Shown here: one piece after another, positions 1 through 64,000 of the stretch
Layout of the letters: each line of letters begins with the position of its first letter
Position numbering within the stretch: the first letter of the stretch is position 1
Assembly: GCA_965233585.1 (NCBI GenBank)
Contig: CBDDTI010000747.1
Location: 832,001-896,000 of the forward strand
Length of the DNA: 64,000 nucleotides
Direction: 5' to 3'
Source of the DNA: a bacterium
GTDB lineage: Bacteria > SAR324 > NAC60-12
Notes under the pieces: model-generated
What the model was told of the DNA's origin: nothing
Seen by the model: only the letters and a program-made list of their open reading frames with translations
Database searches by the model: none
Program-made: the position numbers and the translations under genes

Positions 1-848
1 CTTTCAGCATCGGATTTTCCTGTGTTGAAGCCATTGGGAGGTTCCCCAGCTTTGCAATTCTTAAATTATTGTTTTCAAAGAATTATTTTTTCAAAACTCT
101 TGCATTAGCTTTGTTGCAGTTTCTCTTTCAATGGGTTGGCACATTGATTCTGGTTTTAGCAATGTTCCAAACACCTGCCCCGTTTGACTGGATTTTAGGC
201 ACTGCATTTGGTGCTTTTTTTATTTTTTGCATGATTGCTATTTCGTTAGCACAATCTGTTTGGATTTGGGAGGGAGAATTTGGAGGGAACGCATTGGCAA
301 GAAGTTTTCGGCTTGTGAAACCTAGCTTTGGAAGAGCCTTTGAAGTACAAACTTCATTGTTTTTGCTTAAATTAGGGGTGTCTTACATCCTGTTAATCAC
401 TTTTGTCATGCCAGACGTCAATGCCATTGACATAAAAAGTGAGGAATTTATTGAACTGTTCGCTACTTCTGTTCCATTGACATTGTGGTTTTCACATCTT
501 CTGATTACTCCTGTCAATAGCATTGCAACTACATTGCTTTATTTTCATCTACGCCATTCCAACCAGCAAGAACCTGCACCAAATTTAAACACTCGTTTGC
601 AGGACATCATGCTAGAATTGCAACAACAAAACACTACTCAACTTGCAGAAGCACCAAGCGTCAGTAACGAACAGCCAGAAGATTTGAATCAAACAAAAGA
701 AGAAGCAGATAACCCCGAACAAAAAATTTCAACCCAAATTGCAGAAGCACCAAGCGTCAGTAACGAACAGCCAGAGGATTTAGGTCAAACGCAAGAAAAC
801 ACAAACAACACTGAACAAGAACTTTCACAAGATAAGGCGAATAAGTAG
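1..848 (+). CDS. Membrane protein, 5'-truncated, with an acidic/Gln-rich duplicated C-terminal tail
   Basis: Frame is open from the window edge; several hydrophobic helices, ALARSFRLV motif, tail contains AEAPSVSNEQPEDL twice. Confidence 0.6.
   Translation, partial: FSIGFSCVEAIGRFPSFAILKLLFSKNYFFKTLALALLQFLFQWVGTLILVLAMFQTPAPFDWILGTAFGAFFIFCMIAISLAQSVWIWEGEFGGNALARSFRLVKPSFGRAFEVQTSLFLLKLGVSYILLITFVMPDVNAIDIKSEEFIELFATSVPLTLWFSHLLITPVNSIATTLLYFHLRHSNQQEPAPNLNTRLQDIMLELQQQNTTQLAEAPSVSNEQPEDLNQTKEEADNPEQKISTQIAEAPSVSNEQPEDLGQTQENTNNTEQELSQDKANK
643..775 (+). repeat. 37-bp perfect direct repeat (643-679, 739-775) inside the CDS
   Basis: TTGCAGAAGCACCAAGCGTCAGTAACGAACAGCCAGA twice, 96-bp in-frame period. 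Confidence 0.9.
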
Positions 849-886
849 TCTCTGCAATCTATCAAAAATTTTCAAAAGTTTAATGT

Positions 887-1198
887 TCAAGAGGCAGAAG
901 CAGAAGTGGTATTTTGAGTTGTGGAGGATTTTGGGGAACTGTCAGCTTTGGTTGACGATTTAGTTTTTTTGTCATCAGTCTTTTTTTCGTCAGGCTTAGC
1001 AGGTTTAGATTGAGATTGACTGCCGTATCCATCTTGATACCAGCCTCCACCCTTGAGATGAAAGGCACTTTTTGAAAGCATGCGTTCAAGTGTCGCTTGA
1101 CCACATTGGGGGCATTCTGTAAGTGGAGCATCGTTGAATTTCTGCATTTCCTCAAGTTGATGTTGACATTCTTGACAAAGATACTCATAAATTGGCAT
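887..1198 (-). CDS. FmdB-family zinc-ribbon regulatory protein
   Basis: MPIYEYLCQEC...CPQCG...FHLKGGGWY signature. Confidence 0.9.
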   Translation of the reverse strand: MPIYEYLCQECQHQLEEMQKFNDAPLTECPQCGQATLERMLSKSAFHLKGGGWYQDGYGSQSQSKPAKPDEKKTDDKKTKSSTKADSSPKSSTTQNTTSASAS

Positions 1199-1278
1199 GT
1201 TCTTGACTCCAAAAATAATTAAAATAAAGATTGTAAAAAACGACTACACAGGCTATAAAAAAATCACACACTTGTCAA

Positions 1279-1995
1279 ATGCTCATTGCACGTCATCTTA
1301 CCAAATCATACAAAGGGCGTCAGGTTGTCAAAAATGTTTCTGTTGAAATTGGGCGGGGAGATATTGTAGGGTTATTGGGTCCCAACGGGGCGGGTAAGAC
1401 AACATCGTTTTACATGATTGTGGGAATCATCACCCCCGACAGTGGAAATGTTGAGTTGATGGGAAAAACCATTACTCGTTTAGCCATGCACCGTAGAATG
1501 AAATTGGGGCTTGGTTATCTTCCGCAAGAGGTGTCTGTTTTCAGACGGCTTAATGTTGAAGAAAATTTGCTGGCTGTGATGGAGCAAATCCAGTTGAAAC
1601 GTAAGCAACGTTATGAAAGAATGGAGGCGTTGTTAGAAGAGTTGCAAATCTCGCATATCCGAAAGCTCAAAGGCTATGCACTTTCAGGTGGGGAAAGCCG
1701 CAGGGTTGAAATTGCCAGAGCATTGGCACTCAATCCCCAATTTATTTTGTTTGATGAGCCTTTTGCTGGGGTTGACCCTATTGCTGTCTTGGATATTCAA
1801 AGAATCATTTGCGGACTTTCTGAGAAAGGTATAGGAGTCTTGATTACAGACCACAATGTGAGAGAAACATTTGGCATCATTCATCGTGGCTATATTATGA
1901 ATGCAGGTGGAGTCTTAGCTAGTGGGAAACCTGAAGAACTGATGAACGACCAAGAAGCACGTCAAGTGTACCTTGGTGAGTCCTTTTCAATCTAA
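1279..1995 (+). CDS. lptB: LPS export ABC transporter ATP-binding protein
   Basis: GPNGAGKTT, YLPQE, LSGGESRRVEIARAL, ITDHNVRET; directly upstream of rpoN. Confidence 0.95.
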   Translation: MLIARHLTKSYKGRQVVKNVSVEIGRGDIVGLLGPNGAGKTTSFYMIVGIITPDSGNVELMGKTITRLAMHRRMKLGLGYLPQEVSVFRRLNVEENLLAVMEQIQLKRKQRYERMEALLEELQISHIRKLKGYALSGGESRRVEIARALALNPQFILFDEPFAGVDPIAVLDIQRIICGLSEKGIGVLITDHNVRETFGIIHRGYIMNAGGVLASGKPEELMNDQEARQVYLGESFSI

Positions 1996-2014
1996 ACTAA
2001 AGGATTAAAAATTT

Positions 2015-3625
2015 ATGAAAAAAATGAGAATGGGTCAGAATCTGCAAATGAGGCTGTCGCAGCAGCTCATTATGACCCCTCAACTGCAACAAGCGATTAA
2101 ATTATTGCAACTCTCCAGAAAAGAGCTTGAAGATTTAATCAATCAGGCGTTGATTGAAAACCCCACTTTAGAGGAAAGACAACCCGATGAAGAGCCTGCC
2201 GAACGAACAAAGTCTCTTGATGGAGATGATCCAGAAGTTTTAACTAGTACAGAATCCATTGAAACGGCAAGGCAGTCTGAAAAAGAAGACCTTACCCCAG
2301 AAGAATGGGATTGGAAGAAATATGCAGAATTAGGAATGACCAAAGAAAGTCGTAGAGTAGACCACGATGACGAGACTCCTTTTGATGCCACATTAGCACA
2401 AACCCAAACTTTGACAGACCACCTGCTTTGGCAACTGGACATGTTGAAACTTGATGCCTTAGAGCATCAAGTTGGGACTTATCTGATTGGCAATATTGGA
2501 GATAGTGGATACTTGGCTATAAGCCTTCGTGACGTGCTTTTAGAAAATCCTGAATTGTCCCAAGACATTGAAGAATGGCTGACAGAAAACCCTGATGTTG
2601 AACTCCCTGACCTCAATGAGGACATGCTTGATGCTCAATATTACTCTGATTCCCAAGAAGATCCAAAAGACAAACAAATTCATTTCAAAAGTGCGCAATT
2701 CATTGAACGCATTTTAAGAATGATTATGGATTTTGACCCGCAAGGTGTTGGCTCACGATCATTGCAAGAATGTTTGTTGGTTCAGTTAGAGTTGCTCCAG
2801 ATGAAAGATCATTTGGGCTATCAAATTGTTTTGCGAAATATGGATTTGTTGCAAAACAAAGACTTAAAAAAAATCGCAAGACTTCAGAAAGCACCCCTTG
2901 AAAAAGTCATTGAAGCCTACAAACTCATCATGTCCCTAGAACCTAAACCAGGTCGCAGTTTTGGAGGAACACAAATAGACCAATATATCATTCCTGATGT
3001 CTATATCTACCGTACCAACAACGGTGAGTATAAAGTGGCTCTCAATGAAAGCGGAACGCCTCGTTTAAAAATCAATGACTATTACCAAAACTTAGCTTCA
3101 ACGATTGAAAATAATGAGCAAAACTCTCTGACTAAAGAATACATCCATGAAAAAATAAAGGCAGGAGAGTGGTTGATGAAAAGTATTGAGCAACGTCAAC
3201 GCACCATTTATAAAGTCACTCAAAGTTTACTGAAGTTTCAAAGAGATTTTTTTGAGAAGGGAATCCATTACCTCAAGCCATTGGTCTTAAAAGATGTTGC
3301 AGAAGACATCAATGTCCATGAATCCACAGTCAGTCGCATCACCACCAATAAATACATGCACACGCCGCAGGGTATTTTTGAGCTTAAATATTTTTTCACC
3401 AGTGGAGTAGAACAGGGAGAAGGCGAGACCATCTCTTCTAAACGAATTAAAGAAATTATTGAACAGCTGATTCAGAGAGAAGACCCCAAATCCCCTTATA
3501 CTGACTTACAAATTGCCAAAATTCTATTAGATCGGAGCAACATCAGAATTGCGAGACGAACCATTGCCAAATATCGTGAAGCCATGAATATTCTCCCTTC
3601 CAATAGACGAAAAAAATTGTTTTAA
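2015..3625 (+). CDS. rpoN: RNA polymerase sigma-54 factor
   Basis: QLQQAIKLLQLS region I, HESTVSR HTH, RpoN box ARRTIAKYRE. Confidence 0.97.
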   Translation: MKKMRMGQNLQMRLSQQLIMTPQLQQAIKLLQLSRKELEDLINQALIENPTLEERQPDEEPAERTKSLDGDDPEVLTSTESIETARQSEKEDLTPEEWDWKKYAELGMTKESRRVDHDDETPFDATLAQTQTLTDHLLWQLDMLKLDALEHQVGTYLIGNIGDSGYLAISLRDVLLENPELSQDIEEWLTENPDVELPDLNEDMLDAQYYSDSQEDPKDKQIHFKSAQFIERILRMIMDFDPQGVGSRSLQECLLVQLELLQMKDHLGYQIVLRNMDLLQNKDLKKIARLQKAPLEKVIEAYKLIMSLEPKPGRSFGGTQIDQYIIPDVYIYRTNNGEYKVALNESGTPRLKINDYYQNLASTIENNEQNSLTKEYIHEKIKAGEWLMKSIEQRQRTIYKVTQSLLKFQRDFFEKGIHYLKPLVLKDVAEDINVHESTVSRITTNKYMHTPQGIFELKYFFTSGVEQGEGETISSKRIKEIIEQLIQREDPKSPYTDLQIAKILLDRSNIRIARRTIAKYREAMNILPSNRRKKLF

Positions 3626-3661
3626 CCTTTCTTCTCACATTCATTCAAAAGAGGCGCATTT

Positions 3662-4357
3662 ATGGGACTTGTATCAAGATTTATCAACTTAATTCGTTCT
3701 AACTTCACCAGTTTTTTAGACAGTGCAGAAAATCCTGAAAAACTTCTAAATCAAGCAGTCGGAGATTTAGAAGAGAAAAAGAGAGAAGCTAAAGACAAGG
3801 TGGCTCACGCTTTAGCAGACCAGAAAAAATTAGAATCGGAGTTGCGTAAAAAACAATCAGAAGTGGACAAATGGGAGCAAAAAGCGATTTTGGCAGTGCA
3901 AGCCAACAAAGACGAACTTGCCAAAGAAGCACTTGTCAGAAAGAAAGAAAATGAACGTTATGTTTTGGAGTTTCAACAACAGTTAGAGATTCATCAAAAA
4001 AACACTGAAGCACTCCGCAACTCATACCAGCAACTGGAAGACAAAATCTCAGAAATCAAACGCAAGAAAGGCGTCATCATTGCCAAACAAAAAACTGCAG
4101 AAGCTCAAGAGTCCATGTACAAAGCAGTGCAAGGCACGAGTGATAGCGGTGGCATTATGAACACCATTGAAAGAATGGAGGAAAAAGTGGACGACATGCA
4201 AGCCCGTTCAGAAGCCTACCAAGAATTAAGTGACGGCGGGGCTGATAGTCTGGAAAAGAAATTTGCTGAACTAGAGTCTTCTTCACCCGATGTTGATGCA
4301 GAACTGCTTGCTCTGAAACAACGTTCGCAAATTGAAAATAAACCGCAGTCATCATAA
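3662..4357 (+). CDS. pspA: PspA/IM30 family protein
   Basis: N-terminal amphipathic helix, AENPEKLLNQ, LAKEAL, LEKKFAELE, coiled coil. Confidence 0.88.
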   Translation: MGLVSRFINLIRSNFTSFLDSAENPEKLLNQAVGDLEEKKREAKDKVAHALADQKKLESELRKKQSEVDKWEQKAILAVQANKDELAKEALVRKKENERYVLEFQQQLEIHQKNTEALRNSYQQLEDKISEIKRKKGVIIAKQKTAEAQESMYKAVQGTSDSGGIMNTIERMEEKVDDMQARSEAYQELSDGGADSLEKKFAELESSSPDVDAELLALKQRSQIENKPQSS

Positions 4358-4447
4358 TTGACTTGTCTTCACATTCTTTTTTCATTACAATAGCCAGCTT
4401 TTGTTTTGATTCTGAAAATCTCTTCTTAGAACTTCACATTCTCATTT

Positions 4448-4521
4448 GGCAAGGTAGCTCAGTTGGTGAGAGCGCAGGATTCATAACCCTGAGGTCGGGG
4501 GTTCAATTCCCCCCTTTGCTA
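4448..4521 (+). tRNA. tRNA with CAT anticodon, most likely elongator tRNA-Met; CCA not encoded
   Basis: GGCAAGG/CTTTGCT acceptor stem, TAGCTCAGTTGGTGAGAGC D-arm, CAGGA-TTCATAA-CCCTG anticodon arm, GGTTCAATTCC T-loop. Confidence 0.93.
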
Positions 4522-4559
4522 TTTAACCCCATCTGACAATCTAAAACCTGACTCACTCC

Positions 4560-5654
4560 ATGACTACTTTTCTTGACTACTTTTCTTTTTACTACGTCAT
4601 TTTGACCTTTTTCACATTGTTCTGCTTACTCCTCCTTCTGCGATTTGCTTTTCGTCGTCGTAAACATCAAACTCCTTTATTTGAATTGGAATCATTGAAT
4701 GATGTTTTTGAGAAAGAAACTGCTAAGTTTGAGTCATTGGTCAGGAGGCATTCCTATTTTCCTTCCAAAGCCATGAAACTACTACGAAAGCAGTACAAAA
4801 AAGAGAAAAAAGAACAAGAAAAGAAAGACAAAAAGGAAGAACAAGAGAAGATTCAAAAAATTGCAGAAGCCTTGACGACTTCTAACCTTGAAAAGATTGA
4901 ACATGAATACATGAAAAAATCTTATGTGATTGACTTTGAAGGTGATGTTTTAGCCAAACCAACAACATTGCTGAGGCAACAAATTTCTTTCATTTTAAGT
5001 GTAGCATCTGAACAAGATGAGGTGATTGTCAGGCTAGGAAGTCCGGGCGGAGGCGTCCCCCAATATGGACTTGCTGCCTCGCAACTTGAAAGGCTCAAAC
5101 GTGCTAACATTCGTCTTGTCGTTTGTGTGGACATTGTTGCCGCTAGTGGGGGTTATCTGATGGCGTCTGTGGCAGACTGGATTTGTGCCGCTCCTTTTGC
5201 CTATATCGGCTCAATCGGAGTGGTGGCAGGAGTGCCAAATGTCAGCCGTTTGATGAAAAAAAATGACATAGATTACTACCTTTTCACAGCGGGACAGTAC
5301 AAACGAACGGTGACTCCTTTTACTGAAGTCACCGAAGAAGGAAAAGAGAAGTTTCAGGAAAATTTGACAGAGATTTACGGGCAATTTTGTCGGCACATCG
5401 CCAAATTTCGTCCTGATGTTGAAATTGAGCAAGTCGCAACAGGAGAGTTTTGGCTGGCAGAACAAGCCAAAGACAAAGGGTTGGTTGACGAAATTACCTC
5501 AAGTGATGACTACCTGACCAAACAAGCAAAAGACAGACATATCATTTGGCTTAAACCTTCTGAAGAAAAATCTCCCATCAAAAAACTCTTAAAAAATGCC
5601 CAAATGCTTTTGCATCGCTATAATCCCCTCCAACCACATCATTTCATTTCCTGA
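4560..5654 (+). CDS. sohB: Protease SohB (peptidase S49)
   Basis: N-terminal TM helix, SPGGGV, YGLAASQL, AASGGY, GSIGV, TAGQYKRT. Confidence 0.92.
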   Translation: MTTFLDYFSFYYVILTFFTLFCLLLLLRFAFRRRKHQTPLFELESLNDVFEKETAKFESLVRRHSYFPSKAMKLLRKQYKKEKKEQEKKDKKEEQEKIQKIAEALTTSNLEKIEHEYMKKSYVIDFEGDVLAKPTTLLRQQISFILSVASEQDEVIVRLGSPGGGVPQYGLAASQLERLKRANIRLVVCVDIVAASGGYLMASVADWICAAPFAYIGSIGVVAGVPNVSRLMKKNDIDYYLFTAGQYKRTVTPFTEVTEEGKEKFQENLTEIYGQFCRHIAKFRPDVEIEQVATGEFWLAEQAKDKGLVDEITSSDDYLTKQAKDRHIIWLKPSEEKSPIKKLLKNAQMLLHRYNPLQPHHFIS

Positions 5655-5694
5655 TAAACTCCAGCAACCTGATTTTTTTCTTTTCCTAAAAAAA

Positions 5695-7485
5695 TTAGTG
5701 ATTGGATTTTGCATTCCCGGATTGAATCTTCCAAAGGTCTGCATAAGTGCCATTGAGTTTTAGTAGCTCATCATGTGTTCCATCTTCTGCGATTTGTCCC
5801 TGTGAAAGGACAATGATGCGGTCTGCATGGCGGATAGTAGAAAGACGATGAGCAATGACTAATGCTGTTTTACCAAGCGTAATTTTTTCTAAATTTTGTT
5901 GAATGGCACGTTCCGTTTCTGTGTCAACAGCACTAGTGGCTTCATCAAAAATCATCACAGGTGCATTTTTCAGAATGGCTCTAGCAATACTTAACCGTTG
6001 CCTCTGTCCCCCTGAAAGCAAAATCCCTCTTTCACCGACAATCGTCTCGTAACCATTAGGCAAGGTCATGACAAAGTCATGAAGTTGTGCTTGCTTGGAT
6101 GCCTCCTCAATTTTTTCAAAATGTGAGTCTGCTAGTCCGTAGGCAATGTTCTCGCGAATCGTCCCGTGAAACAAATATGTGTCTTGACTGACCAATGCAA
6201 TATGTTGTCTCAAATCCTGCAATGCCAAATCTCTTAAGTCTCTTCCATCAAACAAAATTTGTCCTTCATTTGGGTCATACAAGCGCAAAAGCATTTTAAT
6301 CAATGTAGATTTTCCTGACCCTGTTGTGCCTGCGACTCCCACCGTTTGTGCAGGGTGAAGTGTTAAGTCCAGTTGCCTAAGAATCATGTTGCTTTGTGCA
6401 TATTGAAAACTCACTTGTTGCAGTTTGATTTCACCTTGCACGGGGATTGGTAACATTTGGGGATTGGCAGGATTTTGAATTCTGCTTGGCGTCTGCAACA
6501 GACCAAAGGTGCGTGAAGCACTCGCTTTGGCTCTTTCATATTCATCAAGTGTCACGCCCATATCAGTGAGGGGCCACAAAATCCGTTGAATCATCATGGA
6601 AAAAAGCACTAACTCACCTACTGAAAGAATCCCACTGTCCGCTAAAACCCAATAGCTTCCAACCAACAACACACCTGCAAATCCAAGGGCAACTGCCATG
6701 CGAATTGTCGGCACATACAAGGCACTCAAAAGGATTGCATGGTAGTTTGATTGCTGATACTCATAAGATGCCTCATTTACTCTTGCCGACTCAAATCGTT
6801 CTGCAGTGAAACTTTTGATGACCAAAATCCCTGAAATGTTGTTTTCTAAACGACTGCTTAAACTGCCAACTGCCTCACGGATTCTGCGGTAACGTGGTGC
6901 AATGTAATCTTGGTAACGTAAACTTCCCCAAACAATGATTGGCAGTGGAATCAAACCAATCAAAGCAAGTTCCCAAGACACACCAATCAACACCACACCA
7001 GCAAAAATAAAAACTACGAACAGTTGCAAAATCTTGTTGTAACCAATGTTGAGAAAGTGTTCAATCTGGTTGACGTCGTCATTGAGCATCGCCATTGTTT
7101 CACCCATGCGATGATTTTCAAAAAATTCAATCTCACGTCGCTGAATGTGGTTGTAAGCGTCCATTCTCATTTGATGCTGTACTTTTTGAGCCAGAATCAT
7201 AAACCCGTATTTATAACCCCACTCAAAGAAGCCTTCAAAAGCAAAAATCACGACGGCTAAAAATGCTAAAAAAATCGCTAACGACCAAGGTTCTACTGTT
7301 CCCAAGACCCAAACAATCCATGCAGGAGGCTCTCGTCTCACCGAATCAATCACCCAACCGACCAAAAGCGGTGGCATCAAATCAAGGACTTTGTTCAAAA
7401 CGCTTGAACCACAAGAAAAACTAAAGAGATAACGATGAGGTTGCAGGTAAGCCATCAACTGACGCATGGCAGGGTGTAAGTTCAT
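5695..7485 (-). CDS. ABC exporter, fused permease/ATPase
   Basis: TM domain, GTTGSGKST, LSGGQRQR, DEATSAVD. Confidence 0.92.
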   Translation of the reverse strand: MNLHPAMRQLMAYLQPHRYLFSFSCGSSVLNKVLDLMPPLLVGWVIDSVRREPPAWIVWVLGTVEPWSLAIFLAFLAVVIFAFEGFFEWGYKYGFMILAQKVQHQMRMDAYNHIQRREIEFFENHRMGETMAMLNDDVNQIEHFLNIGYNKILQLFVVFIFAGVVLIGVSWELALIGLIPLPIIVWGSLRYQDYIAPRYRRIREAVGSLSSRLENNISGILVIKSFTAERFESARVNEASYEYQQSNYHAILLSALYVPTIRMAVALGFAGVLLVGSYWVLADSGILSVGELVLFSMMIQRILWPLTDMGVTLDEYERAKASASRTFGLLQTPSRIQNPANPQMLPIPVQGEIKLQQVSFQYAQSNMILRQLDLTLHPAQTVGVAGTTGSGKSTLIKMLLRLYDPNEGQILFDGRDLRDLALQDLRQHIALVSQDTYLFHGTIRENIAYGLADSHFEKIEEASKQAQLHDFVMTLPNGYETIVGERGILLSGGQRQRLSIARAILKNAPVMIFDEATSAVDTETERAIQQNLEKITLGKTALVIAHRLSTIRHADRIIVLSQGQIAEDGTHDELLKLNGTYADLWKIQSGNAKSNH

Positions 7486-7705
7486 TGTTTCAATCTATTA
7501 CTTCAATCTCGTCAAAAATGAAAAAATTCACTACTCTACAACCTTTTGTTTCAGCTTGTCAATCCCAAGCTCTGTCATGGTTTCTTCAGCAAAATTTGAT
7601 TCACCAAAAAAAGATTCAAAAAAAATGTCTCAACTTGCATGTTTGACTAAATCGCTGCATACTTCATTTTTTTAAGATTTCATCATCTACAAAAGGATTT
7701 AAATT

Positions 7706-8740
7706 ATGAAAGCTCTTGGAAAATTAACTGCAGGCAAAGGGATTACCATGTACGAAGCACCAATCCCCAAGATTGATGCTCACGAGGTATTGATTCAAGT
7801 GAGCCGAACAGCCATTTGCGGGACTGACATGCACATCTACCATTGGGACAGCTGGGCTGAACAGAATATCCCGATTCCTCTCACCACAGGGCATGAGTTT
7901 TCTGGAGTGATTGTTGAAAGAGGGTCGCTGGTCAAAGAATTTGACGTTGGTCAGCGGGTTTCTGCAGAAGGACACATCACTTGCGGACTTTGCCGTGCAT
8001 GCCGAACAGGCAAAGCTCATGTGTGTTCAAAAACCCAAGGAATTGGTGTGCAAAAAGCAGGAGCATTTGCAGAATATGTAGCAATTCCACAGTCCAACTT
8101 AATTGCACTGCCTGATGACATTTCTGACGATTTAGGCGCCATCTTAGACCCACTTGGTAATGCGACGCACACAGCACTTTCTTTTGATTTAAATGGTGAG
8201 GACGTTCTCATCACGGGAGCTGGTCCCATTGGTTGCATGGCAGTTGTGATTGCCAAGCATTGCGGGGCTAGGAATATTGTCATTACAGACGTCAATCAAC
8301 ATCGTTTGCAGATGGCTAAAGATTTGGGGGCAACTGATGCGCTGAATATTTGCGAGACCTCTATCTTGAGTGTGATGGAAAAACTGGGCATGACAGAAGG
8401 CTTTGATGTCTGCCTAGAAATGTCAGGCGCCCCACCTGCATTGGAGCAAATCATTCAATTTGCCATTCCTTCAGGAAAAGTGGCACTGCTTGGAATCCTG
8501 CCAAATGACGCCTTTCCCTTAGACTGGAATCAAGTCATTTTTAAAGGATTGACCATTCAAGGAATTTATGGCAGACGTATGTTTGACACGTGGTATAAGA
8601 TGATTTTCATGTTACAAGCAGGAATGAGCCAAAAAATTGCTTCGGTCATTACGCATCGTTTTGATGCTGATGATTATGAAAAGGCATTTGAAACGATGGA
8701 AGAGGGGAAGTGTGGCAAAATCATTATGAATTGGAAGTAG
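7706..8740 (+). CDS. tdh: L-threonine 3-dehydrogenase
   Basis: ICGTDMHIYHWD, GHEF, GEDVLITGAGPIG, GIYGRRMFDTWYKM. Confidence 0.95.
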   Translation: MKALGKLTAGKGITMYEAPIPKIDAHEVLIQVSRTAICGTDMHIYHWDSWAEQNIPIPLTTGHEFSGVIVERGSLVKEFDVGQRVSAEGHITCGLCRACRTGKAHVCSKTQGIGVQKAGAFAEYVAIPQSNLIALPDDISDDLGAILDPLGNATHTALSFDLNGEDVLITGAGPIGCMAVVIAKHCGARNIVITDVNQHRLQMAKDLGATDALNICETSILSVMEKLGMTEGFDVCLEMSGAPPALEQIIQFAIPSGKVALLGILPNDAFPLDWNQVIFKGLTIQGIYGRRMFDTWYKMIFMLQAGMSQKIASVITHRFDADDYEKAFETMEEGKCGKIIMNWK

Positions 8741-8743
8741 TCC

Positions 8744-9952
8744 ATGCAACATTTTGATTTCATCGTGATTGGTGGGGGGATTTTGGGGGCTTCCACAGCA
8801 TGGCAATTACATTGCCAATTTCCAGATTGTGCCATCTTACTTTTAGAAAAAGAGGCTACTCCTGCACAGCATCAAACGGGGCATAACAGCGGGGTCATTC
8901 ATGCAGGAATCTATTACAAGCCGGGTTCTTTGAAAGCAAAACTTTGTTTTGAAGGAGAAAAAGCGGCAAAAGCTTTTTGCCGTGAACACAACATCGCCTT
9001 TCAACAATGCGGAAAGTTGCTAGTTGCTACCAATCAAGAAGAGCTAGAACGTATGCAAAATTTGATAGAACGTTGCAAGCAAAATCGTCTAAAGTTTGAG
9101 GTTTTGTCAGAGCCTGCACTCAAGGAACGTGAACCGCATATTTCAGGCATCGGAGCAATTTTTTCTCCTGCCACCAGCATTGTAGATTGGAAAGAAGTTT
9201 GTACAACGATGTTACGTTTGTTTGAGGTCAAAGGAGGTCAAGCCATCATGCAATCTGAAGTTTTGAAAATCACAGAATCTGACGAAAAGGTGGTCGTTTC
9301 TACTAAGCATCGCACCATCTCAGCCAATTATCTGATTGCATGTGCAGGACTGTATTCTGATAGAATTGCAAGAATGTCAGGACTTGCTCCCAACTTCAAA
9401 ATCATTCCTTTCCGTGGAGAATACTATGTTTTACCTCCCACAAAAAATGACCTCATTCAACATTTGATTTATCCAATTCCTGACCCAAAGTTGCCATTTT
9501 TAGGAGTCCATTTGACCCGCATGATTGATGGCAGAATCACAGTGGGTCCAAGTGCCATCGCTGCTTTGGCACGTGAGGGGTATTCATGGAGACATCTCAA
9601 TTTGAAAGATTCTTTAGAGATGGCAAGCTACCCTGCTTTTTGGAAAGTGCTTGCCAAACACTGGAAGGCTTCGTTACATGAACTTCAAAGTAGTTTGTCT
9701 AAAAAAACCTACCTGAACCTTGTTTTAAAATACTGCCCTGAACTCACCCTGAATGACTTACAACCCTATCCCGCAGGAGTCCGCGCACAAGCTGTCTTTG
9801 CTGACGGCACTCTTGTTGATGATTTTCTCTTCCTCCAAAGCAAACGTATGATTCACGTCTGCAATGCCCCATCTCCTGCTGCAACAAGCAGTCTCCCGAT
9901 TGGTCAACATATTGTGAAGATGATGTTAGAAAAAATAGCCTCAAATGCTTAG
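8744..9952 (+). CDS. lhgO: L-2-hydroxyglutarate oxidase
   Basis: GGGILG, HQTGHNSGVIHAGIYY, PFLGVHLT, NAPSPAATSSL. Confidence 0.92.
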   Translation: MQHFDFIVIGGGILGASTAWQLHCQFPDCAILLLEKEATPAQHQTGHNSGVIHAGIYYKPGSLKAKLCFEGEKAAKAFCREHNIAFQQCGKLLVATNQEELERMQNLIERCKQNRLKFEVLSEPALKEREPHISGIGAIFSPATSIVDWKEVCTTMLRLFEVKGGQAIMQSEVLKITESDEKVVVSTKHRTISANYLIACAGLYSDRIARMSGLAPNFKIIPFRGEYYVLPPTKNDLIQHLIYPIPDPKLPFLGVHLTRMIDGRITVGPSAIAALAREGYSWRHLNLKDSLEMASYPAFWKVLAKHWKASLHELQSSLSKKTYLNLVLKYCPELTLNDLQPYPAGVRAQAVFADGTLVDDFLFLQSKRMIHVCNAPSPAATSSLPIGQHIVKMMLEKIASNA

Positions 9953-9968
9953 TGAATGTTAAAGCGGG

Positions 9969-11198
9969 CTAGGTTTCATTGGATTTGACAAGTTTCAGCA
10001 GCTGATTGAGAATCTGATAACGAGTGTTGTCTTTTTGGTTCAACAAAATCACAAAATAATAGGTTTCAGACTTTGCTCCTTGAATGTATCCTGCCAGTGT
10101 GTAAACCCCATGCAATGTGCCTGTCTTGACTTTGGCATTTTGGTAAGGGGTCAAGACGTTTTGATAAGGTTCAAACGCTTTCAGCAACTCTAAGAACTGT
10201 TGTGCTGACACCTTGTTTTGTCTGGAGATTCCAGAACCTTCCACAACCTTCCAATGTTTGCCTTGCTTTAAATTCTTTCTTAAAAAGTGTTGCATGGCGT
10301 TGGCACTTTTTTGCAGAGTCGCAGGGTAGCCATATTGCTTGGCGCCAATGGTCAAAAAGATTTGATTGGCAATGAAATTGTTAGAATACTTCATCATGCC
10401 TTGCACAATGGTTGTCAGGCTTCTGCTTTGCTTGTGTTGATAAATCAGTCGTTGCGTCCCTGCTTTTGTTCCAAAAACCCTTTCTTTTTGTAAAACAGCC
10501 ACCCCTGCTTGACCCAAGAAAAATTGTAAAAGTTCATGCGTGTATTGCAGAGAATCTTGTTTGGAATGAGCAAGGTTGATGCGATGCTTCCCTTGAGAAA
10601 GGTTTTTGCCAAGCCTTTGCATGATGGGCAAATTGGGTGTTTGAGGTTCTGCAGATGTGATATTCCCTTGCCTGTCAATCAAGAAATTCACTGTGTTAAA
10701 GTTTGAGACTAATGCACCATTTTGTGAATCATACGGATTGGAAGTGTTGGTCACGCCCGGAATTTGAACGGAGTCAAAGGCAAGTGCGTCTAACTGAATG
10801 GATTGGATTGGGTTGGATAATCGTTTAGCAAGGGTTTTGGCAATGACTGCCCATTCTTCAGAAACCAAAAACGGGTCACCAAAACCCGAGACAACAAGAG
10901 TTCGGTCTTTGGTCAGAAAAAACTTTGTTGAAAATGGGTCAACTGTTCCCAGTATTTCAAAGGCAACCCATGCTGTCGCTATTTTTAAAATAGAGGCAGG
11001 AGTCCATTGCTTTTGAGCATTGAGAGCATAGACCACCTTGTTTTGAGTGGCAAGCAAGACTGACCCTGATTTGACAAAAGACTTGATTTTCCGAATCTCT
11101 GCCCGACTTGTTTCTAATGCTAAAGACGCAAAAGGCAGTAAAACAAGACTCACCAAGCAAAATGTTGTTTTGAATTTTAAGGGAATCAATTTTGCCAA
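9969..11198 (-). CDS. dacB: D-Ala-D-Ala carboxypeptidase/endopeptidase (PBP4, peptidase S13)
   Basis: PASILK (SxxK), SNN, GSGISR, KTGTL motifs. Confidence 0.88.
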   Translation of the reverse strand: MAKLIPLKFKTTFCLVSLVLLPFASLALETSRAEIRKIKSFVKSGSVLLATQNKVVYALNAQKQWTPASILKIATAWVAFEILGTVDPFSTKFFLTKDRTLVVSGFGDPFLVSEEWAVIAKTLAKRLSNPIQSIQLDALAFDSVQIPGVTNTSNPYDSQNGALVSNFNTVNFLIDRQGNITSAEPQTPNLPIMQRLGKNLSQGKHRINLAHSKQDSLQYTHELLQFFLGQAGVAVLQKERVFGTKAGTQRLIYQHKQSRSLTTIVQGMMKYSNNFIANQIFLTIGAKQYGYPATLQKSANAMQHFLRKNLKQGKHWKVVEGSGISRQNKVSAQQFLELLKAFEPYQNVLTPYQNAKVKTGTLHGVYTLAGYIQGAKSETYYFVILLNQKDNTRYQILNQLLKLVKSNET

Positions 11199-11983
11199 AA
11201 TGATGTGAAGATATAATCAGAAAGCAGGATAAAAATGGCAGAAAAGCTGACGGCTTCGGTGGTAGAGCGTCCAACGCCTTCTGCTCCGTTGGTGGTGTAA
11301 TACCCTTTGTAACACCCGACAAAAGTCAACGTCAAACCAAAAAGTGCGGCTTTTAAAAGACTGCCTATGATGTCTCTAAATTCCAAAAAATCCTTCGTTT
11401 TTGACCAAAAAATTCCCTCATCAATCCCAAGCAATCCGACACCTATCATGTAACCACCCAAAACCCCTGTGATGTTAGCAATGGCTGTCAGCAAGGGCAA
11501 CATCACCAAGCCTGCAACAATTCTAGGAGAAATGAGGTATTGCACGGGGTTCACTGCCAGCGACTGAAGGGCATCAATTTGTTCTGTCACACGCATCGTG
11601 CCAATTTCTGCAGCAATGGCAGAACCTGCCCTTGCATTGACCATCAATGCTGTCAACACTGGTCCCAGTTCTCTGGTCATACTGACGGCAACCATTCCGC
11701 CAACAATGGATTCAGAACTAAATTGTTTCAAGGCAAAATAGGACTGAATCGTTAAAACCATACCTGTAAATGTGCCTGTCAGCACAGTAATCCAGATGGA
11801 TTTGTTGCCAATGAACTCCATTTGTTTAAAGAACAGATGGAATCTAAAAGGGGGGCAAAAGACTAGAAAAAGAGCATCAGCAAACAACACTCCCGACGTT
11901 CCAACACCTTGCGTGAGGCTGAGCGTGTTTGCACCTAATTTTTCAATCCATCTAAAAGGAGAAAGCCATCGCAAAAATTTCAT
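11186..11983 (-). CDS. mlaE: MlaE-family ABC permease
   Basis: RELGPVLTALM, EIGTMRVTEQIDAL, GAEGVGRSTT. Confidence 0.92.
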   Translation of the reverse strand: MKFLRWLSPFRWIEKLGANTLSLTQGVGTSGVLFADALFLVFCPPFRFHLFFKQMEFIGNKSIWITVLTGTFTGMVLTIQSYFALKQFSSESIVGGMVAVSMTRELGPVLTALMVNARAGSAIAAEIGTMRVTEQIDALQSLAVNPVQYLISPRIVAGLVMLPLLTAIANITGVLGGYMIGVGLLGIDEGIFWSKTKDFLEFRDIIGSLLKAALFGLTLTFVGCYKGYYTTNGAEGVGRSTTEAVSFSAIFILLSDYIFTSFWQN

Positions 11984-12246
11984 GTTGCACAAAAGAAGTC
12001 AGCGTCATGTTGTCTCATTTCGTTTCATTATAGCTTAAATCACCTGTAATAAAAACAACTAAGACCTTTGCAAAAGTTGTTGTGGAGAAAGCCTGCAATG
12101 AAAAAAGATGACAAAAGGACTCTCATCGTGACCAACTGCAACAATGAAAGGACAAAATGAAGAATGGGGAAGGCAAGCAAAGAGTGCCAAATGAGGCACT
12201 CTTTTCAAAGATTTTTGAAGATGAGGGCAAGAACAGTGCAAAAAAT

Positions 12247-14441
12247 TTAGTCTTGAAACTCAATGCGGTAGATGTTTCTGTCCCCAAAGAGTCCTTGTGA
12301 GGCTTCAATATAAACAGTCGTGCCTGCCACTTGCAATGAAGTCCCTTTTGTCAAATGAGAGGCTAAGCCAATCGGGACAAAATCACTGGTCTTGGTTTTA
12401 AGCCACAGCGCATGAGAAGATGCTGTCAAGTCAGACACAAATAAGTAGCGATTGTTGGATTCAACTCTCATCACTCTGTTTGAGATACCAACCCGAGCCA
12501 ACTGTGATGTGTTTGGAATCTGTAAGTTTAAGGGCAACGAGTATAATCCACTATCTTTCGTCAAGTAGATTTTGTCGTCAAACGCAGTGGCATCTGATGG
12601 AATAGTTCCATTCACTGCATTTTTGGGAGTTTGGGTAGTTGCAAGTTGAAAACCTGACGTCCACAATTTGCCAGCTTTCTTTTGTAATGAACCAGCATCG
12701 CACCAACGACACTGGACGTGTCCAATAGCAACGGCTGAAGTGCCTGCAATTCGGTATAAATTTCTACCACTAAAATTAAAGCTAGGACTGGGGTTTCTCC
12801 ACCAACTGTATCCTGATACCTGATTCGCTATAAAATAGATGTTCCCATCAAAGAACGTCAAATTTCTAGCATTGCCGATAGCCTGAACAATGGATGAGTT
12901 GTTTGTAGAAGCCAACGCAGAAAATAGGTGACTTCCTGATGAGTCATGCTTAAAGACTGCTTTTTGCAAGTGTGCATTGACCACTCTTGTTGTCGTGGCA
13001 TAAATAATGTCACTACAACAGTAACGAGAAGCAGATGCTTTCACGTAGTAAGTGGTTGTTACCCCTGTTGGTGATATTCTTGTCGTTGTGGCATAAGTCA
13101 TCTCATCTCTGCCTGAAGGAGGACTGCTAGAGGCATGCACATAGTAAGTGGTTGGTCCTCTTGTTGTTGTGGCATAAGTGATGTCATTTCTTCCCCATGG
13201 GCGATGAGTAGATGCACGCACATAGTATGGGATATTGACAGGAGTGAAGGTGTCAGCAATGTAGTAGAGACTTTCACCACTGGTTGCCAGTTCTTTGGCA
13301 GGGATAGACTCGCCAGAATCTTTCACTTCTTTCAACGTTTTGCTATTCACTGTGTAGTGATAAGTTTTAGTAGATGTATCAGCGGATGCAAGACTAGCAT
13401 TTGAAGTAAAATAGAAGCCGTCATTTTGGAGAGTCCCTGAATTGTCTTTGAGGCTATCTGTGATAGACCAATCGTTTAAACCTTTGAAAACGTTTTGAGT
13501 GTCTAAAAGAGCTTTCTGACCACTTTTGAGTTCATAAAGTTCTCCTTGATTCCTCAATGTAACTAACAGCTTGTCCACAGAGGAAAACATATGGTCATAA
13601 ACAGAAGAACTAGATGATAGTTTCAGACTCAAATTGACCGATGATAGTTTCAGACTCAAATTGACTTCTGAAGCAGAGTTGTTCTTGGTGTCATCATAAT
13701 ATAATTTTTGATTGGCATAAAAGTATGGTGCAAACCGAAGAATGCTAAACCCTGGTAATGGTGTAGAAGACATTTGGAGATTTGGGATGTTCACTTTTAG
13801 AATTTTCGTGATGGTGTAGGTTGTGCCTAAAACCAAACCTGTATTGGGATCCTTAGTTTGTAAATGACCTATGACTATTTGTCCAGCATCTCCCTTATCG
13901 CCCTTTTCCCCTTTTTGTCCAGCATCTCCCTTATCGCCCTTTTCCCCTTTTTGTCCAGCATCTCCTTTTGTTCCATGGCAAACGTATTCTGTGCTGACGT
14001 GTTCCTCTCCTTCTAGCTTACCATTTTTGTCATAATCAAAGCCTATTTTAATCTCTAACCCTCCATTTGGACAACCATGTTGATTGCCTGTAAATGCAGT
14101 CTTCACAACAAGGGTTGATGCACCTGATAAGTTTTGGATTTCTTCCTCTTCTTCTTGAGGTTCTTGAGGTTTTGCTTCTTCTTCTTGAGAAGATGCGGGA
14201 GGTTTTGCCTCACCACAAGCAGAAAGCACAAAAACTGCCAGTGGAATGAGAAAGACCTTGAAAAAATGAGTTTTGAGTAGATGAGGAGAATTTTTTAAGA
14301 AAAAGCAAAAAACTTGTAATTTTTGTCTTGACTTTTGAAAAAGTCGGTTTATACTATTTGCGGATTTGCGGATTTGCGGATTTGCGGATTTGCGGATTTG
14401 CGGATTTGCGGATTTGCGGATTTGCGGATTTGCGGATTCAT
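12247..14441 (-). CDS. Surface lipoprotein with collagen-like Gly-X-Y repeats; probable ATG at 14441 is out of frame because of the 8-bp repeat tract
   Basis: In-frame h-region plus lipobox (FFKVFLIPLAVFVLSA-C) lies upstream of the called GTG at 14229; CPNGG..GFDYDKNGKL..YVCHG module; GQKGEKGDKGDA repeats; beta-rich C-terminus. Confidence 0.7.
13879..13966 (-). repeat. 36-bp tandem repeat encoding the collagen-like segment
   Basis: TTGTCCAGCATCTCCCTTATCGCCCTTTTCCCCTTT occurs twice plus a partial copy. Confidence 0.85.
14356..14438. repeat. Simple sequence repeat (ATTTGCGG)x10 plus ATT
   Basis: Ten perfect 8-bp units counted at 14356-14435. Confidence 0.98.
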
Positions 14442-14474
14442 AGCGTCACCATTTGTCAAAAAAATCAATTAATC

Positions 14475-14512
14475 AAGAAAGAAGCTACTGGAAGGCTAAC
14501 ATCTCCAGTAGC
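14475..14512 (-). terminator. Rho-independent terminator of the 14541-15806 gene
   Basis: GCTACTGGA (14484-14492)/TCCAGTAGC (14504-14512) stem followed by TTCTTTCTT on the minus strand. Confidence 0.75.
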
Positions 14513-14540
14513 ATCAAAATTGTCAAAAAAGCCCTTCAAG

Positions 14541-15806
14541 CTACATGCTAATTTTCCAGAGTTGTCCGTCGCTGACAAAATACAGATTGCCTTGAAACAC
14601 AGCTGACGAGTAGAAGTCCCAAGATTTGTTAACGTTTGAATTGAGAACCCCTGCTTCTGCCCAGTTCTGCCCGTCTTTTGAAAACCAAATTCGTCCTCCC
14701 GTGTGACGTTCATTTCGGTCTAATCCTCCAATGACCCAAAGCCTGCCATTAAAGGTCTCTGTTGCATGTTGCATCACACCGACAGGAAGGTTTCCTTCTT
14801 TGTTCCAACTTTGACCATCAGCAGAAGACCAGACACCAGTTGCAGCTAAGTTTCCAGACCCACGTTCATAGGTAACCCCTCCAACAACCCACATTTTTTC
14901 TTGGAACACGACTGCGTCAAACTCCCATCTTGGTCTCCAACCAGCATTTGCTGTTGCTAGCGTCCAGCTGATACCATCAGCAGAAGACCAGACGTCTGTG
15001 TGCGCACCAACTGCCGCCCTTCCACCAAGCACCCAGAGCTTGTCCTTAAAAAAGACTGCCGCTGAAGACTTCCGTTTTGTAAACCCACTGGCAGCACCAT
15101 CAGCACGTACTCTAGTCCACGTTTTGCCATCGCTAGACTTGTAAACGTCATTGGCAGCAGAAACATACCCACCGAGACGGTAAGCATTGGCAAAGCTCCA
15201 AAAAGTTGTTCCATCATAAACGACAGGATGCTCATCGGCTCTGGGGTAGCCAGTCAAGGTGACCTGACTCCAATTCTTTCCATCAGCAGAAGAATGCACT
15301 TCATTTTGGTCCATGTAGAACAACTTGTTTTCTGTGGCAATTAAATTTTGTTGATTGTTGATGTCTGTTGGGAGGTCGTCAGCAATTTTTGTCACCTTGA
15401 CAGCAGGTGCTTGGATTTGAAAACTGACTTCAGCAGAGACATCTTTGACGCTGGCATCAATTTTTAAACTCCCCTTGCGTTCAAAAAAGACATCAATACT
15501 TCCCCCAAAACTTTCTTGATTTGGAATCACCAACCTCATCACACCCCCAGAACCTTTGACACCACTAAACTTGAGGTTTGCCAGACGTTCACTATATTCA
15601 AACTCAAGTACACTTCCTTGAAGAGAAGAAGGCACTGTGCAAATAAATTCTACCTTGCCAAACTCTCCTACAACAGCTTGACCTTTTGTTGTTAGCTCAC
15701 AACCTGCCTGCAAATCCTTTGCAACAGAAGAATCTTCTTTTCCGCTATTGCAACCAACAACAGCCAGCAAAACTGCAGCCACCAAACCGATTTTCTTTGC
15801 TTCCAT
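14541..15806 (-). CDS. Lipoprotein with kelch/BNR-like beta-propeller
   Basis: Lipobox VVGC; repeated WSSADGxxW and LWVLGG/MWVVGG/LWVIGG blades. Confidence 0.8.
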   Translation of the reverse strand: MEAKKIGLVAAVLLAVVGCNSGKEDSSVAKDLQAGCELTTKGQAVVGEFGKVEFICTVPSSLQGSVLEFEYSERLANLKFSGVKGSGGVMRLVIPNQESFGGSIDVFFERKGSLKIDASVKDVSAEVSFQIQAPAVKVTKIADDLPTDINNQQNLIATENKLFYMDQNEVHSSADGKNWSQVTLTGYPRADEHPVVYDGTTFWSFANAYRLGGYVSAANDVYKSSDGKTWTRVRADGAASGFTKRKSSAAVFFKDKLWVLGGRAAVGAHTDVWSSADGISWTLATANAGWRPRWEFDAVVFQEKMWVVGGVTYERGSGNLAATGVWSSADGQSWNKEGNLPVGVMQHATETFNGRLWVIGGLDRNERHTGGRIWFSKDGQNWAEAGVLNSNVNKSWDFYSSAVFQGNLYFVSDGQLWKISM

Positions 15807-15997
15807 TAAAGTCTCCTAAATTTAAGAATGAAAAGGGGACATTCTACTCTTGACTTGGTCAAATTGCAAACTTTTATTTGTGATTGAATCAAAAAACAGA
15901 GTCAAGACCTGATTCTTAGCTTTAGTTTTTATCAAAGAAATTACAATGAGATTATGATAACCTGTTATGGTTTTTGACAATAGATTTGGTTTCGTTT

Positions 15998-17716
15998 ATG
16001 ACCCATTGGCATCTTTTACTTCAATTTTTTAATTACAGTCGTTCTCAATGGAAGTGGGGAATCATCGGTTTGTTTGCCCTGCCTATCTCTTTGTTTTGTG
16101 CCATGATTTTACCTTGGCTCATTGTGGAGGCAGTGGATTCTTACATTGCGGTTGGAGACCTTGAAGGTTTATACCGCATTGTTGGCTTCATCTTTTTAGC
16201 AGTTGTTGGCGGTTATTTGTGCGATGGAGCTTACACTTACTCTTTTCAAGTCATTGCCCGTCATGCGATTACAGAAGTCAGAGAAAAGCTGTTTGAACAT
16301 GTGTTGAGGCTACCAAGGTCTTATTATGATTATCATCCTGTTGGATTGCTTTTGTCCCGTTTGACATCTGACACAGAAGCGGTTGAAGATGCCTTTTCTT
16401 CAGGTGTGATGACCACAATTCCTGATGCACTCAAGGCATTGTTATTGCTGGCAACTTTGTTTTTGTTAAGCTGGGAACTGACCCTTGCTTGCTTGCTGAT
16501 TGTTCCCCCTGTCGCATTGGTTCTTCATCTTTTAAGAAAACGTTTAAAGCAGGTGTATGATGATGCTCGTGAGGCATTGGCTAAATCTATGGCGTTTTTG
16601 CAAGAGTGTCTCAATGGAATGCAGACGATTAGGATTTATTCTGCAGAAGCCAAGACGGTGAGGCAGTATTCTGAAAAAAATCGGCAGTTTCTTCATTGGC
16701 AGAAGCAAGCGAACATTGGGGAGGCGATTCTGTTTTCAACGGTGGAAGGTGTGACCATCATTGCAGTTGGCATCATTCTGTGGGTAGGGTCTTATTCCAT
16801 CGTAGAAGGTTCTTTAAGCGTTGGGGTCATCATCAGCTTTTTAAACACATTGCACCGAATCTTCACACCTGTACGCGAAATCACACAGCATCTTTCTACC
16901 ATTCAAAGAGCTTTTGCATCTTTGCGTCAAATTGATAAGCTATTCAAGGAAGAGGCAGAAGAGGCTCAAGTCAGCCTTCCTTTGCAAATGATTGAACCTT
17001 TTGAGTCCCTTGAGTTCCAAAATGTCTGTTTCCGCTACAGTGAGGGTAAGCCTTATGTTTTAAACAATGTTTCTTTTTCTTTAAGTCAAGGTCAAAGTAT
17101 TGCCATTGTCGGTTCAACTGGCTCTGGGAAGTCCACCATCTTTCGCTTGATGACTCGGCTTTATGACAACTATGAAGGCTCTATTTTGCTCAATGGACAA
17201 GAACTTTCTACAATCTCAAGGCATCAAATCCGCTCCATGATGACTTTGATGCAACAAGATTCTTACCTTTTCAATGAAACAGTTGGTTTTAACATTGGTC
17301 TTGGTCGCGTTGGGAGTCAAGAGGTTGACAAAGCAGCTAAGCAATCTCTGGCATACAGCTTTATCAAAGAGTTACCAAATGCGTATGATTTTATGGTGGA
17401 GGAACACGGAAGCAACCTTTCAGTTGGTCAAGCACAGCTGATTACTTTTGCCAAAGCCATTGCGAAAGAAACAGATTTGATTTTGTTAGATGAGGCAACT
17501 AGCTCTATTGATTCATTGACAGAACAATTAATTCAAGATGCCACAACAAAACTTTTGGAAGGCAAGACTGTGATTGCGATTGCTCATCGTTTAAGCACCA
17601 TTCAGCATTGCGACCTCATTCTTGTCATGGAACAAGGACAGATTGTAGAATCAGGAACACACCACGATTTGCTCAAACAACAAGGAGTTTATGCACAACT
17701 TGCCAAAGATTTATAA
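15998..17716 (+). CDS. ABC exporter, fused permease/ATPase
   Basis: TM domain, GSTGSGKST, LSVGQAQL, DEATSSID. Confidence 0.9.
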   Translation: MTHWHLLLQFFNYSRSQWKWGIIGLFALPISLFCAMILPWLIVEAVDSYIAVGDLEGLYRIVGFIFLAVVGGYLCDGAYTYSFQVIARHAITEVREKLFEHVLRLPRSYYDYHPVGLLLSRLTSDTEAVEDAFSSGVMTTIPDALKALLLLATLFLLSWELTLACLLIVPPVALVLHLLRKRLKQVYDDAREALAKSMAFLQECLNGMQTIRIYSAEAKTVRQYSEKNRQFLHWQKQANIGEAILFSTVEGVTIIAVGIILWVGSYSIVEGSLSVGVIISFLNTLHRIFTPVREITQHLSTIQRAFASLRQIDKLFKEEAEEAQVSLPLQMIEPFESLEFQNVCFRYSEGKPYVLNNVSFSLSQGQSIAIVGSTGSGKSTIFRLMTRLYDNYEGSILLNGQELSTISRHQIRSMMTLMQQDSYLFNETVGFNIGLGRVGSQEVDKAAKQSLAYSFIKELPNAYDFMVEEHGSNLSVGQAQLITFAKAIAKETDLILLDEATSSIDSLTEQLIQDATTKLLEGKTVIAIAHRLSTIQHCDLILVMEQGQIVESGTHHDLLKQQGVYAQLAKDL

Positions 17717-17996
17717 ATCCTTGAGAAGTCTTTTTTTCATGGCGTTCATACAAGCCTGTTCTTCGTCCCCTGCTCTTGATTATGAACGTAGTGAGTATGA
17801 ATTAAGGCAAGATGTTTTGGCAATGAAAAGCCAATGGTTTCAGATGAAATGTATAGGGACAACAGATTTACAATGTGAGGATTTGTTTCAAAAAGGGACA
17901 CAACATTGTTTGAAAAGAACGGGTTATGTTCGTGTCCAGTGTCTCTACCTTGAGCTACATTGTACGCTCTATGGAGGTCGGGCTTGCTGGTACTAA
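17691..17996 (+). CDS. Hypothetical small Cys-rich protein, possible lipoprotein
   Basis: FFMAFIQAC lipobox-like segment; fills the gap between co-oriented genes. Confidence 0.5.
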   Translation: MHNLPKIYKSLRSLFFMAFIQACSSSPALDYERSEYELRQDVLAMKSQWFQMKCIGTTDLQCEDLFQKGTQHCLKRTGYVRVQCLYLELHCTLYGGRACWY

Positions 17997-18038
17997 ATCA
18001 ATCAAAAAAGGAAAATCAACCGAAAAAGGATAAAGAAA

Positions 18039-18425
18039 ATGCTGTTATTGATCAATGAATTAGATGAATGGATTCCAACATTTGGAAGTGGCTGTAAATC
18101 CGCATATCAAAACTTGAAGAAAGTGATTGCAGATGACCAAGCCCTTCAAAATTTGGATTTACAGACTAGAAAACTGGCTTACGAGAAAGTTGAGAAGATG
18201 AAGGAGATTTACGTCATCTCCCAGTACGGAAGCCTTTTTCGTACAACATTGTCTTTACTGCAAATGTCAATCGCCACCAAACTAGACCAAGACACCTTTG
18301 ATGAGAGTTACCGCGAATTTGTCAGGTGGAATGAAAAACTACCTACCTTTGAACAAAGGAACAAATGGGGAAGACTTGCAGAGTATTTAGTGCAAGAACA
18401 GAGCTTGTCTGATGAGTTAACTTGA
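18039..18425 (+). CDS. Hypothetical protein
   Basis: 128-aa ORF with upstream AAGGA RBS. Confidence 0.6.
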   Translation: MLLLINELDEWIPTFGSGCKSAYQNLKKVIADDQALQNLDLQTRKLAYEKVEKMKEIYVISQYGSLFRTTLSLLQMSIATKLDQDTFDESYREFVRWNEKLPTFEQRNKWGRLAEYLVQEQSLSDELT

Positions 18426-18491
18426 GCCAATCCAATCAACCATCTCAAAGAAGTCAATTTGTCCAAAGAACCATTTGGGCAAATAAAGGAT

Positions 18492-18674
18492 TTATGAGTT
18501 TTCTGTCTGGTCTTTTTTGAGGTCTTGCACGAATTTTTTCAAGCTGACATTTGAGGTATGGAATTGTGAACGTTCCTTTTTTGACAAAGATGCGTACAGT
18601 TTTTTAAGCTGATGACGGGCTTGTCGCTTTGCTTTTTTTCGTTCATTCCTGTCCATGTTTTTTGTGTTAGCCAT
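18492..18674 (-). CDS. Small basic hypothetical protein
   Basis: 60-aa Lys/Arg-rich ORF downstream of cyaY. Confidence 0.55.
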   Translation of the reverse strand: MANTKNMDRNERKKAKRQARHQLKKLYASLSKKERSQFHTSNVSLKKFVQDLKKDQTENS

Positions 18675-18731
18675 AGTGTTTCTATTTTGTTGAAAGTTGA
18701 TTAAAAATTATTAGTTTTAGTGTGATTAGCT

Positions 18732-19052
18732 TTAAAAAGTCACATGACGACCCAAGATGACATTCATCATTTGAGAAAAGCTGTCATAAAATTCCTCTTG
18801 TTCTGCTTCTGCATACCAGCATTGCTTATCTTGTAGATACACAAAATGCCGTGCTTTCCCCAAACCTGCCAACCAGATTTCAAAGATTGCACGTTGAGTG
18901 TTAAGCACCACACGTTCAGGGGAGTTTTCAAAAAAAATATCCAACTTGCCATCAGATTTGTGATAATCCACTTCTTCTTCCAATTCATCTAGTGTTTTTT
19001 CAACTCTGGCAAATAACTCTTTTGCGAGACGATGATATTCTTTTTCTTCCAT
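18732..19052 (-). CDS. cyaY: Iron donor protein CyaY (frataxin)
   Basis: Acidic N-terminal helix, VVLNTQRAIFEIWLA, HF..W motif. Confidence 0.85.
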   Translation of the reverse strand: MEEKEYHRLAKELFARVEKTLDELEEEVDYHKSDGKLDIFFENSPERVVLNTQRAIFEIWLAGLGKARHFVYLQDKQCWYAEAEQEEFYDSFSQMMNVILGRHVTF

Positions 19053-19143
19053 TCTTTCCCTTCATGTCTTTTAAAAAACGTATTATTCTATTCCAAAATC
19101 AACAATTTTGTCACTCTATTTTTCACAACTCAAATCAGAATCC

Positions 19144-19671
19144 ATGAAACGATTTTGCATCATTTTTTTATTGTATTTTCCCATGCTTGGCTACTCTGCA
19201 AGCCCTGTTTCGCCCGAAGTTCAATTATACAGGACTTTTGGAACACGTGGCAGTGGCTACAATAGCTTGGCAGCGGGGCTTTCTATTCATCTGTCTTCAG
19301 GCTACAACCAGCCCACTCGCTACTTTCAAATTCTTGGGATTTATGTTCCAGAAGGAATTTTGAGTCTCCGCGATCGTGCTGCAATCTGGCACTTTGAGTC
19401 TCCAGGGTTCGGCTTTGAGATGGCTCTTTACGACGAGCGAGAAATTAGCTCTTACCTCAAAGGAGGTCGGATTGCATTGAGACATTTGGAATGGAAGGAG
19501 ACAAATGAAGGAATTTTTGAAGGTCCTGTCTCTGCCGATGTTTTCCATATTGGCTGGGCGGCAGGACCTGCAATGACGTCTATGCTAGGAATTGAGCTAG
19601 CAACAGTCCACACCCCAAGAGGAAGTTTTTTTGAGGGACATTTGAGTTTTGGAATCCGTTACGGATTTTGA
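19144..19671 (+). CDS. Hypothetical exported protein, possibly an outer-membrane beta-barrel
   Basis: Signal peptide; alternating beta pattern; C-terminal GIRYGF aromatic end. Confidence 0.55.
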   Translation: MKRFCIIFLLYFPMLGYSASPVSPEVQLYRTFGTRGSGYNSLAAGLSIHLSSGYNQPTRYFQILGIYVPEGILSLRDRAAIWHFESPGFGFEMALYDEREISSYLKGGRIALRHLEWKETNEGIFEGPVSADVFHIGWAAGPAMTSMLGIELATVHTPRGSFFEGHLSFGIRYGF

Positions 19672-19672
19672 A

Positions 19673-20842
19673 CTAACCCAAAGCAGAACGTTTGGTCACC
19701 ATGTTATCTGTTTGTGAGACCTCAAAGTTTGTGATGCCTAAATCCGTTACAATTTCTTGCACAACCTCAATGAGACGTTCCATCACCTGCTTGTTAAATG
19801 CACCAATGTTTCCCATGCGAAAGCTGTCAATACAAGTGAGTTTGCCCGGGTAAATGATAAATCCTTTTGCCTTCAAAAGATCATAAAATTGCACAAATTG
19901 AAAATTTGGGTCTTTGGGGCATAGAAAAGTGGTGATGATTGGGGAAAGCCATCTGTCTTCAAGTAAAGTTTGAAAGCCGATGCTTCTCATACCTTGCACC
20001 AGAATTTCAGCGTGCGTTTGGTAACGTTTGAGGCGTGCCTCAAGCCCTCCTTCTTCTTGATAAACTTTCAAAGCCTCCACAAATGCGGCAACGACATGCG
20101 TTGGTGGTGTATAGCGCCATTGCTTCGTTTTTTCCATGTAAATCCATTGGTCATGCAGGTCAAGACTCAATGAATGAGCATTGCCTTTTGCCTTTTCAAT
20201 TTCAGAAATTTGAGTGATAACAAAGCCTGTTCCTGGCACGCCTTCAATACATTTGTTAGATGATGCAATCAACGAATGTAAAGGCAGAGTTCTCAAATCA
20301 ATAGGCAATGCCCCAAACGCACTCATGGCATCAACAATCAAATGTTTGCCATGTTGATGCACCACCGTTGCGATGTCTTCCAATGGATTCAAAATTCCTG
20401 AACTGGTTTCGCAATAGACTAAAAAAACATGAGAAACATCAGGATTGTCTTTTAAAATAGCGTCTATTTCATCAGGCATAGGGGGCAGATAATCTCCTTT
20501 GTCTAACTCTATGATGTCTCTGCCTAAATACTCCAAAATTTTCTTGGCTCGCTGTCCATAAGTGCCATTCATCAAAACAAGGATTTTTGCATCATGGGGA
20601 GTCAAGGAGGCTAATGTCGCCTCTACTGCAAATGTCCCGGGTCCCTGTAACGGAACACACGTATATTTGCCATGACCATGACAAATATCTAAAATTGACA
20701 TTCTGACTTGATGAGTGAGGTTTTGAAAATCAGAATCCCATGAACCCCAGTCTTTCTGCATTGCTTGCTTGACTCGTGGGTGAGTCGTCAATGGTCCGGG
20801 AGTTAAAAGGTAAGGAGAATGAGAAGAGTTTTGAGTTGTCAT
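19673..20842 (-). CDS. phnW: 2-aminoethylphosphonate-pyruvate transaminase
   Basis: LLTPGPLTT, DWGSWD, DAMSAFG, SSNKCIEGVPG, QWRYTPPTH, IYPGKLT. Confidence 0.92.
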   Translation of the reverse strand: MTTQNSSHSPYLLTPGPLTTHPRVKQAMQKDWGSWDSDFQNLTHQVRMSILDICHGHGKYTCVPLQGPGTFAVEATLASLTPHDAKILVLMNGTYGQRAKKILEYLGRDIIELDKGDYLPPMPDEIDAILKDNPDVSHVFLVYCETSSGILNPLEDIATVVHQHGKHLIVDAMSAFGALPIDLRTLPLHSLIASSNKCIEGVPGTGFVITQISEIEKAKGNAHSLSLDLHDQWIYMEKTKQWRYTPPTHVVAAFVEALKVYQEEGGLEARLKRYQTHAEILVQGMRSIGFQTLLEDRWLSPIITTFLCPKDPNFQFVQFYDLLKAKGFIIYPGKLTCIDSFRMGNIGAFNKQVMERLIEVVQEIVTDLGITNFEVSQTDNMVTKRSALG

Positions 20843-21095
20843 CGTGCAAACTAATTAAAAAATTGATCAAAAATAGGTTATTATATACCCTGAACTGTAT
20901 GTAACTGAATGCTTTGAAATAAAGAATGAAGTTGTTCCTAAAAAAGAGAGCAACCATCACACCTGCATTGTTCAGTAGAATGATAATGATGCAGATTGGA
21001 TTCAATTTCAAAACATTTCTTAACCATACATTTAGAGATACAGCAAGACTCAATCCATTTTTTGTGATTGATTTAAGGCATTGTCAAAATTTTTT

Positions 21096-22046
21096 ATGAA
21101 TCACCCACCTACTTTTATTTCCTCTGATGCACTTGATGCTTTGATGTCATGGCGAGGGCTTGTGGATTCTTTAGAGTCCGCTCACTGTCTCAACACTGCC
21201 AAACTTGATGACCTATTGCTTGAGCAGGGTTCACAGTCTTTTTTAAATCGTGCCGCTTGGATTGACCAACATAGTCTTGGTCTCAAAACAGTCACCATTT
21301 TTCCTGAAAATTTGAAGCATGGAATACCCTCAGTACAAGGAGTTTTTATTTTGTTTGATGGTCAAACAGGGATTCCACAGGCATTCATTGATGGTGCGGC
21401 GATGACACGTTGGAAGACCGCTGCAGATTCCATACTTGGAGCAAAGCTATTAGCAAGAAAAGATGCCAAAAAATTGCTGATGATTGGTGCTGGCACCATG
21501 GCAAAAACCCTTGTTGAAGCGTTCCCTGAGGTGTTACTAACACTCAAAGAAGTTCAAATTTGGAATCGTACACCCGAACGTGCAAAGCAATTAGTTCAGT
21601 CAGTCAATCGCAATGGACAAAATTGCAATGTCACCGTTGCAAACGATTTAGCACAAGCAGTGCAAGAGGCAGACATCATTTCTTGTGCAACTATGTGTGA
21701 ACAACCTATCCTACAAGGGCGACATCTTCGTCAAGGACAACATATTGATTTGATAGGCTCTTACAACTTAAAAACTCGTGAGGCAGATGACCAAGTGTTG
21801 CAAGTTGGCAAGCTCTTTGTTGATTTAAGACAAACTGCACTAGAAACAGGAGAGTTGTCTCAACCTATACAAAATGGCATCATTTCTAAACAAGACATAC
21901 TAGGTGATTTGTACGATCTTGTCACTCAAAAAGTGGGCAGAAGTGATGATTCAGAAATCACTATTTTTAAAAATGCAGGAGGCGCACACCTTGATTTGAT
22001 GTGTGCCTTGTATGCACTCAAACAAAAGGAATCATTTAAGGAGTAA
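21096..22046 (+). CDS. Ornithine cyclodeaminase/mu-crystallin family protein
   Basis: KTAADS, IGAGTMA, IWNRT, FKNAGGAHLD. Confidence 0.88.
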   Translation: MNHPPTFISSDALDALMSWRGLVDSLESAHCLNTAKLDDLLLEQGSQSFLNRAAWIDQHSLGLKTVTIFPENLKHGIPSVQGVFILFDGQTGIPQAFIDGAAMTRWKTAADSILGAKLLARKDAKKLLMIGAGTMAKTLVEAFPEVLLTLKEVQIWNRTPERAKQLVQSVNRNGQNCNVTVANDLAQAVQEADIISCATMCEQPILQGRHLRQGQHIDLIGSYNLKTREADDQVLQVGKLFVDLRQTALETGELSQPIQNGIISKQDILGDLYDLVTQKVGRSDDSEITIFKNAGGAHLDLMCALYALKQKESFKE

Positions 22047-22049
22047 CTG

Positions 22050-22871
22050 ATGAAAAATATTTATCAACAAAAAAACTATCACATTGGATTTGGAACATAC
22101 CCTTTACAAGGGAAAGAGTTGGAAGATGCCTTGTTGTGCGCCTTTAATGTCGGCTATCGTGCCGTTGATACTGCTCAAATGTATGCCAACGAGTCTGATG
22201 TTGCCCGAATCATCAAAAAATCAGGCATTCCTCAACATGAATTTTTTATCACAACCAAAGTCCAGCCCAGTAACTTCCAAGCAGAACGTTTCATTTCTTC
22301 AGTTCAAACAAGCCTGCAAAAGTTAAAAGTAGATGCAGTGGACTGCTTGCTTTTACATTGGCCTCCTGATGGTGGAATGATTCAATCCTCTCTGGAACTT
22401 TTACAAGAAGCCTATCAGAAAGGATTAGCCAAGCATATTGGAGTCAGCAATTACACTGCTGCGATGATGAAACAAGCACAGCAAATCGTTTCTGTGCCAA
22501 TTTGTGTCAATCAAGTAGAGTTTCATCCTTTGCTGAATCAACAAAAACTTTTACAAGCCTCGCAAGAAACACAAATCCCACTTTCTGCCTATTGTCCTGT
22601 GGCTCGTGGTCAGGTCTTTCAATACAGCTTGTTTGACCAGATTGCTCAAAAACACGGTAAATCGTCAGGGCAAGTGGTGCTTCGTTGGATTTTACAAAAA
22701 GGAGTGGTCACTCAAGTCATGTCTTCTAATCCCAAAAACATCAAACTCAATTATCAAATTGATGATTTTGAACTTTCTCAGGAGGACATGCTTACGATTG
22801 ATGAACTGAATCAAGTCAATTTAAGAATTGTAGACCGTCATCTGGTACCTTGGGCGCCAGAGTGGGATTAA
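22050..22871 (+). CDS. Aldo/keto reductase
   Basis: GFGTY, GYRAVDTAQMYANE, LLHWP, IGVSNY. Confidence 0.92.
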   Translation: MKNIYQQKNYHIGFGTYPLQGKELEDALLCAFNVGYRAVDTAQMYANESDVARIIKKSGIPQHEFFITTKVQPSNFQAERFISSVQTSLQKLKVDAVDCLLLHWPPDGGMIQSSLELLQEAYQKGLAKHIGVSNYTAAMMKQAQQIVSVPICVNQVEFHPLLNQQKLLQASQETQIPLSAYCPVARGQVFQYSLFDQIAQKHGKSSGQVVLRWILQKGVVTQVMSSNPKNIKLNYQIDDFELSQEDMLTIDELNQVNLRIVDRHLVPWAPEWD

Positions 22872-24076
22872 ATCACCCCTGCATATTTTTTCAAATAAAG
22901 ATAGGGCGTGGTGAGCTGACCATTGGAACAAAGAGTTGCATTGGCAATGCGTCCGTCATCTTCCCCCAAATAAAAAGGCAACATTTGCGTCAATAGTGAC
23001 TCTCCAAAAAAAGTGGAGGCATCGCATGGGATACAGCTTGGTAGGTTATCTACTGCTGTGATTGTGATGTTTTCGTTTTTAGAAAAAGCAGGGAGTTCTT
23101 TGCCTGTCTGCCTGTCTATGTCATAGGCAATGTTTTCTGAGGTACTTTCACGTAGTGTGGTGGGAATGGGTCCGGGCAGGTCGCATGAAATGTCTGAAAT
23201 GACTGAAATGGGAAAAGTATGAGGATTTGCAATGTCTGACATCTCAAAAAAAACAGGTGAGAGACTATCCCAATAATGTCCTGAAATGTAAACGTCCGAT
23301 GTTTGAGCATATTTGAGAAAACAACTTTGATAATCTGATTTAGGATTGTCAAAAAAATCTTCAGCAACCAAAGGACGACCATCACTTCGTTCCATATAAT
23401 CTTGCACGTCAAGCGAGACAAAAACACCTTGCTCATGTTCTGACAAGTAGCGTTGTGCAGAAACTTGCCTGAATCCTGCTTTTTTCAACACTAAAACGAT
23501 CCCGCTGTTGACTCTTCCCCCGTGACCTGTTGTCATCACACGAGCCTTGATTTTGGGTAATTCTGAAACCACTTGTTCAAGGTGTTTGACTCCTTGCAAC
23601 GTATGAACAGGAGGCAGCTGGAACGTTCCTGTTTTTTTTCCATAGCTTAATAATGCGTTGTATGCCCCCACAATTCCTGCTTCACGTCCGAATGCTGTCA
23701 GTCTTTGTCCGTTGGGTGCAACAAGCATTTCATAGTCAATCATTGTGATTGACTTAGCCAGCAGTGCCTGCATTAATTTTTGATTGTGAGCTTGTTCTTT
23801 AATCGTGTGGGAAAAGAAGGCGTAGGTTTTGTTGGGGATTAAATTTGCGATCGGTACTTCTTTCACACCCAATAGTAAATCGCATGCTGACAAGTCTTCT
23901 TGTAAAGTGACGCCTAAATCTGCATAGGCTTTGTCTGGAAAGCAACGGTTTGGGCTGGGTTGCACTAGCGCTGAAACCCCAAATTTTTCTTGAGCAGCAA
24001 GTGCTTGTTGAGGAGTCAAAGGCACACGAAAATCTGGGGGAACTTTCCCCTCACGTAAAAGACCGATTTGAGTCAT
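22868..24076 (-). CDS. Saccharopine dehydrogenase/lysine-ketoglutarate reductase-like (AlaDh/PNT family) oxidoreductase
   Basis: REGKVPPDFRVPLTP, GVKEVP, FFSHTIKEQ, DISCD, AVDNLP. Confidence 0.82.
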   Translation of the reverse strand: MTQIGLLREGKVPPDFRVPLTPQQALAAQEKFGVSALVQPSPNRCFPDKAYADLGVTLQEDLSACDLLLGVKEVPIANLIPNKTYAFFSHTIKEQAHNQKLMQALLAKSITMIDYEMLVAPNGQRLTAFGREAGIVGAYNALLSYGKKTGTFQLPPVHTLQGVKHLEQVVSELPKIKARVMTTGHGGRVNSGIVLVLKKAGFRQVSAQRYLSEHEQGVFVSLDVQDYMERSDGRPLVAEDFFDNPKSDYQSCFLKYAQTSDVYISGHYWDSLSPVFFEMSDIANPHTFPISVISDISCDLPGPIPTTLRESTSENIAYDIDRQTGKELPAFSKNENITITAVDNLPSCIPCDASTFFGESLLTQMLPFYLGEDDGRIANATLCSNGQLTTPYLYLKKYAGVI

Positions 24077-24107
24077 AGTTGAATTTTTAAGACAAAATTA
24101 AAAACTG

Positions 24108-24485
24108 TCAGGACTCACCTTGCGTATAGTTTTTTCCCATTTTCCAAAAAAATGAGACAAGGGATTCCCGCACTGGAGGAATCAAAAGTCCTAATCCTAC
24201 AAGGTCACTGATGACTCCAGTCAAAACAAGCGACCCACCTGAAACAAGCAGAAGCAAAGCATCAAGCAGTTCTTCTGTTGGTGGACGCCTTTGCCTTAAT
24301 TCTAAAGCTAAAAGATTCCACAATGAAAAATCCCCGCCCCGCAAAAGAAACAAACCTGCCACTCCAGAAATTCCACACAAGAAAACCACTGTCTGCAAAG
24401 AAGTGCTGAGACTGATTTGTAAAAGAAGCCACAACTCTAAAGACAAGAGTAGAAAGAGTGACATCCAAAACAAACTAAGCATCAT
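24108..24485 (-). CDS. fxsA: FxsA family membrane protein
   Basis: LELWLL, TGVISDLVGLGLLIPPVR pattern. Confidence 0.7.
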   Translation of the reverse strand: MMLSLFWMSLFLLLSLELWLLLQISLSTSLQTVVFLCGISGVAGLFLLRGGDFSLWNLLALELRQRRPPTEELLDALLLLVSGGSLVLTGVISDLVGLGLLIPPVRESLVSFFWKMGKNYTQGES

Positions 24486-24499
24486 CTTGAGAAAAATTG

Positions 24500-25726
24500 T
24501 TATTGCATGAGTATTATTTTGAAACCTTCTTGCTTCAAAACTTTTTTGATTTCTTGCTGATGCTCTTCTCCCTTCGTTTCTAGTGCAATCGTGACATTGG
24601 CGTCTCCGTATGCAAGATTGGTAGAAACGCGGTCGTATTCAATATGAATGATGTTGGCTTGCAATCCTGTCAGGAGTTCAGTCAATATCATCAGACTCCC
24701 CGGTTTGTCAACCAGAGTGATGTAAAACTTCATCGTTCTACAAGATTTGGAAAGTCCTTTTTCTATGATGATAGACAGCATGTTGACGTCAATGTTTCCA
24801 CCACTTAGCAGGCAAACAACGTGAGCATCTCTGTGAAATTCAAGTTTTCTACTGAGCAATGCAGCCGCTCCAACAGCCCCTGCACCTTCTACTGAAACCT
24901 TCTGCTTTTCTAATAAAAAAAGAATAGCTGATGCAATTTCATCATCATCTACCTCCACAATTCTGTCCACATACTGGCAAATGTAGCCATAGGTTTTTTG
25001 ATGCACCTTACGCACAGCAATACCGTCAGCAATGGTTTGAACACTGTCAGTTGAGCAAATTTCTCTTGTGAAAAAAGAATTTTTCATAGCAGGTGCGCCT
25101 TTGGCTGTGACTCCAATGACTTGAGTTTTAGGACTCACTGTTTTGATGACACGTGCCACGCCTGAAATCAACCCTCCGCCCCCAATAGGAACTAAAATGG
25201 CGTCAGGTTGTTCAACGCTTTTTAACACCTCAAGACCTAATGTTCCTTGCCCAGTAATGACATCATCATCAGCAAAAGGGTGAACGAAAGTCAATTTTTG
25301 CTCTTGGCACAATTCTAATGCTTTGGTGTAGGCTTCATCGTAGTTATTACCTGACAACACAACTGTAGCATCATAACTTTTGACTCCATTGATTTTAGTG
25401 AGAGGCGTATTTTCTGGCATGACAATCGTTGCAGGAATCCCAAAATGACTTCCTGCAAAAGCGACCCCCTGTGCGTGATTCCCTGCACTTGCGGCAATGA
25501 TTCCTCTGCTTCTTTCTTCTTCAGTGAGTAAAGAGACTTTGTTAAACGCTCCTCTAATCTTAAAAGAACCAGTCGTCTGCAAGTTTTCTTTTTTGAGATA
25601 AATCTGGCTTCTGCAAATTTGGCTAAGCATGGGTGCAAAACTCAAAGGCGTTTCTAAAATCACCGATTGCAAGCTGTGTTCTGTTTGCTGGACTTTTTGT
25701 AAAAATTCTTGGTCAGATAAGGTCAT
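24500..25726 (-). CDS. ilvA: Threonine ammonia-lyase (medium form with ACT domain)
   Basis: ENLQTTGSFKIRGA, SAGNHAQG, SGGNID, DKPGSL ACT domain. Confidence 0.93.
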   Translation of the reverse strand: MTLSDQEFLQKVQQTEHSLQSVILETPLSFAPMLSQICRSQIYLKKENLQTTGSFKIRGAFNKVSLLTEEERSRGIIAASAGNHAQGVAFAGSHFGIPATIVMPENTPLTKINGVKSYDATVVLSGNNYDEAYTKALELCQEQKLTFVHPFADDDVITGQGTLGLEVLKSVEQPDAILVPIGGGGLISGVARVIKTVSPKTQVIGVTAKGAPAMKNSFFTREICSTDSVQTIADGIAVRKVHQKTYGYICQYVDRIVEVDDDEIASAILFLLEKQKVSVEGAGAVGAAALLSRKLEFHRDAHVVCLLSGGNIDVNMLSIIIEKGLSKSCRTMKFYITLVDKPGSLMILTELLTGLQANIIHIEYDRVSTNLAYGDANVTIALETKGEEHQQEIKKVLKQEGFKIILMQ

Positions 25727-25865
25727 TGCATTATTTTTGGGATAAATCAGGGGTGAAAAGTTTCAAAAAATCTGTCATGGAGAATATCATAAAAATCATT
25801 ATCTTTTGGCGTCAAGCAAAAATCTATTCTGCATCTCAAAGTGTTGTTGTCATTTTGAATTGGCA

Positions 25866-27314
25866 CTAGATAGATGATGTTTGGATAGCGTCTTGGTACA
25901 TGATTTCATACTGTTTGGCGGCTTGTTCCCAGTCAAAACGCATTTTCATTGCTTGATTTCTCATCTTGAGAATATGATTTGGTTTTTGGTACCAGGTGTC
26001 AATGGCAGTGCGTAATGCCTCAAACAACTCTTGCTGTTCAGGTTTTTCAAAAACAAATCCTGTGCCTTTTCCAGATTTGGGATTGTATTGTTGAACTGTG
26101 TCTTTCAGTCCACCAACAGAACGAACAATCGGAAGTGTGCCATAAGACATGCTGTACATTTGGTTCAATCCGCATGGTTCATAGAGAGAAGGCATGATAA
26201 AAAAGTCTGCACCTGCTTCTATTTTATGAGCCAATTCATTGCTGTATCGTCCACGCCAGCCCATATTTTTTGGGAAAATGGTTCGCCACATATAAAAATC
26301 TTGCTCTAACTTGGACTCACCTGTGCCAAGTACGACCAGCTGGACAGGCATGCTCAAAAAGGAGTACATAACTGGCATCAGATAATAAAATCCTTTTTGC
26401 CACGTCAGACGGCTGACAATCGCAAACAAAGGTAGTTCTGGGTTCACATCTAAACTAAACTCCTGTTGCAAGTCAGCTTTACACTGTTGTTTACCTTTGA
26501 TATTTTCAACAGAGTACGTGGCAGAAACGAACGGGTCAGTCTTGGGATTCCATTCAGAATAATCACAGCCATTTAAAATTCCCCTCAGCGCTTGACCTTT
26601 GTTTCGGAAGGAAGTTTCAAGTCCATGCCCACCGGGAGTGTCACATAATTCTTTCGCATAAGACTCGCTGACTGCATTCACTTGGTCTGCCCAAAAAATA
26701 CCCCCTTTGAGCAAATTAACCCCTCCAAAATCTTCAAACATCTCTGACACAAAATGCGGTTCTTCAATGCCTAAAAAGTGCCTTTTGTCACCGGGAAATT
26801 TACCTTGAAATGCAGAATTATGAATAGACAAAACAGATTGAGTCTTTGGGAAATCGCTTGCGTATTTTGTTTTGAGATAATAGGAAGTGATGGCAGTCTG
26901 CCAGTCGTGGCAGTGAATGACATCAGGCAAGAAACCGATGCTTTTGCAAAACTCTAAAGAGGCACAGCTTAAAAAGGCAAAACGTTCTGCATTGTCAGGA
27001 TATTCCCATGCACCATCGTCATAAAGTCCACTGCGGAAAAAGAAATCATATCTTTCTAACAGATAAACTGTTAAACGACCAAACTTGACCTGATTGACAG
27101 ATGCCCAAAGCGTTTCACTTCCCATCGGCACGCCAAGTTGATTTAAAACATTTTCTGCACTCATTTCTTCTGCAATCACCTGATAGTGAGGAATAAAAAC
27201 TCTGACGTCATGTCCAATGTTTAAAAGTGCTTCAGGCAATGCCCGTCCCACATCTGCAAGACCGCCTGTTTTCACCAGACCTGTACACTCTGAAACAACA
27301 AATAATATGTTCAT
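25866..27314 (-). CDS. glgA: Glycogen synthase
   Basis: KTGGLADV, HCHDWQ, PSLYEPCGLNQ. Confidence 0.96.
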   Translation of the reverse strand: MNILFVVSECTGLVKTGGLADVGRALPEALLNIGHDVRVFIPHYQVIAEEMSAENVLNQLGVPMGSETLWASVNQVKFGRLTVYLLERYDFFFRSGLYDDGAWEYPDNAERFAFLSCASLEFCKSIGFLPDVIHCHDWQTAITSYYLKTKYASDFPKTQSVLSIHNSAFQGKFPGDKRHFLGIEEPHFVSEMFEDFGGVNLLKGGIFWADQVNAVSESYAKELCDTPGGHGLETSFRNKGQALRGILNGCDYSEWNPKTDPFVSATYSVENIKGKQQCKADLQQEFSLDVNPELPLFAIVSRLTWQKGFYYLMPVMYSFLSMPVQLVVLGTGESKLEQDFYMWRTIFPKNMGWRGRYSNELAHKIEAGADFFIMPSLYEPCGLNQMYSMSYGTLPIVRSVGGLKDTVQQYNPKSGKGTGFVFEKPEQQELFEALRTAIDTWYQKPNHILKMRNQAMKMRFDWEQAAKQYEIMYQDAIQTSSI

Positions 27315-27478
27315 ATTTTTTTGGGAAATTAGGTGTAGAAATGATGGTTCAGCTCAATCCCTTTTTTCAAAACACTACCGCTGACTTTTTCCGCTTAAGT
27401 AGGACTCATAAAGAATGCCCACAAACGAAGTATTGATGAGAAAATCGCAAGAGATTTTGAGGCGATAGAAGTTCGTGA

Positions 27479-28705
27479 TTAGCTCCCCCAGTCATACCCT
27501 TTAGGAACAACGACCACTCCGTTTTCGCTCACAGTGAAACGTGAGCGGTCTTCTTCTGAGTCAAAACCAATACTTGTTTTTTCAGGGATAACGACATCTT
27601 TGTCAATGATGGCTCGTTGGATTCTGCAATGCCTGCCAATGTCCACATCACCCAAAATGACAGAGTCATAAACTTCTGAATAACTATGGACACGAACGTG
27701 GGGACTGAAAACAGAACCTTTCACTAATGCACCGCTGATGATACAGCCATCAGAGATGACAGAGTTGACAGCAGTCCCTGTTCTTGCCTCTTCATCATGG
27801 ACGAATTTAGCAGGGGGTGCAAAGTTGTTTTGAGACACAATCGGCCATTCCCTATTGTAAAGGCTAAAAATGGGTTCAATATTGACCAAATCTAAATTGG
27901 CTTCCCAGTACGCATCAAGTGTGCCAACGTCTCTCCAATAACCATGGTCTCTCGCAGTGGAGCCGGGGACTTTGTTGTTTTGGAAGTTATAAACAAAAAC
28001 TCGTTCGCTGGGAAACATGTTTGGAATGATATTTTGACCAAAATCATGTGCAGAATCTTTGTCTTCTTGGTCTGCTACCAGATACTCCATCAACATCACA
28101 GGGTCAAAAATATAATTTCCCATAGATGCCAAAACGTAGCCCGGGTAGTTTGGTGCTTCTGGCGGCTTGCCTTTTGGTTTTTCACAAAATCCAATCATTC
28201 TCCAATTTTTATCTACTTCAATGACGCCAAAGTGCTTGGCTTGTTCAACAGGTACCAGCAAAGCGGCAACTGTCAGATTGGCACGTTTTTCCAAATGGAA
28301 GTTAAGCATCTGTCGGACGTCCATGCGGTAAATATGATCACCACTAAAAATGCAAAGTAGGTCATAATCTTCGTCAGTAATCAGGTTACCATTTTGATAA
28401 ACGGCATCTGCCGTGCCACGGTACCAGTCCTCGCTAATTCGCATTTGTGCAGGCACAGGGTCAATAAATGCCCCTGTCATGCCACTCATTCTCCAGTTTT
28501 GACGCAAATGAATATGCAAAGAATGAGACTTGAATTGTGTTAACAAGTAAATACGGGACAACCCTGAATTGAGAAAATTGCTCAAAACAAAGTCAATGAT
28601 ACGATAATTTCCCCCAAAAGGAACTGCGGGCTTTGTTCGCATTTTGGTCAAAGGATAGAGCCTTTTTCCTGTTCCACCTGCCAAGATCATTGATAATACT
28701 TTCAT
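27479..28705 (-). CDS. glgC: Glucose-1-phosphate adenylyltransferase
   Basis: LAGGTGKRL, KPAVPFGG, GTADAV, YWRDVGT. Confidence 0.96.
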   Translation of the reverse strand: MKVLSMILAGGTGKRLYPLTKMRTKPAVPFGGNYRIIDFVLSNFLNSGLSRIYLLTQFKSHSLHIHLRQNWRMSGMTGAFIDPVPAQMRISEDWYRGTADAVYQNGNLITDEDYDLLCIFSGDHIYRMDVRQMLNFHLEKRANLTVAALLVPVEQAKHFGVIEVDKNWRMIGFCEKPKGKPPEAPNYPGYVLASMGNYIFDPVMLMEYLVADQEDKDSAHDFGQNIIPNMFPSERVFVYNFQNNKVPGSTARDHGYWRDVGTLDAYWEANLDLVNIEPIFSLYNREWPIVSQNNFAPPAKFVHDEEARTGTAVNSVISDGCIISGALVKGSVFSPHVRVHSYSEVYDSVILGDVDIGRHCRIQRAIIDKDVVIPEKTSIGFDSEEDRSRFTVSENGVVVVPKGYDWGS

Positions 28706-28890
28706 GAGATTACGACTAAAAAGGGTTGCATATTCAGTAGATAAGACTTTACCATATCCACGACTTTAAGATAAGGACATGACTAGGTTCATAAGTTAGT
28801 GAAAATAGTGAATTATAGCAAGTCAAATCTGTTATACTTAATTGACATGACCATTATCTCATCTATCAAACTTTAATTTCAGAGAAAACA

Positions 28891-31110
28891 ATGCTTAAAA
28901 TCAGCCAAGAAGAACGGCAACGTCTCATAAAAGCCTCCCATCACGCACCTCGTTCTGTTTTGGGATTCCATGAAATCTCTGATGAAAATCAGAACAAAAT
29001 TTGGGTCATTCGTGTTTTTGAGCCTGACGCACAGCAGGTTTATTTGTCGTGGGAAGAAAGTCAAGTTCAAGAACAAGAGCTTGAACAAATTGACCCTGAC
29101 GGATTATTTCAACTGCAAATGCCTCGTCAAGCCAGCCTTTCTCCATATCTGCTTCGGGTGGTTTACAAAAATGGTCATGAGTGTACCAAACATGACCCCT
29201 ATTATTTTGCACCAGAATTAAGTGAGTTTGACCTGCATCTTTTTGGGGAGGGAAATCATCATCACATCTATCATAAACTTGGAGCGCATCTGATGACACA
29301 ACAAAATGTCAAAGGAGTGCGTTTTGCTGTTTGGGCGCCAAGTGCAAAGCGGGTGAGTGTTGTTGGTGACTTCAACTATTGGGACGGCAGAAAACACGCG
29401 ATGCAAAGTCTTGGGAGTTCTGGCGTTTGGGAGTTGTTCATTCCAAATGTCAAGGAAGGAGACCTTTATAAATACGAAATCCTTTCACAAAGCCATGAAA
29501 TTCACATTAAAACAGACCCCTATGGCTTTTATTCACAAATCCGACCCGATACAGCGTCGCGTGTGGCAAACCTAGATTCTTACCAATGGAACGATCAAGA
29601 CTGGCAAAAAGATGTCCGAGATAAAAAACAAATCAGTGAACCCATCAACATCTATGAAGTCCACCTTGGTTCATGGAAACTTGTACTCCACGAGGGCAAT
29701 CGTTTTCTCACATACCGAGAAATGGCAACAGAGTTGATTCCTTATGTTCAAGACATGGGGTACACCCATATAGAATTGCTTGGCATTTTAGAATATCCTT
29801 TTGATGGTTCATGGGGCTATCAGGTCACAGGATACTATGCACCTACATCAAGATATGGCTCACCGCAAGACTTCATGTTTTTGATTGACGCCTGTCATCA
29901 AGCCAATTTAGGAGTGATCATAGACTGGATTCCTGCCCACTTTCCCAAAGATTCACATGGATTGAGTCTTTTTGACGGGACGTGCCTGTATGAACATTCT
30001 GACCCTTTGCAAGGAGAACATAGAGATTGGGGGACAAAAATTTTTAACTATGGTCGCAATGAAGTGCGGAATTTTTTAATCTCAAGTGCCTTGTTTTGGT
30101 TTGATAAATACCACGTTGACGGCTTGCGAGTAGATGCTGTGGCATCAATGATTTATTTGGATTACAGCAGGGAAGATGGTCAGTGGATCCCAAATTGTTA
30201 CGGGGGCAAAGAAAACCTTGAGGCATTGCATTTTTTACGTTCCATGAATGAGGTCTTGTTTCATTACTATCCAGGCGCCTTGTCCATTGCAGAAGAATCC
30301 ACAGCATTTCATGGTGTCAGCCACCCCACTTATGTTGGGGGTCTTGGTTTTAACTTCAAATGGAACATGGGTTGGATGAATGACTCTTTGCAATACATCA
30401 GCAAAGACTCTATCTATCGGGGTTATGACAATCATCTAATTACTTTTTCCATGATCTATGCGTATTCAGAGAATTATATTTTGCCAATTTCACACGATGA
30501 AGTGGTACACGGCAAAGGTTCACTGCTTTCCAAAATGCCGGGTGATGAATGGCAAAAACGTGCCAATCACCGATTGTATCTGAGCTTCAAAATGGCACAC
30601 CCTGGCAAAAAGCTGTTGTTCATGGGATCAGAATTCGGACAGTGGGAAGAGTGGCACGAATGGAGTAGTTTGGATTGGCACTTAGTAGAGTCTTTTGAAA
30701 CTCATCAACAACTACAATCTTTTTGTAAAACGCTTAACTGGTTTTATCGCAACCATGAGTCTTTGTACTCCAGCGACACTCAGCCGGAAGGCTTTGAATG
30801 GATTGACCACCACGACCATAACAACAGTGTTTATTCTTTTGCTAGAAAATCGTTAGACGGGCAGAAGTCTCCAATCATCTTTATTTTTAATTTCACTCCT
30901 GTTCCAAGAGACAACTATCGCATTGGAGTCCCCGATGCAGGGCTTTACCAAAAATTGATAGACTCAGATGCTCATCAATTTGGAGGCAGTGGGTACAATC
31001 AACAGCCCACCCTTCACACAGACTCCATTGCATCGCATTGGAGAAATCAGAGTTTAAGCCTGAATCTTCCCCCCCTAGGTGCAATGGCGTTTCAGCTGCA
31101 AACTCTTTGA
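28891..31110 (+). CDS. glgB: 1,4-alpha-glucan branching enzyme
   Basis: FAVWAP, YEVHLGSW, RVDAVASM, AEEST, SHDEVVHGK. Confidence 0.97.
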   Translation: MLKISQEERQRLIKASHHAPRSVLGFHEISDENQNKIWVIRVFEPDAQQVYLSWEESQVQEQELEQIDPDGLFQLQMPRQASLSPYLLRVVYKNGHECTKHDPYYFAPELSEFDLHLFGEGNHHHIYHKLGAHLMTQQNVKGVRFAVWAPSAKRVSVVGDFNYWDGRKHAMQSLGSSGVWELFIPNVKEGDLYKYEILSQSHEIHIKTDPYGFYSQIRPDTASRVANLDSYQWNDQDWQKDVRDKKQISEPINIYEVHLGSWKLVLHEGNRFLTYREMATELIPYVQDMGYTHIELLGILEYPFDGSWGYQVTGYYAPTSRYGSPQDFMFLIDACHQANLGVIIDWIPAHFPKDSHGLSLFDGTCLYEHSDPLQGEHRDWGTKIFNYGRNEVRNFLISSALFWFDKYHVDGLRVDAVASMIYLDYSREDGQWIPNCYGGKENLEALHFLRSMNEVLFHYYPGALSIAEESTAFHGVSHPTYVGGLGFNFKWNMGWMNDSLQYISKDSIYRGYDNHLITFSMIYAYSENYILPISHDEVVHGKGSLLSKMPGDEWQKRANHRLYLSFKMAHPGKKLLFMGSEFGQWEEWHEWSSLDWHLVESFETHQQLQSFCKTLNWFYRNHESLYSSDTQPEGFEWIDHHDHNNSVYSFARKSLDGQKSPIIFIFNFTPVPRDNYRIGVPDAGLYQKLIDSDAHQFGGSGYNQQPTLHTDSIASHWRNQSLSLNLPPLGAMAFQLQTL

Positions 31111-31116
31111 AAATTG

Positions 31117-32232
31117 CTAGTGGTGAAACAATCGCAGTTTAGAAAACGTCATCGTCATCTGATATTGATTTGCCGCATCAATGACATCTTGGTCTCTCAA
31201 ACTGCCTCCGGGTTGTAAAACATACCGAACACCAAAACGTGAGGCTTGGTCTATGTTGTCCCGAAAGGGAAAAAAAGCATCAGAAGCCATAGAGACACCT
31301 TGTAATTTGGCAATCCATGTTTTCCTTGCCTCCTCATCAAAAGGAGCAGGTTCTTCTTTGAACAAAGCCAGCCACTGCTTGTATTCTAAAGGTGTCATGT
31401 CATTTGTGATGTACGAGCTAATGGCATTGATTTTTTCTATTTTGGTCACATGCTCTTTGAATGGCAATGCCTGCGTTTGAGGAGAGAGAGAAAGATGCCA
31501 CAACAACGCCTTTTGACCTGCTAGCTTGACGCACGCAATCCGACTTTGTTGACCTGCACCAATTCCAATCATTTGACCGCCAAGAGCATAGCCAACAGAA
31601 TTAGATTGAGTGTATTTTAAAGTGATTGCTGCAAGAAGTAAGTCACGTTTGGCAGAAGACCCCAATGTTTTTTGCTCGGTGACAATTTTTTCAAAGACAT
31701 TGCTTTCATGGAGTAGCAAATCATTGCGTCTTTGTAAAAACTGAATGCCAAAGACGTCTCGCATTTCTTCAAGAGGCGGTTGATAATTCTCATTTGCTTG
31801 GAGAATGAGATACCGACCATTTTTTTTGTTAGAAAGCATCTTTAGCGCATCAGCATCATAATCGGGGGCAATGATTCCATCAGAAACAACAGTTTTGACC
31901 AATTTTGCACATGCCAAATCCACTTTGCGACTCATGGCAATCATATCTCCAAACGAGGCACTTGGGTCTGCACTTCTTGCCTTCAAGTAAGCCTGTTTGA
32001 GAGTATCAGCCACAGCAGCACCTGCAGGGCTGACATGCTTGAATGATGTTGCCGCAGGTAAATCAAGAGCAAGGTCAAGTTCTCTGACAAGTTGCCACGC
32101 ATTGAGTGCATCAAGTAGATTGATGTAACCAGCAGAACCATTGAGAATTTGAAAAGGTGCTGGGTTTGGAATTTTTAACTTGGCAGGTGTCTGATGAGGA
32201 TTGCAACCATATTTAAGCAAAAGTTCTTCCAT
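31117..32232 (-). CDS. purH: AICAR transformylase (short PurH-like form without IMP cyclohydrolase domain)
   Basis: LKYGCNPHQ start, SFKHVSPAG, KYTQSNSV, GQQSRI, SDAFFPF, QPGGS. Confidence 0.85.
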   Translation of the reverse strand: MEELLLKYGCNPHQTPAKLKIPNPAPFQILNGSAGYINLLDALNAWQLVRELDLALDLPAATSFKHVSPAGAAVADTLKQAYLKARSADPSASFGDMIAMSRKVDLACAKLVKTVVSDGIIAPDYDADALKMLSNKKNGRYLILQANENYQPPLEEMRDVFGIQFLQRRNDLLLHESNVFEKIVTEQKTLGSSAKRDLLLAAITLKYTQSNSVGYALGGQMIGIGAGQQSRIACVKLAGQKALLWHLSLSPQTQALPFKEHVTKIEKINAISSYITNDMTPLEYKQWLALFKEEPAPFDEEARKTWIAKLQGVSMASDAFFPFRDNIDQASRFGVRYVLQPGGSLRDQDVIDAANQYQMTMTFSKLRLFHH

Positions 32233-32314
32233 GAGTTCATAGAGATTTTTTGTGAAAAGTAGAACAATATAGCATTGACCAATCAATAAATTCAATCACT
32301 TCCATTTTATCTGA

Positions 32315-33157
32315 ATGACCATGCAAACATTTTTAGACCAAATCCGTCAAGAAAAACAACCGCACCTTGAGCAACGTAAAAAACACGAGTCTCAATTATT
32401 CAAACTGATTGACACGACCGCCAAACCAATTTCTTTTGCAGATACCCTCATTCGCCCAAAGTCCTCCCCGCCTGCTGTCATTGCAGAGGTCAAGCCCAAG
32501 GCACCGGGAAGAGTCAATGCAGAAAATTTTGATGTAAAAGAGGTTGTTCAGAATTACGAGAAAGGCGGGGCTGCTGCGATGTCTGTCTTGACGGATAGCC
32601 TGTATTTTGGGGGAAGTCTTGAATTGCTTCAACAAGTGGCATCTCATAGCAAACTGCCATTACTTAATAAGGAATTTATTTTTGATGAATTTCAGCTACT
32701 GGAAGCACGAGCTTTTGGGGCGTCTGCCGTTTTAATCCTCACTCACTATTTCAATGAGCAAGAATTGGAAACCATCATCAAAGCTGCAACCAAACTAGAC
32801 TTAACACCGGTCGTTGAGTGTTCTATTCCTGAAGAGCTTCCGCGAGCTTTAGCAGTGAATCCTCAAGTTTTACTGGTCAATAACCGACCCATTTCAAAAA
32901 TCCCTGCCAACCCTGTCAAAACTTATCAACAAGGTTCTATCCAAACCAGCATAGAATGGTGGCAAAATTTTCCAAATCTTGCCAAGTGGAAGGAATCCTC
33001 ACCAGATAAAAGACTCATTAGTGCCAGTTGTATTGAAAACTCTGACGACGTTTCACAAATTGCCAAACTGCCCTATGATGCCATTTTGATTGGAAACTCT
33101 GCCATGACTGCACCCAATCCTATTGAATTTCTAAAAAATTTAATGTCTCCAATTTAA
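32315..33157 (+). CDS. trpC: Indole-3-glycerol phosphate synthase
   Basis: VIAEVK, SVLTD..YFGGS, KEFI, GASAVL, VNNR. Confidence 0.82.
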   Translation: MTMQTFLDQIRQEKQPHLEQRKKHESQLFKLIDTTAKPISFADTLIRPKSSPPAVIAEVKPKAPGRVNAENFDVKEVVQNYEKGGAAAMSVLTDSLYFGGSLELLQQVASHSKLPLLNKEFIFDEFQLLEARAFGASAVLILTHYFNEQELETIIKAATKLDLTPVVECSIPEELPRALAVNPQVLLVNNRPISKIPANPVKTYQQGSIQTSIEWWQNFPNLAKWKESSPDKRLISASCIENSDDVSQIAKLPYDAILIGNSAMTAPNPIEFLKNLMSPI

Positions 33158-33163
33158 AACACC

Positions 33164-33192
33164 TTGATTTTTAAATATGACTCAAGTAGAAT
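33164..33192 (+). promoter_or_regulatory. Putative sigma-70 promoter of the Cas12 gene
   Basis: TTGATT (33164-33169)-N17-TAGAAT (33187-33192). Confidence 0.5.
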
Positions 33193-33216
33193 TTTGACCT
33201 TTTTTTCGCTCCTTTT

Positions 33217-36200
33217 ATGACATACACGATGGACAATTCAAACAAGAATAATTCAGACAAAATTTGGCAATACACAAAAGGCATTCGCTTCAAAGCAGAA
33301 TCCCAAGGAGAGATCCAAAACTCTCATTTAAAGCATCAACAAGGAGGTAAAGCAGACATTGCAGAGTTTGCACAAGACAGTCAGCAATTTGTTAAAGACT
33401 TCAAAACCTTTATTTTTTATAAAAACGAAAAGACTGGTCAACAGGGATTAGTCAGCAAGATTGACATCAACAAAAGCTGGTTGAAATTATTTTGCGGACA
33501 GAATTTTTATGAAAAAACACGCCATTCAGGAAAAGGCAAAGGAAGTGGCTACTCCCTCAAAGACGTTTCTTTTTTACAAGAAAAGTTAAATGAGTGGATT
33601 AAAGACTGGAGTAAAGCAGTCAAGACTTTGAGCGATTTGAATGACAAGCCTGATGAATCACAAAACAGACGTTCAGACATGGCGTTGCAGATTCAAATGC
33701 TCAAAAGCCATCGCATGCTTAACTTCATGAGTCAGTTTTTAGAAAGCATCAATCACAAAGAAGAGCAACAGTCACTCAATCAACTCAAAGACCGATTTTC
33801 AAAGATTGAAGAAGCAGTCAAAGCACTGGAACAAGAGTTTTTACCTTCTCAAGGGGCAGGGGTGCTTGTCGCACGTGCAAGCATGAACTATTACACCGTC
33901 AGTAAAAAACCAAAAGAGTATAAAAAATATCAAGAAGACCTAGAAAACCAATTAGAAGGAAAAACTTATGCGATAAAAAAAGAACAAGACGGATATGCTT
34001 GGTATGACAAAGGAAAGAAGTTTTTCACTTTCAAAAGCAAACAAGAAAAAGAATGGTTAAGAAGAAGTTTATCTGGAATCAACGGAAGCCTTAAAGATGA
34101 AACAAAGCTCACTATTCAAGAAACTTATGAAATGATGAAAGAATTTAAAGCTGAGCAGAAAGCGGTCTTTTATGAAATCATCAGGAAAATTGCTAACAAT
34201 GAACGTTCTGAATATGAAATTAAAAATGAAAACTTTCTGTTAAAAGGTTTTAAAATTCCTGCTACTGATTTTAAAGATTGGGAGGCTTTAAACAAAACTT
34301 TTTCATTGTTTCAATTCAAAAATGAAGAAGATTATAAAAAGTTTACAGATTTAGATAAAGAAATCCAAAGGCTCGCAACCAAGAAAAACCAAAGTGGAAA
34401 TCCAGATGAAAAGAAACGTCTAGCTTCTCAAATTACTAAGAAAAAGAAAGAAAAAGGGAAATACCTTTTTGGAAAAAATTGTTATTTCAAAGTCTATGGT
34501 GAATTTTGTGAATCTTTCAAAACGATTGCTATGAAATTGGGAAAGCTGAAAGCACAAATCAAAGGGATTGAAAAAGAACGTCTAGAAGCGGTGAATACTC
34601 AATTTTGGTCTTTGATTTTTGAAGAAATAAAACAAGAGAAAACAGAACGTTTTTTGTGGCTCATTCCCAAAGAAACAGCCGATTTCCAAGAAGCTAAAAA
34701 GTTTCTGGATAATCTTGAAGGAGACAAAGTACAAAATCCAATAGGTCATGTTCGTTATTTTAAATCTTTGACCATGAGGGCATTACATAAACTTTGTTTT
34801 GCTGAAGAGTCAACTTTTGTCAAAGACATGCAAAAAGAAGATCGTTCTCTTCATTCCATGTTTAAAGCTGCTAAAGAGTTTAAAACCGATGGAGATAAGC
34901 AAAAATTAGAACAGAGACGCGAAAAAGAATTAAAGGCTTTGCAAGCCGTTTTAAAATCCAACTATGCTCAAAAGCATTTAGATTTAGAAGATTTTGATTT
35001 GTCAAAAGTTACCTTAGATGAGTTTGAAATTGAACTAGAAAAGGCTTGTTATGTGGTCAAAAAGATTCCTTTTAATGAGCAAAACAAAAGTTATTTTTTA
35101 AAAGAATTTGATGTTTCAGTCTTTAAACTGACTTCTTACGATTTGGAAGGAAAGAATAAAACCAGTCAAGAACGTGCTCACACTAGACTTTGGAGAAAGT
35201 TCTGGGAGAAAGGAGAAGCTGAAAAAATTAGGCTGAACCCTGAAATACAAATCAGATTCAGAAAGGCAGATGATGGAATCAAGGCATTTTTGCAAAAAAA
35301 TAAATTTGACCTGAAAAAAGACGAATTTCATCACCGCAGATTACAAGACCAATACACTGCTCACTTGACTTTTGCCCTCAATGCAGGAGCAAAACACCCT
35401 GAACTTGCCTTTATGAAACCTGAAGAATTGCGAAAAAAAATCAATGACTTCAATGACGATTTTAACAAACGACAAGACTTTGAGGATTTATGGAAGTTTG
35501 GCATTGACAGAGGAAACATAGAATTAGCAACACTTTGCATTGCCAAGTTCAAAAAAGAAGAAATTTATCAATACAAAGACAAAAAGTTTCCTAAACCGAC
35601 TTTTCCAGTGGGAGAAGAAGAAATCAAATGTTTAGAATTGAAACCAGAATACTTAACGCATCGTGAAAAAGCCAAACCAACTGATGAAAGAGAAAAAGAA
35701 GTGATTGCTAATTTGTCTTATTTCATGGACAGGAAAGATTGGTTTGAAGAAAAAAGTTGCACGTGCATTGACCTCACCACTGCTAAAGTCATCAAGGGGC
35801 AAATTGTTTTAAACGGAGACATTCGCACTTACCTTAAACTCAAAAAGGAAAATGCCAAACGTAAAATCTATGACCTTTTTCATGCAGGAAAAATTGAACC
35901 TGATGAGATTTTGCATTGGATTGAAACAGAAGAAAGTGATGGTTTGCTTGTGCCAAGTTCTATTCAAGATGAAAACGTTCTGAAACAACAAGAAAAACCA
36001 GAAAACTATGGACTTTATTTTCATAGTGATAAGTTTGAAACCATTCTTGCCAAAGAAGCAGATGAGTGTTTTGCAGACCATGGCAAGGAGTTTTTTGACT
36101 CTGAAAAATTGACAAAAGATGAGCAACAATTTTTTGGTTGTGATTTTGAAAAAATGACGACGGAACAAAAAGCCAAATACCGCATCAGGCAAAATTTGGA

Positions 36201-37116
36201 ATACTATCTTGATGAATTAAGAAAACTCAAAGATTCTCGTGAAGGTGACAAATCCAAAAGTCAAGAAGCACGCAAAGCTAATGAACACACACCAACTATT
36301 GACAAGCTCAATGCTCTTCGGGATTCCATCACTGCCAATATGATTGGTGTCATTTTTCATCTGCAAAAACAATATCCGGGAATTGTCATTTTGGAAGATT
36401 TGAACAAAGGAACTTTAGACAGGCATTTCAATGAACATAATGAAAATATTTCACGCCGTTTGGAAATGAAGCTTTATCAAAAATTCCAAACCCTTGGTCA
36501 AGTTCCTCCTCATTTGAAAGATGTTATTGAAATTAGGGAAGCCGTGAGAGAGGAATACAGATCCAAAATAGAAAAAAAACCTAAAGACTATCAAGAATTG
36601 AGTAAACGTAAACAAGGGAAAACTGATAGAGAAATAAAAAAGACTTTAGGGGAATTTACTATGCAACTGGGAGCGATTGTCTTTACCAGTGAGTTTGAAA
36701 CAAGCGGGAAATGTCCCTATTGTGAGAATCCATGGGTTTGGGATAAAAACAACAATGAAGAAGGATTAACTATAAAAAAGTTAAAATTTCAACAACAGCG
36801 TTATCTTTGTGGCAAACATAAAAAAATGTGTGGTTTTGACACCAAAAAACTCAATTCTTCTGACATGCTTGCTGAAATCAATGACCCTGATAAAGTGGCA
36901 GCATACAATGTGGCAAAGAAAATTCAAAAACCTAAGGATATTCAGAAATTGCCAGAACCAAAGATTAAAAAAGAAGAAGGAACAAACGGAGGCAACGATT
37001 CACCTAAAAAAACAAACAACCATCAACAACCATCTTCAAAATCTCAAAAAAAGAAGGAGGAGAAGCCTATCAATCCAGATTCTCCATTTGCAGCCATGAA
37101 AGATTTGGTCAAATAA
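33217..37116 (+). CDS. Type V CRISPR effector nuclease, Cas12a-related Cms1/Cas12a2-Cas12a3 lineage (Sm-like clade)
   Basis: N-terminal YTKGIRFK; RuvC-I FGIDRG (D764); RuvC-II ILEDL (E1060); Zn ribbon CPYC...C..C; RuvC-III NDPDKVAAYNVAK (D1225); Cms1-type motifs ASMNYYT, GKLKAQIKGIEKER, RLNPEI, ELATL, DLTTAKVI, ANMIGVI. Confidence 0.9.
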   Translation: MTYTMDNSNKNNSDKIWQYTKGIRFKAESQGEIQNSHLKHQQGGKADIAEFAQDSQQFVKDFKTFIFYKNEKTGQQGLVSKIDINKSWLKLFCGQNFYEKTRHSGKGKGSGYSLKDVSFLQEKLNEWIKDWSKAVKTLSDLNDKPDESQNRRSDMALQIQMLKSHRMLNFMSQFLESINHKEEQQSLNQLKDRFSKIEEAVKALEQEFLPSQGAGVLVARASMNYYTVSKKPKEYKKYQEDLENQLEGKTYAIKKEQDGYAWYDKGKKFFTFKSKQEKEWLRRSLSGINGSLKDETKLTIQETYEMMKEFKAEQKAVFYEIIRKIANNERSEYEIKNENFLLKGFKIPATDFKDWEALNKTFSLFQFKNEEDYKKFTDLDKEIQRLATKKNQSGNPDEKKRLASQITKKKKEKGKYLFGKNCYFKVYGEFCESFKTIAMKLGKLKAQIKGIEKERLEAVNTQFWSLIFEEIKQEKTERFLWLIPKETADFQEAKKFLDNLEGDKVQNPIGHVRYFKSLTMRALHKLCFAEESTFVKDMQKEDRSLHSMFKAAKEFKTDGDKQKLEQRREKELKALQAVLKSNYAQKHLDLEDFDLSKVTLDEFEIELEKACYVVKKIPFNEQNKSYFLKEFDVSVFKLTSYDLEGKNKTSQERAHTRLWRKFWEKGEAEKIRLNPEIQIRFRKADDGIKAFLQKNKFDLKKDEFHHRRLQDQYTAHLTFALNAGAKHPELAFMKPEELRKKINDFNDDFNKRQDFEDLWKFGIDRGNIELATLCIAKFKKEEIYQYKDKKFPKPTFPVGEEEIKCLELKPEYLTHREKAKPTDEREKEVIANLSYFMDRKDWFEEKSCTCIDLTTAKVIKGQIVLNGDIRTYLKLKKENAKRKIYDLFHAGKIEPDEILHWIETEESDGLLVPSSIQDENVLKQQEKPENYGLYFHSDKFETILAKEADECFADHGKEFFDSEKLTKDEQQFFGCDFEKMTTEQKAKYRIRQNLEYYLDELRKLKDSREGDKSKSQEARKANEHTPTIDKLNALRDSITANMIGVIFHLQKQYPGIVILEDLNKGTLDRHFNEHNENISRRLEMKLYQKFQTLGQVPPHLKDVIEIREAVREEYRSKIEKKPKDYQELSKRKQGKTDREIKKTLGEFTMQLGAIVFTSEFETSGKCPYCENPWVWDKNNNEEGLTIKKLKFQQQRYLCGKHKKMCGFDTKKLNSSDMLAEINDPDKVAAYNVAKKIQKPKDIQKLPEPKIKKEEGTNGGNDSPKKTNNHQQPSSKSQKKKEEKPINPDSPFAAMKDLVK

Positions 37117-37173
37117 CTAGCCTATCTTTAGTATTGTCAACATGTTTGGTAAATTTGAAAAAATGAAAAAACT

Positions 37174-39237
37174 ATGAATACTTATTACATCTACATTGAT
37201 GAAAGTGGGAGTTTTGAAAAGTCAAAAGATCATTCATTTGTTGGCGGTTTTATCACTCAAATTGCTCCAGAAAGTTTGTTTCAAAAGATGCAAGAGACTT
37301 TGCAAAGTTTTCAAAATCGGTACGGTGAAGTTTTAGGTTTAGATGACCTTCATGCCGCTGAACTTTTACACCCTGAAAAATTTTATAAAGAACCATTGAA
37401 TGAAAAGCAAAAGGAGAAACAAATTAAATACACAGGTATTGATTGGAAAATCAGAAAAGAATTTATTCAATCGTTTCAAAAACTTGTAGAAGATGTATCT
37501 CTTTGTTTCATCAAAAGTAAAAACGAACAGTTTCAATTTGGAGGAGAAGATCAGCAAAGTCGTTATGGAAATTGTTTGGGAGCTTGGTTGCAAAAAGCGA
37601 TTGAGGTTTTAGATGAAAAGGAACAAGGCAATCAGTTTCAAATAGAATTTGCAATCGCAAGAAGACATCAAGGTTGCTTGCCTGATGGGAGAAATCACAA
37701 AACTTATCATCAAAGAATGGATGACTACTTCCAACAACTCATCAAAGAACACTCTAACATTGAGAATAAAAAACAATTTATACTGAACATTAAAAATTTA
37801 CTTAAATTGTCAGATGTGGCATGCTTTATTCTGAGAGATGACAGCTGTCTTAACATTTCTAACTCATCTCATGTTTATCAAACGAAACCTAATGAGGTTT
37901 CTAACAATAGTTACCAAAATTTTCGTAAAAAACAACAAGATGATTTGGTCAAGACAGGAGAAATTGCAACAGCATATCGTCATGCTTTGAATGAACAAGA
38001 AAAAGGTAAAATTTTTGAAAAACTTTCTCAAATTGACCAAAAATCACAAGCAACGCAGCTTCGTTATTTTTTAGACTTATCTTATGGGTTGGTAGAACGT
38101 AGAACTTCTGAAAAAAATGCTTTAACGCAAGCAAAAGAGATTTTTGAGAAAATCTTAAAGACTTTTCAAAATTCAGAGAATGAAGACATTCAAAGAATTG
38201 TCAAAGGTGCAGTCAATGGTTTGATTTTATGTGCAAATCATTCAGGGGAGGTTGTCCAGCAAATTGATTTGACAGAACAGGCACAAAAGATCATTCAAAA
38301 TCAAAAAACTTTACCTGCTCCAGTACGCTATGCAGAAATTTTAGAAATTCGTAATCGTGCTTGGAATGACCAATTTAATGACTATTTGTTTGATGACATT
38401 ATTGAAGGTTTTGAGAATGAAGTTGAACGTTATGAAACATTCATACAGACTGCCAAAGAGCAAGGTGTTCTGCCAAAAAATGAAAAAGACCATTTGTTGC
38501 ACAAACTCTTTGGAACTTTAGGGCAGGCTTATGCTTTTCTTTCTGCTCAAGACTTAGATTACTTTGAAGGAGCTGTTCAATATTTTGAAAAATCTTTGCA
38601 ATCTTTTGAGGCAGACCTCAATGATTTACGAACACCGATTTTCTTTGCAACATTGTATTGGTATCACAAAAAATTTAAAGAAGCTCAACAAATTTTAAGA
38701 GATTATGGGATTGTTTCTTCCTCTCAAACTTTGACACAAAGTTTATTTAAAACGTTAGAAAAATCAGATAAAAACCAAGCATTTTGTCTTTCTATTTTGT
38801 TACGTTTGATTATAGAAAAGAATTTAATAGATTTGGATTCGTTAGAAAAAATAAATCATCAAATAGAAAATCTTTTTAAAGAAACTCATCCGTTTGAATT
38901 GATTTATAAATGGTTGGGAATTGCTTATTTCAATCTAAAAAAACAAGAAAAAGCTATCAAATGTTTTGATAAAGCTCTTAAGATAAAAGACGGCTTAACG
39001 ATGCAAACGATTAACCTTTCTACTCATGCTTTAAAAATCATCGCTTGCCAACAACTCAACTATGACTTTCAAAAAGAGTTGGAGAGTTTTAAAGAATCCT
39101 TACATCAAGTCACCACAGACTCACTAGGTTTTAAAATTTACATTGAAGACAGAGGAGGTCAAGAATCTTTGATGCAGGAAGTTGAGGGTCAAGAGATTGA
39201 AAACGTGAACAGATGGCTACCTTTTACTTATGCTTAA
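37174..39237 (+). CDS. RNase H-like (DUF3800-like) N-terminal domain fused to TPR/helical repeats
   Basis: YIYIDESG, FVGGF, LHAAE, LKLSD; TPR motifs LGQAYAF...YFEKSL and LGIAYFNLKKQEKAIKCFDKAL. Confidence 0.7.
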   Translation: MNTYYIYIDESGSFEKSKDHSFVGGFITQIAPESLFQKMQETLQSFQNRYGEVLGLDDLHAAELLHPEKFYKEPLNEKQKEKQIKYTGIDWKIRKEFIQSFQKLVEDVSLCFIKSKNEQFQFGGEDQQSRYGNCLGAWLQKAIEVLDEKEQGNQFQIEFAIARRHQGCLPDGRNHKTYHQRMDDYFQQLIKEHSNIENKKQFILNIKNLLKLSDVACFILRDDSCLNISNSSHVYQTKPNEVSNNSYQNFRKKQQDDLVKTGEIATAYRHALNEQEKGKIFEKLSQIDQKSQATQLRYFLDLSYGLVERRTSEKNALTQAKEIFEKILKTFQNSENEDIQRIVKGAVNGLILCANHSGEVVQQIDLTEQAQKIIQNQKTLPAPVRYAEILEIRNRAWNDQFNDYLFDDIIEGFENEVERYETFIQTAKEQGVLPKNEKDHLLHKLFGTLGQAYAFLSAQDLDYFEGAVQYFEKSLQSFEADLNDLRTPIFFATLYWYHKKFKEAQQILRDYGIVSSSQTLTQSLFKTLEKSDKNQAFCLSILLRLIIEKNLIDLDSLEKINHQIENLFKETHPFELIYKWLGIAYFNLKKQEKAIKCFDKALKIKDGLTMQTINLSTHALKIIACQQLNYDFQKELESFKESLHQVTTDSLGFKIYIEDRGGQESLMQEVEGQEIENVNRWLPFTYA

Positions 39238-39246
39238 AATTAAAAA

Positions 39247-40245
39247 ATGCTCGGTTTAGCCATTGATACAACATTTGATGATACTTCTGTTGCGGTCTTG
39301 CAAGATGAGCGGAAGTTATTGGCTAACTTGACACTTTCACAATATCAAGACCATGCAGAGTTTGGGGGAGTCGTCCCAGAACGTGCTTCTCGGAAGCATG
39401 TAGAGGTCATTCACAAGCTCATTGCTGTTGCGCTGCAGGAGTCTCAAATCACAGCACGTCAGTTGGATTATGTGGCGGTGTCTCATTGTCCGGGTTTGAT
39501 TGGTGCAATTTTAGTTGGTGTTTCTGTGGCAAAGGCGATGTCATACTCGCTTCAAATCCCATTGATTGGAGTCAATCACGTTCAGGCGCACCCCTACGCC
39601 AACGTTCTTGTGCATGGCAAATTACCTCACCCAATCGTTCATTTGGTCGTTGCAGGAGGACATACTTTGTTGTTTCATTCCAAGCAAGATATTGAGTTTC
39701 ATGTCATTGGTCAAAGCCGAGACGATGCAGCAGGTGAATGCGTGGATAAAGTCGCTAAAATGTTTGGCTACCCTATGCCCGGTGGTAAAATCGTTGACCA
39801 ATTTGCCATGAATTTTTCTGATGAAACGTATCACTTTCCCCGCCCGATGATAGACACGCCTGATGCTCATTTTTCATTTAGCGGTCTCAAAACAGCCATG
39901 CTTCGCTTTCGTCAGCAGAATCACTCTATTTTGAAAGAACAAGAAGGATTGATTTTGTCTAGCTTTTTCAGAAGTATTGCTGACGTTCTGATTGCCAAAA
40001 CGTTTCGTGCTTGTCGGAGATTGAACGTTCACAATCTTTCTGTCTCAGGAGGATTGGCAGCAAGCCAACGTCTAAAGTTTCTTTTTGAAGAGGAAGCAAA
40101 GAGGAGAAAAATCAATCTATTCTATCCTCCTGCAAAACTCTGCACAGACAATGCGGGCATGGTTGCATGTCTTGGTGCAAAATTGTTTCAGGCAGGTAAG
40201 ATAGCGTCAGCTGACCTAAAAGTGGAGGCTAATTTGGTGAGTTGA
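39247..40245 (+). CDS. tsaD: tRNA N6-threonylcarbamoyladenosine (t6A) transferase
   Basis: GGVVPERASRKH, NHVQAH, GGHT, DDAAGE, FSFSGLKT, CTDNAGM. Confidence 0.93.
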   Translation: MLGLAIDTTFDDTSVAVLQDERKLLANLTLSQYQDHAEFGGVVPERASRKHVEVIHKLIAVALQESQITARQLDYVAVSHCPGLIGAILVGVSVAKAMSYSLQIPLIGVNHVQAHPYANVLVHGKLPHPIVHLVVAGGHTLLFHSKQDIEFHVIGQSRDDAAGECVDKVAKMFGYPMPGGKIVDQFAMNFSDETYHFPRPMIDTPDAHFSFSGLKTAMLRFRQQNHSILKEQEGLILSSFFRSIADVLIAKTFRACRRLNVHNLSVSGGLAASQRLKFLFEEEAKRRKINLFYPPAKLCTDNAGMVACLGAKLFQAGKIASADLKVEANLVS

Positions 40246-40315
40246 TTCATTGACTTCCCACTCATAAATTGTTAAAAATAGTAAACTTGAATCCACTTGA
40301 ACAAATCTAAACCTT

Positions 40316-40660
40316 TTGAAGACAAATTTTTTAGTCGTCCTGACTGTTGCTTTCCTTTCTGCTTGTCTTTCCCAAACTATTAAGCCAGACCCTAATTCTG
40401 AACAAGTCAAATTTTTTGAAAATCCTAAATATTACACACAATGTCAGTTTATGGAAGAGATGAAGTCAATAGGATTAGCAGGGTCTCAAAATAGCTATGA
40501 ACAAGCCTTGATTAAAATCAAAAATCAAGCGATTCAAGCAGGGGGCAATTATATTCATCTGAAGCAAATCAAAACAGACAATTTGACAACAGCCATGCAA
40601 GGAGACCTTTATCTATGCCCTAATGAGTTCATACCAGAAGCAAAAGACATAGTACAATGA
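40316..40660 (+). CDS. Small lipoprotein (DUF4156-like)
   Basis: Lipobox LSAC, IKNQAIQAGGNYI, terminal YLCP. Confidence 0.65.
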   Translation: MKTNFLVVLTVAFLSACLSQTIKPDPNSEQVKFFENPKYYTQCQFMEEMKSIGLAGSQNSYEQALIKIKNQAIQAGGNYIHLKQIKTDNLTTAMQGDLYLCPNEFIPEAKDIVQ

Positions 40661-41316
40661 CAACTCTCTGGGCTTTGAAAGTTTATCAGAAACTTTATCA
40701 ACATTACCAAGCACAGGGTTGGTGGCCTCTTTTACAAACTGGATATACTCCCCAGTGTTATCATTCACAGCTGACTTGTTCAGAGCAATATGAGATTTAT
40801 TTGGGGGCAATTCTCACGCAGAACACAACATGGAGACAGGCACAACAGGCATTGATGAATCTACAACGGCTTTGTGGTTCTCTTGACCCCCGTTTGTTTT
40901 TGAAAGCATCTTCAGAGTCTATCAAAAAAGCAATCACTCCTGCACGTTATCCTAATCAAAAATTTGTCTATTTGACAGAATCTTCTCGCTTTTTCATTGA
41001 TTTGAAACAACTCACTCCAAAAAGAGCAGAATTGTTAACAGTCAAAGGAATTGGTCAAGAAACTGCTGACTGTATTTTGCTGTATGCTTACCAGCAACCA
41101 GAATTTGTTGTTGATGCTTATACCTTCCGTATTTTTTCAAACTTTGGTCAAATCACAAAAAATCACTATGCCACTTTGAAGCAAAAAATCATGCAACAAA
41201 TTCCCCAAGACTGGAAGGTTTACCAAGAATTTCATGCTTTGTTAGTCAAACATGGGGGACTCTATTATCAAAAAAAGCCTTATGGCATCAATGATTGTTT
41301 GCTTAATGATTTATAA
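40657..41316 (+). CDS. Endonuclease III domain (HhH-GPD) protein
   Basis: QGWWP, GAILTQNTTW, KGIGQETAD, FVVDAYT, EFHALLV. Confidence 0.88.
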   Translation: MTTLWALKVYQKLYQHYQAQGWWPLLQTGYTPQCYHSQLTCSEQYEIYLGAILTQNTTWRQAQQALMNLQRLCGSLDPRLFLKASSESIKKAITPARYPNQKFVYLTESSRFFIDLKQLTPKRAELLTVKGIGQETADCILLYAYQQPEFVVDAYTFRIFSNFGQITKNHYATLKQKIMQQIPQDWKVYQEFHALLVKHGGLYYQKKPYGINDCLLNDL

Positions 41317-41403
41317 ATCAAGTCATGTTATAATCGTTGGTTTTGTGTTGACTCCCCAATCACTATCCCTATTGACCCATTTGTTGTAGATCCATAAGAC
41401 ACC

Positions 41404-42801
41404 ATGCAACCAATCTTAATTGTTGATGACGAAGTTGAAATGCGTATTGCAATGTCAGAGACCCTGAAACATTGTGGCTATCAGGTAGAATTGTCTCATA
41501 ATGCACTTGATGCCTTGAAAAAGATTAAAGACAAAGACTACTCTTTGGTGATTACTGACATGACGATGCCTAAACGCAGTGGTTTGGAACTTTTGAAAGA
41601 CATTAAGCAACATGCTCCTTCAAAGGCTGTGATTATGGTAACGGCTTACGGCTCTATTGAAACGGCAGTAGAAGCGATGAAATATGGTGCATTTGATTAC
41701 ATTGTCAAACCTTTCAATTTTGAGACATTTACCTTTGTTGTGGAACGGGCTTTGTCTTTCAAAGAATCTGTTCCCATCACTCAAAATTTTTCAACACAAA
41801 CCAAAAAGTCAGATCAATCCACCCCCCATTTGTCACGTGAAATTATCACTCAAAACAAAGAGATGCTTCATTTGCTGGAGATGGCAAAAAATATTGCAAA
41901 TAGTAAAGCCACTGTTTTAATTCAAAGTGAAAGTGGCACAGGCAAAGAGATGATTTCTCGTTATTTACACGAACATTCCAACAGAGCAGTTCGTCCATTT
42001 GTTGCGGTGAATTGTGCCGCATTGCCTGATTCACTGCTAGAAAGTGAACTTTTTGGCTACAAAAAGGGGGCATTTACTGGTGCGACTCAGGACAGACAAG
42101 GAAAATTTGAACAAGCGAATGGAGGAACGATTTTGCTTGATGAGATTAGCGAGATGGACATTACTCTTCAGGCAAAGTTGCTCCGTATCTTACAGGAACA
42201 AGAGGTAGATAAAATTGGAGGGAAGGCACCTATTCCTATTGATGTTCGTGTCATCGCCACAACCAACAGAAACATGATGGAACGTATTCAAGAGGGAAAA
42301 TTTAGAGAAGATTTGTATTTTAGGCTCAATGTCATTCCTCTCCATCTTCCTCCTTTGAGAGACCGAAAAGACGACATTCCTCTCCTTGCTGAATATTTCC
42401 TGAAAAAACATGCAGAACGTAACACGAGGAAAACCCCAAGAATTTCACAGCAGACTTTAGAAGTACTTCGGAGCTACAACTGGCGTGGCAACGTCCGTGA
42501 GCTAGAAAATGTCATGGAACGTGCTATCTTGCTATGCAACGAATCACAAGTGCAACCCAAACATTTATTGATGCACTTTTCAAGCGAGCCTGAACCTTCT
42601 GAAAATGTTCAGCAAGATGAAGACACCAGTTTAAAAGCTGGAATGTCTATCAGAGAAGTAGAAAAGAAGCTGATTTTTGATACGTTGAAAGAAACCAACG
42701 GCAATCGCACCAAAGCATCAGAAATGCTTGGGATTAGCATCAGAACATTGAGAAATAAGCTCAATGAGTATCGCATTGATGACCAAGAAATAGAGCCTTA
42801 A
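41404..42801 (+). CDS. Sigma-54-dependent response regulator (FleR/FlgR-like)
   Basis: Receiver domain, ESGTGKE, GAFTGA, RGNVRELEN, Fis HTH LGISIRTLRNKL. Confidence 0.92.
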   Translation: MQPILIVDDEVEMRIAMSETLKHCGYQVELSHNALDALKKIKDKDYSLVITDMTMPKRSGLELLKDIKQHAPSKAVIMVTAYGSIETAVEAMKYGAFDYIVKPFNFETFTFVVERALSFKESVPITQNFSTQTKKSDQSTPHLSREIITQNKEMLHLLEMAKNIANSKATVLIQSESGTGKEMISRYLHEHSNRAVRPFVAVNCAALPDSLLESELFGYKKGAFTGATQDRQGKFEQANGGTILLDEISEMDITLQAKLLRILQEQEVDKIGGKAPIPIDVRVIATTNRNMMERIQEGKFREDLYFRLNVIPLHLPPLRDRKDDIPLLAEYFLKKHAERNTRKTPRISQQTLEVLRSYNWRGNVRELENVMERAILLCNESQVQPKHLLMHFSSEPEPSENVQQDEDTSLKAGMSIREVEKKLIFDTLKETNGNRTKASEMLGISIRTLRNKLNEYRIDDQEIEP

Positions 42802-42822
42802 CACTCCCTCCCTTCACTGAGT

Positions 42823-44337
42823 CTATCCTAAACAAGACTCTATTAAATCCAAATCTAATTCAGGATACAGCGGGTATTGGTCTAGCAGATGATGAATGAT
42901 GGCTTGCTGTTCTTGTTGTGCCTTCGGCTCAAAATGATATTGATTTTTGCTTAAATTGCCTGCATTTTTTCCTTTGGAAATCTTTTCAGGTTTCACGGCT
43001 GCAAGAGAGTTTGTGATGACTCTTGCAATGGTTTTCATATCATCTTCTTTCATTCCTCGTGTGGTTGCCGCAGATGTTCCAACACGAATCCCACTAGTGT
43101 ACCAAGGTCCATTTGGGTCATTGGGCAAAGCATTACGGTTCATGGTTAAACCAGACTCTCTCAATGCTGTTTCTGCTTGACGACCAGTGAGACCAAATGC
43201 CTGCGATACATCAGCCAGCAACAAATGATTTTCTGTTCCACCTGTTAACACTGGTACGTTAAGGCTCATCAATTCTTCTGCCAAAGCAGAAGCATTTTTG
43301 ATGATGTTTGCTGCATAAGTCTGAAATTCTGGAGTCAATGCCTCTTGAAAGGCAACTGCTTTGGCTGCCATCACATGAGAAAGTGGTCCCCCCAAAACAG
43401 CAGGGCAACCTTTATCTACCAATTCTGCAAATTCTTTTTTGCAAAGCACCAAGCCACCGCGTGGACCTCTTAAAGTTTTGTGAGTGGTTGTAGTGACGAT
43501 ATGAGCATGAGCAACTGGGTCATAATCACCCGAAAACGCTTTACCTGCCACTAATCCAGCAAAGTGAGCCATATCCACCATGAGAATTGCACCAACCTCC
43601 TCTGCAATTTCACGCATTTTAGCAAAATTCACTTTGCGAGAGTAGGCGCTGTATCCTCCTATCAAAATGGTTGGCTTGATTTCGTGTGCCTGCTTTCTCA
43701 AAGCATCAAGATTGAGCAGATGCGTCTCGGGGTCAACAGAATAGCTGTAACTGTCAAAAAGATAACCTGAAATATTGAAGCGGTAGCCATGTGTTAGGTG
43801 ACCTCCTGAATAATAATCAAGTCCCAACAATTTTTGTTTTTGAAAGGCTGTTCTCACCTCATTCCATTGTGATTGATTTAAATTCATAGGGTTAGGCTCA
43901 CCCATTTTTTCCAATAAGGGTGTTTGAATTTTTGCATTCAAAATCGCCATAAATGCAACGAGATTGGCATCTGCCCCAGAATGAGGTTGAACGTAAGCAT
44001 GCTCTGCTCCAAAAAGTTGGCATGCTAACTGACTTGCAACAGATTCAACCGTATCCACATGATGACAACCTGCATAAAATCGTTTTCCCACAACGCCTTC
44101 TGCATATTTGTCAGTCAGTAAATTTGCATGAGCTTGTTGGACAGCGAGCGAGCAATAATTCTCACTAGCAATCAATTTGAGGTATTTCCGTTGGTCTCTC
44201 AACTCACTGACAATGGCACGGGCAACATCAGGAACAACCGAGATGACTTGGTCTAGCGAAGCATAAAATGCTACTGCAGCTTGAGACAAATGATCTTGAG
44301 TGCAAGAATCTAAATAACGTTTTAAAATTGAAGACAT
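42823..44337 (-). CDS. glyA: Serine hydroxymethyltransferase (long form)
   Basis: LIASEN, DKYAEG, QPHSG, GGHLTHG, TTTTHKTLRGPRGG. Confidence 0.96.
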   Translation of the reverse strand: MSSILKRYLDSCTQDHLSQAAVAFYASLDQVISVVPDVARAIVSELRDQRKYLKLIASENYCSLAVQQAHANLLTDKYAEGVVGKRFYAGCHHVDTVESVASQLACQLFGAEHAYVQPHSGADANLVAFMAILNAKIQTPLLEKMGEPNPMNLNQSQWNEVRTAFQKQKLLGLDYYSGGHLTHGYRFNISGYLFDSYSYSVDPETHLLNLDALRKQAHEIKPTILIGGYSAYSRKVNFAKMREIAEEVGAILMVDMAHFAGLVAGKAFSGDYDPVAHAHIVTTTTHKTLRGPRGGLVLCKKEFAELVDKGCPAVLGGPLSHVMAAKAVAFQEALTPEFQTYAANIIKNASALAEELMSLNVPVLTGGTENHLLLADVSQAFGLTGRQAETALRESGLTMNRNALPNDPNGPWYTSGIRVGTSAATTRGMKEDDMKTIARVITNSLAAVKPEKISKGKNAGNLSKNQYHFEPKAQQEQQAIIHHLLDQYPLYPELDLDLIESCLG

Positions 44338-44542
44338 AAGGATTTTTAATGAATAGATATTGAATTTTCACGCTATCCCGCAACCACAGCAGGATACATC
44401 ATAAACTCCCCAAATACACGGTTAAGTGCTAATATTATCTATACATCTTTTTGAAAGTCAATATATTTTCTCATCAATTTTTCAACCGCTTGGATTGAAT
44501 CAGTCATTTTAAGATTCAAAGTCTCACCCAATTTTCAATATT

Positions 44543-46696
44543 ATGAAGCAAATTTTACAAACTTTTAAAAATGGTCGTGTTTTTTTAGAAGAAGTTCCCC
44601 CCCCAACCTTACGTGCTGAAGGCGTTTTAGTGCAATCTGTGGCGTCAGTAATCAGTGCAGGAACAGAAAAGATGCTTTTGGAGTTAGGGCAAAAAAATAT
44701 GTTAGGCAAAGCCAAAGCACGTCCTGACCTTGTCAAAAAAGTGATTCAGAAAGCACGCAAAGAAGGTCTTCTGGCAACGTGGCAAAACATTTCTTCCAAA
44801 TTAGAAAAACCCGTGCCTCTCGGTTACAGTGCATCAGGCATTGTGAAAGAAGTGGGTCAGAAGGTCACAGAGTTTTCCATAGGAGACAGGGTAGCCATTG
44901 CAGGTGCAGGATATGCGAACCATGCACAATGGAACTACGTCCCAAAAAATCTTGTGGCTAAGATTCCTGATTCGGTTTCATTTGAGTCTGCAGCGTACGC
45001 GACAATTTGCAGTATCGCTTTGCAAGGGATTCGTCTTGCCAATCCGCAATTAGGAGAAAAGACCTGTGTCATTGGTTTGGGACTGATTGGGCTAATCACA
45101 GTACAATTACTTAAAGCCAATGGTTGTCATGTGATTGGTTTTGACCTACTCAAAGAACGTAGGGACGTCGCTTTAAAAGTTGGTGCTGACCAAGTTGGGA
45201 GTTTAGAGTTTGCTGAAGAATTGACACAACATTGGAGTCATGGCAAGGGTGCAGACCATACTTTCATCACTGCCAGCACACCAAGTCAGCAACCTATTGA
45301 ATTAGCAGGTCTCCTGACAAGACAATGTGGGAATGTGATTGTAGTTGGGTTGGTAGGAATGAATATTCCTAGAAATGACTATTACAAAAAGGAGCTTTCT
45401 GTCAAAGTGTCAATGTCTTACGGACCGGGTCGTTACGACCCACTGTATGAAGAAAGTGGGATTGATTATCCGTATCACTATGTTCGTTGGACAGAACAGA
45501 GGAATTTGGAGGCAGTTTTAGGATTAATGGAGTCAGGTTTGCTTGATGTCAAATCTTTGACTTCTCATCGTTTTGAATTTGACTCGGCTCTTGAGGCTTA
45601 TCAACTTTTACAAAAAGGCACGCATTCACTGGGTATGGTTTTGGAGTATAATCAAGAGTCAAGCTATCAAAGCCGACTGACTCTTTCAGAACCTCAAACT
45701 AGTTTACCCCTTGAAACTTTGCATATTGGTTTTGTTGGTGCAGGGAATTATGCCTGCGCCCATCTGTTACCCCATTTACAAAAGAGAACTGACGTACGTC
45801 TAGTTGGAATTGCTGGAGCAGGTGGTGCCAGCTCTAAAAGTCAAGGTCAAAGATTTGGCTTTCAATACTGCACCTCTAACTTTGAAGATCTGACATCTGA
45901 CCCCCAAATTCAAAGCATTTGGATCGCAACAAGGCATCGCTCACATGCTGATTTAGTGATCCGAGCGTTGCAAGCAGGTAAACATGTTTTTGTAGAAAAA
46001 CCACTTTGTCTGTCAATGGAAGAGTTAGAAGACATTTCTGCTGCATATACAGAAGCTAATTTACACAAGCCAACATTAGTGGCTGTTGGGCATAATCGCC
46101 GCTTTTCAAAGATGATGAATCAGGTTAAAGATTTTTTCCCAGCAGTTCCCAAACAAGTTATTTATCGCATCAATGGTGGAACACTGCCAATGGATTCATG
46201 GATACGTTTGCCTGAGGAAGGGGGTGGAATGCTTTTAGGAGAGATGTGTCATTTTTTTGATTCTTTATTGTTTCTTACACAAGAAACTCCTGTCTCTCTG
46301 GTGGCTCAATCTTTGGTGTCAAAGCATGCAGAAACGATTGATCAGGACAATGTCAGCATTAGCATTAGCTTCAGTCAAGGATCCTTGGCAACAATCTGTT
46401 ATTCCACAACGGGGGATGCCAGTTTTTCTAAAGAGAGGATAGAAGTTTTTGGTGCAGGAAGAATTGCAGTGCTAGATGATTTCAAAAAGCTGCAGCTGAT
46501 TGAAAAGAACAAGAGGAAAAAGACGAAATCCCATACTCAAAACAAAGGACAGAGCCAACAAATTGCTGCTGCTGTTTCTGCGTTTCAAGGTCAAATTGAA
46601 AACCCGTTCTCATTTGAGATTGGGGCATCTGTGATGAAACTAGTTTTTGCCACGCAAAAATCCTTGCAGACAAGAAATGTTATTGACTTAAGATGA
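44543..46696 (+). CDS. Bi-domain oxidoreductase (Zn-ADH-like plus Gfo/Idh/MocA)
   Basis: ISAGTE, SYGPGRYD, VRWTEQRN, GKHVFVEKP, GHNRRF, GEMCHF. Confidence 0.88.
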   Translation: MKQILQTFKNGRVFLEEVPPPTLRAEGVLVQSVASVISAGTEKMLLELGQKNMLGKAKARPDLVKKVIQKARKEGLLATWQNISSKLEKPVPLGYSASGIVKEVGQKVTEFSIGDRVAIAGAGYANHAQWNYVPKNLVAKIPDSVSFESAAYATICSIALQGIRLANPQLGEKTCVIGLGLIGLITVQLLKANGCHVIGFDLLKERRDVALKVGADQVGSLEFAEELTQHWSHGKGADHTFITASTPSQQPIELAGLLTRQCGNVIVVGLVGMNIPRNDYYKKELSVKVSMSYGPGRYDPLYEESGIDYPYHYVRWTEQRNLEAVLGLMESGLLDVKSLTSHRFEFDSALEAYQLLQKGTHSLGMVLEYNQESSYQSRLTLSEPQTSLPLETLHIGFVGAGNYACAHLLPHLQKRTDVRLVGIAGAGGASSKSQGQRFGFQYCTSNFEDLTSDPQIQSIWIATRHRSHADLVIRALQAGKHVFVEKPLCLSMEELEDISAAYTEANLHKPTLVAVGHNRRFSKMMNQVKDFFPAVPKQVIYRINGGTLPMDSWIRLPEEGGGMLLGEMCHFFDSLLFLTQETPVSLVAQSLVSKHAETIDQDNVSISISFSQGSLATICYSTTGDASFSKERIEVFGAGRIAVLDDFKKLQLIEKNKRKKTKSHTQNKGQSQQIAAAVSAFQGQIENPFSFEIGASVMKLVFATQKSLQTRNVIDLR

Positions 46697-46718
46697 AAGA
46701 CTGGGAGTGTCTTAAATC

Positions 46719-47069
46719 TTATAAAAACTCCAAATCAACTTCTTTCCAGAGTTTTTGGAGATTCTGCAAAGACTTTTTCTGCCAGTAAATGCTTTCAGAA
46801 CCAACACATTTGATTTTACGTGAGGGGTCAGCAACCTTACGAGCATATAAAACAAACTTAGAAATGGTATTAATCCCCGAACTGTTCAGAAACTCTAACC
46901 CTCTGACATCTAAAACTACTCCTTGATTTGACTCATCAAATGCTTTTTGAAGCAAATCAGAAATGTCTTGATAGGCTTGAGTATCTCTTAAACGTATAGA
47001 TCCTTCCATCTTGACTGTGTTTTCCTCCGCAATGTGGAAGACCTTATATCCTTCTCCTATAATTTCCAT
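46719..47069 (-). CDS. STAS-like anti-anti-sigma protein (slr1659/SiaC-like)
   Basis: LDVRGLEFLNSSGI phosphosite motif; WQKKSLQNLQKL. Confidence 0.75.
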   Translation of the reverse strand: MEIIGEGYKVFHIAEENTVKMEGSIRLRDTQAYQDISDLLQKAFDESNQGVVLDVRGLEFLNSSGINTISKFVLYARKVADPSRKIKCVGSESIYWQKKSLQNLQKLWKEVDLEFL

Positions 47070-47146
47070 AAACAACCTTTTACAAATAAACTTTCAAAGA
47101 ATTGACCAGTACTGCTTCTCAGCAATTTTTGAGCCAAGATTAAGAA

Positions 47147-47713
47147 TTAAAAATCCATTCTGACAGAAATTTCTGCTCTGGATAATTGTTCCCCTGCTTC
47201 GGTGAAGTTAAACCCCAGAGACACTCCGTAGTCTTGAATCATAGTCAGATAACCCATTCCAGAACCTTCCCCTGTTTCCAAGTTATGTTCCAAACGTTGG
47301 ACGTAGAGTTCATCAAGGTCTACCGTGAATAACTCTTGAGCGATGGCTTTAAAATGATCAGATGCTTGAGACGTTAACAAATTGTCCACCTTCAGCACAT
47401 ACTTCCCCGACTTATGGAAAAAGACTTTGATTGCTACATCAGACTCTGGCATGTCACAATACTTACCAATATTTTCAATCAACTCGTTTAAGATAAATGA
47501 GGCGACATTTTGAAAATCTTTCTGACTCATTTTCTGGTGAGAGAAATCAGAAGCATAGTATTTAGACCAAAAGTTTGCGGTCAATCCACAACGTTTCCAA
47601 TTCGTAGCAAGATGCTTCGCTTTGACATGAAAGACTGATACCCGAAACTCTTCTTTCAACAACTCTTCATCTAACCAATAATTTCCTATTTTTTCATTTT
47701 TTTCTGCTGACAT
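47147..47713 (-). CDS. HATPase-fold Ser/Thr kinase (slr1658/SiaB-like)
   Basis: NELIENIGKY N-box, GEGSGMG G-box. Confidence 0.7.
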   Translation of the reverse strand: MSAEKNEKIGNYWLDEELLKEEFRVSVFHVKAKHLATNWKRCGLTANFWSKYYASDFSHQKMSQKDFQNVASFILNELIENIGKYCDMPESDVAIKVFFHKSGKYVLKVDNLLTSQASDHFKAIAQELFTVDLDELYVQRLEHNLETGEGSGMGYLTMIQDYGVSLGFNFTEAGEQLSRAEISVRMDF

Positions 47714-47717
47714 GGCT

Positions 47718-50024
47718 TTATTTTCCTTGCTTGAAGATAACCAAAGTAATATCGTCATAGATTTCTGCCTCGCCAATATATGCCATCAAATCTTGTCTCA
47801 TTTTTTCTGACATTTCCTGAGATGGCAAACGATGGTATTTTTGAAGCAATTCTTGTAATCCTTCTATTCCAAATTCTTCTTCTTTGACATTGATGGCTTC
47901 TGTAATACCATCTGTATAGAGAACCATCACATCGTCTTTGTCTAAGTGGAACTGATGAGTCTTGGTAAATGACGAGATGTCTTTCTCCATGCCCACAAAC
48001 AACCCTAAATCAAAGGTTTCAATGTTTTCAATCTCTCCATTGGCACGGCAGACTAAAACGCTTTCATGCTGACCAACAACCGTATAGTCTCCATCTTGAT
48101 AATGGAGCAAAGCTAGGGTCATATTTTTGTCTTCGTTGATCCTCTGGATATTTTCATACAGAACTGTGTTGACACGGTTAATAAATTCTCTCATATCCAA
48201 ATCAGAATTACTCAAAGTTCGGATTGCAGTTTGTGCCATCAGCATTAATACACCAGAAGAAAGCCCATGACCTGTGACGTCTCCTATCCCTATCAACATT
48301 CCTCCCCTATCCAAATGCAAAATATCATAATAATCTCCCCCAACTTCGTCAGCAGGAGACATAAAACACGCAATGTCCACATCTTTAAATTGTGATATCT
48401 CCCAGTCGCTAGGAAGCACCATCATCTGAAGCTGTTTGGCTACGTCAAGCTCTGCTGACATTCTGCGATTCTCATCTTTCAAAGATTCGTTAAGTTCCTG
48501 GATTCTTTCATTAGCATCAGAAAGCTCTGCTGTACGTTCTGCGACTTTAGACTCTAAGTTTTCCGTGTAGTCCTTAATTTCTAAACTCATTGTGTTGAAC
48601 GCATCAGCAAGATCTTTAATTTCATCTTTGGAGGAGACAGCCACTGACACATTATAATCTTTTTTAGCGATTTGCCTTGCCGCCCTTGAAAGCACCAAAA
48701 TATCTGAAGAAATCCTGCCCGCTATCAACGAAGCAATTAGGATAGATACTAATGTAACGACAATTGCTACAGCAGAAGCTATGTAGACGTTGTTTTCTTT
48801 TTCAGAGTCAAGAACGGCTTGTGTTTCAAACAAGGAGCTTAAAATCTCATCTTTGGGAACGACGATGGTCAACTTCCAATTTGTCGGTTCATAACGGTTA
48901 TTGTTCATCACAAACAAATTGGTGTAAGCCATAATCTCATCACGTCCTGAATCTAACTGGAACTGAACGACTCCCGAACTCTGATTTAAAGTTGCTTCAT
49001 AAGCTTTTGTAAATCCTGAATCTTTTGAGGACATTAGGTTACCACGATAGTAAACCAAACTACCCAACTTGCTCTCTTTAATTTCAATTTTCAAATCCTT
49101 CAAACCTTTTTCCGACATGGCAATAATGCTTCCAGTACTATCAGACAAAATTGAGTAACCTGTCTCTGCAACAGATATTTTTAAAACATTTTTAATAATC
49201 TCTTTTAAAGAAACGTCTATCGCTGCGGCACCCGCAAATTCATTGTTTGCCTGATCCCAAAGAGGATAAAACATGGTCAGTATCTGCCCCTGACCTCCTG
49301 CATCTTCATAGGGATCCTGGAAAGTAACAGGTGTTTTTGACAATTCTAACACCGACTTTTGAAAGTCTTGATCTGTGTAAAATTTTTTCCAAGCATCAAT
49401 ATTCCCTGGAAACCAATCCTTCCAAAAAGATAACTTTTCACCTCCATCTACGATGGAAGATAAAACTTTTCCCCCGTTAATATTGGGATAATTCTTGCTG
49501 ATATGTCCGACTTCGTCAGCTACAAAGTAAGTCAGCTTATAGTTAGGACTAGACTTGTATATTGCAGGACTTACCATATTCAGTAGTGAAAAAACTTTGA
49601 CGTTAAAAAGACTTTCACTGTTGTCAACAAAAGGAGTGGGAATGAAGACGTCAAATTCAGCATCATCAGAGGTAATTAAAGCCCCTTTGAAAGGGTTTAA
49701 GGAGGTTTGAAAAAGTTCTATCTGATCCAAATTCAAGTTGTAAATTTGATCTTTGTTTTCAATGATTTTTGTTGCAACCTCCCCAAAAATGGTTAGATCA
49801 CTGAGGGATTTGAGTAAATCCAATTCTATTGCTTTAGACCTAGCATTAGTGTAGTTTTGCAAATAGTCTTCAGCTAGATCAACAAGAGCTTCTTCATGTT
49901 TTTGGAGAGCAAATGTAGTTGCATCTTCCAAAAGGAAATAATTATAAGTACCCATCGCAAGAGCAACCAAGGCAGCCACACTTGCAGCAAAAGACGTAAT
50001 ACGGTATCTGAATGATTTTTTCAT
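47718..50024 (-). CDS. Membrane sensor PP2C/SpoIIE phosphatase with Cache and HAMP domains (SiaA/IcfG-like)
   Basis: Two TM helices, PYEDAGG Cache motif, HAMP (DEIKDLADAFNTM), VGGDYYD, GDVTGHG, YTDGITE, DDITL. Confidence 0.9.
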   Translation of the reverse strand: MKKSFRYRITSFAASVAALVALAMGTYNYFLLEDATTFALQKHEEALVDLAEDYLQNYTNARSKAIELDLLKSLSDLTIFGEVATKIIENKDQIYNLNLDQIELFQTSLNPFKGALITSDDAEFDVFIPTPFVDNSESLFNVKVFSLLNMVSPAIYKSSPNYKLTYFVADEVGHISKNYPNINGGKVLSSIVDGGEKLSFWKDWFPGNIDAWKKFYTDQDFQKSVLELSKTPVTFQDPYEDAGGQGQILTMFYPLWDQANNEFAGAAAIDVSLKEIIKNVLKISVAETGYSILSDSTGSIIAMSEKGLKDLKIEIKESKLGSLVYYRGNLMSSKDSGFTKAYEATLNQSSGVVQFQLDSGRDEIMAYTNLFVMNNNRYEPTNWKLTIVVPKDEILSSLFETQAVLDSEKENNVYIASAVAIVVTLVSILIASLIAGRISSDILVLSRAARQIAKKDYNVSVAVSSKDEIKDLADAFNTMSLEIKDYTENLESKVAERTAELSDANERIQELNESLKDENRRMSAELDVAKQLQMMVLPSDWEISQFKDVDIACFMSPADEVGGDYYDILHLDRGGMLIGIGDVTGHGLSSGVLMLMAQTAIRTLSNSDLDMREFINRVNTVLYENIQRINEDKNMTLALLHYQDGDYTVVGQHESVLVCRANGEIENIETFDLGLFVGMEKDISSFTKTHQFHLDKDDVMVLYTDGITEAINVKEEEFGIEGLQELLQKYHRLPSQEMSEKMRQDLMAYIGEAEIYDDITLVIFKQGK

Positions 50025-50199
50025 AAGTTATCCTTTGTAAACTAAGTAAAACAGGGGATTATAGCACAATTTGGGCAGAATGAAACTTTTATTTTTTATC
50101 AAATCAGTTCATTACTTATGACTTTTTGGAGAATTGAAACAGCCCTACTTTGAGCATGACAAAAAATAAAATCTAGTAGGTTATGAGGCAGGGAATTTC

Positions 50200-50820
50200 T
50201 CAAAAAAAAGATTTGAAGAGAGGAAAGGCTTGCAACGCAAAAAGAGACACAAGCAGCCATTTAAGCCATTTTTGGTTGACTTTGATTTCTTGGAGATCAC
50301 TTTTAGTGGCAAAATTTTTTAGATCATCTTTAGTGGCAAAATTTTTTAGATCATCTTTAGTGGCGAAGTTCTTCAGGTCATCTTTAGTGGCGAAATTTTT
50401 CAGTTCATCTTTGATTTCTTTAAAATCGTCTTTAGTAGCGAAGTTTTTCTGTTCATCTCTGAGTTCCTTAAGGTCATCTTTGATTTCTTTAAAATCGTCT
50501 TTAGTAGCGAAGTTTTTCTGTTCATCTCTGAGTTCCTTAAGGTCATCTTTGATTTCTTTAAAATCATCTTTAGTGGCGAAGTTCTTCAGTTCATCTCTGA
50601 GTTCCTTAAAGTCATCTTTAATTTCTTTAAAATCATCTTTGATTTCTTGAAGGTCATCTCTAGTGGCTAGTTCACTTTTAAAGTCAACTTTGATGAGCTT
50701 GGTTTCTTTTTCTAAAATTTCACTAAAGAACTCGGTATGAGCCTCTGTTAAACCTTCTGCTTGCTGTTCTGTAAAACCACTGGAGACCAGTTTTTTATAA
50801 AATCCGTGAGGGGACTGCAT
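50200..50820 (-). CDS. DUF1640/Bdr-like coiled-coil tandem-repeat protein with C-terminal membrane anchor
   Basis: LVSSGFTEQQAE N-terminus, FATKDD repeats, LKWLLVSLFAL tail. Confidence 0.75.
   Translation of the reverse strand: MQSPHGFYKKLVSSGFTEQQAEGLTEAHTEFFSEILEKETKLIKVDFKSELATRDDLQEIKDDFKEIKDDFKELRDELKNFATKDDFKEIKDDLKELRDEQKNFATKDDFKEIKDDLKELRDEQKNFATKDDFKEIKDELKNFATKDDLKNFATKDDLKNFATKDDLKNFATKSDLQEIKVNQKWLKWLLVSLFALQAFPLFKSFF
50290..50668 (-). repeat. Nested 21/27/69-bp coding tandem repeats
   Basis: KNFATKDDL (27 bp) tandem copies; 69-bp unit KNFATKDDFKEIKDDLKELRDEQ repeated exactly. Confidence 0.9.
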
Positions 50821-51026
50821 CGCTCTCTAAATGGAAAAGTTTCAAAAACTCTGATTGTAACACAACCAAAGCAAAGTTGGTATTGTGCATTTTAAAACAG
50901 TTTTTGGTAGTCTTTAAAAGATATTCTTAAAGCCATACCTCACTTGCAGTGTCAAAAAATCAAGTAACAATTTGTGAATGTGTAAAGGGGTTTCTGACCA
51001 TCAAAAAAGAAACGTATTAAAAATCT

Positions 51027-52226
51027 CTAATTCACAATCGGCTTTGTCCCAGAACAAGCGATAACACTCCAATTGGTATAACCCCCTTGATGTCTAATTA
51101 AAGAATCTTGCAAATCGAACTGCTTGATACAATTTGACCTAGACTCTGTAATCTTTTGTTCTGACCAATTGGCATTTTTTAAAATATCTGCATAGTCATC
51201 TGTTTGGCAGTACAAGTGTTTCCATGTGTTGAAGACCTTAGCTAAACTCTCCCTATCTGTATTTTCTGTATCAGTAGTCAAAATATCTACTTTAATATCT
51301 TCAAATTTAAAATCTCTTAGCCACGAAGCTAATTTCCTTCCACTGTAAAAATCAGCTCCTGCTTCTCTTGCCATTTCGGCAAGGGTTCGGTATAGGCTAG
51401 ATATTTCTTCTCTATGAGGATACGCAATGATTAAATCATAATCTTCGCAGGTGACATAAACACGTCCACCCGGTTTAACAATTCTGTAAAGTTCTTTGAG
51501 AATGATTTGAGGTTGAGAAAAGATTTGGAGGCTGAGACGGCAGGTGACAAAATCAAAGGTATTATCAGCAACGCAGATAGATGTTGCATCAGCAATGAAA
51601 AAGTCTAGATTGTTGAGTACAAACTGCTTAGCTTGGGTACGCCCTTGCAAGATAGAATATTCTGCATGATCATAACCCGTGACAGCGGAGACGTTCATGT
51701 GTTTGGCAATCAAAGCAGTAAAATCCCCGCAACCGCAACAAACATCAGCAACAGACATTCCTTTTTTCAGACCATGTTTTACTAAAATATCTTTTTCTAA
51801 CTCCCATAAGATTCTGGTCTGGCTGCGCAATACGTCAACAATGTAGTCAGATTCCACTACAGATTGACCTTCGTAAAAATTCTCATCATAAACCTGTATG
51901 TAAACATTAGGAAGTTCTTCAAATTTGGAGAGGACACGTATCTGCCAGTCTATAATCTTGGTCACATTCAAAGTCAATTTGAGTCTATTGTCATCACTGA
52001 CCTGCTTAAAAAATTCAGCAAGATTCATCAAGGCAGAAGTGTTGATGTAATGGAGTTTACTGAAATCAAAAACTAACGCTCCTTTCACTTCTTGATAAAT
52101 TTTTTGCAAAAAAGAGGCAAAATCCTCTAAGGAACTCTTTCTCTTTTCTCTGAAATCACCAATGATGTGAATAGTTTGAGTAATAGAATCATATTCTAAC
52201 CTATATCTATAGCCTTCAATTTTCAC
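51027..52226 (-). CDS. STAS-like (slr1659/SiaC-like) domain fused to class I SAM-dependent methyltransferase
   Basis: FDFSKLHYINTSAL and WQ motifs parallel the 46719 protein; VADVCCGCG, FDFVTCR, VKPGG. Confidence 0.8.
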   Translation of the reverse strand: MKIEGYRYRLEYDSITQTIHIIGDFREKRKSSLEDFASFLQKIYQEVKGALVFDFSKLHYINTSALMNLAEFFKQVSDDNRLKLTLNVTKIIDWQIRVLSKFEELPNVYIQVYDENFYEGQSVVESDYIVDVLRSQTRILWELEKDILVKHGLKKGMSVADVCCGCGDFTALIAKHMNVSAVTGYDHAEYSILQGRTQAKQFVLNNLDFFIADATSICVADNTFDFVTCRLSLQIFSQPQIILKELYRIVKPGGRVYVTCEDYDLIIAYPHREEISSLYRTLAEMAREAGADFYSGRKLASWLRDFKFEDIKVDILTTDTENTDRESLAKVFNTWKHLYCQTDDYADILKNANWSEQKITESRSNCIKQFDLQDSLIRHQGGYTNWSVIACSGTKPIVN

Positions 52227-52261
52227 TATGAATCCTCTGGAAATAAAATAATTTAAAAAAT

Positions 52262-52720
52262 TTATGATGGAACATGGACGTCCAAAATGATAGTGTCTGA
52301 TTCAGGACTTTGCTGAAACTGAATGTTACACTCATAATCTTGTATCAAAAAAGCAAATCTAAAATGATTTGGATTCTCTGATTCTGTAATCCAATCATCT
52401 TTTTGTAGTTTTTCAGCATGTTCTATATATTGTTGGCATTCCAGTTCAGGGATTAACTTGGTTTGGCATGAGATACTGAAAGAATCCTCCTCTAAACTTA
52501 GGGAGATAAAAATAGAGCTATCTATCTCGCAAGCGTCAAAAAGATACTCTAGTAGCTCGTTCAAAACGACTGAGATAATATTCAGTGCTTTATCAGGGTT
52601 TTGAAACTCATGAGCCATATAAGATGCGATATAGTTAGCAGAGTCTCCACACTTTCCCCAAGATTTTTTTAAGTCCACTGCCTGCAATTCAATTGCGGTG
52701 TGTTGCTGCGCTGTTTCCAT
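52262..52720 (-). CDS. Degenerate slr1658-like HATPase-fold protein
   Basis: WGKCG..ANY, VLNELLE and IQDY align with the 47147 protein. Confidence 0.6.
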   Translation of the reverse strand: METAQQHTAIELQAVDLKKSWGKCGDSANYIASYMAHEFQNPDKALNIISVVLNELLEYLFDACEIDSSIFISLSLEEDSFSISCQTKLIPELECQQYIEHAEKLQKDDWITESENPNHFRFAFLIQDYECNIQFQQSPESDTIILDVHVPS

Positions 52721-52755
52721 ACTCTATACAAGATTAAATTAGACCGATTTAATGT

Positions 52756-53796
52756 TCAATGTTCCTGCTTTGTGTGTTGAATTTTTTGACGTCTGTCTTC
52801 CAAGGCATCTTCCACAAACCGCACAGCCTCGCACAATGAGACTTTGACTTGCTCTAGGTCATCAAGGCTTAGATTTTGTCCGTCATATTTGACTTGATTC
52901 AACAAAAATCCATCTTCCATTCTTTGAAAAAAATCAATGGTGTTATTGTCAGGTGATTTGACTTTTAAAGCCTGATAGACTTGCACAGGGTGATGCACCC
53001 CCTTAACCTGAATATCACCAACATATTTGCATTCTACGGAGTCTTTGACCAGCATATAGACCCCCGATGATATAAAAATTTCGTTAGGTTGTGCAAGGCT
53101 TTCTAAACGTGCAGCAATATTGACACCTCCGCCAATAGCCGTGTAGTCCATTCTATTTTTTGACCCAAAATCTCCAACGGTGCAATATCCAACATTAATT
53201 CCCACCCTTATCTGCATGGACTGGTTAATCCCCAACTCCCGACGCCACAGGTCATTGAGTAGCAATAGTTGGTTCTGCATTTCCAGTGCCATTTTGACAC
53301 AGCTAACTGCATGTGTTGCATCATCAGTAAAGATTGGATCGCCGAAAAAGACCATCACGGCATCGCCAATAAACTTGTCAATCGTCCCCCCGTATTTGAG
53401 GGCTGTCACCGCCATTCTGTCCAAATAGGCATTGAGCATCTCATGAAGTTGCTCTGACTCTATGGAGTCAGTCAATGCTGTAAAACCCACAATGTCAGAA
53501 AAAAAGATGACTAACTTCTTGCGATTGAAGGAGAGAGGACGTTCTACTTTCTGGTCACCTTGAGATGAAGGATTGAAAGACTCAGATTCAATTTCATGAG
53601 TAATAGACTCATAAATTTGAGGGGAGAGGTAAACCTTCATGCGGTCTCTAAGACGTTCTATACTGTCAACTTGAGCAGAAAGTTGTTCTTCTAAAGAAGA
53701 GGCATGATCAGCATTGTTGTCTAACATAATTTGCAAGAATTGCTTTTCTTCTTCCAATTCTTCTATCCTGTCTTTTAATTCTTGTTCAGAACTCAC
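52756..53796 (-). CDS. Class III adenylate cyclase with N-terminal coiled coil
   Basis: FSDIVGFT, KFIGDAVM, DYTAIG..VNIAARLE. Confidence 0.92.
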   Translation of the reverse strand: MSSEQELKDRIEELEEEKQFLQIMLDNNADHASSLEEQLSAQVDSIERLRDRMKVYLSPQIYESITHEIESESFNPSSQGDQKVERPLSFNRKKLVIFFSDIVGFTALTDSIESEQLHEMLNAYLDRMAVTALKYGGTIDKFIGDAVMVFFGDPIFTDDATHAVSCVKMALEMQNQLLLLNDLWRRELGINQSMQIRVGINVGYCTVGDFGSKNRMDYTAIGGGVNIAARLESLAQPNEIFISSGVYMLVKDSVECKYVGDIQVKGVHHPVQVYQALKVKSPDNNTIDFFQRMEDGFLLNQVKYDGQNLSLDDLEQVKVSLCEAVRFVEDALEDRRQKIQHTKQEH

Positions 53797-53878
53797 AATC
53801 TCACAAATGTTAATTATGGCAAATCAGGTAGGATACAGAAGGTAAGAAATGTTTGCAAGTCATTTGTTGTAGAAAACT

Positions 53879-54529
53879 TCAACTGTTTGCAAAAAAGGGA
53901 ATGATAGAGTCAAAGTCTCTCTTTTCCCGCAGTTGATTTGCAGTTTTTTGAAGTTTCAGGGTTTGTGATAATTGCAGTAGAAGGTTGAGATGATTGTGAA
54001 GTGTCGTTGAAATGAGAATGAAAAAGACAAAAATAGGTGGATGCTGTTCTTCTGTGATGGGCTGTTTGGGAAAAAAGATGGAAATGATGGGTTGTTCCAG
54101 CTGTGTTAAAGGTCTTGGCAGATGAGGAATTGCAATGCCATTGCCTATTGAAGTAGAGGCAATGCGTTCTCGTTCTTGCAAAAGCGTTGCGATTTGCAAG
54201 GAAGGAGGAATCAGTTTGCCTGAAAACTCTTGTATTGTTTGAAAGGCGTCCTCTTTGGTTTGTAGGTCTAAATCGTGGTAGATTTTGCCAAGCCTGATTG
54301 ATGCAATCACATCAGAGTCTTTTTTAAAATTTTCAGTTTGTAGGACAGAAACTTGGTCAGAATTGATTCGCAAACCTTTTGATTTTGCCCAAGTTCTCAA
54401 GGTCTCTAAATCAAACAAATATTTTCCACCATGATACACGCATGGAATCGTGCCTTGACGAATCCAACGTTTAATGGTGCCTTCTGGAATTTTCAAAAAA
54501 TTGACCGCTTCTGAAACTGTAAGTTGCAT
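53879..54529 (-). CDS. Excisionase-type HTH fused to PTS EIIA (Ntr/Fru type)
   Basis: LTVSEAVNFLKIPEGTIKRW, RERIASTSIGNGIAIPH. Confidence 0.85.
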   Translation of the reverse strand: MQLTVSEAVNFLKIPEGTIKRWIRQGTIPCVYHGGKYLFDLETLRTWAKSKGLRINSDQVSVLQTENFKKDSDVIASIRLGKIYHDLDLQTKEDAFQTIQEFSGKLIPPSLQIATLLQERERIASTSIGNGIAIPHLPRPLTQLEQPIISIFFPKQPITEEQHPPIFVFFILISTTLHNHLNLLLQLSQTLKLQKTANQLREKRDFDSIIPFFANS

Positions 54530-54531
54530 AA

Positions 54532-55278
54532 CTAAAGCAAATATTGGTAAGCATTTTCAAATAATGAAAGACCTGTCTTGCCCTCATATCTGTTCCTTGT
54601 CCATTTGGGGTGGTGAGTGTAGTGAGTGAAGGCTTCAGGGTGAGGCATGAGACCCAAAACATTGCCTTGAACGTTGCACAAAGAGGCAATGCCCAGCGGC
54701 GAACCGTTAGGATTTACTGCGTGATACTTCAAAGGGACAAGGTGGTTTTGCTCAATGTCAGTTAACGTGGCATTAGGGATTTCTAGCCTACCCTCTCCGT
54801 GCCTCACAGGAAGCTCCAGCTTTTCAATACCTTTTGTTAAAAGGCAGGGTGAGTCACTTTTTGCTTGCAGATGCACCCAGCTGTTTTGAAACCGACCATT
54901 CGCATTAGCGGTTAAGGAAACCTGTTGTCTGCCTCCTGATGGCAAAACCCCCATTTTGACAAGCACTTGAAACCCGTTACAAATCCCCATCACCAACTTG
55001 CCTGACTCAATAAAGGCAGTCAATTCATCTTTTAACCGACCCGCTTGTCCACACTTCCAACGATTTGCTCCAATACGACCTGCACCCAGGTCATCTCCGT
55101 CTAAAAAACCACCTACCAAAATCACAAAACCATAATTTTTCAAAGCGACCCTGCCCTCAATCAATCTACTCATGTGAACGATTGCCGGAGCTTTGCCTGA
55201 CGCAAGCTGACAGGCGTGAGCTGTCTCAAGCTCACAATTCAATCCGTATCCTGATAAAATTAAAGTTGTCTCGTTCAT
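54532..55278 (-). CDS. purQ: FGAM synthase glutaminase subunit
   Basis: GYGLNCELET, GGFLDGD, GICNGFQ, HGEG, MPHPE. Confidence 0.92.
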   Translation of the reverse strand: MNETTLILSGYGLNCELETAHACQLASGKAPAIVHMSRLIEGRVALKNYGFVILVGGFLDGDDLGAGRIGANRWKCGQAGRLKDELTAFIESGKLVMGICNGFQVLVKMGVLPSGGRQQVSLTANANGRFQNSWVHLQAKSDSPCLLTKGIEKLELPVRHGEGRLEIPNATLTDIEQNHLVPLKYHAVNPNGSPLGIASLCNVQGNVLGLMPHPEAFTHYTHHPKWTRNRYEGKTGLSLFENAYQYLL

Positions 55279-55293
55279 TGGGCTTTAACTGCA

Positions 55294-55674
55294 TCAAAGT
55301 TTCAGAATGTCTTTGATTTTTTCTTCTAATGTTGCAGGAGAAAAGGGTTTGACAATGTAACCGTTGACTTTGTTTTGTGCAGCAAGCACGATGTTTTGTT
55401 TCAGTCGTTCTGCTGTGACCATCAACACAGGCAATGTTGCAAATTGATCGCTGGCACGAATGACTTTGAGCAAATCCAGTCCGCTCATTTCTGGCATATT
55501 CCAATCTGCAATGAGTAAATCAACCTTGTGCTGTTGGATTTTTGACCATGCTTCTTTGCCGTCTTTGGCAAGAATCACCGATGAAAAGCCCAGCTTCAAA
55601 AGCATTCCCGCTAGCAAACGTCTCATGTTTTCAATGTCATCAACTGCTAGTATAGTGATGTTTGACCTTTCCAA
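55294..55674 (-). CDS. cheY: Chemotaxis response regulator CheY-like
   Basis: VDD, DWNMPEMSG, MVTAE, YIVKPF. Confidence 0.85.
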   Translation of the reverse strand: MERSNITILAVDDIENMRRLLAGMLLKLGFSSVILAKDGKEAWSKIQQHKVDLLIADWNMPEMSGLDLLKVIRASDQFATLPVLMVTAERLKQNIVLAAQNKVNGYIVKPFSPATLEEKIKDILKL

Positions 55675-55680
55675 AATGCT

Positions 55681-56679
55681 TTAGTTTAAAAGTGTTAAAT
55701 CTTGTTTGGCATTCGCTGCTGCAGTAGAGTCAGGGAATCGTTCAATCACAGCACGAAAATAGTATTTGGCTTTTTCCGCTTCATTTCTCATTGCATAAAT
55801 TTGACCAAGCATCTGAATCGCATCAGGGGTTTTATAGCCTTGAGAGGTTGGTCGGTGTTCGTAATTCCTCAAGACGCCTCGGAATTGTTCTTCTGCAAGG
55901 TCTAGCTTCTTCATTCTGAAGTAGGTATTCCCCAGCCAAAACATGGCATTGTCTCCATATTCATCATCAGGATAATCCTGCACAACGTTCATCAATAATT
56001 TGACTGCTTTTTGAGATTGATTTTGAAACAGGGCTTGCATGCCTTGGTCGTAAATTTTCTTGACAGGGGGGTAAGATTTCAGAGTATAAGGACGTTTCGG
56101 CTCATTTAAGTCAGGGTCACTATAAGGTTTCTTTGTAGTAGGAATGACAACAGGTTTGACGTTTTGAACCGTTTGTTTGGGCTTTTGAAGGGATTGAGGG
56201 CTTTCTCTCACAACCTTGGACTCATCGGGAGGAGGCAAGGGAACAGGAGCCACTTCAAGTGTTGTTTCTGGTTGTTTCGGAGTGGGGAAAAGCGGGAATT
56301 TTTCAATCAATTCCGTTTGTGGTGGTTCTTCATCAGGTTTAGTGATGGGGAGTTGCTCTACTTCAATAGGTTGGGATTGCTGCTGTCCAACAGCACGTTC
56401 CAACAAAGTAAAATTCTTGAGCATGACTTTTTGGAACTCATCATTTTGCAACTTCATTTGCAGAAGTTGTTCACGTAGCTGAGAGATTTCAGACGTTTGC
56501 TGACCGACCGTTTTTTCAAGGTCAATCACATCACGTCTCTTGGCATACTCTATGGTTTCTTTTTGGGGAAGAGGGGCGTCTTTCACTTGAGGGTCCGGCG
56601 TCATCGCAGTCTTGCTTTGGATTCGCTCCACTGCAGAACACCCTAACATCAAAAAGCTCAAGAAGATGCAAACTCTCAT
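55681..56679 (-). CDS. CpoB/YbgF-like TPR lipoprotein
   Basis: Lipobox LGC, coiled coil, Pro-rich linker, DNAMFWLG, KTPDA, FPDSTAA. Confidence 0.75.
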   Translation of the reverse strand: MRVCIFLSFLMLGCSAVERIQSKTAMTPDPQVKDAPLPQKETIEYAKRRDVIDLEKTVGQQTSEISQLREQLLQMKLQNDEFQKVMLKNFTLLERAVGQQQSQPIEVEQLPITKPDEEPPQTELIEKFPLFPTPKQPETTLEVAPVPLPPPDESKVVRESPQSLQKPKQTVQNVKPVVIPTTKKPYSDPDLNEPKRPYTLKSYPPVKKIYDQGMQALFQNQSQKAVKLLMNVVQDYPDDEYGDNAMFWLGNTYFRMKKLDLAEEQFRGVLRNYEHRPTSQGYKTPDAIQMLGQIYAMRNEAEKAKYYFRAVIERFPDSTAAANAKQDLTLLN

Positions 56680-57425
56680 GGATTCAACTGAGATTGCATT
56701 TCCAAAATTCTTTCAATTTCTCTGGCAAGCTCTTCTTGATTATTTGTGCGATATGCCAAAATCAAACTTCTTGCAACTTCTCTCTTTTTTGGATAGTTAG
56801 GATAATTTCGTAACAGATACAAATATCTTGATGCAGCAGCACGATAGGCTTCGTTTTCCAAATAAAAATCACTGACCAATTTTTCATGTTCTGACAGGTC
56901 TGCTAATGCCCTGCCTAAATATTGTCTTGCAGTCTCAAGGTAGGCGTTTTGAGGGTAGAGTAAAAAAAACCTTTGATATTCACGAATGATCTTTCGGTTC
57001 GGTTCCATATCACGATAAAAATCACGATCTTTAAAGATTGCTCCTAAAACATTGCGTTCGTAATTCAAAACAATGAGTTGCGTGATGACATAAGGGTTAA
57101 GGTGATGAGAGGGATTAAGGGTAAGAAAGGTGCGATAGTTTGTTTCTGCCTTGTCCCAGTCCTTACGTGCAAAGCTCAGTTCTGCCAGCTTGAGGTACGC
57201 AATAGAAGCAAGTCTTGAACCAGCATCTTGCTGGATTAATTCATTCAGACGTTCCTCAATCACTGCAACAGAGCCAGATTTTCGCTCAATGTCAATGACT
57301 TCGTAATACAGCTCACGAACGGGTTTGGTCTTCTTTTCAGAACAACCATGAATCCAAAGAAGACCTGCAATGACTAACAAAAACTTGATCTTCGTTAAAT
57401 TTTTTTTAAAAGGTGAAACTTTCAT
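56676..57425 (-). CDS. bamD: Outer-membrane assembly lipoprotein BamD-like
   Basis: Lipobox IHGC, TPRs, LSEHEKLVSDFY..YRAAASRY..NYP. Confidence 0.75.
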   Translation of the reverse strand: MKVSPFKKNLTKIKFLLVIAGLLWIHGCSEKKTKPVRELYYEVIDIERKSGSVAVIEERLNELIQQDAGSRLASIAYLKLAELSFARKDWDKAETNYRTFLTLNPSHHLNPYVITQLIVLNYERNVLGAIFKDRDFYRDMEPNRKIIREYQRFFLLYPQNAYLETARQYLGRALADLSEHEKLVSDFYLENEAYRAAASRYLYLLRNYPNYPKKREVARSLILAYRTNNQEELAREIERILEMQSQLNP

Positions 57426-58312
57426 GTACGGGTTTTTTTATAACGAATCATTGTGATTTGGTTGCCTCTCTCGTTCCAGAAGACTTCGTCCATGAAGTGC
57501 CGAATTGCAATCAATCCTGAATAATTGGACTGGAAGACCCTCTCTGTCGTTTTAGGGTCTGGCACGTCTCTGTGGTCAAAACCTTTGCCTTCATCACGGA
57601 ACACGTACTTTGCAGAGTGAGCAGACAATTCATATTCAATGTGAACACGTCTATACTTGTAATCTTCCATTTGACGCCTGCTTTCTGCCTCACGCAAAAA
57701 CTGTTCAAAATTTCTACGTTTTAATTCTTGGTCAAGCTCTAAGTTTCCATAAAAAATAGCATTTTCCAGTGCTTCTGCCAGCATCACTCTGGTAATCGCC
57801 AGCTCACCTTTAGTTGCCAAATTGTAAAAAGGCAGACGTTGCGTAATGAAGGAAACAATCCCAAAGTAGTTCTCAAAATTGTTTCCAATCTCCAAAGTTT
57901 GAGATTCACTGACAGTGTTTTCCAAACAATAATCATCACACTGAATGTCTTCAGAACTTTGCAAAAGCCTGTGGTAAATGGCATGCACGAAAGCAACAGT
58001 CAAAGGCTTGGTCAAAAAACCAAATGCCCCCGCATTGATCGCACTCAAAATGCCATCAGTGTCGCGTTGTCCTGCAATGATGACCACAGGGACTGAAGGG
58101 TTCATCTCACGAATGACATTGATGAGTTCCAACCCACCCATTCTGGGCAAAGTCAAAGCACAAAAGATGGCATAAATCTTGTTTTTTTGAAGGATTTCAA
58201 GTGCCTCCTCAGCATTGTCAACAGTGATCTGTTCCACTTGCTGATTTGCACAAAATTCATGCAGTATCGCAAGGGTTTCCAAATGATCGTGAACGATTAA
58301 GAGTTTTGACAT
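57422..58312 (-). CDS. Atypical receiver domain fused to RsbW-like HATPase
   Basis: Receiver fold with FLTKP; EALENAIFYGN, RDEGKGFD, FMDEV. Confidence 0.8.
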   Translation of the reverse strand: MSKLLIVHDHLETLAILHEFCANQQVEQITVDNAEEALEILQKNKIYAIFCALTLPRMGGLELINVIREMNPSVPVVIIAGQRDTDGILSAINAGAFGFLTKPLTVAFVHAIYHRLLQSSEDIQCDDYCLENTVSESQTLEIGNNFENYFGIVSFITQRLPFYNLATKGELAITRVMLAEALENAIFYGNLELDQELKRRNFEQFLREAESRRQMEDYKYRRVHIEYELSAHSAKYVFRDEGKGFDHRDVPDPKTTERVFQSNYSGLIAIRHFMDEVFWNERGNQITMIRYKKTRT

Positions 58313-58446
58313 ATTTTTTATCGGAGGTAAATTTGCCCAATTTGAGTCAAGTCTGATTTCTTGCCCACAACAGAACTTTTGATGGGGCTAAGTTAAAAGA
58401 GTCTCAAGAGATTGTCAACTGCTAGCATGATTCCTCCAAAGTCGCT

Positions 58447-59076
58447 TTACTTGATTGTCACTTCCACACGACTATTCAATGCACGTTGTTCTTCAATTTC
58501 TCCTGTAAAAGCAGGTCTGAACTCACCATAGCCAACGATTTGAATTTTTTCTTGCTCAATGCCTTCTTGAATTAAAAAATTGGCTACGGCAGAAGCACGC
58601 AATCCTGACAATGCCCAACGTGAAGGTCTGCCTGCCTCTTTAGAGTCTGCATGCCCTGTGACGACTAAATCATTTGGCAACCTGTAAAGAATTTTTGAAA
58701 ACTTTTCAAGTTCTTTTCTGGCTATTTCTGTCAATGTAATCTCCCCAGTTTGGAAGAGTGCTTTCGCATTGAATGAAATCACCGTACCTCGTTCTTCCAC
58801 GGAGACACTTGTATTGTCTGCCAACTCACTTTCTTCTATCTGTTGTTTGATGTTTCTAATGATGGCATCATTACCATCTAAAAGGTAGGGGCTTCCTGCA
58901 GGGGTAGGTTTAAAACTTTGTGCAGTGTCACGAAATTTTTCAAGATTCAGCTTGCACATGGAAAATAGCAAAATAAAAAAACAAAGTAGCAAAGTGACAA
59001 GGTCGCCATAAGTAAAAATCCATTCTTGGTCAAATGGTTCACAAACAGGACAATCTTCTTCATCAATCATTGCCAT
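58447..59076 (-). CDS. motB: MotB/OmpA-family flagellar stator protein
   Basis: WIFTYGDLVTLLLCFF plug/TM segment, OmpA domain GHAD, LSGLRA, NSRVE. Confidence 0.8.
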   Translation of the reverse strand: MAMIDEEDCPVCEPFDQEWIFTYGDLVTLLLCFFILLFSMCKLNLEKFRDTAQSFKPTPAGSPYLLDGNDAIIRNIKQQIEESELADNTSVSVEERGTVISFNAKALFQTGEITLTEIARKELEKFSKILYRLPNDLVVTGHADSKEAGRPSRWALSGLRASAVANFLIQEGIEQEKIQIVGYGEFRPAFTGEIEEQRALNSRVEVTIK

Positions 59077-59532
59077 AGTCTTAACCCCCTAATTGTTTGA
59101 TTCAGTAAAAACTTTTTCAACCTCACTAACTTTTTTACAAGAATTTCCGAAGCCCTTGATTTTTTTGAAAAGTTAAAAAGCATTTTCTTGCAAGCTGACA
59201 GCAGAGCATGAAAATCCTCTATACAAAGCAAAAAAACGAGTCCATTTTCTAATGGTCTAAAAGTAAAAGTTTTGAAATGATTCTAACAGAATCTCCTGAC
59301 AACAACAATGGAGACGATGTCCAAACTCCTACAAGTACACAAAGCAGGCGTCTGCGTTCACAAAATCGCCAAAGATCAAAAACTGTCAGAGATGCGTATT
59401 CATTAAATCCTGTAAGAGGCAAGTTAGAATGAGACAAACAGCAAGAGATGTTTTAGTTTTTGCCTGTTGTTTTTTCATCAGTCATTGATTTTTTGATTGT
59501 TTATTTCAAACCTAGATTTTAATCAATTATTA

Positions 59533-59572
59533 TTGACACAAGTATCAAGATTTGAGACGATACTTGTGTTGA
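59533..59572. promoter_or_regulatory. Inverted repeat overlapping a TTGACA hexamer; candidate operator
   Basis: ACACAAGTATC (59536-59546)...GATACTTGTGT (59559-59569). Confidence 0.5.
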
Positions 59573-59644
59573 TAGAGGGTCACACCTCTTTTTTAAAGTA
59601 TTATTTGCTTAACTTCTGCTGCTATTGATTAAATTAGGTCAGAT

Positions 59645-59902
59645 ATGATTGACACACTACAATATTCGCAAGACCTTATTGCTGTTGGCTTCACGCCTGA
59701 ACAAGCAAGGTTGCAAGCCAGTACACTTGTGAAAGCCATAGAAAAAAGCTCTGCCACCAAAGAGGATTTACTGCGTGTTGAAAACTCACTCAGAGAAGAA
59801 ATTGCTGGAATTAGAGGAGAAATCAAACTTGTCAAATGGATGCTGGCTCTGATCATTGTTGTGCAAGTGCGACCTTATCTTAAAACTTTTCTTGCAGGTT
59901 GA
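59645..59902 (+). CDS. DUF1640/CCDC90-like small coiled-coil protein
   Basis: MIDTL..L.AVGFTPEQA, ATKEDL, VKWMLAL. Confidence 0.75.
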   Translation: MIDTLQYSQDLIAVGFTPEQARLQASTLVKAIEKSSATKEDLLRVENSLREEIAGIRGEIKLVKWMLALIIVVQVRPYLKTFLAG

Positions 59903-60105
59903 CCTTCCAGTCAGCAATCTCCCTCTAACTATCAAGCCATAACGGCTGTTTTTCAAAAAAGCCCCTTGCTTTTGGAGCGAGGAACTTATTAACCCCTAAA
60001 TTCAAGACCTTTTAAATCTACTTTAAACGTTTTTCTATGCAGCGTAGCTTTTCGTGTGGCAGAGATGATGCGGGATTTGACAATAGGTTGAGTCAATCTA
60101 TCATC

Positions 60106-61449
60106 TTAAAACGTTGCCAATGGTCTTGGCATTTCTTGTGCTTCAAGCGAGTACTTTTTTGTCCCTGTGATTTTGACACGAACGAGGTCTCCAAGTTTGG
60201 CTTGACTGTTTTGAATGACCACAGAGAGATTTTCTCTTGACTTGCCAGACCTTGAACGTACATCTTTAGGGTGGCTTCCTTCTACCAACACTTCTTGTTC
60301 TTTGCCTTGTAATTCTTGCTGAATTTCTTCAACAATTTGCTCTTGAACTTCCAACAAAGTTCGCAAACGTTCCACCTTCACAGAGTCTTCAAGTTGTCCG
60401 TCATATTTTTCTGCAGGAGTCCCCGGTCGTATGGAGTATTTAAACGCATAAATTTGATTAAAACGGATTTTTTGAATGGCATAAAGAGTCTGTTCAAAAT
60501 CTTCATCTGTTTCACCGGGGAAACCAACAATCAAATCGGTAGAAAGTCCTGCATGGGGAATCTTTGAACGTAGCAAATCCACCTTCTCAAGAAACTGTTC
60601 CAAAGTGTAACGTCTCTTCATTCGCTTCAAAATACGGTCAGAACCTGCTTGCAAGGGTAGGTGCATGTGTTCACAGACAGAAGGGAAGTCACGCAACGCA
60701 TCTGCCAATTCAGCATGAAAGTCTTTTGGGTGTGGGGAAGTAAAGCGAATGCGTTGGATTCCCTCTATTTGGTCTAACTGTCTTAATAGTTCCACAAAAT
60801 TCACTCCTTTTGTACGATAAGAGTTGACATTTTGCCCTAATAAACAAATTTCTTTGACACCTTTATCTGCCAACTTGGTAGCTTCTTCAATAATGTTTTC
60901 AGGTTCGCGACTGACTTCCAAACCTCTGGTTGTTGGCACAATACAAAAGGTACAAAAATTGTTACAACCTTTGGTGATAGAAATGTAGGATTTGATGCGA
61001 GATTCAGGCAGATTGAAGGCAAAATCTGGAATGTAATTGCGTACCTTTTGACGGTAAGCAACACGTTGGGTTTGCACAACACGTCTGCCTTGTTTGGCTT
61101 GTTGCAACATGTCTGGCAGGTCAAAGAGATTGTCTGTGCCAAACACAAAGTTCACGTTGGGGTCTCGCCTCAAAATAGCTTGCCCTTCTTGTTGAGCAAC
61201 GCACCCCCCTACTCCGATTAATAAATCTGGGTTTTTGACTTTGAGAGGACGGAACCTTCCTAACTGCGAATAGACCTTTTGTTCTGCTTTTTCACGCACT
61301 GAACAGGTATTGAGTATGATGAGGTCTGCGTAGTCAGGAGAATCAACATAGGTGTAGTTTTCTTCATTTAAGACTCGCAACATCTTTTCAGAGTCATACT
61401 CATTCATCTGACAACCAAAAGTTTGAATGTTTACTTTTTTATCTTGCAT
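60106..61449 (-). CDS. miaB: tRNA-i6A37 methylthiotransferase
   Basis: TFGCQMNEYDSE, NTCSVREKAE, CNNFCTFC radical SAM motif, TRAM domain. Confidence 0.96.
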   Translation of the reverse strand: MQDKKVNIQTFGCQMNEYDSEKMLRVLNEENYTYVDSPDYADLIILNTCSVREKAEQKVYSQLGRFRPLKVKNPDLLIGVGGCVAQQEGQAILRRDPNVNFVFGTDNLFDLPDMLQQAKQGRRVVQTQRVAYRQKVRNYIPDFAFNLPESRIKSYISITKGCNNFCTFCIVPTTRGLEVSREPENIIEEATKLADKGVKEICLLGQNVNSYRTKGVNFVELLRQLDQIEGIQRIRFTSPHPKDFHAELADALRDFPSVCEHMHLPLQAGSDRILKRMKRRYTLEQFLEKVDLLRSKIPHAGLSTDLIVGFPGETDEDFEQTLYAIQKIRFNQIYAFKYSIRPGTPAEKYDGQLEDSVKVERLRTLLEVQEQIVEEIQQELQGKEQEVLVEGSHPKDVRSRSGKSRENLSVVIQNSQAKLGDLVRVKITGTKKYSLEAQEMPRPLATF

Positions 61450-61543
61450 CAGCTTTTCTTATTTAAATTTGGGAAATCTCTGGCTTTTCAGTATATCATA
61501 CCTGTTTCTTCACTTTCACCACCCACAAAAAACATTCTCAAAA

Positions 61544-62695
61544 ATGCCCATTCGTCTAGTGATTTCATTTGTTCTGTTTTCTTTTTCTATTGGAATCATG
61601 GCAGTATTTACACCATTTTTTGCTCCGCTATGGATGGAGAAACAAGGCATCACACCTGAAAAGTGGGGGTTGATTGCTTCGGCTGCCATGATTGGTAAAA
61701 TGATTTTTGTTGTGTTTATTTGTGAATTGAGCGACAGGCGTGGTTCTCGTAAACCCTTCATCGTCCTAAGTTCAGGTCTTGCAGCTTTGCTAATGCTTGG
61801 ATTGTATGAGGTCAATCAAATTTTTACAATAGGCATCATTTGGTTTGCTGTTTTTCTATTGATGGGTAGTTTAGTTCCACTTTCTGACGCTCTTTTGCTC
61901 ACTTCGCTCAAGCATGACAGCAAGGCTTCGTACAATGTTGTGCGTTCCTGCATGTCTTTGTCGTATCTGGTTTTTGCCTTTGTTGGTGGTTGGATATTGG
62001 AGGAACATGGACTGGACAAATGGCCTATTCTGGCATCGGTAAGTATGTTGTTGGTCTTTGTCTGTGCGTTGCTGATTCCAAATTTTTTGACACCTGTTGC
62101 AAGGGGTTCCAAATCTCCCACGTTAGCCACCTTAAAACTGCCATGGATCAAACCCTTCATTTCAGTTGCCGCTTTGATTTGGGCATCGCATGTGGGCTTG
62201 ACGGTCTTTGCCCCTATCTTTTGGAAGTCATTGGGATTTCAAGAAGGGGATTTTGGGTTGCTTTTAGCGGCAGGGATTATTCCCGAAATCATCATTTTTT
62301 TCATTTATCGACGTTTTGCATCAAAAATCAGACCTACGTTGGCTTTGGTGGCTTCTGCCATTTTTTCTGCACTGCGTTGGGTTTTAACAGCACATGCCAC
62401 CTCACTTGAAGAGATGGCACTCATTCAAACTTTGCACGGTTTTACCTTTGCAGTGACTCATGCGGCAGTGATTGAATTTTTAAGAATTAACGTTCCCCAA
62501 GAATTGAGGTCTTCAGGGCAAGCTGTTTATGATGTGATTGCAGTCACAGCCGCACCTGCTATCGCAGCAACTTTTATTGGACTCGTCTATCAACATTCTG
62601 CTCAATATGCTTTTTACACAACTGCTGTGATTGCACTGCTTGCCTTGATTCCTTCCATTTATATCCTGACTTTTAAATCGCATTATGGGACTTAA
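61544..62695 (+). CDS. MFS transporter (HcaT/PPP-like)
   Basis: About 12 TM helices, SDRRG motif, QTLHGFTFA. Confidence 0.82.
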   Translation: MPIRLVISFVLFSFSIGIMAVFTPFFAPLWMEKQGITPEKWGLIASAAMIGKMIFVVFICELSDRRGSRKPFIVLSSGLAALLMLGLYEVNQIFTIGIIWFAVFLLMGSLVPLSDALLLTSLKHDSKASYNVVRSCMSLSYLVFAFVGGWILEEHGLDKWPILASVSMLLVFVCALLIPNFLTPVARGSKSPTLATLKLPWIKPFISVAALIWASHVGLTVFAPIFWKSLGFQEGDFGLLLAAGIIPEIIIFFIYRRFASKIRPTLALVASAIFSALRWVLTAHATSLEEMALIQTLHGFTFAVTHAAVIEFLRINVPQELRSSGQAVYDVIAVTAAPAIAATFIGLVYQHSAQYAFYTTAVIALLALIPSIYILTFKSHYGT

Positions 62696-63882
62696 AAGCC
62701 AAGCCCTGCCAGAAGTGCATCCACATCATTTTGAGAACTTTTTTGACCCTCTAAATCATCAGGACCTTTCAAAGCAACCTTGTGACCATCAGCAGCTTTA
62801 TCTAAACGGGTAAAAAAGTCACCCTTTGTCATCTCTTTCTCCTCAGCACCAGTACTTTCAACAAATTTCAGATACTGGCGGATTAACTCCAGCAACCTCA
62901 TTTCTAACGATTCCATGAAGTCAATGATTTTTTTCAATGTCTGACCTGCAAGGTCTTGAAAACCCTGATTGGTCATCATCTCTATAAAATAAGTTTCATC
63001 TTCTTGGCAAAAAGTGATGAGTTTCTCGTAGCCTCCTTGTAGTTTGGTCTTGATTTGTTCTTGGACAACACCTAGGGAATCTGCGAGTTGAGGGTGGTCT
63101 TGAATCATTTTTTCAAGGGATTCTGTGATTTGCAAGCATTCTTGTTGTAAGTTTGAGCAAATTTCCATCTTCTCAGAAGTCCTTGCCATAAATTTTTCTA
63201 AATACTCCAAATTTTGGTCTGCCGCACTTTCCAGACGTTCCATCACGATGTTGATTTTTTGTACGGCATCAGGCATTTCTTGGGTGGCAGAGCGGAGTTC
63301 ATCAAACTCATTTTTTTGGGTGAAGTCTTGAAACAAGTTGTAAATATCCCTTGTGATTTTGGCAACTTCACCGATGATGCCTTCACTGCTTTGACTCACG
63401 GCTTGCCTTTGAATTTCACCCAATGCTTCCTCTACCTTGTCAGAATCTTGTTGAAGAATGGCACAAAAAAGAGAATCTGCTTTGTGGATCAAAGGGGTTA
63501 GCTTTTTTGAGGTAGATTCATTGAGATTGTGAGTGAGCTTTTTCATGGATTCTAGGTCAGATTGAACCCGTTTTTTGATGTTGGCAACCTCAAGACAAAC
63601 CTCTTTTTGTTGGGTAGGAGGTAACATGAAGGTTAATTTTTGGGGCTGGATATGAGCCAGTGAAAACTCCAAAGTCAACTTCACCATGTCAAGCAAATGA
63701 AACCGAATGTTCAAAAGATTCAGCTGCTCTTGGTGACATTTTAAAAAATCAGACACCTCCTCTGTTTGGAAATCCTCACACTGGTTCAGCAAGACATTTT
63801 GATATTCTTCAACCCACCTGCTAAATGCAACAAACTCATCAATGAGGTTTGTTTTTTCAATCACAATTTTTTCTAAAGACAT
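62692..63882 (-). CDS. cheZ: Protein phosphatase CheZ-like with N-terminal extension
   Basis: QGFQDLAGQTLKK, C-terminal SQNDVDALLAGLGF. Confidence 0.85.
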   Translation of the reverse strand: MSLEKIVIEKTNLIDEFVAFSRWVEEYQNVLLNQCEDFQTEEVSDFLKCHQEQLNLLNIRFHLLDMVKLTLEFSLAHIQPQKLTFMLPPTQQKEVCLEVANIKKRVQSDLESMKKLTHNLNESTSKKLTPLIHKADSLFCAILQQDSDKVEEALGEIQRQAVSQSSEGIIGEVAKITRDIYNLFQDFTQKNEFDELRSATQEMPDAVQKINIVMERLESAADQNLEYLEKFMARTSEKMEICSNLQQECLQITESLEKMIQDHPQLADSLGVVQEQIKTKLQGGYEKLITFCQEDETYFIEMMTNQGFQDLAGQTLKKIIDFMESLEMRLLELIRQYLKFVESTGAEEKEMTKGDFFTRLDKAADGHKVALKGPDDLEGQKSSQNDVDALLAGLGF

Positions 63883-64000
63883 TCCATCTCCTCAGATATT
63901 TTATTACTCAAGTTTTTCTCATAAAATCCGATACTTTCAACAAGTATCCGCTGTTTGGATACCATCTTACCACCTTATCAGGAGTTTTTATGAATATTGA

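Follow-up and report, generated by a model that had tools for sequence, protein, structure and literature searches.

A candidate octanucleotide-repeat switch at the start of a lipoprotein gene in an uncultured SAR324-type bacterium

The locus analysed here lies on the minus strand of a 64,000-nucleotide stretch of bacterial DNA, referred to below as the window, which spans 832001-896000 of contig C747, and comprises a start codon, a perfect octanucleotide tract, a long leader with a lipobox and an intact open reading frame (ORF) for a mature protein (Table 1). It is flanked upstream by a Kelch lipoprotein gene, which ends with a stop codon at 14543-14541 (minus strand), and downstream by genes encoding MlaE and an S13 D-Ala-D-Ala carboxypeptidase; a divergent ABC exporter is also found in the neighbourhood. 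The best named matches of MlaE belong to SAR324 cluster bacteria (74% and 64% identity). Elsewhere in the window, at 50294-50694, a nested tandem array with periods of 21, 27, 48, 69 and 138 bp was observed, in which the 69-bp unit is present 3.4 times at 96%.

Pfam searches with the mature protein identified DUF7151 at about 14103-13978 (34.6 bits, cut-off 27.2) and, at about 13974-13882, a collagen-like Gly-X-Y stretch, which with 24.3 bits scored below the cut-off of 27.2 and in which eleven triplets can be counted by eye; the C-terminal 500 or so residues matched no Pfam family. The nearest Atlas clusters of the mature protein carry DUF7151 with or without collagen, and in a search of 5.8 billion proteins it matched, besides itself, others only in the collagen-like stretch. 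An AlphaFold model based on a two-row alignment gave no usable fold (mean pLDDT 28.7). In-frame tandem repeats were observed inside the gene at 13878-13965 (36 bp, 2.4 copies, 100%, the collagen-like Gly-X-Y stretch), 13613-13665 (27 bp, 2 copies, 100%) and 13078-13227 (81 bp, 1.9 copies, 78%), which could change the length of the protein without a change of frame.

The 47-codon leader ends in KTHFFK VFLIPLAVFV LSAC, i.e. in basic residues, a hydrophobic stretch and a lipobox. This conforms to the general pattern of lipoproteins, in which the lipobox [LVI][ASTVI][GAS]C is preceded by hydrophobic and basic residues. Genes for Lgt (PF01790, 181.9 bits, contig C745) and for signal peptidase II, LspA (PF01252, 120.2 bits, contig C729), are present in the genome. 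The product may be located at the cell surface.

The ATG is preceded by a Shine-Dalgarno-like GGTGA, which we take to be complementary to the 3' end of the 16S rRNA, and is followed by AAT and the repeat tract, which Tandem Repeats Finder delimits at 14356-14438 with a period of 8, 10.4 copies and 100% matches. The tract has no stop codon in any sense frame and would encode PQIRKSAN repeats. Within the window its two-unit word was counted nine times, every time inside the tract, and not once in 100 dinucleotide-preserving shuffles, which rules out a chance origin; the tract is a real feature. Tracts capable of slippage have been defined as those with at least three units where the unit is at least 4 nt long (PMC7383803), and here ten perfect units of 8 nt, a length that is not divisible by three, are located inside an ORF.

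At ten units, the ATG frame reads MN(PQIRKSAN)3PQIV and is then closed by TAA after 30 codons; no stop codon interrupts the lipoprotein frame between 14445 and the end of the lipobox LSAC, tract and leader included. The first ATG, GTG or TTG in the lipoprotein frame is the GTG at 14229, which is positioned four codons ahead of the Cys codon and opens an ORF of 660 codons (12247..14229, minus strand). Since this GTG is the only canonical start behind the tract, a product initiated there would be devoid of a signal peptide; of near-cognate codons, ATA, ATT and CTG are present behind the tract, none of them accompanied by a Shine-Dalgarno sequence. The public gene call for this gene (P0002) begins at the very same GTG, and as gene callers start these genes there, both the signal peptide and the putative switch are lost from the annotation, which makes the choice of start codon matter. 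The distance from ATG to GTG is 212 nt (14441-14229), so that the ATG and the body would share a frame at 9 or 12 units; this is the case at one unit number in three, and both other frames end early. Equivalent TAG/TAA stops are found in the paralogues within ATCTATATAGGCTAA. The initial annotation had described the same arrangement (ATG at 14441, AAT, ten units, TAA at 14351-14349, lipoprotein frame open from 14445), and all of these coordinates and counts were correct when checked against the sequence. A start-codon scan bore out its statement that the lipoprotein frame holds no ATG, GTG or TTG before 14229, and the frame arithmetic confirmed the 212-nt distance and the restoration of the frame at 9 or 12 copies.

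Table 1 Features of the octamer locus and of related repeat loci. Positions without a contig name are those of the window.
Feature	Position	Strand	Description
Hairpin GCTACTGGA-N11-TCCAGTAGC and T-rich run	14484..14512	minus	between Kelch lipoprotein gene and ATG
Shine-Dalgarno-like GGTGA	14446..14450	minus	4 nt ahead of ATG; sequence reading
ATG start codon of the putatively switchable gene	14439..14441	minus	homologous ATG in paralogue L026 opens 464-codon ORF
AAT and (CCGCAAAT)x10, perfect tract	14356..14438	minus	AAT, 14438-14436; ten units, 14435-14356
Stops closing both wrong frames	14349..14356	minus	TAA 14351-14349 acts at 10 units; TAG 14356-14354 would act at 11
47-codon leader SINRLFQKSRQK...VFLIPLAVFVLSAC	14215..14355	minus	lipobox LSAC, 14226-14215; Cys codon, 14217-14215
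Mature protein	12247..14214	minus	655 codons and stop; ORF intact
Octamer locus, repeat units	14356-14435 (window, on C747)		10 units, 8-nt variant
L021	C295:101577		17 units, ATCCGCA
L022	C745:167236		9 units, ATCCGCA
L023	C746:71141		18 units, ATCCGCA
L024	C746:488283		24 units, ATCCGCA
L025	C747:156519		8 units, ATCCGCA
L026	C746:304809		two units
L027	C745:217349		two units
G9 copies	C747:432718, 434463, 437002, 987134, 990576; C745:319800		poly-G family

The hairpin upstream of the ATG lies at least 26 nt behind the stop of the upstream gene, and its predicted fold (-19.1 kcal/mol, z -1.4) is not unusual. At the aligned place in L022, L023, L026 and L027, GCTATTT-N13-AAATAGC followed by TCTTTTTAT was observed, which by eye looks like compensatory change; RNAalifold gave no consensus support for this 5' hairpin in the paralogues. 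A consensus promoter scan from the upstream gene to the ATG identified no promoter, the only match on the coding strand (9/12) being located inside the end of the upstream gene, and the same scans at L026 and L022 revealed none near the ATG on the coding strand. A TTGCAT-17-TACAAT pair, below the threshold of the scan, was seen by eye in four paralogues. On the plus strand, an antisense promoter-like TTGACT-16-TATACT (10/12) at window 14328-14355 lies inside an invariant 25-nt block of the leader and is directed into the tract; its second hexamer is, by eye, missing in the paralogues.

The tract is not the only one of its kind in this genome. The assembly (12 Mb, 747 contigs) is mixed, and its small contigs carry eukaryote-type repeats; a (TTTAGGG)x26 array is located near a contig end (C13:53029-53210) and small contigs are rich in long microsatellites, in line with eukaryote-like DNA beside the bacterium. 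We scanned the five largest bacterial contigs (2.92 Mb, about 40% G+C) for perfect simple sequence repeats with at least four units and at least 24 nt, which yielded 13 repeats, six of them consisting of ATCCGCA or its octamer variant. All six loci are organised alike: the ATG is separated by a few codons from the tract, and behind the tract come a short segment that stops both wrong frames and a conserved leader (type LYRLNQLFQKSRQK...FFVKKF.HLLK.HFFKLFLIPLTIFVISAC), which comprises about 47 codons and ends in a lipobox or a signal-peptide cleavage site. Searching with the leader added the two-unit loci L026 and L027 as well as the repeat-free L028, L029, L030 and two genes on C729. The unit numbers found at these loci besides the ten of the octamer locus (2, 2, 8, 9, 17, 18 and 24) are those of paralogues, not of alleles.

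The open frames behind the tracts of L022, L023, L024, L025 and the octamer locus are intact (391-896 codons), and the encoded bodies gave DUF7151, Kelch or weak barrel matches in Pfam. From the respective ATG, the ORF extends over 30 codons at the octamer locus and over 29, 48, 62 and 25 codons at L022, L023, L024 and L025, i.e. all five are off. The frame is kept at the two-unit locus L026, where the homologous ATG opens 464 codons, in agreement with the public gene call (P0036). At L021 (C295:100577-103700; 17 units), 416 codons can be read from the ATG, and a 1-nt deletion shifts the hydrophobic segment and the lipobox out of frame; this deletion also creates an internal ATG (MEILCVFVKKF...FAC), the ORF of which ends nine codons past the Cys. 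L027 is truncated.

About 612 nt of tract across the six loci are perfectly periodic; the adjoining leader DNA is 74-87% identical between paralogues, and five loci have a block of 25 nt within it in common at 100% identity. The octamer differs by one base from the heptamer unit of the family. As the closest paralogue of the octamer gene (L023, 50% identity over 365 residues) carries the heptamer, we conclude that the octamer is derived. It would most likely have arisen from the family heptamer via one extra A and then have spread through the whole array; the uniformity of the array for the variant unit can be read as a trace of repeated slippage.

Over 44 codons the five leaders show no indels, and their differences are distributed over the codon positions in the order 3 > 1 > 2 (positions 3/1/2: octamer locus versus L023, 14/8/4; versus L024, 16/10/3; L023 versus L024, 9/7/2). 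When the leaders were scanned for starts, that of L022 was devoid of a canonical start and that of L023 of a canonical or near-cognate one; the sole canonical start in the leaders of L024 and the octamer locus is the GTG four codons before the Cys. In the repeat-free L028, L029 and the two C729 genes, the ATGs are located behind AGGAG-type sites, 40-62 residues before the Cys. Since the leaders of these repeat-free relatives are equally long, a long leader is normal in this organism. Taken together, the L026 ORF, the long-leader relatives, the codon-position bias, the want of a usable downstream start, the intact bodies and the presence of the Lgt and LspA genes indicate that the path from the ATG through the tract into the leader is a real coding path.

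We consider it probable that the octamer tract is a translational phase-variation switch of the opa type, which operates by slippage and is currently OFF. The presence of such a repeat at that spot in at least six genes of the genome makes a slippage-driven on/off switch likely, and because the intact bodies have no start of their own, the genes are likely to be read at some unit numbers. This reading is also favoured by the perfect periodicity of the tracts beside diverged leaders, by an outside protein with a leader of this type behind a repeat and by a poly-G lipoprotein family in the genome, both of which are described below. Intact bodies behind the tracts are not expected for dead genes in DNA of about 40% G+C. 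The initial annotation had likewise proposed a phase-variable lipoprotein, and what it had based this on, i.e. a tract in the 5' coding part, an out-of-frame state in the assembly and a layout suited to slipped-strand mispairing, stands; the kinship of the octamer with the genome-wide heptamer family, however, had been missed. The antigenic or phage-receptor variation that it had suggested would be a candidate role. Under the proposed mechanism, units would be gained or lost by replication slippage at a rate that is useful in living cells, turning the gene on (at 9 or 12 units) and off. ON cells would make a protein consisting of Met-Asn, three or four PQIRKSAN repeats and the leader, followed by the lipid-anchored DUF7151/collagen-like protein, with Lgt and LspA processing the precursor. 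The variation might serve a change of the envelope towards host, phages or grazers. Some observations count against a switch. The octamer locus and four of the five long-tract sisters are out of frame, for which the chance is about 0.1-0.3 under random switching; the invariance of 25 nt within the leader might reflect constraint on the nucleotide sequence rather than on the protein; no consensus promoter was recognised between the upstream gene and the ATG; and none of 40 related genomes held a tract.

Among the alternatives, the tract might be a frozen relic, i.e. the leftover of an expansion in a gene that was switched off by a change in tract length and is now a young pseudogene, with no meaningful switching. 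The out-of-frame state of the octamer gene and the unrecognised promoter would fit this scenario, as would the existence of decayed family members, namely the truncated L027 and L021 with its shifted signal segment. However, the body of 655 codons is intact in DNA of about 41-43% G+C, as are those of four sister loci, and the tract contains no impure unit, compared to a divergence of 13-26% in the flanks of the paralogues. We consider this explanation unlikely.

Alternatively, the tract could act at the level of DNA or RNA, as a short upstream ORF, a spacer or a binding element, with the lipoprotein starting elsewhere, e.g. at a non-canonical codon. The invariance of the 25-nt block in five loci is compatible with such a role, and short tracts of the heptamer, often accompanied by an inverted set, are found in numerous further phyla, so that the unit may have a sequence-specific property (see below). 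This explanation nevertheless appears improbable to us, because the starts that it could use behind the tract are the GTG, which would leave the product without a signal peptide, and ATA, ATT and CTG codons without a Shine-Dalgarno sequence, because the L023 leader offers no start of either kind, and because the reading from ATG to leader is a real ORF in L026.

The number of units could also have been miscounted in the assembly, the true tract having 9 or 12 units and the gene simply being on in the sampled population. Repeats beyond the word length of an assembler are hard to size. The locus was found in four public runs from one study and two samples, with no RNA run listed among them; the Logan contigs of these runs are built from 31-letter words and end 30 nt into the tract from both sides; none of the four runs has a contig that bridges the tract, and at 3-6x the depth of pure-repeat words relative to the flanks is too noisy for sizing. 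The ten units are, however, cleanly assembled inside a 1.07-Mb contig, and the four sister loci would need independent miscounts. We regard a miscount as very unlikely, and even if it had occurred, the locus would qualify as a repeat switch all the same. A promoter-located repeat switch of the hmwA type can be rejected, as the tract starts 3 nt behind an ATG that is supported by a Shine-Dalgarno sequence and the homolog of which in L026 heads a long ORF.

Outside this genome, the arrangement was hardly encountered. The 40 related genomes mentioned above were searched for at least four heptamer units; a leader profile gave two weak matches in 87 other genomes of the phylum, both in the hydrophobic part only. 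In G008, the nearest relative with mlaE (81% identical), unrelated genes are located upstream of mlaE, so that there is no orthologous locus. A 25-mer scan of JGI metagenomes gave no match, and a leader-peptide scan of them gave 594 pattern matches, none of which was confirmed; the L026 leader retrieved only itself from 5.8 billion proteins. The leader profile matched six of 1.84 billion representative proteins, four of which (P0157, P0158, P0160 and P0162) match repeat-free or short-repeat members of this very genome, and one of which (P0159) is a long tandem-repeat protein that looks unrelated. The remaining match (P0161), a 294-residue protein from another assembly, has (NPKSEIR)n directly before YYRLNWLFQKSRQK...ISAC. 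As (NPKSEIR)n is the three-frame reading of (AATCCGA)n, P0161 presumably carries a third variant of the unit, its DNA being deduced from the peptide.

The heptamer itself is more widespread. At least 120 stretches with at least three ATCCGCA units were observed in Acidobacteriota, Planctomycetota, Verrucomicrobiota, Chloroflexota, Gemmatimonadota and Saprospiraceae, compared to our own estimate of about 0.3 for the chance expectation of a 21-mer in 596 Gb. Among the stretches listed, 109 of 120 have three or four units, the longest having 11, and in 33 of 118 an inverted set of the heptamer lies no more than 200 nt away, an arrangement that would give long hairpins; the sister units GATTTCG and AATTACG occur near ATCCGCA stretches. 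This recurrence across many phyla hints at a sequence-specific way of expanding. To our knowledge, cross-phylum ATCCGCA tracts have not been described; the heptamer STRR repeats of cyanobacteria represent a parallel.

A second family of repeat-bearing genes was found on the large contigs, where in six copies G9 separates an ATG (MLEQIKSIQ...) from the signal of a lipoprotein (FYDK..LTLLVLAGC). The frame is kept over 408-454 codons in four of these copies and lost in the other two. The poly-G family resembles the octamer locus in that a slippery tract separates the start codon from the export signal of a lipoprotein and in that in-frame and out-of-frame copies are mixed, but it differs in the mononucleotide tract, the leader and the protein family. 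In the contigs of the public runs on three poly-G genes, three runs showed 1-nt gaps at and near one G9 tract; paralogous contigs accumulate at this place, where alleles and paralogues are indistinguishable, and the gaps are not counted as evidence of switching. In addition, (GTCGGAA)x15 was observed at C295:240617-240721 inside a class-I SAM-methyltransferase-like ORF. Just upstream of it is an EYGCGLG motif, which we presume to be of the class-I SAM-methyltransferase type; the N-terminal frame passes through the tract and stops 21 codons on, and the expected continuation is found in other frames. This ORF may represent another type of gene switched by a repeat, or it may be broken.

More tentatively, the octamer locus may be one copy of a portable switch cassette, consisting of a conserved upstream block, the ATG, an AATCCGC-type repeat, the stops in both wrong frames and the 47-codon leader. 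In this view, an uncultured SAR324-type bacterium, represented in a mixed assembly that is host-associated, would have placed the cassette before six or more envelope genes that are unrelated to one another and encode lipoproteins of the DUF7151/collagen-like, Kelch and SBBP propeller types and a barrel-like outer-membrane protein. It is conceivable that, together with the poly-G family, such cassettes provide a non-pathogen with a combinatorial, randomly switching coat, and that the unit evolves by array turnover (AATCCGC, AAATCCGC, and AATCCGA in the outside relative). If this holds true, the whole set, i.e. two cassette families with different repeat types that are both located between start codon and export signal, would reflect strong, fluctuating, surface-directed selection by host, phages or grazers that is met by bet-hedging. 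With units of 7 nt in one paralogue and 8 nt in another, the family also provides a clear example of array turnover. In the literature collection that was searched, no paper joined SAR324 with phase variation. Most known contingency loci come from host-restricted pathogens, and coats of this kind have so far been studied in Neisseria, Haemophilus and mycoplasmas.

In kind the putative switch is a known one, found here in a new lineage and with rare 7- and 8-base units on a shared cassette. The mycoplasma Vlp proteins are switched by poly-A tracts in the promoter. The Vpma proteins switch by site-specific recombination (PMC2268961, PMC5634654). With Vlp and Vpma, the present loci share a common 5' region and a lipoprotein signal before divergent mature parts, together forming a switchable repertoire, but the frame-shifting repeat is located behind the start codon and takes the place of promoter poly-A or recombination. 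An enrichment of repeats near N-termini is regarded as a sign of phase variation (PMC3315296). In Haemophilus influenzae, the adhesin genes hmw1A and hmw2A have 7-bp repeats in NTHi and the 8-bp repeat GCATCATC in biogroup aegyptius; these tracts of 12-38 copies belong to the promoter region, 70-210 bp upstream, and modulate the strength of expression (PMC2651432, PMC3309571). Hepta- and octanucleotide units at homologous loci (in different lineages for hmwA) and long tracts are common to both systems, whereas the tract described here is located inside an ORF and would act via the reading frame, not from the promoter. The nearest likeness is to opa of Neisseria, in which CTCTT repeats are located in the coding sequence of the leader peptide and about 11 copies of the gene are present per gonococcus (PMC3745409). 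In both systems, repeats with a unit length not divisible by three are located among the leader-peptide codons of several paralogous envelope-protein genes, and the number of units sets the frame of the body. The units are of 7 and 8 nt here compared to 5 nt in opa, and the tract is located directly behind the start codon, where it would encode a hydrophilic extension before a very long leader. The products, finally, would be mostly lipobox lipoproteins and not Opa barrels, with one cassette preceding unrelated mature domains and the putative switch being read from the sequence.
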